From positions 1,440,001 through 1,472,000 of the forward strand of contig NC_011979.1 in NCBI RefSeq assembly GCF_000022265.1: 32,000 nt of DNA. Reading direction: 5' to 3'. The notes below the pieces were generated by a model. That model searched no databases and was not told the DNA's origin. It saw only the letters and a program-made list of their open reading frames with translations. Both the position numbers and the translations under genes were made by a program. Below are positions 1 to 32,000 of this stretch, one piece after another (position 1 is the stretch's first letter; the number at the start of each line of letters is the position of its first letter). The DNA comes from Geotalea daltonii FRC-32. GTDB taxonomy: Bacteria > Desulfobacterota > Desulfuromonadia > Geobacterales > Geobacteraceae.

Positions 1-2
1 TT

Positions 3-923
3 TCCCGCCTGGAACTGCTTATCCTCGACGAAGCTGACCGGATGCTGGACATGGGATTCAGCGAAGACGTAGACAGGATTGCCGCCGCCGCTCCGGCCAA
101 CCGTCAGACATTGCTCTTTACGGCGACCATGGACGATGTCATGGCCAAGCTGGCCCAGAGACTGTTGAAAGATCCGGTACGTATCGAGATCGCCGGCAAG
201 AAAATGACCCATGAGCAGATTGAGCAGCGCCTACATGTGGCCGATAATCTGCAGCACAAGACCCGCATGCTGCAGCACCTCATTGCCGATGGCACCGTTA
301 CCAAGGCTATTATTTTTTCCGCCACCAAGCGGGACGCTGATCTTCTGGCCCGTGACCTTCACGCCCAGGGACATGCCGCCGCCGCCCTCCATGGCGACAT
401 GTCGCAGAATGCACGCAACAAGACCATCCACAACATGCGTCGCGGCAAGATCAGGCTCCTGGTAGCCACCGACGTGGCGGCCCGCGGACTCGACGTCACC
501 GGCATCAGTCACGTCATCAACTTTGACCTGCCCAAGTTCGCCGAGGATTATGTCCACAGGATCGGCAGAACCGGAAGGGCGGGAGCTACCGGAATCGCCA
601 TTTCTTTCGCCTCGTTGAACGACCTGAATTACCTTGATCGGATCGAACGGTACACCGGCCAGACCTTGCCGATGCATGTGATTCCCGGCCTGGAGCCAAC
701 CCGTCCCCTGCGCCGTCTCAGCACTTCAGGGAAGCGCAGCCAGCCCGGAAACGGACGCGGCAAGACTCCCTACGCCGGCAACGGTCGCCGTCAAGGCAAG
801 GATGACACAAAGGGTGGCGGTTTTGCCCAGGCTCGGAAAAGCTCTGCTCCCAGGGCAAGAAGCTCCCAGCCGGTTGTGGAATACCGCAGTCTTAAAACCG
901 GCCGCGATGCGCGGCACTCATAA
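3..923 (+). CDS. DEAD-box ATP-dependent RNA helicase, 5-prime truncated by the window edge (RhlE-like)
   Basis: The frame is open from base 3 and reads ...LILDEADRMLDMGF (DEAD motif). It continues with LLFTATM (motif III position), VATDVAARGLD and HRIGRTGRAG (motif VI), then a basic G/R/K-rich tail. Stop TAA at 921-923. Confidence 0.9.
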   Translation, partial: SRLELLILDEADRMLDMGFSEDVDRIAAAAPANRQTLLFTATMDDVMAKLAQRLLKDPVRIEIAGKKMTHEQIEQRLHVADNLQHKTRMLQHLIADGTVTKAIIFSATKRDADLLARDLHAQGHAAAALHGDMSQNARNKTIHNMRRGKIRLLVATDVAARGLDVTGISHVINFDLPKFAEDYVHRIGRTGRAGATGIAISFASLNDLNYLDRIERYTGQTLPMHVIPGLEPTRPLRRLSTSGKRSQPGNGRGKTPYAGNGRRQGKDDTKGGGFAQARKSSAPRARSSQPVVEYRSLKTGRDARHS

Positions 924-957
924 TGGTGATGTGACCGCTGAATAACATTGGAGCAAC

Positions 958-987
958 GACGCCCGGGCAACCGGGCGTTTTTTTTCT
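958..987 (+). terminator. Rho-independent terminator after the helicase gene
   Basis: ACGCCCGG-GCAA-CCGGGCGT hairpin (959-978) runs directly into a T-run (978-986). Confidence 0.8.
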
Positions 988-995
988 GGCCAATC

Positions 996-1024
996 TTGCC
1001 TAATGAGCCCTAGTTGGGTATTAT
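996..1024 (+). promoter_or_regulatory. Candidate sigma70-type promoter for the flavodiiron gene
   Basis: TTGCCT (996-1001), 17 nt spacer, TATTAT (1019-1024). It lies about 35 nt upstream of ATG 1060. Sequence match only. Confidence 0.35.
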
Positions 1025-1059
1025 TTTTTGACTTCAAATGCATTTACAAGGAGTTGGTA

Positions 1060-2247
1060 ATGGCCGAAATTTTCGAGATCAAGCCTGACATTTTCTGGAT
1101 CGGGGTAAAAGACCCAGAACTGCGCACCTTTGACGACCTCTTCCCCACCGAACACGGTACGACCTATAACTCCTACCTGATCAAGGGGAGGGACAAAATT
1201 GCCGTCGTCGATACTGTCAAGGGGAAAAGGGGTGAGGAGTACCTGGAGAAAGTCAAGCAGCTGGTAGATCCTGCCGATATCGATTATTTCGTCGTCAACC
1301 ACACCGAACCGGATCATTCCGGCTCTCTTGCCTTTATGCTCAAGCATTGTCCAAAGGCAAAGGTGGTCTCAACCCAGGCCGCCCATACCTTTCTCGGTAA
1401 TCTGATCCATAATCCATTCCCCTCGCAGATCGTCAAGAATGGGGAGGTAATCGACCTGGGAGGCAAGCGTCTGCGTTTTCTGGTCGTGCCGTTCCTGCAC
1501 TGGCCGGACACCATGTTCGCCCTGCTTGAGGAGGACGAGGTTATCTTCACCTGTGACGCCTTCGGCTCACATTACTGCGGCTCTTCCATTTTCAATGACG
1601 AACTTCCCGATTTCAGCGCCGACATGCAATTTTACTTCGATACCATCATGCGTCCCTTCAAGGATAAGGCGCTGACGGCTATCGACAAGATGAAAAACGA
1701 GAAGATCGCGGTAATCTGCCCGAGCCACGGCCCTGTGCTGCGCAGCGATCCCTGGAAAACGGTGGGACTTTATGAAAGCTGGTGCCGCCCCGAAGCAGGG
1801 GACAAAAAGATCATCCTTTTTTACATTTCTCCCCATGGCAATACGCAAAAAATGGCGGCCAGCGTGGTTAAGGGAGCGGCGGCAGCCGGTGTTCAGGTTG
1901 ACTGCCGGCATATTAATGAGCTTACGGCAGCAGCGATCCGGGATTTGATGGAAGTTGGGGATGCGCTGATTTTCGGCATTCCCACCATTAACCGGGATGT
2001 GCCGAAGCCCATGTGGGATGTTCTTGCCTATCTTTCCACCGTTCACCTCAAAACCAATATTGCCGCAGTTTTCGGCAGCTACGGCTGGAGTGGCGAGGCC
2101 TGCCGTCTGGCCGAAGAAAGGCTCAAGGGGCTCAACTTTAAACTGCCGGTACCCTTTGTCAGGGCACCGTTCACACCCCGGGCCGAGGCGCTGGAGCAGT
2201 GCGAGGCACTGGGACGTGCTATTGCCGAGGAAGTGCTGAAGAAATAG
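1060..2247 (+). CDS. fprA: Flavodiiron protein (FprA / A-type flavoprotein: metallo-beta-lactamase-like diiron domain plus flavodoxin-like domain)
   Basis: NHTEPDHSG (HxExDH diiron motif) lies in the N-terminal half. The C-terminal half has a flavodoxin-like segment, KKIILFYISPHGNTQKMA. AAGGAG lies 6-7 nt before ATG 1060, so I prefer this start over the longer ORF start at 1003. Confidence 0.85.
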   Translation: MAEIFEIKPDIFWIGVKDPELRTFDDLFPTEHGTTYNSYLIKGRDKIAVVDTVKGKRGEEYLEKVKQLVDPADIDYFVVNHTEPDHSGSLAFMLKHCPKAKVVSTQAAHTFLGNLIHNPFPSQIVKNGEVIDLGGKRLRFLVVPFLHWPDTMFALLEEDEVIFTCDAFGSHYCGSSIFNDELPDFSADMQFYFDTIMRPFKDKALTAIDKMKNEKIAVICPSHGPVLRSDPWKTVGLYESWCRPEAGDKKIILFYISPHGNTQKMAASVVKGAAAAGVQVDCRHINELTAAAIRDLMEVGDALIFGIPTINRDVPKPMWDVLAYLSTVHLKTNIAAVFGSYGWSGEACRLAEERLKGLNFKLPVPFVRAPFTPRAEALEQCEALGRAIAEEVLKK

Positions 2248-2267
2248 TTTCAACCCATGTACAGTTA

Positions 2268-2306
2268 AAAAGCCGGAAAGCCGTCATGAATTTCCGGCTT
2301 TTTTGC
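2268..2306 (+). terminator. Rho-independent terminator after fprA
   Basis: AGCCGGAAA (2271-2279) pairs with TTTCCGGCT (2291-2299) and is followed by a T-run. Confidence 0.75.
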
Positions 2307-2367
2307 GTCCCTGTTTTCGGATATTCAATTTGACACGGTCCCTTGCCGGTCCCATAATGTCGTCATC

Positions 2368-4632
2368 ATGACAGAGCACCACGCCTTGAAAATCATAGAA
2401 GTTGCAGTACCGCTCCCCCTAGATGCCACCTTTCATTACGGAGTGCCGCCGGAGCTGGTTTGTCGGATGAAAACGGGGGTGCGGGTGCTGATCCCCTTCG
2501 GCAGGCGCAAGATCACCGGCTATATGATCGGCAATGTGCCGGAGAGTGCTGAAAAAATCAGGGATATTATCGACGTTCTCGACGAGGAGCCGCTCTTTAC
2601 GGAAAAGGAGCTGGATTTCCTGCGCTGGAGCGCCGGCTATTATTTCCATCCACTGGGGGAAGTGATCAAGGCGGCACTGCCTGCCGGTATCAATCTTGCC
2701 AGTCGGACACGCAGTGTGGAAACGGCAGACGGAACACTGAGCAGGGAAGAAGTGCTCAAGGGGGGACGAACGGTAAAAAGGGAGACCTTTTACCGGGCAC
2801 TACCTGATGTCGAATTGCCGGTTAACCTGCGTGGCAAGGGGTTGCGTCTGCTGGAATATCTTCGCCGGGTTGACGAAGCGCCGGCAGGGCTGCTTCGCCG
2901 TGAGTTCGCTGCCACAACGGCCAATTTCCACCGTCTGCAGGAACTGGGGCTGGTTGAGTTCTCCGAGCGTGAAATCTACCGTGATCCGTTCCGGGAAGAG
3001 GTCTTCACCCACGATGCGCCGCTGGTACTCAACTTCCATCAGGCCGCGGCCCTTGAACAACTGACTGCTGCCGGGATCAAAGAGCAGTTCGCCCCTTTTC
3101 TCCTCCATGGCGTAACCGGCAGCGGTAAGACAGAAGTCTATCTGCAGGCCATTGCCCAGGTGCTGGAAAGGGGGCGAACCGCCCTGGTCCTGGTGCCGGA
3201 GATTGCTCTCACACCGCAGCTGGTAAGGAGGTTCAAGAGCCGTTTTCGTTGCGGCATTGCCGTTTTGCACAGTGGTCTCTCCGATGGTGAGCGCTATGAC
3301 GAGTGGCGGAGGATCAGGCGCCGGGAGGTTTCCATCGTCATCGGAGCCCGTTCCGCCTTGTTTGCCCCCCTCTCCCACATGGGAATCATCGTTGTCGATG
3401 AAGAACACGAATCCTCCTATAAGCAGTCGGAAGGCTTCCATTACAATGCCAGGGACCTGGCACTGGTTCGGGGCAAGATGGAGGGAGCGGTCGTGGTTCT
3501 CGGGTCGGCAACCCCCCTGGTAACTACCTACCATGCGGTACAGCAGGGGAAAATCGGCTATCTTCAGCTTCCCGAAAGGGTCCGTAATCTGCCGATGCCG
3601 GGAACCGAGCTGCTGGATGCCCGCGGCCGGAAAGGCGCCACCTTCCTGCCGGAGTTGATCAAAGCGATCGGCGACAACCTGGCAGCTGGCGGGCAGACGC
3701 TTCTCTTCCTCAATCGTCGCGGTTTTGCCACCTATCTGGTCTGCGAGGAATGCGGCACCGTGCTCAGCTGCCCCAATTGTTCGGTCACCCTTACCTACCA
3801 TCGCCGCCGCGAGCGCCACTTCTGCCACTATTGCGATTACTCCATTCCCGCCCCGTCCGTCTGCCCCAAGTGCGACAGCCAGTCCATCGCCCTGCTGGGG
3901 CGAGGAACTGAGCGGGTCGAAGAAGAGGTGCGGGAAATTTACGTCGATGCCAGAATCGGCCGCATGGACCGTGATACCACCACCGGCCGTGGCGGGCATG
4001 CCCGGGTGTTGAAGGGGCTTGAAAACGGCACCATCGATATTCTGGTCGGCACCCAGATGATCGCCAAGGGGCATGATTTCCCCGGAGTGACGCTGGTGGG
4101 GGTAATATCAGCAGATGCCACCCTAAATATCCCCGATTTTCGCAGCAGTGAGAGAACCTACCAGCTGATCAGCCAGGTGATGGGACGTGCCGGGCGCGGT
4201 GACGCACCGGGGAGAGTCCTGATACAGACCCTCAACCCGGAACATTATGCCATAACCCGCGCTGTTGCCCATGATTTCGCCGGTTTCTACGGCGATGAAA
4301 TCATCTTCCGCCGGGAGACTGGTTATCCTCCATTTGCTTACCTGGCGGTGCTGGTATTCTCGGGGAATTCTGCCCCGGAGGTGGAGAAGGGGGCGACGAC
4401 AGCAGCAGCATTACTGCATCGTCTGAAGAGGGAAGCCAAAAGCAGGGTGGAGATACTGGGGCCTGTTTCATCACCCCTGGCCATGATCCGCGGCCGCTAT
4501 CGGCGGCAGATCCTTCTCAAGTCAGGGCAACGCCCGGAGTTGCACCGCATGATCGCCCGGTTCAGGGGGCAGGTCAAGCTGCCGGCGGTGGTGAGGATAG
4601 CAATCGATATTGATCCGCTGGATATGCTGTAG
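2368..4632 (+). CDS. priA: Primosomal protein N-prime, replication restart helicase PriA
   Basis: Walker A HGVTGSGKTEVY and DEEH box VVDEEHE. Four CxxC pairs form the Zn-binding insert (CEECG, CPNCS, CHYCD, CPKCD). The 754 aa length is typical. Confidence 0.92.
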   Translation: MTEHHALKIIEVAVPLPLDATFHYGVPPELVCRMKTGVRVLIPFGRRKITGYMIGNVPESAEKIRDIIDVLDEEPLFTEKELDFLRWSAGYYFHPLGEVIKAALPAGINLASRTRSVETADGTLSREEVLKGGRTVKRETFYRALPDVELPVNLRGKGLRLLEYLRRVDEAPAGLLRREFAATTANFHRLQELGLVEFSEREIYRDPFREEVFTHDAPLVLNFHQAAALEQLTAAGIKEQFAPFLLHGVTGSGKTEVYLQAIAQVLERGRTALVLVPEIALTPQLVRRFKSRFRCGIAVLHSGLSDGERYDEWRRIRRREVSIVIGARSALFAPLSHMGIIVVDEEHESSYKQSEGFHYNARDLALVRGKMEGAVVVLGSATPLVTTYHAVQQGKIGYLQLPERVRNLPMPGTELLDARGRKGATFLPELIKAIGDNLAAGGQTLLFLNRRGFATYLVCEECGTVLSCPNCSVTLTYHRRRERHFCHYCDYSIPAPSVCPKCDSQSIALLGRGTERVEEEVREIYVDARIGRMDRDTTTGRGGHARVLKGLENGTIDILVGTQMIAKGHDFPGVTLVGVISADATLNIPDFRSSERTYQLISQVMGRAGRGDAPGRVLIQTLNPEHYAITRAVAHDFAGFYGDEIIFRRETGYPPFAYLAVLVFSGNSAPEVEKGATTAAALLHRLKREAKSRVEILGPVSSPLAMIRGRYRRQILLKSGQRPELHRMIARFRGQVKLPAVVRIAIDIDPLDML

Positions 4633-4742
4633 CAGGATTGCTTTCTGGAGACTGAAATGGAAACAGGGAGAGATTTAATAGCCTTCTCTGGCGAATTTGA
4701 CGGCAAACGGCGCAAGCGGGTACTTGTGAAGATCATTGGCGG

Positions 4743-5585
4743 ATGACCATGCTGACCAGAACCTTCTGTCATATCCCCGGGGTCAGCACCGCCATGGAAA
4801 AGCAGCTGTGGTTGCAGGGCATCCATTCATGGGACGCATTCCACGCCCAGACCAGGCCGGTTTTTTCTCTGACCAGAAATCATGCAGCTCTCCTATCCCT
4901 GGACGAGTCGGAAAAGTGTCTGCTGCAGCCGGATCCAGGCTACTTCAGCAAGTTGCTGCCGGCCAGGCTTCACTGGAGGCTGTTTCCCAGTTTTCGCGAT
5001 GGCACTGCCTATCTTGATATAGAGACCAGCGGTCTTTCCCGTCACAGAGACATCATCACCACCGTCGCACTTTACGATGGAAAAGAGGTGCGCTATTACA
5101 TACACGGACAAAACCTCGCTGACTTTCGGGAGGATGTCGCCAAGTATCAGGTGCTTGTCACCTACAACGGTAAGGCCTTCGACATCCCGTTCCTGGAGCA
5201 TTACCTGGATATGTCCCTGCCCCAGTCCCACATCGACCTGATGCATGTGCTGCGCAGTCTCGGTTTCAAGGGGGGGCTCAAAGGATGCGAGAAGCAGTTG
5301 GGTCTGGTTCGCGAGGGACTGGATGGTGTCGATGGTTCCTTTGCTGTGCGTCTGTGGCGTGATTATGCCGTCAACGGGAATACTAAGGCACTGGAAACCC
5401 TGCTGGCCTATAACATGGCTGATGCAGTCAATCTGGAGACCCTTATGGTAGAGGCCTACAACTTGAAACTGAAGGAGACCCCTTTCTTCGACAGCCTGAG
5501 GCTCGATCTGCCAAAGCGGCCACAACTGTCATTCTCTCCCGACTGTGCTACAATAGAACGGCTGAAAAATTGTTCCTACCCATAA
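4743..5585 (+). CDS. RNase H-fold (DEDD-like) predicted exonuclease, COG3359/YprB-like
   Basis: AYLDIETSGL (exo motif I-like D-x-E) and VTYNGKAFDIPFLE (motif II-like). The N-terminal TFCHIPGVSTAMEKQLW helix-hairpin-like segment is as I recall for this family. ATG 4749 is an alternative start. Confidence 0.6.
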   Translation: MTMLTRTFCHIPGVSTAMEKQLWLQGIHSWDAFHAQTRPVFSLTRNHAALLSLDESEKCLLQPDPGYFSKLLPARLHWRLFPSFRDGTAYLDIETSGLSRHRDIITTVALYDGKEVRYYIHGQNLADFREDVAKYQVLVTYNGKAFDIPFLEHYLDMSLPQSHIDLMHVLRSLGFKGGLKGCEKQLGLVREGLDGVDGSFAVRLWRDYAVNGNTKALETLLAYNMADAVNLETLMVEAYNLKLKETPFFDSLRLDLPKRPQLSFSPDCATIERLKNCSYP

Positions 5586-5610
5586 CCGATGCGGGCAGCC
5601 AGGTGATTTC

Positions 5611-6864
5611 ATGGCAGTTTTATGGCCAAAACCATTCCGTTACTTCAGCGATGTCAGGCTGTTCCTCCTCATCCTGTGCATCATTCTTTCGCTTTTTGTC
5701 GTTGTCGTCTCCTTTTTCCTCTATGAAAGAACCGGCAATCTTCTGCTTCAGCGGGTCCGGGAGCAGGCCCTTGCCTATGCAGACCTTATCGACCACACCA
5801 AAATGTGGAACTATGACTATGGCGGCGTATATGTGGAGAAAAGGAAGGGGGTCGAGTCAAACGATTACCTTCTGAGGATCGGGGTAAAACCGGATTTGAA
5901 GACTACAGACCGCAGGACCCTGACCCTTCGCAACCATGCCATAATGATCAAGGAAATCTCTGTTCGTAGCGAGCAGCAGGATGGACCAAGCTTTCGCATC
6001 GTCAGTGCCCATCCCCTGGACCCTGCCAATACTCCGGATGCCATTGAAATGACGGCCCTCCGCAAATTCGGACAGGGGGATCGTGAAATGTCGCAGCTGG
6101 TGATGCAGAATCCTTCAGGCCCCATTTACCGTTACCTGCTCCCCCTCCATGCCGATAAATCCTGCCTGGAATGTCATGCCACCAGGATCGGCGATGTCAT
6201 GGGCGCTCTCAGCATAACGCTGACCATCTCCGAACTGGTCCGCCAGACCCATCTCAGCCAGCTGCTGATAGTGCTGGCGGCAATCCTGATTATCGGCTTG
6301 GTGGTAGGCATCACCTATTTCCTCACCTGGCGTCTAGTCATAAACCTGGACGAGGCCCAGCAGCGTTTGAAACGACTGGCCTCCACCGACGAATTGACCG
6401 GTCTGAGAAACCGGCGGCACATCATGGGGCGGCTGGAAGAGGAATTCGAGCGCTCTAACCGCCTGGGCGAGCCGCTCTGCATCATTATGCTCGACCTGGA
6501 TCTCTTCAAGAAGATCAACGATACCTGGGGACATCCCTTTGGCGACCATGTGCTGAAATGGGTGGCCAACCGCATGAATGAGGTGGTGCGGGCCTATGAC
6601 GTGGTCGGCAGGATCGGCGGCGAGGAATTTCTCATCATTTCGCCAAGTACGACCCTTGGTGAGGCGGTCGTCCTTGCCGAACGACTGCGGGAAACCATAG
6701 AGCAGGAAACCATCAATCATGGCGGGACGGTCATCCCCCTTACTATCAGCGCCGGAATAGCCCTCATGGGCAAAGCCGACATCAACAGCGACGATCTGAT
6801 CCGCCGCGCCGATGCAGCCCTCTACCGGGCCAAGCAGGCAGGGCGCAACCGTGTCGTGGTGTGA
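5611..6864 (+). CDS. Diguanylate cyclase (GGDEF) with an N-terminal membrane-anchored heme-c (CxxCH) sensor domain, DUF3365/Tll0287-like
   Basis: A TM segment (FLLILCIILSLFVVVVSFF) precedes an extracytoplasmic region carrying CLECH (nt 6163-6177). A second TM follows, then DELTGLRNRR ... GRIGGEEFLI (GGEEF active site). Confidence 0.85.
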   Translation: MAVLWPKPFRYFSDVRLFLLILCIILSLFVVVVSFFLYERTGNLLLQRVREQALAYADLIDHTKMWNYDYGGVYVEKRKGVESNDYLLRIGVKPDLKTTDRRTLTLRNHAIMIKEISVRSEQQDGPSFRIVSAHPLDPANTPDAIEMTALRKFGQGDREMSQLVMQNPSGPIYRYLLPLHADKSCLECHATRIGDVMGALSITLTISELVRQTHLSQLLIVLAAILIIGLVVGITYFLTWRLVINLDEAQQRLKRLASTDELTGLRNRRHIMGRLEEEFERSNRLGEPLCIIMLDLDLFKKINDTWGHPFGDHVLKWVANRMNEVVRAYDVVGRIGGEEFLIISPSTTLGEAVVLAERLRETIEQETINHGGTVIPLTISAGIALMGKADINSDDLIRRADAALYRAKQAGRNRVVV

Positions 6865-6879
6865 AAAATTCCCCAGCAG

Positions 6880-7395
6880 CTAATCCCTGTTCCAGAACAC
6901 GCGGACAAAGTTTTCATCATGGCCCCACCGGTAGCGAAGGTCTCCACTATGGGCCTTATGGATTTCCCGCCCCAGTTTCTGGGCCAGCTTGTCTTCCGTT
7001 GTCGTTATTGAAATCTCATCCTGTTCCTGCTTTATCTCCATGATGCGCCCCAGTGGGTTTTTTGCCCGTGAATGCGCTTCCGTATTTCTTATTGCATCCA
7101 TAATCGAGGCCTTATGTTTTTTCAAATAATGGCCCGAAAGCGTTACGACCGCGGCCGGGGTGCCTTGCTCTATCATCAGGCAGGCGGGGCATTTTACCTT
7201 CTGAATGGCAGTATCGCCACCAGCCTTTTGCAATTCTGAGTCGTTCATGTACCAGCGTTTATTGTGGTATAACGCACCGCAGATGGTGCAGAGAGCATCC
7301 TGTTTTGGCTGAATGTAAGCCTGGGGGTTGCGCCCGGCTCTTTGCCCTTTCTCCTCGACGCTGATGCGACGATTCACTTCTCCGGAGACTGCCAT
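6880..7395 (-). CDS. Conserved hypothetical Zn-ribbon protein (CxxC...CxxC; NMD3-like/BCAM0308-type by recollection only)
   Basis: CTICG ... CPACL cysteine pairs. A strong AGGAGG lies 7-8 nt upstream of ATG 7395. It converges on the GGDEF gene with a 15-nt gap. Confidence 0.6.
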   Translation of the reverse strand: MAVSGEVNRRISVEEKGQRAGRNPQAYIQPKQDALCTICGALYHNKRWYMNDSELQKAGGDTAIQKVKCPACLMIEQGTPAAVVTLSGHYLKKHKASIMDAIRNTEAHSRAKNPLGRIMEIKQEQDEISITTTEDKLAQKLGREIHKAHSGDLRYRWGHDENFVRVFWNRD

Positions 7396-7530
7396 AGGAA
7401 TTACCTCCTTTATTGTTGGAGTACCTTAAGTATAGCACCCCCTGTTGTTATTGCCAGAGTGAGAGGGGGGTGGGTTTGGACGGGTATCCCGTTTCAAAAG
7501 GGGGGGCAGCAAAGGAGGATCGATATGAAA

Positions 7531-7571
7531 AGAGACCGCCCCCTCGTGTCGGGAACGGCCTCTTTTTTTTT
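7531..7571. terminator. Bidirectional-looking terminator hairpin (A4-stem-T9)
   Basis: AGAGACC...GGCCTCT outer stem and CCC/GGG inner stem. T9 follows on the plus strand (7563-7571) and TTTT on the minus strand. It lies just downstream of the minus-strand small ORF 7593-7754. Confidence 0.5.
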
Positions 7572-7592
7572 GCCGGTGGGAACGGATTAGGC

Positions 7593-7754
7593 CTATCTGC
7601 GTTTATAAGTCCGGGAGTATACCCTGGCGTAGCGCAGGTACCAGCGATATTTGTCGCTGAGCATGGTGATCAGGCTGAAGCCCATGATGAGAATGAAGAA
7701 GGACCAGAAGATGAGGACACTGATAATCTTGGGTGCTGCAGGTTCGTAAAACAT
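7593..7754 (-). CDS. Small (53 aa) hydrophobic membrane protein, below the ORF-track cutoff
   Basis: My own translation is MFYEPAAPKIISVLIFWSFFILIMGFSLITMLSDKYRWYLRYARVYSRTYKRR*. GGAGGGGG lies about 8 nt upstream of the ATG (7754). It has one clear TM helix followed by a basic tail. Confidence 0.45.
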   Translation of the reverse strand: MFYEPAAPKIISVLIFWSFFILIMGFSLITMLSDKYRWYLRYARVYSRTYKRR

Positions 7755-7870
7755 ATTTATTCACCCCCTCCTGGTATTAAAAAGCTGTCCGAAAACCAAC
7801 CTGTCTTGATGCTAATACAGATCGGTTCGATTTGGCAAACACTTTAATTAGAAAAGTGTCTTTGCCGGTC

Positions 7871-8422
7871 TTACAGCCGGGAAAAATAGAAAAGACCGGT
7901 GGCCAGGCAGCCATAGAGCAACAGTCCCGCCGGGTTGGAGCAGGCGACCTTCAGGTCCTTCGTGGAGGGGACAGCGCTGTAGCAAAAAAGATAGACGGCA
8001 GCATAGAGGAGGATGGTGTGGAGCGTGTCGGCGGGAAACCAGGCGAACCAGTGGCGGTACAGGTACCAGGCGATGACGATCAGGCCAAGGGGCGCCAGGG
8101 CGGTCGGCACTGTGGAAAAAATGCCGGCATTGCCGAAAGAAACGGAGCCGAGCACCCAGAGCCGGCTAGAAGAGCCGTCGGCAATGGTGCCGTATTGACG
8201 GCGCGGGATGATGCTCAAGCCGTGGGGCCTGCCGCCGGTGATGAAGGCGACGACAAAATGGGCCAACTCATGGAGAATGGTGCCGGGCAGAGCGAAAAGT
8301 ATCAGCCAGAAAGAGCCGGCCCGGCCGACACGCTCCTGCATTGTGGCAAGAAAGATCGTCAGCAGGATACCGGTAAAATGGTTGGTCTGCGGATCGTTGG
8401 CAAGCATGGGTCCCCCGTGCAC
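7871..8422 (-). CDS. Polytopic membrane protein with an HExxH zinc-metalloprotease motif (M50B/site-2-protease-like)
   Basis: LHELAHFVVAFITGG (HELAH) sits within or next to a TM segment, and several more hydrophobic helices follow. The overlapping plus-strand ORF (7832-8470) is G/A/R-rich low complexity, typical of an antisense frame. An imperfect hairpin at 7834-7866 follows the stop. Confidence 0.65.
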   Translation of the reverse strand: MHGGPMLANDPQTNHFTGILLTIFLATMQERVGRAGSFWLILFALPGTILHELAHFVVAFITGGRPHGLSIIPRRQYGTIADGSSSRLWVLGSVSFGNAGIFSTVPTALAPLGLIVIAWYLYRHWFAWFPADTLHTILLYAAVYLFCYSAVPSTKDLKVACSNPAGLLLYGCLATGLFYFSRL

Positions 8423-8488
8423 CGCAGAGAATATATCAATTCAATCGGGGGCGCAACAGCCGAATCCTGATATCCGTCTGCCCCGGAG

Positions 8489-8517
8489 TTGCCGTTTTTG
8501 CCTGCGTCTGCTATAAC
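8489..8517 (+). promoter_or_regulatory. Candidate sigma70-type promoter for gltB
   Basis: TTGCCG (8489-8494), 17 nt spacer, TATAAC (8512-8517). Sequence match only. Confidence 0.3.
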
Positions 8518-8542
8518 TTAACACCATCCATGGCTGGGCATC

Positions 8543-11500
8543 ATGCGAAGCTTTGGTACCAATATCGACAATGGGGTTGCCATGAAAAGTCATGATCTGG
8601 ATCCGTCGGGGCTGGTTCCTGCAGAACGGGATGCCTGTGCCATAATCGGCTATATCAACAAAGGCGCACAGCCAACCCACGGCAACCTGCAGCGCACCAT
8701 CGGTGCACTGGTCAAGATGGGGCACCGGGCAGGAGAAATCGACGGCGAGGGAGACGGCTGCGGCGTCCTCACCGATATTCCCCGGATATTATGGCAGGAG
8801 ATCCTGTCGGAGAACGGCCTTGATCCGGCACTGGCGGAATCGCCGGCCTTTGCCGTAGGTCATCTGTTGATTCCTAAAGATGAACTGCAGATCGACCCGG
8901 CTCTCAGTGAAAAAGTGGTCCGGCGTATGGAGGATGCCGGTCTCAAGGTTCTCGTGGAGCGTCCCGGCGTGGTGCGGAGCATGGTGCTTTCAACCAGTGC
9001 CCGGCTGGGGGAACCCTTCTTCTGGCAGATTGCACTTCTTTGCCGGGAAACGGCCAAGGTGCCTGAGATCCTTTTCAATCTCCAGGTGGCCTTGGAAGAG
9101 GAATTTCCCGTACATGTCGCCTCTCTTTCCACCCATGTTGCCGCATACAAGGTGCACGGGGCACCGGAACTGCTGCCCCGCTATTATCCGGAACTCAAAC
9201 GGCGCGATTTCCTTTCCAGCATCACCATCGGCCACAGCCGCTATTCCACCAATACACTTCCTACAGTGCTCCGTGCCCAGCCCTTTTCCCTGCTCGGTCA
9301 CAACGGCGAAATCAACACCATCGCCCGCCTCCGGGAAGAAGCGCGAATGCTGGGCATCGTCCTGCCTGCCGGCGGCAGCGATTCCCAAGACCTCAACCGT
9401 ACCCTGGAGGGGCTGATGTTCCGCTTTGGACTGTCCCTCTTCGAGGCCATGGAAATGGTCTTTCCCCCCATTTTCAGCGAAATGGAGAGGATGCCAGCCG
9501 AGCTTTCATCCATGTATTCCTGGTTCCGGCGATTCCTCACTGCCTCCGCCCAAGGCCCCGCAGCAATCATTGCCCGGCACGGCAGCCAGTGTGTTTTCAG
9601 TGTCGATGCCATGGGGCTGCGTCCGCTCTGGTTCGGCGAAACGGAGAAGGAGCTTTTTATTTCCTCGGAGCTGGGAGTGGTGCCCCACGAGGAGATCATG
9701 TCCGACCCTAAACCCCTGGCTCCGGGGGAAAAGGTTGGCCTTGAGGTGATGCCCGGCAAGGGTGTGCGGGTGCTCTTCCATCCCGAACTGCGGCGGCACA
9801 TCCATGAGCGATTCCGCAAAAGGACCAATCTTTCTGCCCACAGCAGGTCATGTGTCAGGGGTGGTGCCCTGCCGGAACCTAGTGGTGCCGGGGATAAGAG
9901 GTGGAGCCGAAACCCGAGGCTGGTGCTGGAAAACCTCATGTCGGCGCTGGCCTGGAAAAGCAGCGATGTGCAGAATTTGCGGGAGATGGCACGGTCAGGC
10001 AACGATCCCATTGCTTCCCTCGGCTATGATGGGCCCCTGGCGGCCCTCTCCCTGTCACGGCAGAACCTGTCCGACTATTTCAAGGAACAGGTGGCGGTTG
10101 TTACCAACCCGGCCATCGACCGGGAGCGGGAGTCCGAGCATTTTTCCATTCGCGTTTACCTGGGGGCAAGACCACGTTTCAAGGGACCGGCGCAGCAGGG
10201 AATAGAGCTTACCGTTCCCCTTCTCACCGGGGGAAGGCGTAGCGGGGTGGCGGCATCGGACGCTGCTGTCGCACGGCACTTCGGCACCTGCACATTGGAA
10301 TCTCTACTGGGGGTGTTCGGGGGGCGGGGAAACCGCCTGCTCTCCTGCGTCATGCAGCAGAACGAGTCGATCCAGCAGGCCCTGAACCGGTTGAAAAGCG
10401 AGGCCATAGCTGCTGCCGGCAACGGCACCCGCCTGTTGGTGCTGGATGACAGTGCCGCCTTCGGCCCCGGCAGGAGTTTTCTCGATCCATATCTTGTGGT
10501 GGCCGTGCTGCACAAGGCGCTCAAGGAGGAAACGGCCGCAGGGGGCGAATCCCTGCGCCGCGGCGTGTCGCTGGTGGTCCGGTCCGGTGCCCTGCGTAAC
10601 CTCCACGACTTGATTTTCGCCCTCGGCATGGGGGCCGACGCCCTTTGCCCGTACCTGCTCTGGGAACAGGCCGATGCCGAGGAGCTGGGGCTTAAGAACC
10701 TTCTTTCGGTCCTGGGCAAGGGGCTGGAGAAGGTCATCTCCACCATGGGAACCCACGAAATAGGCGGCTACGGCAAATATTTTGCCTCGATCGGCCTCTG
10801 CCATCACCTGGCCGAGATTTTCGAGACTCCCAACTTTTGCGGCTCAGGCCATGGGGGCCTGACGCTTGTGCGACTAGAGGAGGAAAACCGCAGCCGGACA
10901 GCTGTAGCGCGAAGCCGGGAAAAGCAGCCGGTCCCTGTCCAGTTTCGCCTCTATCCCCGGATCTGGAAGATGGTCGGCGCCGTGGCCAAGATGGATGAGA
11001 CCTATGCCGACCTTTCGCGCCTGATCCGCCAACTGGAGGGGGAAAATCCCCTGGCCATCCGCCATCTCATCGACTTCCGCTTTCAGGAAGAGCTGAGCGT
11101 CGACCCCGACGAAGTTGATACCACCGTCGGCTGCCACGACTTGCCGATCCTCTTTTCCGCCATGAGCTTCGGTTCCCAGGGGGAGACCCCATTTCGCATC
11201 TATGCCGAAGCGGCACGCCGCCTCAACATCGTCTGCATGAACGGTGAGGGGGGCGAAATCGCAGACATGCTGGGGCGCTACCGGGAAAACCGCGGCCAGC
11301 AGATCGCCTCCGGACGGTTTGGCGTCAATATGGATTTTCTCAATTCCGCCGATTTTCTGGAGATCAAGGTGGGGCAGGGGGCCAAGCCGGGCGAGGGGGG
11401 GCACCTGCCGGGATTCAAGGTGACGGCAAAGATCGCCGCCGCGCGCAATGCCACACCTGGGGTGAGCCTCATCTCCCCCTCCAACAACCACGATATATAT

Positions 11501-13111
11501 TCCATCGAGGATCTGGCCCAGATCGTCGAGGAACTGCGGACTGCCAACCCGCGGGCTCGCATCTCCGTCAAGGTGCCGGCGGTGGCCGGTATTGCCACCA
11601 TCGCCCTCGGCATCGCCAAAGCCGGTGCCGACATCATCACCATCAGCGGTTATGACGGCGGTACCGGCGCTGCCCGCCGCCATGCCATCAAGTTCGTCGG
11701 CTTGCCGGCAGATATCGGCGTCAGCGAGGCACACAGGGCACTGGTGGAAGCAGGCATGCGGCACAAGGTGGAGATCTGGGCCGACGGCGGAGCACGCACC
11801 GGCCGGGATGTGTTGAAACTGATGCTGCTGGGGGCCAACCGGGTCGGCTTCGGCACCATGGCTATGGTCATCATCGGCTGTACCACTTGCCGTGGCTGCC
11901 ATCTTGGCACCTGTCATGTTGGCATCGCCTCCCAGATCGAGACCACGGCAGAGGCCGAGGCCAAAGGGCTGAAACGTTTCGTCCCACGGGTGCTGGAAAA
12001 CGGGGTCATCTACGAGACCACCTTTTTCCGCGGCATGGCCAGGGAGATCCGCATCCTTACCGCAAAACTGGGCGCCAGGAAGACCCAGGACCTGGTGGGG
12101 CGGGCAGACCTGCTTTTCCAGGAGCGGGGGCTGGAAAACCTGGATCTGTCCGATCTGCTGACCCCGGCAAAGCTTCCTGCCGCGACGGAGGTGGAGGACA
12201 ATGTACGCATCATCCGCAAGCCCCTCAACTACCTGACCTCCCTTATCTCCAATCTGGTCCATAATGCCTTCCTCAGCGGTGAGACCCGGGTCCGGTACGA
12301 CGACACCGATGCTTCCAGCTCTGATCGGGCCATCGGCACCCATCTGGCCGGAGCCATGGTCCGCGATATTCAACAGAGTCGGCTGTCCGGCCAGGAGCAG
12401 GCGCTGCTCCATTTCCAGCGCGACTCCATTCCCGGCAATGGTCTGGGTGCTTTCAACATTCCCCGCCTCACCATGCGCGTGGAAGGGGGAGCACAGGATG
12501 GGGTCGGCAAGTCGGCCCGTGGCGGAAAGATCGTCATCCTCAAGGGGGAAAACCGCAATGGGGTCCGAGTCGGCGGCTCAGTGGGTAAGGGGTTGGCCTA
12601 TGGAGCCCAAGGGGGCACTTTCATCATTCAGGGCGATGCCGACAGCCGGGCCTGTATCCGCCTCTCTGGCGCCGATGTGGTCCTTGGCGGAAGGATCCGC
12701 ACGCCACTGGATGATGCAGCCGGCAATTCCGCCGGCAGGGCCAATCTGAAGGGCTTTGCTTTCGAGTACATGACTGCCGGCAGGGTTGTCGTCCTGGGCG
12801 ATCCGGGTCCCTGGATCTGCTCCGGCATGACCGGCGGCATCGTTTACTGCCATCTCGATCCGGAAACGGGCATGACCAGGGATGCCCTTCGCCGCCGTAT
12901 TGCCGCCGGAGCAGGGGTGGAAATCCGCGACCTGGAAGAGGATGACATTGCCAATGTGGAGGAACTGCTGCTCCAGTACCATCGGGAACTGATCCGCTCC
13001 CAGCAGGAAGTGGAGGCGGACTGGGTGGAGGGTGTCGTTGCTTCCTGCCGCAGCCGCTTCGTCAAAATCATTCCGGAGAAGGTTACCGTTACGCCGCGCA
13101 GCACTGAGTAA
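8543..13111 (+). CDS. gltB: Glutamate synthase large subunit (GltB-type: Ntn amidotransferase, central, FMN/3Fe-4S and GXGXG domains)
   Basis: ERDACAIIGY supplies the catalytic Cys1 after N-terminal processing. The FMN domain reads GEGGE...KVGQGAKPGEGGHLPG. The 3Fe-4S pattern is CTTCRGCHLGTC (C-x5-C-x4-C). C-terminal GXGXG repeats are present (GGAQDGVGKSARGG..., GDADSRACIRLSGADVVLGG). ATG 8582 (MKSHD) is an alternative start. Confidence 0.9.
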   Translation: MRSFGTNIDNGVAMKSHDLDPSGLVPAERDACAIIGYINKGAQPTHGNLQRTIGALVKMGHRAGEIDGEGDGCGVLTDIPRILWQEILSENGLDPALAESPAFAVGHLLIPKDELQIDPALSEKVVRRMEDAGLKVLVERPGVVRSMVLSTSARLGEPFFWQIALLCRETAKVPEILFNLQVALEEEFPVHVASLSTHVAAYKVHGAPELLPRYYPELKRRDFLSSITIGHSRYSTNTLPTVLRAQPFSLLGHNGEINTIARLREEARMLGIVLPAGGSDSQDLNRTLEGLMFRFGLSLFEAMEMVFPPIFSEMERMPAELSSMYSWFRRFLTASAQGPAAIIARHGSQCVFSVDAMGLRPLWFGETEKELFISSELGVVPHEEIMSDPKPLAPGEKVGLEVMPGKGVRVLFHPELRRHIHERFRKRTNLSAHSRSCVRGGALPEPSGAGDKRWSRNPRLVLENLMSALAWKSSDVQNLREMARSGNDPIASLGYDGPLAALSLSRQNLSDYFKEQVAVVTNPAIDRERESEHFSIRVYLGARPRFKGPAQQGIELTVPLLTGGRRSGVAASDAAVARHFGTCTLESLLGVFGGRGNRLLSCVMQQNESIQQALNRLKSEAIAAAGNGTRLLVLDDSAAFGPGRSFLDPYLVVAVLHKALKEETAAGGESLRRGVSLVVRSGALRNLHDLIFALGMGADALCPYLLWEQADAEELGLKNLLSVLGKGLEKVISTMGTHEIGGYGKYFASIGLCHHLAEIFETPNFCGSGHGGLTLVRLEEENRSRTAVARSREKQPVPVQFRLYPRIWKMVGAVAKMDETYADLSRLIRQLEGENPLAIRHLIDFRFQEELSVDPDEVDTTVGCHDLPILFSAMSFGSQGETPFRIYAEAARRLNIVCMNGEGGEIADMLGRYRENRGQQIASGRFGVNMDFLNSADFLEIKVGQGAKPGEGGHLPGFKVTAKIAAARNATPGVSLISPSNNHDIYSIEDLAQIVEELRTANPRARISVKVPAVAGIATIALGIAKAGADIITISGYDGGTGAARRHAIKFVGLPADIGVSEAHRALVEAGMRHKVEIWADGGARTGRDVLKLMLLGANRVGFGTMAMVIIGCTTCRGCHLGTCHVGIASQIETTAEAEAKGLKRFVPRVLENGVIYETTFFRGMAREIRILTAKLGARKTQDLVGRADLLFQERGLENLDLSDLLTPAKLPAATEVEDNVRIIRKPLNYLTSLISNLVHNAFLSGETRVRYDDTDASSSDRAIGTHLAGAMVRDIQQSRLSGQEQALLHFQRDSIPGNGLGAFNIPRLTMRVEGGAQDGVGKSARGGKIVILKGENRNGVRVGGSVGKGLAYGAQGGTFIIQGDADSRACIRLSGADVVLGGRIRTPLDDAAGNSAGRANLKGFAFEYMTAGRVVVLGDPGPWICSGMTGGIVYCHLDPETGMTRDALRRRIAAGAGVEIRDLEEDDIANVEELLLQYHRELIRSQQEVEADWVEGVVASCRSRFVKIIPEKVTVTPRSTE

Positions 13112-13142
13112 TGCTTTTTGTTGCCGGATAGCATGGCACCAA

Positions 13143-13190
13143 CCCCGCCTGTCCTCTTTAGGCCCTGTGGGTCCCCTTACCTAAGGGGAG
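13143..13190 (+). repeat. Intergenic REP-like repeat, copy 1 (inverted partner at 22353-22401)
   Basis: CCCCGCCTGTCCTCTTTAGGCCCTGTGGGTCCCCTTA-CC-TAAGGGGA. The 32-nt core CCTGTCCTCTTTAGGCCCTGTGGGTCCCCTTA is identical to the reverse complement of 22365-22396. An internal hairpin is formed by TCCCCTTA/TAAGGGGA. Confidence 0.85.
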
Positions 13191-13240
13191 GGACGCGCAG
13201 ATGTGACTATGGTGGAACTACCACCGGCACTTCCCTAACA

Positions 13241-13273
13241 CGTCCCCCCTCTTAAACATATAAGAGGGGGACG
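13241..13273. repeat. Strong G/C hairpin just upstream of the lipoate ligase gene
   Basis: CGTC-CCCCCTCTTA / AACATA loop / TAAGAGGGGG-ACG. Ten perfect bp plus three more across a 1-nt bulge. No T-run follows. Confidence 0.7.
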
Positions 13274-13286
13274 GGGGAGTTATGAA

Positions 13287-14144
13287 TTGATTGATCTTAT
13301 GCTAAAGGGAGGAACCCACCCGGTAATGACTATCGTTGGAGAATCCTGGCGCTTTATTGACACTGGCCCATTGGACGGCCCGGCCAACATGGCCGTTGAC
13401 GAGGCGCTGCTGGAGCATTTCCACCCGGAGACCTCGCAACCGGTGCTGCGCCTCTACGGCTGGCATCCGCCGGCTTTTTCCCTGGGCCGCTATCAGCAGG
13501 CTGCAGAGGTGCTCGATCTTGAGCTCTGTGCCGAGCGGGGGGTACCGGTGGTGCGTCGCATCACCGGCGGGGGCCTCATTTACCATGCCGAGGAGCTCAC
13601 CTACAGCATCGTCTGCGCACCGAAACATATTGCCGAAGCCGGCACCGTCAAGGAATCCTTTGCCCGGCTCTGCGGCTTCCTCATTCGCACCTATGGGAGG
13701 CTTGGGCTTAAGGCCGGATTTGCCGTGGATAACACCCCGGCCGGTACCAGGCTCGGCGGAAGGACCGCTTTCTGCTTTGCCGGCAAAGAGGAATACGATG
13801 TCGTAGTTGCCGGTCGCAAGTTGGGAGGCAACGCCCAGCGACGGACCAAAAGGCTGATCTTCCAGCACGGTTCCATGCCACTGCGACCGGCCCTATCGTC
13901 GGCGATCCCATTCCTGCGGGAGAAGATGTCCGCCCTGGACAAAAGCACCGCCAGTCTGGCCGAACTTGGCGTGGCAGTGGACGAGGAGGCTCTGAAGCAG
14001 ACGGTGGCAGAGTGTTTTGCCGAAACCATGGGCGTCATCCTGCAAACGGACGCCTTGACGGCCGGGGAACTGGAGACTGGGCGCCAGCTGGAAGAGAAGA
14101 AATATGGCAGTTTCTCCTGGAATGCCCACGGAATCACTGGGTGA
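13287..14144 (+). CDS. Lipoate-protein ligase family protein (LplA/LipM-type catalytic domain only; probable octanoyl/lipoyl transferase)
   Basis: VVRRITGGGLIYHAEELTYS and GRKLGGNAQRR (conserved Lys) match the BPL_LplA_LipB fold. There is no LplA C-terminal accessory domain. The track start is TTG 13287, with GGGGGAG 7 nt upstream. ATG 13299 and 13326 are alternatives. Confidence 0.8.
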   Translation: MIDLMLKGGTHPVMTIVGESWRFIDTGPLDGPANMAVDEALLEHFHPETSQPVLRLYGWHPPAFSLGRYQQAAEVLDLELCAERGVPVVRRITGGGLIYHAEELTYSIVCAPKHIAEAGTVKESFARLCGFLIRTYGRLGLKAGFAVDNTPAGTRLGGRTAFCFAGKEEYDVVVAGRKLGGNAQRRTKRLIFQHGSMPLRPALSSAIPFLREKMSALDKSTASLAELGVAVDEEALKQTVAECFAETMGVILQTDALTAGELETGRQLEEKKYGSFSWNAHGITG

Positions 14145-14249
14145 GCGAAATCACCGGAAGTTCCCTCTACCCTTGATTTATCGTTCCTGGCCCATTAAAG
14201 TGTCAGTGTGTTGTCGCCTGTTTTTCTACGGAAAGAAACCGGAATAATT

Positions 14250-15134
14250 ATGAAAATCACCCGTCGCCCCGAATGGCTGCAGAAAAAGGTCTCCCCCGCT
14301 GCCCATGCCGACATGGAACGTCTGCTGGGGGGGCTGCAACTGCATACCGTCTGCCAGGAGGCCCACTGCCCCAATATTTCGGAATGCTTCCGCCAGCGCC
14401 AGGCGACCTTTCTTATCCTGGGCAAGCTCTGTACTCGTCTCTGTTCCTTCTGCAATGTGACAAAGCAGACACCTCTGGCAGTGGACCAGGCCGAGCCGGA
14501 GCGGGTCGCTGCGGCGGTGGAGCTGTTGAAGCTGACCCACGTGGTTGTCACCAGTCCCACCAGGGATGACCTTGCCGACGGTGGGGCCGCTCTCTATGCC
14601 GCAACGGTGGCGGCAATCCGTAATGCTTCGCCCCAGACGAAGATCGAGCTCCTTGTTCCGGATTTTGCCGGCAATCAGGAAAGCATAGCCGCAGTCGTCT
14701 CGGCCTGTCCCCATATTCTCGGGCACAACCTGGAGACGGTGCCGCGACTTTATTCAATCCGCTCCGGTGCCGATTATCGGCGTTCGCTGCTGATGCTGGA
14801 AATGATTCGTCGGCTTAACCCGGCAATGAAGACCAAGACCGGCCTCATGCTCGGCCTGGGGGAGACGGAGGAGGAGCTTTTCCAGGCTCTCCGGGACCTG
14901 CGCCGGGTGGACTGTTCATACTTGAGTCTTGGCCAGTACCTGGCGCCGAGCCGCAGCCACTATCCGGTACAGGATTACCCGTCGCCGGAAACCTTCGACC
15001 GCTATCGGGAGCAGGCCCTGTCCATGGGGTTCGAACACGTGGAGAGCGGGCCTTACGTGCGCAGTTCCTACCATGCCGAGCATTACGGGACTGGCACGGG
15101 GCATGCAAAACTTTCCCCTGCCCCTGCCGATTGA
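14250..15134 (+). CDS. lipA: Lipoyl synthase (radical SAM)
   Basis: CQEAHCPNISEC is the auxiliary 4Fe-4S cluster motif and CTRLCSFCNV is the radical-SAM CxxxCxxC. A C-terminal RSSY motif is present (VRSSYHA). I prefer ATG 14250 (MKITRRPEWL) to the longer ORF start at 14208. Confidence 0.92.
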   Translation: MKITRRPEWLQKKVSPAAHADMERLLGGLQLHTVCQEAHCPNISECFRQRQATFLILGKLCTRLCSFCNVTKQTPLAVDQAEPERVAAAVELLKLTHVVVTSPTRDDLADGGAALYAATVAAIRNASPQTKIELLVPDFAGNQESIAAVVSACPHILGHNLETVPRLYSIRSGADYRRSLLMLEMIRRLNPAMKTKTGLMLGLGETEEELFQALRDLRRVDCSYLSLGQYLAPSRSHYPVQDYPSPETFDRYREQALSMGFEHVESGPYVRSSYHAEHYGTGTGHAKLSPAPAD

Positions 15135-15172
15135 TTTGGGGAAATCAGCTGAATAAGGGTTTTAGGACAAAG

Positions 15173-15775
15173 ATGGACAGAACAGGTATGAAAAAAATTC
15201 CTATTTCAGTGAAAATTTTGCTCTTTTTGGCCGTGGTCATCCTTGGCCAAGCGCCGGCATCATCCTTTGCCGCAGCAAGAAAGTCGCCGGTCGACGGCGG
15301 GTTCATCACTTCCGGCGTCGGTTACCGCCCGGACCCGTTCGGCAGCGGCCGCATGGTCTATCACAACGGCTATGACATCGCCGTGCCCCTCGGTACCCCG
15401 GTCTATCCCACCCAGGCGGGCACCGTCTATTTTGCCGGCTCATACAAGGGCTATGGCAACCTGGTGGCGGTGGACCACCAAAACGGCTATGTAACCTTTT
15501 ATGGCCACAATTCAGAGGTAAAGGTAACGGTGGGGCAGAAGGTGGATACGACCACGGTGATTGCCCTGGCCGGGAGCACCGGCAGGTCCACCGGCCCCCA
15601 CGTCCATTATGAGGTGAGGCAGTTGCCGGAATATGGAAAGCAGCGGCGAGAGCAGCTGGAAGCGGGCTTAAAGCAGGTATTGCAAGATAAGATAGATGGT
15701 TGGGTTGAGGACTATGTTGCCGGCAAGGGGGGACCCGAACCGGAGAAGATCATGCCTGAGGATAGCGGGGAGTAA
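15173..15775 (+). CDS. Secreted M23 (LytM-type) peptidoglycan metallopeptidase
   Basis: The signal peptide is MKKIPISVKILLFLAVVILGQAPASSFAA. Motifs YHNGYDIA, GYGNLVAVDH and GSTGRSTGPHVHYEV give the HxxxD ... HxH Zn ligands. ATG 15188 is an alternative start. Confidence 0.85.
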   Translation: MDRTGMKKIPISVKILLFLAVVILGQAPASSFAAARKSPVDGGFITSGVGYRPDPFGSGRMVYHNGYDIAVPLGTPVYPTQAGTVYFAGSYKGYGNLVAVDHQNGYVTFYGHNSEVKVTVGQKVDTTTVIALAGSTGRSTGPHVHYEVRQLPEYGKQRREQLEAGLKQVLQDKIDGWVEDYVAGKGGPEPEKIMPEDSGE

Positions 15776-16166
15776 GTTGAAGCCGGATCAAGGGGATCAG
15801 TGACCGATCCAGCTTACCCATGCGATCAGGGCCGAGCAGTTTCATTTCAGTGCGCAAGCGTTCGCATTTTGCAATCATTTCTGTCACATCTACCCCCCGG
15901 CAGACAGGCTCCACATGCCGCAACAGTTTAACGGCCTGCCCCAGCAGAAATACTGCCCCTGCATAATTTTCTTCCTGCCAGTGGTGCAGCGCCACAGCCA
16001 CCTGTAGAATTCCTTGGTACAGATCACGCGCCGATCCACTTTCCCCTGCCCACAGCTCTTCCAGTGTCTCATGGCAGATAAACCATTCGCCGCGATTGAA
16101 CTGATCGACGGCGAGGATGAATTCCTCCGGAGGCTGTGCCCGGTCATCCTTTCGGAGGCCTATCAT
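15750..16166 (-). CDS. DUF309-domain protein
   Basis: FNRGEWFICHETLEELW ... LYQGILQVAVALHHWQEENYAGA is the DUF309 signature as I recall it. Its 3-prime end overlaps the convergent M23 gene by 26 nt. Confidence 0.7.
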   Translation of the reverse strand: MIGLRKDDRAQPPEEFILAVDQFNRGEWFICHETLEELWAGESGSARDLYQGILQVAVALHHWQEENYAGAVFLLGQAVKLLRHVEPVCRGVDVTEMIAKCERLRTEMKLLGPDRMGKLDRSLIPLIRLQLTPRYPQA

Positions 16167-16543
16167 GACCGCAGCAGCTCCTCTTTCAGCCGCTCATCGA
16201 TCATGCTGTCCTCGATGGCTTCCCGGGCCCAGCTGTCCCGGCTCTGGGCAATAACCCGCGCCGCCCCCTCGCTTACCGCCGGGATCGGGCTCCACAAGGC
16301 ATTGCGGATAATCCTCAGCTCATGATCTTCGGCTTTCCTGCCCTCGGCCATCCCCCGGCAGTTGCCGCAAAGCAGGGCCACAGTCTCCTCTGTCGGCTCC
16401 CGATTATTCCCATTCTCCCATGGCCGCAGGTCTTCCTTTCCTTCGCACCATTCGCAGACGAATTTGGCCCGCTTCGCCAAGGCTTTGCCCATGCCGGCGA
16501 TTATTTCCTGCCGTTCCCTGTTCGACTGATAACCCTTAGCCAT
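16163..16543 (-). CDS. Hypothetical Zn-ribbon protein (CxxC...CxxC), translationally coupled to the DUF309 gene
   Basis: CEWCEG ... CGNCRG. Its stop overlaps the DUF309 start (ATGA at 16163-16166). AAGGAGA lies upstream of ATG 16543. Confidence 0.6.
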   Translation of the reverse strand: MAKGYQSNRERQEIIAGMGKALAKRAKFVCEWCEGKEDLRPWENGNNREPTEETVALLCGNCRGMAEGRKAEDHELRIIRNALWSPIPAVSEGAARVIAQSRDSWAREAIEDSMIDERLKEELLRS

Positions 16544-16556
16544 GATGTCTCCTTTT

Positions 16557-16585
16557 TCTCCCCTCTCCCTCAGGGAGAGGGGAGA
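16557..16585. repeat. Perfect 13-bp-stem G/C palindrome (REP-like)
   Basis: TCTCCCCTCTCCC-TCA-GGGAGAGGGGAGA lies between two minus-strand genes. A related element is at 23087-23123. Confidence 0.85.
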
Positions 16586-16680
16586 TCAGCCTTCCACTTT
16601 CGAATTATTAGCCGCCTGACTCAAGTTTACCATCATGCCACTTAAAGCTATGGTGCTCTGCCCGTGGCTTGTCAGTCAGC

Positions 16681-17601
16681 TCAGGCCTGCTGTCTGTTCA
16701 AAAAAGCAAGGATCAGGCGGTTTACAACATCCGGTTGCTCCTGATGCACGAAATGGCCGGCTGACGGGATAATATGTTTTTCAAAATGCTTGATAAAAGC
16801 GCTTTCCATCCCCGTGGTAGTTTCCTCGCCAATGCAGCCATCATCAGCACCATGCAGGTGCATTGCCGGAACCGGGATGGGATCGCCCAGACGTTTCCGG
16901 ATGTCTGCCAGTTCCGGCCGCTGGAGCGCAGGATTGAACTGGGAACGATAATAGCCCAAGGCAGCCTTCAGCACGGCAGGCTGTCGGAATGCCGCCTTTA
17001 TTTCATCCATGATCGCTTGCGGGCATTGCCAACCCGGAGACCAATCCTGCCATAACTGCTCGATGAACGTGCAATCGTCCTGAGCCACCGCCATTTCAGC
17101 GAACGGTAGCTGGAAAAAATACATGTACCAGGAGCGCCGCTGCTGAACCGGGTTGATCAAGAGCGCCCGACTGAAATTACCTGCTGTGGGAACCGACATG
17201 CTGACGATCCGGGCAACTTTCGCAGGTGCCATGATCGCCGCACCACGCACCACCGAGGTGCCCCAATCATGGCCAATGAGCGTTACCGGCTGATCCGTCA
17301 GCCGGTCTATCAGCGCCAGCAAATCCTGAATGAGAATGGCGACCTCGAAAGGACCGTTGGATTCGGGCTCTGATTCGGAGTAGCCCCGCAGGCAAGGGGC
17401 GACTACCCGGTAACCATTTGCCGCCAGCACCGGGATCTGGTGGCGGAAGGAGATTGGCAGGTCGGGAAAGCCGTGAACGGCTATGACTAACGGCCCATCA
17501 CCAGCTCCGAGGGCGTGGACGTAACGGCCATTTGCCTGTAGGGTGAGCCTGCTGAGGTTAAAGAAATTTTCCAGTTCCCGTTTTGTACCTTCTGTTGTCA
17601 T
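16681..17601 (-). CDS. Alpha/beta-fold hydrolase (epoxide hydrolase / haloalkane dehalogenase-like)
   Basis: VHGFPDL (HGxP oxyanion motif), LIGHDWG (nucleophile elbow with Asp) and a C-terminal GHFVHQEQP (catalytic His). Confidence 0.85.
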   Translation of the reverse strand: MTTEGTKRELENFFNLSRLTLQANGRYVHALGAGDGPLVIAVHGFPDLPISFRHQIPVLAANGYRVVAPCLRGYSESEPESNGPFEVAILIQDLLALIDRLTDQPVTLIGHDWGTSVVRGAAIMAPAKVARIVSMSVPTAGNFSRALLINPVQQRRSWYMYFFQLPFAEMAVAQDDCTFIEQLWQDWSPGWQCPQAIMDEIKAAFRQPAVLKAALGYYRSQFNPALQRPELADIRKRLGDPIPVPAMHLHGADDGCIGEETTTGMESAFIKHFEKHIIPSAGHFVHQEQPDVVNRLILAFLNRQQA

Positions 17602-17665
17602 GTTTGCTGCCTCCTCTGATGGTTTGTCTATTAGACGCTACCGGAAGCAAAAGGTTACAAACAAA

Positions 17666-18448
17666 TCAGGAAAAAATGGCCCATTCCTTATTTCTTATCC
17701 CGTCCCTGATTCTATTCACATAAGAGGCGTCGGCAGTTTCCCGGCACAGGCAATGGTAGACAGTGCGCAGAGCCTTCAGCTGGCTGATTTCCTCCCTGAC
17801 CTGCATGGTGTCGGGAGGAGGTGAGGCGTCTGCTGTCCGGGGTTTGAACCATCCCTGGGACAGGCCGAAGCGAACCCATTGGTTGCACGAGCAGCTGCCG
17901 GACTTGTTAATCAGCTGACATCGGTCATCCATGTAACCAAACCATCGTTCCTTTGCCCGATGCAGGGCTGTTTTTACCGAACCCACCGAACATTCCAGGA
18001 TTTCAGCCACCAGCTTGTGGGGTAGGCCCAAGGTGATCGCCAGGCAAAAAACCTTGCGCTGCTCCAGGGGCAGACATTCGGTCAAGCTGTGCAGGCACTT
18101 GATCCGCACCTGATTGGCCAGCAGTTCGGTTTCAGGATTGTTGGCGGGATTGGGGTCGAGGATATCTTCGAGCACATAACCGAAATCCTCGGTAAGTGCA
18201 TGAACAGGGAACTTGGTTCGCTGCCTCAGGTAATCATTGGCAACATTCAGGGCAATGCGGTAGATCCAGGTAGAAAATGCGCATCCGTCGCGAAACTCGC
18301 CGTAGGAACGGAATGCCCTGAGAAAAGCCTCCTGGGTCACTTCTTCAGCGTCGTGGCTATTCCCGGTGAGCCCCAAGGCCAGTTTGTACAACATATCCCT
18401 GTTGTCGCGGTACAACTGGTCGAAAAGCTCAGCCAGATCATCTGACAT
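17666..18448 (-). CDS. ECF-type sigma-70 family factor with a ~100-aa Cys-rich C-terminal extension
   Basis: Region 2 reads EEVTQEAFLRAFRSYGEF...STWIYRIALNVANDYLR. Region 4 reads LPLEQRKVFCLAITLGLPHKLVAEILECSVGSVKTALHRAKERW. The extension reads DDRCQLINKSGSCSCNQW...YHCLCRE. I prefer ATG 18448 (GGAGGAG 9 nt upstream). ATG 18466 overlaps the upstream stop as TAATG. Confidence 0.85.
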   Translation of the reverse strand: MSDDLAELFDQLYRDNRDMLYKLALGLTGNSHDAEEVTQEAFLRAFRSYGEFRDGCAFSTWIYRIALNVANDYLRQRTKFPVHALTEDFGYVLEDILDPNPANNPETELLANQVRIKCLHSLTECLPLEQRKVFCLAITLGLPHKLVAEILECSVGSVKTALHRAKERWFGYMDDRCQLINKSGSCSCNQWVRFGLSQGWFKPRTADASPPPDTMQVREEISQLKALRTVYHCLCRETADASYVNRIRDGIRNKEWAIFS

Positions 18449-18465
18449 GGGGACTAGCTCCTCCA

Positions 18466-18816
18466 TTATTTACAGCTGCAGTCGAAGTCCCATGTGCATG
18501 AGGAATAAGTCTTTATGCACTTTCCATTTTGGTCGTAGGCGATGCATTCAGGCGTGCAGCACATGCATCCCTGCAATTTCAGATTCGTTCCCCCAGTCTG
18601 CTTCATCTGAATACCGTTGGCAAATCTGGCGACCTCACGTCCGTTCTGGTCTACGATGGCGTTTCCGTCATCAGAGATGCGCAGTTCCTTTTTTTCAACT
18701 TGAATCAGCTGCTTTGCAGCCTCGGGTTCTGCAGCATTGGCCAATGTGGTCCCCAGGTTAAGAAGCAAAAAGGTTGCAGTCGTTACCGTGGTGATTTGCA
18801 GAATTTTGTTGAGCAT
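18466..18816 (-). CDS. Secreted Cys-rich mini-protein (signal peptide; 8 Cys in the last 33 residues)
   Basis: The signal peptide MLNKILQITTVTTATFLLLNLGTTLANA is followed by AEPE. The C-terminus reads GCMCCTPECIAYDQNGKCIKTYSSCTWDFDCSCK*. AAGGAG lies 6 nt before ATG 18816. The gene sits directly upstream of the sigma factor in the same operon. Confidence 0.65.
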   Translation of the reverse strand: MLNKILQITTVTTATFLLLNLGTTLANAAEPEAAKQLIQVEKKELRISDDGNAIVDQNGREVARFANGIQMKQTGGTNLKLQGCMCCTPECIAYDQNGKCIKTYSSCTWDFDCSCK

Positions 18817-18847
18817 GTCTTTCTCCTTTTTTGATGTGGGTAGCAGA

Positions 18848-18873
18848 GTCGATCTGGTAATGCATCAGTTCAA
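18848..18873 (-). promoter_or_regulatory. Candidate ECF-type promoter (TGAAC-N16-CGAC) upstream of the Cys-rich/sigma operon
   Basis: The minus strand reads GTTGAAC-TGATGCATTACCAGAT-CGACTC about 30 nt upstream of ATG 18816. This resembles the GGAAC-N16/17-CGT pattern of autoregulated ECF promoters. Pattern match only. Confidence 0.3.
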
Positions 18874-19182
18874 CGGAATTTTTTTACATGTGGCAATGTG
18901 TCTATGGATGAACCTGACATCAAGTGCTAATTTTGTGCAGCATTGTACCTGCAAAAGCCTTAAGAAAAAATAAAAATTAAGAGGAAGAAATGGATATGGG
19001 CAAATCTTTTGTCATCTGCGTGGTTTTTATTTGAGTCTGCTCGGATCAAGTGCATTCGCAGTAACAGATACTATGGCTGCCGTCTGATCCTGTCTTTCAG
19101 CTGGTTGTATTGGGCGTCATTGGGGAAAAGGATGTTAGACTTGTGGTAGGAGAATCAAACGGGCGGGTAGAGAGGAGGAGCA

Positions 19183-19914
19183 ATGGCCAAGGTACAGATC
19201 GGCTGCAGCGGCTTCAATTACAACCACTGGCGCGGCACCTTCTATCCAGAGAAGCTGCCGCAACGGCTCTGGTTCGCCCATTATTTCTCCGTCTTTTCCA
19301 CCGTGGAGCTGAACGTCACCTTTTATCGGCTGCCCCAGCTCTCGGTTTTCCAGCACTGGCGGGAACAAACGCCGGAAAATTTCCAGTTCGTCATTAAGGG
19401 GAGCCGCTTCATTACCCATATCAAAAAACTGAAAGAGGTTGAGGAGCCCCTGCAGCGTTTTTTTGACGCGGCATCAGGGCTGGGTGACAAGCTGCGGGTT
19501 GTGCTCTGGCAGCTGGCGCCCTCCTTTTTCCTGGATCTGGAACGACTTAGCCGATTCCTTGAGCTGCTGGACCGTTACCCGGTGCGCAATGCCTTCGAGT
19601 TCCGCAATGAAAGCTGGTTCTGTGAACAGGGTGTGGAGTTGTGCCGCGGGCACAATGCCGCCATCTGTCTGGCCGACTGGCCCCAATACCTCTATGAATG
19701 GGCTCCGACCGCCGACTTTATCTATCTGCGCCGCCACGGCCACGGGGGAGATTACGCCGCCTGCTACAGCGAGGAGGAACTGAGCCGGGATGCGGAACGT
19801 ATCCGCTCCTATCTGAAAGACGGGCGGGATGTGTATATTTACTACAACAACGATGCCCTTGGTTTTGCCCCCCAAAATGCCCTGCGGCTCGCAGAATTGC
19901 TGCAACTTCGATAG
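19183..19914 (+). CDS. DUF72 (YecE/UPF0759) family protein
   Basis: IGCSGFNYNHWRGTFYPEKLP...YFSVFSTVELNVTFYRLP and ...YIYYNND match the DUF72 pattern as I recall it. GAGGAGG lies upstream of ATG 19183. Confidence 0.85.
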   Translation: MAKVQIGCSGFNYNHWRGTFYPEKLPQRLWFAHYFSVFSTVELNVTFYRLPQLSVFQHWREQTPENFQFVIKGSRFITHIKKLKEVEEPLQRFFDAASGLGDKLRVVLWQLAPSFFLDLERLSRFLELLDRYPVRNAFEFRNESWFCEQGVELCRGHNAAICLADWPQYLYEWAPTADFIYLRRHGHGGDYAACYSEEELSRDAERIRSYLKDGRDVYIYYNNDALGFAPQNALRLAELLQLR

Positions 19915-20033
19915 GTTATTGTCTCTGTCCCCTGTTGTGCCGGCCAATTTCCAATGGAAAATCCTGCCAGTTTGTGTCTAAATGGAATGCGTGTTTGAAA
20001 CAAAAGCAAGGATAACAAAGGAACAATCAGGTC

Positions 20034-21092
20034 ATGAACGTTGAGCAGATGAAAACGGTTCTCAAGGAAATCCTCACCAAGACCGATCTCACTCCCTGTG
20101 TGGTCGGCCATCGCGGCGTCGGCAAGACCGCCGGCGTTATCCAGCTGTGCCGGGAGCTGGGGCGCAGCTACGTGCCACTTCGCCTGGGGCAGATGGAGGT
20201 TGGGGACCTGGTGGGGATTCCCTACCGGGAGGGGACGGTGATGCACTGGTCCCGGCCATCATGGTGGCCGGAGGACGAGGGAGCGGAGACGGTCATCCAT
20301 TGCGACGAGCTGAACCGGGCCCAGCAGGAGGACACCCTGCAGGCCATCTTCCAGTTCGTCGAACCGCCTGCGGAGGGGCAGCAACGCGCCCTGCATACCC
20401 ATAAACTGGGACTGCGCCACAAGGTGGTGGTGACCATCAATCCCCCCGACGGCACTTACCAGGTGGCGACCCTGGACCGGGCGCTCATCGACCGCATGGT
20501 CATGCTTTATGTGGAGAGCGATTACCAGTGCTGGGCCCGCTATGCCGCGGCTCGGGAACTGGACGGCAGTGTTCGCGGTTTTCTTGCCGGCAATCCCGCC
20601 TTCCTGGCCCGTCAGGGAAGCCCGCTGGATATGGATGTGGAGCCCACGGAACGTGGCTGGGAAATGGTCAGCGCCCTGCGCCGGCGTTGTCGTCTCCCTC
20701 GTGAACTGGAGATGGAGGTCTATGCCGGGATCATTGGCAAGGAGGCAGCCGTTTCCTTCTTACGCTGGTGTGTCGATCAGGCATGGCGGCCGGTACCGGC
20801 AACGGAGGTGCTCGATAACTGGCCGGCAGTGGTAGATGCCATCCGCAAGCAGCGGGACGATGCCCAGGCGGCGACCATGAACGAGCTCTTGGGCCTGCTC
20901 CAGGTATCACCCTCCCTGACGCTTCCCCAGGAAGAAAATCTCGTCGCCTATCTGGAATGCCTCCCCCGCGACATGCGCTTTGCTACCATAAAATCTCTGC
21001 TCAAGATCCCCCCTGTGGCTCTGGTCATCAGCCAGGACAAGTACGATACGGTGGTGCTGGACGCCATCCGTGCCATGAGCGCGGAAGCATAG
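20034..21092 (+). CDS. AAA+ ATPase of the MoxR/AAA_5 (NorQ/CbbQ-like) type
   Basis: Walker A VVGHRGVGKTAG and Walker B VIHCDELNRA. An Arg-containing LDRALIDRM segment follows. Confidence 0.8.
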   Translation: MNVEQMKTVLKEILTKTDLTPCVVGHRGVGKTAGVIQLCRELGRSYVPLRLGQMEVGDLVGIPYREGTVMHWSRPSWWPEDEGAETVIHCDELNRAQQEDTLQAIFQFVEPPAEGQQRALHTHKLGLRHKVVVTINPPDGTYQVATLDRALIDRMVMLYVESDYQCWARYAAARELDGSVRGFLAGNPAFLARQGSPLDMDVEPTERGWEMVSALRRRCRLPRELEMEVYAGIIGKEAAVSFLRWCVDQAWRPVPATEVLDNWPAVVDAIRKQRDDAQAATMNELLGLLQVSPSLTLPQEENLVAYLECLPRDMRFATIKSLLKIPPVALVISQDKYDTVVLDAIRAMSAEA

Positions 21093-21095
21093 ACG

Positions 21096-22274
21096 GTGAC
21101 CGATCGGGTCCTGGAAAATGCCATCATTCGCCTGCTGAAGCAGTATCCGTTCTATGGGCAGTTCCTCCTCAATTTCCGCCGGGAAAACATGGCCTGCAAT
21201 GAGCCGCTGGGGGTGACCATCCGTTCGGGTCTGCCGGTCCTGACGGTGGACGGCGGGAGATTTGCCGCACTGCCGCCCATGGAGCAGGAGGGGCTGTTGC
21301 GGCATGCGGTCATGCATGTCCTCCATCTGCACATGTTGCGGCGCAAGGGGCGCAACAGCCATGACTGGGACATGGCCTGCGATCTGGCGGTCAATCCGGG
21401 GATCGAAGGTCTGCCGCCGGAGGCAGCCATGCCGGCGAGCTATGGGCAGCCTGATGGTCTTGCCGCCGAAGAATACTATGCCCGGCTCACCTCCCCCTTT
21501 GATATGGGGAATCTGGCGGGCGGCGGCATCGGTAATGCCGCACAGGATACGGGGGGACATGCGGGGGCGGATGCGAGGAAGGACTCGGCCTTTCACAGGG
21601 GAGCTACCATCGACAGTCATGACTCCTGGCATGAAGCGGACAGCACGCCTTTGAAATTGGGGGAGGAAGTGGTGCAGGGGATGGTCAAAGAGGCGCTGAG
21701 GGCTACCGACGGGGCGGTGCCGCCGGAATTGCGCCAGGTTGTCGAAGGATACCTGACACCTGCTCCCATTCCCTGGAAACAGGTGCTGCGGCAATTCCTT
21801 GCCACCGCCGGGCGGACTGGCCGGCAGACGACCTGGAGCCGCGAGCATCGCCGCTTCGAACACACGACGCCGGGAATCAGGAAGCATCGCAAGCTCAACC
21901 TGCTCGTGGGGGTGGATGTGAGCGATTCCACTAATGCGCCCGTGTTGCGGGAAGCCTTCGCCTGGGAGCTGCAGCAGATAGCCCGCGGTCGGGAAACAAC
22001 CCTCACTGTGGTCTATGCCAACAGCCGCATCCAGAAGATCGAGCACTTGAGCGGCAGAGGAGTGGTGCAGAGCTACCACGGCGGCGGCTTCACCGATCTG
22101 CGGCCCCTCTTCGATCATGCCCGCACCATGCAGCCGCGGCCGACGGCGGTCATCTACCTTACGGATGGATTCGGCGAAGCGCCCGATACCATGGTGATCC
22201 CGACCCTGTGGGTTTTAACCAGGGAGGGGGATAGGCCGGTGCCGTGGGGAGTGGAACTGCGGCTGGATGTTTAG
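21096..22274 (+). CDS. VWA-domain protein with an N-terminal zincin-like (DUF2201/COG3864-type) domain; partner of the AAA ATPase
   Basis: GTG start lies 4 nt after the ATPase stop. The N-terminal domain has HAVMHVLHLH where a zincin HExxH would sit, with the Glu replaced by Ala. The C-terminal VWA fold has an intact MIDAS-like DVSDS (DxSxS) and a later LTDG. Confidence 0.75.
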   Translation: MTDRVLENAIIRLLKQYPFYGQFLLNFRRENMACNEPLGVTIRSGLPVLTVDGGRFAALPPMEQEGLLRHAVMHVLHLHMLRRKGRNSHDWDMACDLAVNPGIEGLPPEAAMPASYGQPDGLAAEEYYARLTSPFDMGNLAGGGIGNAAQDTGGHAGADARKDSAFHRGATIDSHDSWHEADSTPLKLGEEVVQGMVKEALRATDGAVPPELRQVVEGYLTPAPIPWKQVLRQFLATAGRTGRQTTWSREHRRFEHTTPGIRKHRKLNLLVGVDVSDSTNAPVLREAFAWELQQIARGRETTLTVVYANSRIQKIEHLSGRGVVQSYHGGGFTDLRPLFDHARTMQPRPTAVIYLTDGFGEAPDTMVIPTLWVLTREGDRPVPWGVELRLDV

Positions 22275-22352
22275 CCGGTTGTTGAAAAACAGCCATCTCG
22301 CCGCCGTCCTCGAAATTCTCCTTGTGCGGCGTAGCGCTGCTACGCCTCCGCG

Positions 22353-22401
22353 GTCCCCTTAAGCTAAGGGGACCCACAGGGCCTAAAGAGGACAGGAGGG
22401 G
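22353..22401 (-). repeat. Intergenic REP-like repeat, copy 2 (inverted relative to 13143-13190)
   Basis: GTCCCCTTAAGCTAAGGGGACCCACAGGGCCTAAAGAGGACAGGAGGGG. It is immediately preceded by a second hairpin, GGCGTAGC-GCT-GCTACGCC (22328-22346). Confidence 0.85.
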
Positions 22402-22423
22402 TTATGAAAGGAAAGGATAAACC

Positions 22424-22825
22424 ATGGAAGAATATCAACCAATGTCCGCAGAATCGGTGGAAACTCTGCTGAGGGAAGCAGGTGCAGAGACCATGATCAG
22501 GGCCGGCCGCTCGGAAAGCTATGGTGCCCCGCGGGACTTTTCATTCGAGGTGAAGGGGGTCTTCGGCAATGGCATGGGACTGCACGTGGTTGCCCGCCAG
22601 TTCAATTATCGTGACCCATGGGAAGCGGAAGGGCGAGTCAACGACATGGTGGATGTGTCCCTGTTGCGGGACGGAAGCTATTCCCCTCTGCCCAAGGGGT
22701 ACCCCTTTTTCCAGGAGACCGATCTGGAGGAGGGGGTGGACGAGGAACGGTTGCGGGAGATCATCCTTGCGGTGCGGGACCTGAACCCGAAGATCTATCT
22801 GCTGCAGGAACTGACCGGCGGCTGA
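22424..22825 (+). CDS. Hypothetical acidic cytoplasmic protein (133 aa)
   Basis: Clean ORF with AAAGGAAAGGA upstream of the ATG. I recognise no motif. Confidence 0.5.
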   Translation: MEEYQPMSAESVETLLREAGAETMIRAGRSESYGAPRDFSFEVKGVFGNGMGLHVVARQFNYRDPWEAEGRVNDMVDVSLLRDGSYSPLPKGYPFFQETDLEEGVDEERLREIILAVRDLNPKIYLLQELTGG

Positions 22826-22886
22826 CTCTCTATGGGAATATGCCGCCGTGGTGATACACTAAAAGAAAAATCCGAGGTGTGCCGCC

Positions 22887-23072
22887 ATGGTGAAATTTTA
22901 CGATCCGAAAAACGAGGAAGAACTGGCGCGGGTGGAAAAGGTGCTGAAGGCGGAAGGGATAGAATATTTTCTGTCCCGGGAACCGGAGAAGGGGTTGTCA
23001 CTCCAGGTGCAGGTGGCCGAGGAGGATCTGCCCAGGGCCAATGAGCTGATCAAGGAGCTCAGGAAAGATTGA
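22887..23072 (+). CDS. Small DUF2007-like protein (61 aa)
   Basis: MVKFYDPKNEEELARVEKVLKAEGIEYFL...DLPRANELI has the beta-alpha-beta pattern I associate with DUF2007 (putative signal transducing protein). This is a weak, recollection-based call. Confidence 0.5.
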   Translation: MVKFYDPKNEEELARVEKVLKAEGIEYFLSREPEKGLSLQVQVAEEDLPRANELIKELRKD

Positions 23073-23086
23073 AGACGGAATCTTTG

Positions 23087-23123
23087 CTCCCTCTCCCTGA
23101 TGGGGAGGGCTGGGGAGAGGGAG
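23087..23123. repeat. G/C palindrome (REP-like) between convergent genes
   Basis: CTCCCTCTCCC (23087-23097) pairs with GGGAGAGGGAG (23113-23123) around a 15-nt loop. It has the same CTCTCCC/GGGAGAG theme as 16557-16585. Confidence 0.8.
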
Positions 23124-23221
23124 AGATCTGCTGCTTCGAAGGAGTCCAATCCACCCTCCCCATCGCCCCCTCCCATCAAGGGATGGGATAACATCCAGAC
23201 CCATCCTTCACCCTTTTCCCA

Positions 23222-23734
23222 TCATTTTGTATCCCTGATAAACCGCTCCACGAGAAAATCGGCCACGGCAACGTAATCATTCAGATCCAGCACCGGCACG
23301 TCCAGAGTCAAAGGCTGATCGCTGGCAACGGCCACCAGGGTCGGGTCGTTGTTCTCCCCCCGGCAGATGAGGGTCTCGCTCCGCTCTTTCCTGTTCAGCT
23401 CGATCTTCGGCATCCCACCCATCTTATATCCTTCGGTGATAACAATATCTGCGTCGGCAAAATAGGTTGCTACCAGTTCTTCCACGGTGGGGGCTGTCTC
23501 GTGCTGCTTGACCATGGCCAGTTTCTGGGGGGAGCAGATGAGCATGGTGTCTGCGCCGGCGGCAGTTAGCCGGTAGCTGTCCTTTCCCGGATGATCGATG
23601 TCGAAGCGGTGGGCATCGTGTTTGATCACCCCTACTTTGTAGCCGCGACGTTTCAGCTCGGCAATGACCTTTTCCAGCAGGGTAGTCTTGCCGGTACCCG
23701 ATTTTGCCACGAAAGAAACCGCTCTTTTTTCCAT
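23222..23734 (-). CDS. mobB: Molybdopterin-guanine dinucleotide biosynthesis adaptor protein MobB
   Basis: Walker A FVAKSGTGKTTLLEK followed by GVIKHDAHRFDIDHPGKDSYR. I prefer ATG 23734 (MEKRAVSF), which lies 12 nt after the mobA stop, over the longer ORF start at 23803. Confidence 0.85.
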   Translation of the reverse strand: MEKRAVSFVAKSGTGKTTLLEKVIAELKRRGYKVGVIKHDAHRFDIDHPGKDSYRLTAAGADTMLICSPQKLAMVKQHETAPTVEELVATYFADADIVITEGYKMGGMPKIELNRKERSETLICRGENNDPTLVAVASDQPLTLDVPVLDLNDYVAVADFLVERFIRDTK

Positions 23735-23745
23735 ATGGACCTCGC

Positions 23746-24408
23746 TTACTGTTTTATCTGTAACTGTTGCACGTCTTCCGGGGTGTTGAGGTTGCAGAAA
23801 CATCGATCTGCTCCTGCTATGGAGGCCAGCTCCGCCGGGGTTACGGTGCGGGTGGTGATTCGGGGAAAGAGGTCGAGTATGCAGGGATTACCATCTTCCA
23901 GTTGCAGGCGCATTGCCTCCAGACAACCCTTGCCATAGACGGCGAACAGCGGCTGGAGCGCATTGCCGCTCTCGGCAATTACCGCATCGAACCCATGGCG
24001 CAGGGAGAGGAGATGGTCCATGACCATGCCTGAAGGGTAGGGGATATCGCAGGCCGAGACGAAGATGTAAGGGGTCTCGGCAAAGGAAAGGCCGGTGTAG
24101 AGCCCTCCCAGGGCGTAACCGGGGTAGATATCCTGGTGATGGCGGACGTTGTACCCGGCAAAACGTTCCGCTTCCCCACCGATGACGAGGACAGCGGCGA
24201 ATTTGCAGGCAAAGAGCCTGATGATCCGTTCCACAATGGGGAGCCCGTCGATGGGGATGAACGCTTTGTCCCGCCCCATGCGGCGGCTTTTCCCGCCGGC
24301 AAGAACGACGCCGGTCACTGAGTGATGAAAGGTGTTTTCCACAATGGCAGCCTGCGATCTATGAGACAGTGAGATGATCCGTGGCAAGTGATTCGGGTGG
24401 GTCGACAT
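23746..24408 (-). CDS. mobA: Molybdenum cofactor guanylyltransferase MobA
   Basis: GVVLAGGKSRRMGRDKAF is the N-terminal NTP-binding signature. ATG 24408 would overlap the LysR 3-prime end by 50 nt. GTG 24341 (VENTFHH...) avoids the overlap and may be the true start. Confidence 0.85.
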   Translation of the reverse strand: MSTHPNHLPRIISLSHRSQAAIVENTFHHSVTGVVLAGGKSRRMGRDKAFIPIDGLPIVERIIRLFACKFAAVLVIGGEAERFAGYNVRHHQDIYPGYALGGLYTGLSFAETPYIFVSACDIPYPSGMVMDHLLSLRHGFDAVIAESGNALQPLFAVYGKGCLEAMRLQLEDGNPCILDLFPRITTRTVTPAELASIAGADRCFCNLNTPEDVQQLQIKQ

Positions 24409-25330
24409 CCAGTGCCCGATAAATACCGAGGATGAAGTCGAGCAGGATGGGATCGATCTTGTGCTGCTCGTTCAACACCAGGTTGCGGGCCCTGGCTGAT
24501 GCGAAACCGGTGGCGTGGTGGGCCACCAGAGAGCCCTCTTCCAGATATTTAGCCACCATGCTCCGGGAGATGAAGGTTATTCCTTGCCCAGCCACGACCT
24601 CGTTGATGATGAACGGAATGTCGTCGAAAAAGACCGTATTAGCAAAGTCGCTGCTGTTTTTCCCCAAGCCCAGCATGCTTTTGTCCAGAAATCGCCTGGC
24701 GCAGCATCCGGCCTTCTTGCAGTAAAGACGTTCCCCGAGCAGCAATTCGATATCGATAGAGGGAGTGGATAGTCCCAGTTTTGGTGAACTGACGAAGATC
24801 ATCTCATCCTCTGGCAAGGAATATGCCTTGAATGCTCCCAGATTCAGATCCTCACAGTATTCGATCAGCGCCAGGTCGAATATCCCCTCCTTAAGTCCCT
24901 GCAGGGCAGTTTCGGGCATCTCGAAGACGAATTTCAGGTCGCTGGTTTCGGAATGGTTGGCCATGAAATCTTTGAGAATTCCCGGCAAATAGCTCGTGCC
25001 AAAGGGGAACGTGCAGCAAAAGCTGATCTTGCGACGTCCCTTTTGCGCCTGAAACTCCTCCAGTATCTCCCGTTCTATGTTCAGCACCTGTTGAGCTTTT
25101 TCCAGAAGGATCAATCCGGCCGGCGTCGGTTTCAGGACCGGTCCCGACCGTTCCAGCAGCAGTTGGCCGTAGTGCTCCTCCAAAGCCTGAATCCTTCTGG
25201 ATACAGCCGATTGGGTGACGCACAGGTTCAAGGCGGCTTTGGAAAAACTGCCCACCTTGGCCAGGACAAGAAGTGTTTTGAGGTAGGTAAAATCCACGGT
25301 TTTTGCCTGTAGAATGCGGTGTATGCGCAA
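24359..25330 (-). CDS. LysR-family transcriptional regulator
   Basis: The N-terminal wHTH reads FTYLKTLLVLAKVGSFSKAALNLCVTQSAVSRRIQALEEHYG, followed by a periplasmic-binding-protein-like effector domain. The track start 25330 is TTG. GTG 25297 (giving MDFTYLK...) is a plausible alternative. Confidence 0.88.
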   Translation of the reverse strand: MRIHRILQAKTVDFTYLKTLLVLAKVGSFSKAALNLCVTQSAVSRRIQALEEHYGQLLLERSGPVLKPTPAGLILLEKAQQVLNIEREILEEFQAQKGRRKISFCCTFPFGTSYLPGILKDFMANHSETSDLKFVFEMPETALQGLKEGIFDLALIEYCEDLNLGAFKAYSLPEDEMIFVSSPKLGLSTPSIDIELLLGERLYCKKAGCCARRFLDKSMLGLGKNSSDFANTVFFDDIPFIINEVVAGQGITFISRSMVAKYLEEGSLVAHHATGFASARARNLVLNEQHKIDPILLDFILGIYRALDVDPPESLATDHLTVS

Positions 25331-25361
25331 AGCGCATGGAGCCGATGAGAATGTTTCGTTT

Positions 25362-25380
25362 GAATATATTGCAGATATTC
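25362..25380. promoter_or_regulatory. Candidate LysR-type operator (GAATAT-N7-ATATTC; contains T-N11-A)
   Basis: A perfect 6-bp inverted repeat lies in the divergent intergenic region between the LysR gene and the heme/rhodanese gene. T25365-N11-A25377 fits the generic LTTR box. Confidence 0.35.
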
Positions 25381-25482
25381 CGGTAGATTACAAGTCTAAA
25401 GTTGCTTGTTCACTGGACGAAGACAACGCCCGCCTTTCTTTGGCGAAAAGATTTAAATTGTACAAATAGAAATGGAGGTTGT

Positions 25483-32000: not shown

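What the first reader, a model, noticed from the sequence alone, without database searches (positions are those of the whole stretch)
17666..18873. Secreted 8-Cys mini-protein cotranscribed with an ECF sigma factor that carries CxC motifs in a C-terminal extension and has no anti-sigma gene
The first gene encodes a signal peptide, a ~55-aa spacer and the tail GCMCCTPECIAYDQNGKCIKTYSSCTWDFDCSCK (8 Cys in 33 residues). Its stop overlaps or abuts the sigma gene start (TAATG at 18464-18468, or ATG 18448). The sigma factor has a ~100-aa extension with C-x8-CSC and CLC motifs plus a Cys in region 2 (RDGCAF). No membrane anti-sigma gene is adjacent. This recalls CorE-type (ECF44) sigma factors of Myxococcus, where a C-terminal Cys-rich domain binds metal and replaces the anti-sigma factor. 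A TGAAC-N16-CGAC motif upstream suggests autoregulation. The mini-protein could be a periplasmic metal/metalloid-binding protein, a disulfide-knotted effector or a signalling peptide. The segment also looks more AT-rich than its surroundings, by eye.
Basis: partly seen in the sequence, partly recalled or inferred. Interest (0 to 1): 0.65.

Follow-up and report, generated by a model that had tools for sequence, protein, structure and literature searches.

The report
Chance neighbours: mini-protein and sigma cassette
The secreted cysteine-rich mini-protein and the sigma factor are both real, conserved genes, but they lie side by side only in this one species; the sigma factor's conserved partner is the detoxification-type gene after it, which it probably switches on from a promoter placed right behind its own stop codon.

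Summary
The window is from Geotalea daltonii FRC-32, and the mini-protein is Geob_1326. The proposed functional pairing is not supported.

**Mini-protein.** It belongs to an unnamed family of at least 143 protein clusters with no Pfam domain. Six Cys are invariant, and C86 and C115 are gained or lost strictly together (63 members have both, 57 have neither, none has only one). That pattern points to disulfides, not metal binding. In about 40 other loci, including the closest relatives (82%, 79% and 66% identity), no sigma gene and no other conserved neighbour lies next to it.

**Sigma factor.** It belongs to a compact family of ECF sigma factors with no anti-sigma gene. The family has a C-terminal extension of about 90 aa and five conserved Cys: C-x6-C at the start of sigma-4 and C-x8-C-x-C in the extension.

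**The sigma's conserved partner.** In 9 of 9 other loci, and in the window, a canonical ECF promoter (GTAACC-N16/17-GTCTAA; window 17631-17658) starts about 10 nt after the sigma stop codon. It precedes the next gene, which is an epoxide-hydrolase-like enzyme or a DUF3795 protein. No copy of this promoter lies upstream of the sigma gene, so there is no sign of autoregulation.

G. toluenoxydans lacks the whole sigma-hydrolase segment at this site. Resemblance to CorE is partial, and membership of that group is not shown.

The parts
18848..18872 (-). It is a generic ECF-like motif about 30 nt upstream of the mini-protein start codon. Its function is unknown.
   Evidence: Present once in the window; expected count 0.14, and 14 of 100 shuffles give at least one match. 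Not conserved upstream of 27 mini homologs. Its -35 half scores below 2 bits on the sigma family's promoter matrix.
18466..18816 (-). Gene for the exported mini-protein (Geob_1326, 116 aa). Signal sequence: residues 1-28 (18733-18816). Conserved beta domain: residues ~42-65. Cys-rich beta-hairpin tail: residues 83-116 (18469-18570).
   Evidence: 100% identical to Geob_1326. The family has at least 143 clusters, with no Pfam domain and no name. Six Cys and the WDFD motif are invariant, and C86/C115 co-vary 63:57:0. The AlphaFold2 model has mean pLDDT 78 and is all-beta. No fold or sequence match in PDB or BFVD.
18459..18464 (-). Shine-Dalgarno sequence GGAGGA of the sigma gene. It lies directly after the mini-protein stop codon, 10 nt before ATG 18448.
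   Evidence: Read from the sequence. Homologs start at the equivalent Met.
17666..18448 (-). ECF sigma factor gene (260 aa from ATG 18448). Sigma-2 is about 18212-18415, sigma-4 about 17945-18100, and the C-terminal extension 17669-17944. The conserved Cys are C118 and C125 at the start of sigma-4 and C177, C186 and C188 in the extension (260-aa numbering).
   Evidence: Pfam and NCBIfam. At least 385 clusters at 60-87% identity. Alignments A2, A3 and A6. An extension profile finds only 40 representatives among 1.84 billion proteins, essentially all at the C-termini of ECF-sized proteins.
17631..17658 (-). ECF-type promoter GTAACC-N16-GTCTAA, starting 10 nt after the sigma stop codon. This is the presumed target promoter of this sigma and drives the next gene. 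Its spacer contains GCTTCC (17643-17648), which is complementary to the downstream Shine-Dalgarno GGAGG (17611-17615).
   Evidence: Single hit in the window, expected count 0.04. Present at the same position in 9 of 9 independent sigma loci from at least two phyla. The pairing between spacer and Shine-Dalgarno is only suggestive.
16681..17601 (-). Epoxide-hydrolase-like alpha/beta hydrolase (306 aa, with HGFP and GHDWG motifs). This is the conserved +1 gene of the sigma factor in Geobacteraceae.
   Evidence: Pfam Abhydrolase_1. The best solved relatives are epoxide hydrolases (5ng7, E 2e-34, full length). The same +1 gene occurs in L124, L125, L126 and L131.
16557..16585 (.). Perfect 14-bp inverted repeat at the far edge of the segment that G. 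toluenoxydans lacks (16555-18466).

Best explanation
Two unrelated units happen to abut in Geotalea daltonii.

Unit 1 is a solitary gene of an unnamed, patchily distributed family of Sec-exported proteins of about 88 aa. Each has a small conserved beta domain followed by a beta-hairpin tail stapled by three or four disulfides. It is most likely a stable periplasmic or secreted binding protein or inhibitor-type protein, not a metal binder and not a regulator of the sigma factor.

Unit 2 is a self-contained sense-and-respond cassette. It consists of an ECF sigma factor with a fused C-terminal domain of about 90 aa, its target promoter, and one effector gene. The fused domain, together with two Cys at the start of sigma-4, offers five conserved thiols. 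The target promoter (GTAACC-N16-GTCTAA) sits immediately behind the sigma stop codon. The effector is an epoxide-hydrolase-like enzyme here and a Cys-rich DUF3795 protein in other lineages.

The Cys cluster probably holds a metal ion or Fe-S cluster, or is directly modified by oxidants or electrophiles. It would gate sigma activity without an anti-sigma factor, as in CorE, OrbS or ECF41.

In G. daltonii the cassette (16555-18466) sits directly after the mini-protein stop codon, so the sigma gene is probably transcribed by read-through from the mini-protein promoter. That coupling is specific to this lineage.

Shown: gene structures, conservation, lack of co-occurrence, and the position and conservation of the promoter.

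Inferred: sigma-promoter specificity, thiol-based sensing, disulfide connectivity, and co-transcription.
For: Lack of co-occurrence:
- 36 metagenome loci carry a mini homolog. Only L081, which is 100% identical and so the same organism, has the sigma next to it.
- No neighbour of any size is conserved next to the mini gene.
- Syntrophorhabdus aromaticivorans, G. toluenoxydans, and the contigs with 82%- and 79%-identical mini-proteins all lack the sigma.

A lineage-specific segment:
- The G. toluenoxydans locus aligns to the mini gene (77%) and then jumps straight to the 126-aa gene (79%). Window positions 16555-18466 are skipped.
- L134 shares the upstream DUF72/AAA/DUF2201 synteny but has an alpha-2-macroglobulin gene after the mini gene.

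The sigma's own context:
- In 9 sigma loci the upstream genes all differ.
- The +1 gene, about 68 nt downstream, is always Abhydrolase_1 or DUF3795.
- Every locus carries GTAACC-N16/17-GTCTAA right after the stop codon, and it is the only strong match within about 5 kb on either side. The window has a single match, with an expected count of 0.04.

Conserved cysteines in the sigma:
- C118, C177, C186 and C188 are invariant and C125 is nearly invariant, down to 26% identity.
- No anti-sigma domain lies next to any member.

Mini-protein:
- C86 and C115 co-vary across 120 members: 63 have both, 57 have neither, none has only one. The six other Cys are invariant.
- The AlphaFold2 model is all-beta, with a long hairpin at 81-94/100-110.
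- One member has a lipobox in place of the signal-peptidase I site.

The +1 gene is epoxide-hydrolase-like.
Against: - No transcript data are available. Co-transcription of the mini and sigma genes, and use of the 17631-17658 promoter by this sigma, are inferred from layout and conservation alone.
- The promoter is of a common ECF type. A similar site upstream of glmM in Tumebacillus scored 19 bits. Specificity for this sigma is therefore not proven.
- Only 9 independent sigma loci could be examined.
- The AlphaFold2 model of the extension has low confidence (pLDDT below 50 for residues 172-210), so clustering of the five Cys is not shown.
- Whether the event was an insertion in G. daltonii or a deletion in G. 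toluenoxydans is not resolved.
- The 17-nt spacing, with the Shine-Dalgarno sequence right after the mini stop codon, could still give a real, recently evolved functional coupling in this species.
Confidence: 0.72

Rival explanations
1. One reading: the mini-protein and the sigma factor form one functional module. In this model a CorE-type metal- or metalloid-responsive sigma autoregulates an operon whose first product is a periplasmic metal-binding or signalling peptide.
For: The genes are 17 nt apart on the same strand with no terminator between them. An ECF-like motif lies upstream of the mini gene. Both proteins are Cys-rich. The sigma has no anti-sigma gene, and its C-x8-C-x-C resembles the C-x7-C-x-C part of the CorE Cys-rich domain (PMC3107203).
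Against: The adjacency is found in no other genome among about 40 mini loci and 9 sigma loci. The upstream motif is not conserved and does not match the family promoter. No family promoter lies upstream of any sigma gene. The neighbours are detoxification and redox enzymes, not metal pumps. C86/C115 co-variation indicates disulfides.
Confidence: 0.06
2. A coupling newly evolved in G. daltonii. After the cassette landed behind the mini gene, expression of the sigma became dependent on the conditions that induce the mini-protein. The pair would then be a real regulatory unit in this species, although it is not ancestral.
For: The arrangement is tight: stop codon, Shine-Dalgarno sequence and start codon fall within 20 nt. 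No sigma-70-like promoter was detected inside the mini gene on the minus strand. In other genomes the sigma also often sits 12-70 nt behind unrelated same-strand genes, so read-through expression may be the norm for this cassette.
Against: This is purely positional, with no expression data. An internal promoter of a type the scan does not cover cannot be excluded.
Confidence: 0.15
3. The sigma's Cys residues are purely structural, for example a constitutive zinc site that stabilises the extension. Regulation would then be transcriptional only, or would come through another ligand bound by the helical part of the extension, in the manner of the SnoaL domain of ECF41.
For: Cys4/Cys5 zinc sites are common structural elements. 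The extension continues for about 70 aa beyond the Cys motif, with conserved residues (W200, Y231, G250, I251, W256), which would suit a ligand-binding or sigma-contacting domain.
Against: Two of the five Cys lie in sigma-4 itself, so a site that links sigma-4 to the extension is well placed to act as a switch. The family is seen in anaerobes, next to redox and electrophile-detoxifying enzymes and Cys-rich DUF3795 proteins.
Confidence: 0.2
4. The mini-protein is a periplasmic metal- or metalloid-binding protein (metallothionein-like) or an antimicrobial/bacteriocin-like peptide released from a pro-domain.
For: It has eight Cys in 33 residues, including a vicinal CC. An LQG motif is conserved just before the Cys-rich tail. 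Its phyletic distribution is patchy and the gene is AT-rich, both suggestive of horizontal transfer. By my own recollection, a disulfide-laddered hairpin recalls hepcidin or beta-hairpin antimicrobial peptides; this was not tested.
Against: The strict pairwise gain or loss of C86/C115 fits a disulfide better than a metal site. No immunity, export or maturation gene is conserved nearby. The N-terminal domain is as conserved as the tail, which argues against a disposable pro-peptide.
Confidence: 0.15

Closest known systems
CorE / CorE2 of Myxococcus xanthus (ECF44, now ECF238)
   Same: Both are ECF sigma factors without an anti-sigma factor. [quoted passage not shown] The likely logic is also shared: an on-board thiol site gates the sigma.
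   Different: The extension here is about 90 aa, against 20-38 aa. It has three conserved Cys in the extension, not four to six. The C-x2-C is missing and the spacing differs by one residue. The linker has C-x6-C (C-x-H in the close subfamily) instead of CxC. The neighbours are an epoxide hydrolase, DUF3795 and detoxification enzymes, not copper or cadmium pumps and oxidases. No autoregulatory promoter is present. The extension profile recovered only ECF-sized proteins of about 240-280 aa and fragments of them.
ECF41 (SigJ, Ecf41Bli): sigma factors with a fused SnoaL-like regulatory domain
   Same: The architecture is a one-component sigma: a fused C-terminal domain of about 100 aa, no anti-sigma factor, and a single conserved neighbouring enzyme gene that carries the target promoter (PMC3426412; PMC8999054).
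   Different: The extension here has no SnoaL match and is Cys-based. The promoter motif and the partner enzyme families differ.
ECF287 / ECF288 (Cys-rich C-terminal extensions) and OrbS of Burkholderia (on-board iron sensor)
   Same: These are ECF sigma factors whose Cys-rich C-terminal extension is proposed, or for OrbS shown, to sense a metal directly (PMC7826278, PMC9023288).
   Different: ECF288 is restricted to Firmicutes, has the motif CGxxGxGxCxC, and has DUF2461 at +1. ECF287 is restricted to Actinobacteria. Neither pattern is seen here.
Small disulfide-rich exported proteins (beta-hairpin or knottin-like peptides, periplasmic inhibitor proteins)
   Same: Signal peptide, small size, and 3-4 inferred disulfides stapling a beta-hairpin.
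   Different: No sequence or fold match to any solved or viral predicted structure. There is an additional conserved N-terminal beta domain. No Pfam, NCBIfam, PHROG or PADLOC family matches.

Membership tests
ECF sigma factors (sigma-70 group 4) | [quoted passage not shown] | tested here: met
   Pfam Sigma70_r2 (E 3e-19) and Sigma70_r4_2 (E 4e-12). NCBIfam TIGR02937 sigma70-ECF scores 84.9 bits against a cut-off of 42.9.
CorE-like sigma factors (ECF44 / ECF238) | Short (about 20-38 aa) C-terminal Cys-rich domain with four invariant Cys, C-x2-C-x7-C-x-C | tested here: not met
   The extension is about 92 aa. Only C-x8-C-x-C is conserved (three Cys), and the residue 3 positions before the first Cys is D/E/N. 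The definition comes from PMC3107203 and PMC7826278.
CorE-like sigma factors (ECF44 / ECF238) | [quoted passage not shown] | tested here: not met
   At the equivalent place the close subfamily has C-L-H and the wider family has C-x6-C. No CxC is present. The definition comes from PMC4937300.
CorE-like sigma factors (ECF44 / ECF238) | No anti-sigma factor gene linked | tested here: met
   None of 10 loci has a zf-HC2, RskA or other anti-sigma domain gene next to this sigma.
CorE-like sigma factors (ECF44 / ECF238) | Metal-homeostasis genes in the neighbourhood, and metal-dependent activity | tested here: not met
   The neighbours are an epoxide hydrolase, DUF3795, nitroreductase, OYE, quinone reductase, glyoxalase and MFS transporters. 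Metal dependence itself cannot be tested with these tools.
CorE-like sigma factors (ECF44 / ECF238) | Assignment by the ECF Hub group HMMs | not testable with these tools
   No ECF Hub models or supplementary tables were available. The NCBIfam SigZ model (SigZ is an ECF238 member) was not among the 25 best ECF models.
ECF288 | Firmicutes only; CGxxGxGxCxC motif in the extension; DUF2461 at +1 | tested here: not met
   The family spans Geobacteraceae, Nitrospirae and Desulfotomaculaceae. Its motif is C-x8-C-x-C without the Gly pattern. The +1 gene is Abhydrolase_1 or DUF3795.
ECF41 | SnoaL-like C-terminal extension | tested here: not met
   No SnoaL hit in Pfam at E <= 1.
Class I anti-sigma factor (asked of the mini-protein) | Cytoplasmic N-terminal anti-sigma domain followed by a transmembrane helix; gene linked to the sigma gene across genomes | tested here: not met
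   Only about 5 residues precede the hydrophobic segment. No anti-sigma Pfam domain is found. The gene is not linked to the sigma in any other genome.
Epoxide hydrolase-type alpha/beta hydrolases (asked of the +1 gene) | HGxP oxyanion motif, Asp nucleophile in a G-H-D-W-G elbow, and full-length similarity to solved epoxide hydrolases | tested here: met
   HGFP and GHDWG are read in the translation. The best PDB relatives are epoxide hydrolases (5ng7, E 2e-34, residues 21-301). Substrate was not tested.

The most novel reading that the evidence does not exclude
The sigma family may be an undescribed type of one-component thiol or Fe-S switch of anaerobes, packaged as a portable three-part cassette of sensor-sigma, its promoter and one detoxification gene. 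The promoter is fused to the sigma stop codon. Its unusually conserved spacer (GCCTCC) may double as an anti-Shine-Dalgarno sequence, so that read-through transcripts of the effector gene stay untranslated and only sigma-initiated transcripts are translated. Separately, the mini-protein may found a new fold class of disulfide-stapled periplasmic hairpin proteins in Gram-negative anaerobes.
Probability: 0.25. Interest if true: 0.6.

Novelty: new variant of a known kind. Interest (0 to 1): 0.35.

Why it matters
The finding as stated, a secreted Cys-peptide partnered with a CorE-like sigma, does not hold, so no new signalling pair should be inferred from it. Two modest results remain.

1. An uncharacterised but well-defined family of ECF sigma factors without anti-sigma genes. 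It has five conserved Cys, an exactly predictable target promoter and a single-gene output. This makes it an easy system for testing how on-board thiol or metal sensing controls a sigma factor, and possibly a compact orthogonal regulatory part.

2. An unannotated family of exported mini-proteins with 3-4 disulfides and no recognisable fold relatives. A function has still to be found.

Tried and rejected
- **Genome-collection scan with the sigma alignment.** The back-translated patterns came from region 2 and pulled in generic ECF sigma factors (identity 41% or less). The scan was wasted, and those loci served only as negative controls for the promoter matrix.
- **AlphaFold2 of the sigma.** The extension has pLDDT below 50, so no fold search was run on it and no claim is made about Cys geometry.
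- **RNAalifold on the nine sigma-to-+1 intergenic regions.** The alignment did not put the Shine-Dalgarno regions in register and no consensus structure came out. Single-sequence folds and duplex energies are only suggestive: all nine z-scores are negative, but only 3 of 9 reach a shuffle fraction of 0.06 or less.
- **Fold and sequence searches.** Searches of the mini-protein against PDB and BFVD, and of the extension against PDB sequences, found nothing.
- **Family libraries and RNA scans.** PADLOC and PHROGs gave nothing. Rfam and tRNA scans of 16400-19400 gave nothing above threshold.
- **Direct repeats flanking the daltonii-specific segment.** None were convincing.
- **Conserved small ORFs next to mini homologs.** None were found.
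- **Literature.** Searches for the locus tags, and for DUF3795 or epoxide hydrolase together with ECF sigma factors, found nothing relevant.
- **The mini-protein as an anti-sigma factor.** Considered and rejected: it has no cytoplasmic domain and no linkage to the sigma.
Full report
**Source and observation**

The mini-protein is 100% identical to Geob_1326 of Geotalea (Geobacter) daltonii FRC-32, so the window comes from that genome.

Both minus-strand ORFs exist as described: the mini-protein at 18466-18816 (116 aa) and the sigma factor at 17666-18466.

- The mini-protein stop codon TAA (18468-18466) overlaps an ATG by one base.
- A GGAGGA Shine-Dalgarno (18464-18459) lies 10 nt before the second ATG (18448).
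- Nearly all homologs are 260 aa and begin MSDD/MPDD. The real sigma start is therefore 18448, 17 nt after the mini-protein stop.
- Pfam finds Sigma70_r2 (residues 18-85) and Sigma70_r4_2 (123-174) and nothing in the last 92 residues or so. NCBIfam gives only the generic ECF superfamily model above its cut-off.
- The TGAAC-N16-CGAC site is at 18848-18872. It is the only match in the window, but 14 of 100 shuffles give at least one.
- The low GC content (0.42-0.50) covers the mini gene and its upstream spacer, not the sigma gene.

**The mini-protein is a real family**

A single-sequence search found 39 clusters and a profile search found 143. None has a Pfam domain or a name.

Named sources are Geotalea, Syntrophorhabdus, Sulfuritortus, Hydrogenophilaceae, other Beta- and Gammaproteobacteria, Ignavibacteria and Thermodesulfobacteriota. 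The distribution is patchy.

The alignment shows three parts:

- a signal sequence with an AxA-type cleavage site (one member has a lipobox instead);
- a conserved middle region, ELxISxDGKxIVDQNGxEVARF, so this is not a spacer;
- the tail, GCMCCxxECIxYDxxGxCxKxxxSCTWDFDCSCK.

Over 120 members, C84, C87, C91, C100, C107 and C113 are invariant. C86 and C115 are either both present (63 members) or both absent (57), and never present singly. This is the signature of a disulfide pair. The family therefore comes in 3- and 4-disulfide versions, which argues against a thiolate metal site.

AlphaFold2 (mean pLDDT 78) gives three short strands followed by a long hairpin at 81-94/100-110. Foldseek against PDB and BFVD, a profile search of PDB sequences, PHROGs and PADLOC all return nothing.

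**The pair does not co-occur**

A metagenome scan with the mini-protein alignment returned 37 loci, and 36 of them carry a recognisable homolog. Only L081, which is 100% identical and so the same organism, has the sigma next to it.

Clustering of all flanking ORFs, first at 70 aa or more and then at 30 aa or more, found no conserved neighbour. The best case is a divergently oriented CBS-domain gene in 7 loci.

The genome loci agree:

| Locus | Mini-protein identity | What follows the mini gene |
|---|---|---|
| Syntrophorhabdus aromaticivorans | 71% | unrelated small genes |
| G. toluenoxydans | 66% | a 125-aa CxxC protein, 16 nt later |
| L134 (shares the DUF72/AAA/DUF2201 upstream synteny of the window) | 82% | a 1981-aa alpha-2-macroglobulin gene |
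| L136 | 79% | no sigma start in the 84 nt available downstream |

BLASTN of the G. toluenoxydans locus against the window aligns the mini gene (77%) and then jumps to 16554-16170 (79%). The lipA/M23 flank is 96% identical. Window positions 16555-18466 are therefore a lineage-specific segment. This segment holds the Shine-Dalgarno sequence, the sigma gene, the promoter, the hydrolase gene and a perfect 14-bp inverted repeat at 16557-16585. Whether it was inserted here or deleted in the relative is not resolved.

**The sigma family and its real partner**

The sigma factor has at least 385 cluster-level homologs at 60-87% identity. Named sources are Citrifermentans bemidjiense, Geotalea uraniireducens, Geotalea sp. 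SG265, Desulfoscipio gibsoniae, a Desulfotomaculaceae bacterium and a Nitrospirae bacterium, i.e. mostly lineages known as anaerobes.

Nine independent loci were inspected.

- **Upstream genes all differ.** They are unknown proteins, a methyltransferase, a PEP-utilising fragment, an isochorismatase, a glyoxalase, an MFS transporter and a histidine kinase.
- **The next gene lies about 68 nt downstream in all but L132 (about 99 nt).** It is an Abhydrolase_1 protein in the four loci L124, L125, L126 and L131 (two are named Geobacteraceae genomes, two are unnamed metagenome contigs), as in the window. It is a DUF3795 protein in the other five, with three copies in tandem in L133.
- **The window's +1 protein is epoxide-hydrolase-like.** It has the HGFP and GHDWG motifs, and its best solved relatives are epoxide hydrolases (5ng7, E 2e-34).
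- **DUF3795 proteins are Cys-rich.** They have ten invariant Cys.
- **The wider neighbourhoods are rich in detoxification and redox genes.** They include quinone reductases, nitroreductases, OYE, glyoxalase, dienelactone hydrolase, and MerR- and MarR-type regulators.

**A conserved promoter behind the stop codon**

In all nine loci and in the window, (T)GTAACC-N16/17-GTCTAA begins about 10 nt after the sigma stop codon.

- A two-block weight matrix gives 19-28 bits for these sites.
- It finds no second site of 14 bits or more within about 5 kb on either side of any sigma gene.
- It finds 25 hits of 13 bits or more in 918 kb of control loci (best 19.3 bits), and only one strong hit in the 32-kb window, at 17630-17660.
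It is also not conserved upstream of 27 mini homologs.

The conserved arrangement is therefore sigma gene, then ECF promoter, then one effector gene, with no sign of autoregulation. That this sigma uses this promoter is an inference from position and conservation. The motif is of a common ECF type: a similar site precedes glmM in Tumebacillus.

**Conserved cysteines and the comparison with CorE**

Within the close family, the invariant residues are C118, H120, C125, C135, C177, C186 and C188 in 260-aa numbering.

A profile of the extension was searched against 1.84 billion representative proteins. It finds only 40 proteins, mostly C-termini of ECF-sized proteins and shorter sequences that look like fragments. 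In an alignment with the distant ones (26-40% identity), C118, C177, C186 and C188 stay invariant and C125 stays nearly invariant. H120 and C135 do not.

[quoted passage not shown] - metal-related gene neighbours (PMC3107203, PMC4937300, PMC7826278).

The present family has Cys at strikingly similar places but with a different pattern (C-x6-C, then C-x8-C-x-C). Its extension is three times longer and its neighbours are different. I therefore do not file it under ECF44/238. The "works like CorE" idea, an on-board thiol, metal or cluster site linking sigma-4 to the extension, remains the most likely mechanism but is untested. ECF288 (CGxxGxGxCxC motif, Firmicutes, DUF2461 at +1) and ECF41 (SnoaL extension) are also excluded by their defining features. 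The ECF Hub group could not be determined here. AlphaFold2 gave no confident model of the Cys region.

**A side observation on the promoter spacer**

The promoter spacer is conserved across phyla (TTTTGCCTCC), which is unusual for a spacer. It is complementary to the Shine-Dalgarno sequence of the +1 gene.

- Minimum-free-energy folds pair the two in most loci.
- L131 (CTTCCGC with GCGGAA) and L128/L133 (GGCC with GGUU) look compensatory.
- Duplex energies are lower than for shuffled spacers in all nine loci, but only three are individually convincing. RNAalifold gave nothing.

If the pairing is real, read-through transcripts would carry a sequestered Shine-Dalgarno sequence, while sigma-initiated transcripts, which start downstream of the spacer, would not. 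This is an idea, not a result.

**Verdict**

The interpretation as a functional mini-protein/sigma pair with autoregulation and CorE membership is not supported. What is there is an orphan exported disulfide-rich mini-protein gene that, in this species only, lies directly upstream of a portable sigma-promoter-effector cassette. Interest is moderate to low for the finding as posed. The cassette design and the unannotated mini-protein family add some value.

Noticed in passing
window 17611-17648 (-), and the equivalent regions of L124-L133: The spacer of the conserved ECF promoter (GCCTCC; GCTTCC in the window) is complementary to the Shine-Dalgarno sequence of the +1 gene. Some loci show apparently compensatory changes. 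It may act as an anti-Shine-Dalgarno sequence that blocks translation of read-through transcripts.
   Followed up: partly
window 16163-16543 (-): A 126-aa protein with CxxC...CxxC and no family match. In G. toluenoxydans its ortholog (79% DNA identity) follows the mini-protein gene after 16 nt, exactly where the sigma gene sits in G. daltonii.
   Followed up: partly
window 16557-16585: A perfect 14-bp inverted repeat (TCTCCCCTCTCCCT G AGGGAGAGGGGAGA) at the edge of the segment that G. toluenoxydans lacks. It has no T-run on the minus strand.
   Followed up: no
L134 4001-8315: In a contig sharing the DUF72/AAA/DUF2201 synteny of the window, the mini-protein gene (82% identity) is followed after 63 nt by a 1981-aa bacterial alpha-2-macroglobulin gene. 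In L135 a large gene (at least 549 aa, running to the contig end, not identified) follows the same mini-protein. This is a possible hint of a periplasmic defence or inhibitor role.
   Followed up: no
L114 / L115 4827-6236: A mini-protein-like domain lies in one 469-aa open frame with what looks, by eye from the sequence, like a PhyH-type dioxygenase part (not tested); no typical signal peptide was found at the candidate start codon examined. It is either a fusion or an assembly or frame artefact.
   Followed up: no
proteins P0030, P0036, P0038, P0039, P0031 (alignment A1): Some mini-protein homologs carry an extra Cys-rich insert (G[DE]CD[WY]CVCK..NSC.KCC) right after the signal peptide. One has a lipobox (LVGC) instead of an AxA cleavage site.
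   Followed up: no
L128, L130, L132, L133 (+1 genes of the sigma): Outside Geobacteraceae the sigma-controlled gene encodes a DUF3795 protein with ten invariant Cys. L133 has three such genes in tandem.
   Followed up: partly
window 13296-15768 versus 16170-18753: DNA identity to G. toluenoxydans drops from 96% (lplA/lipA/M23 block) to 77-79% (the mini gene and the 126-aa gene). This marks the region beside M23 as a variable hotspot. DUF309 (15750-16166) is also absent from the relative.
   Followed up: partly
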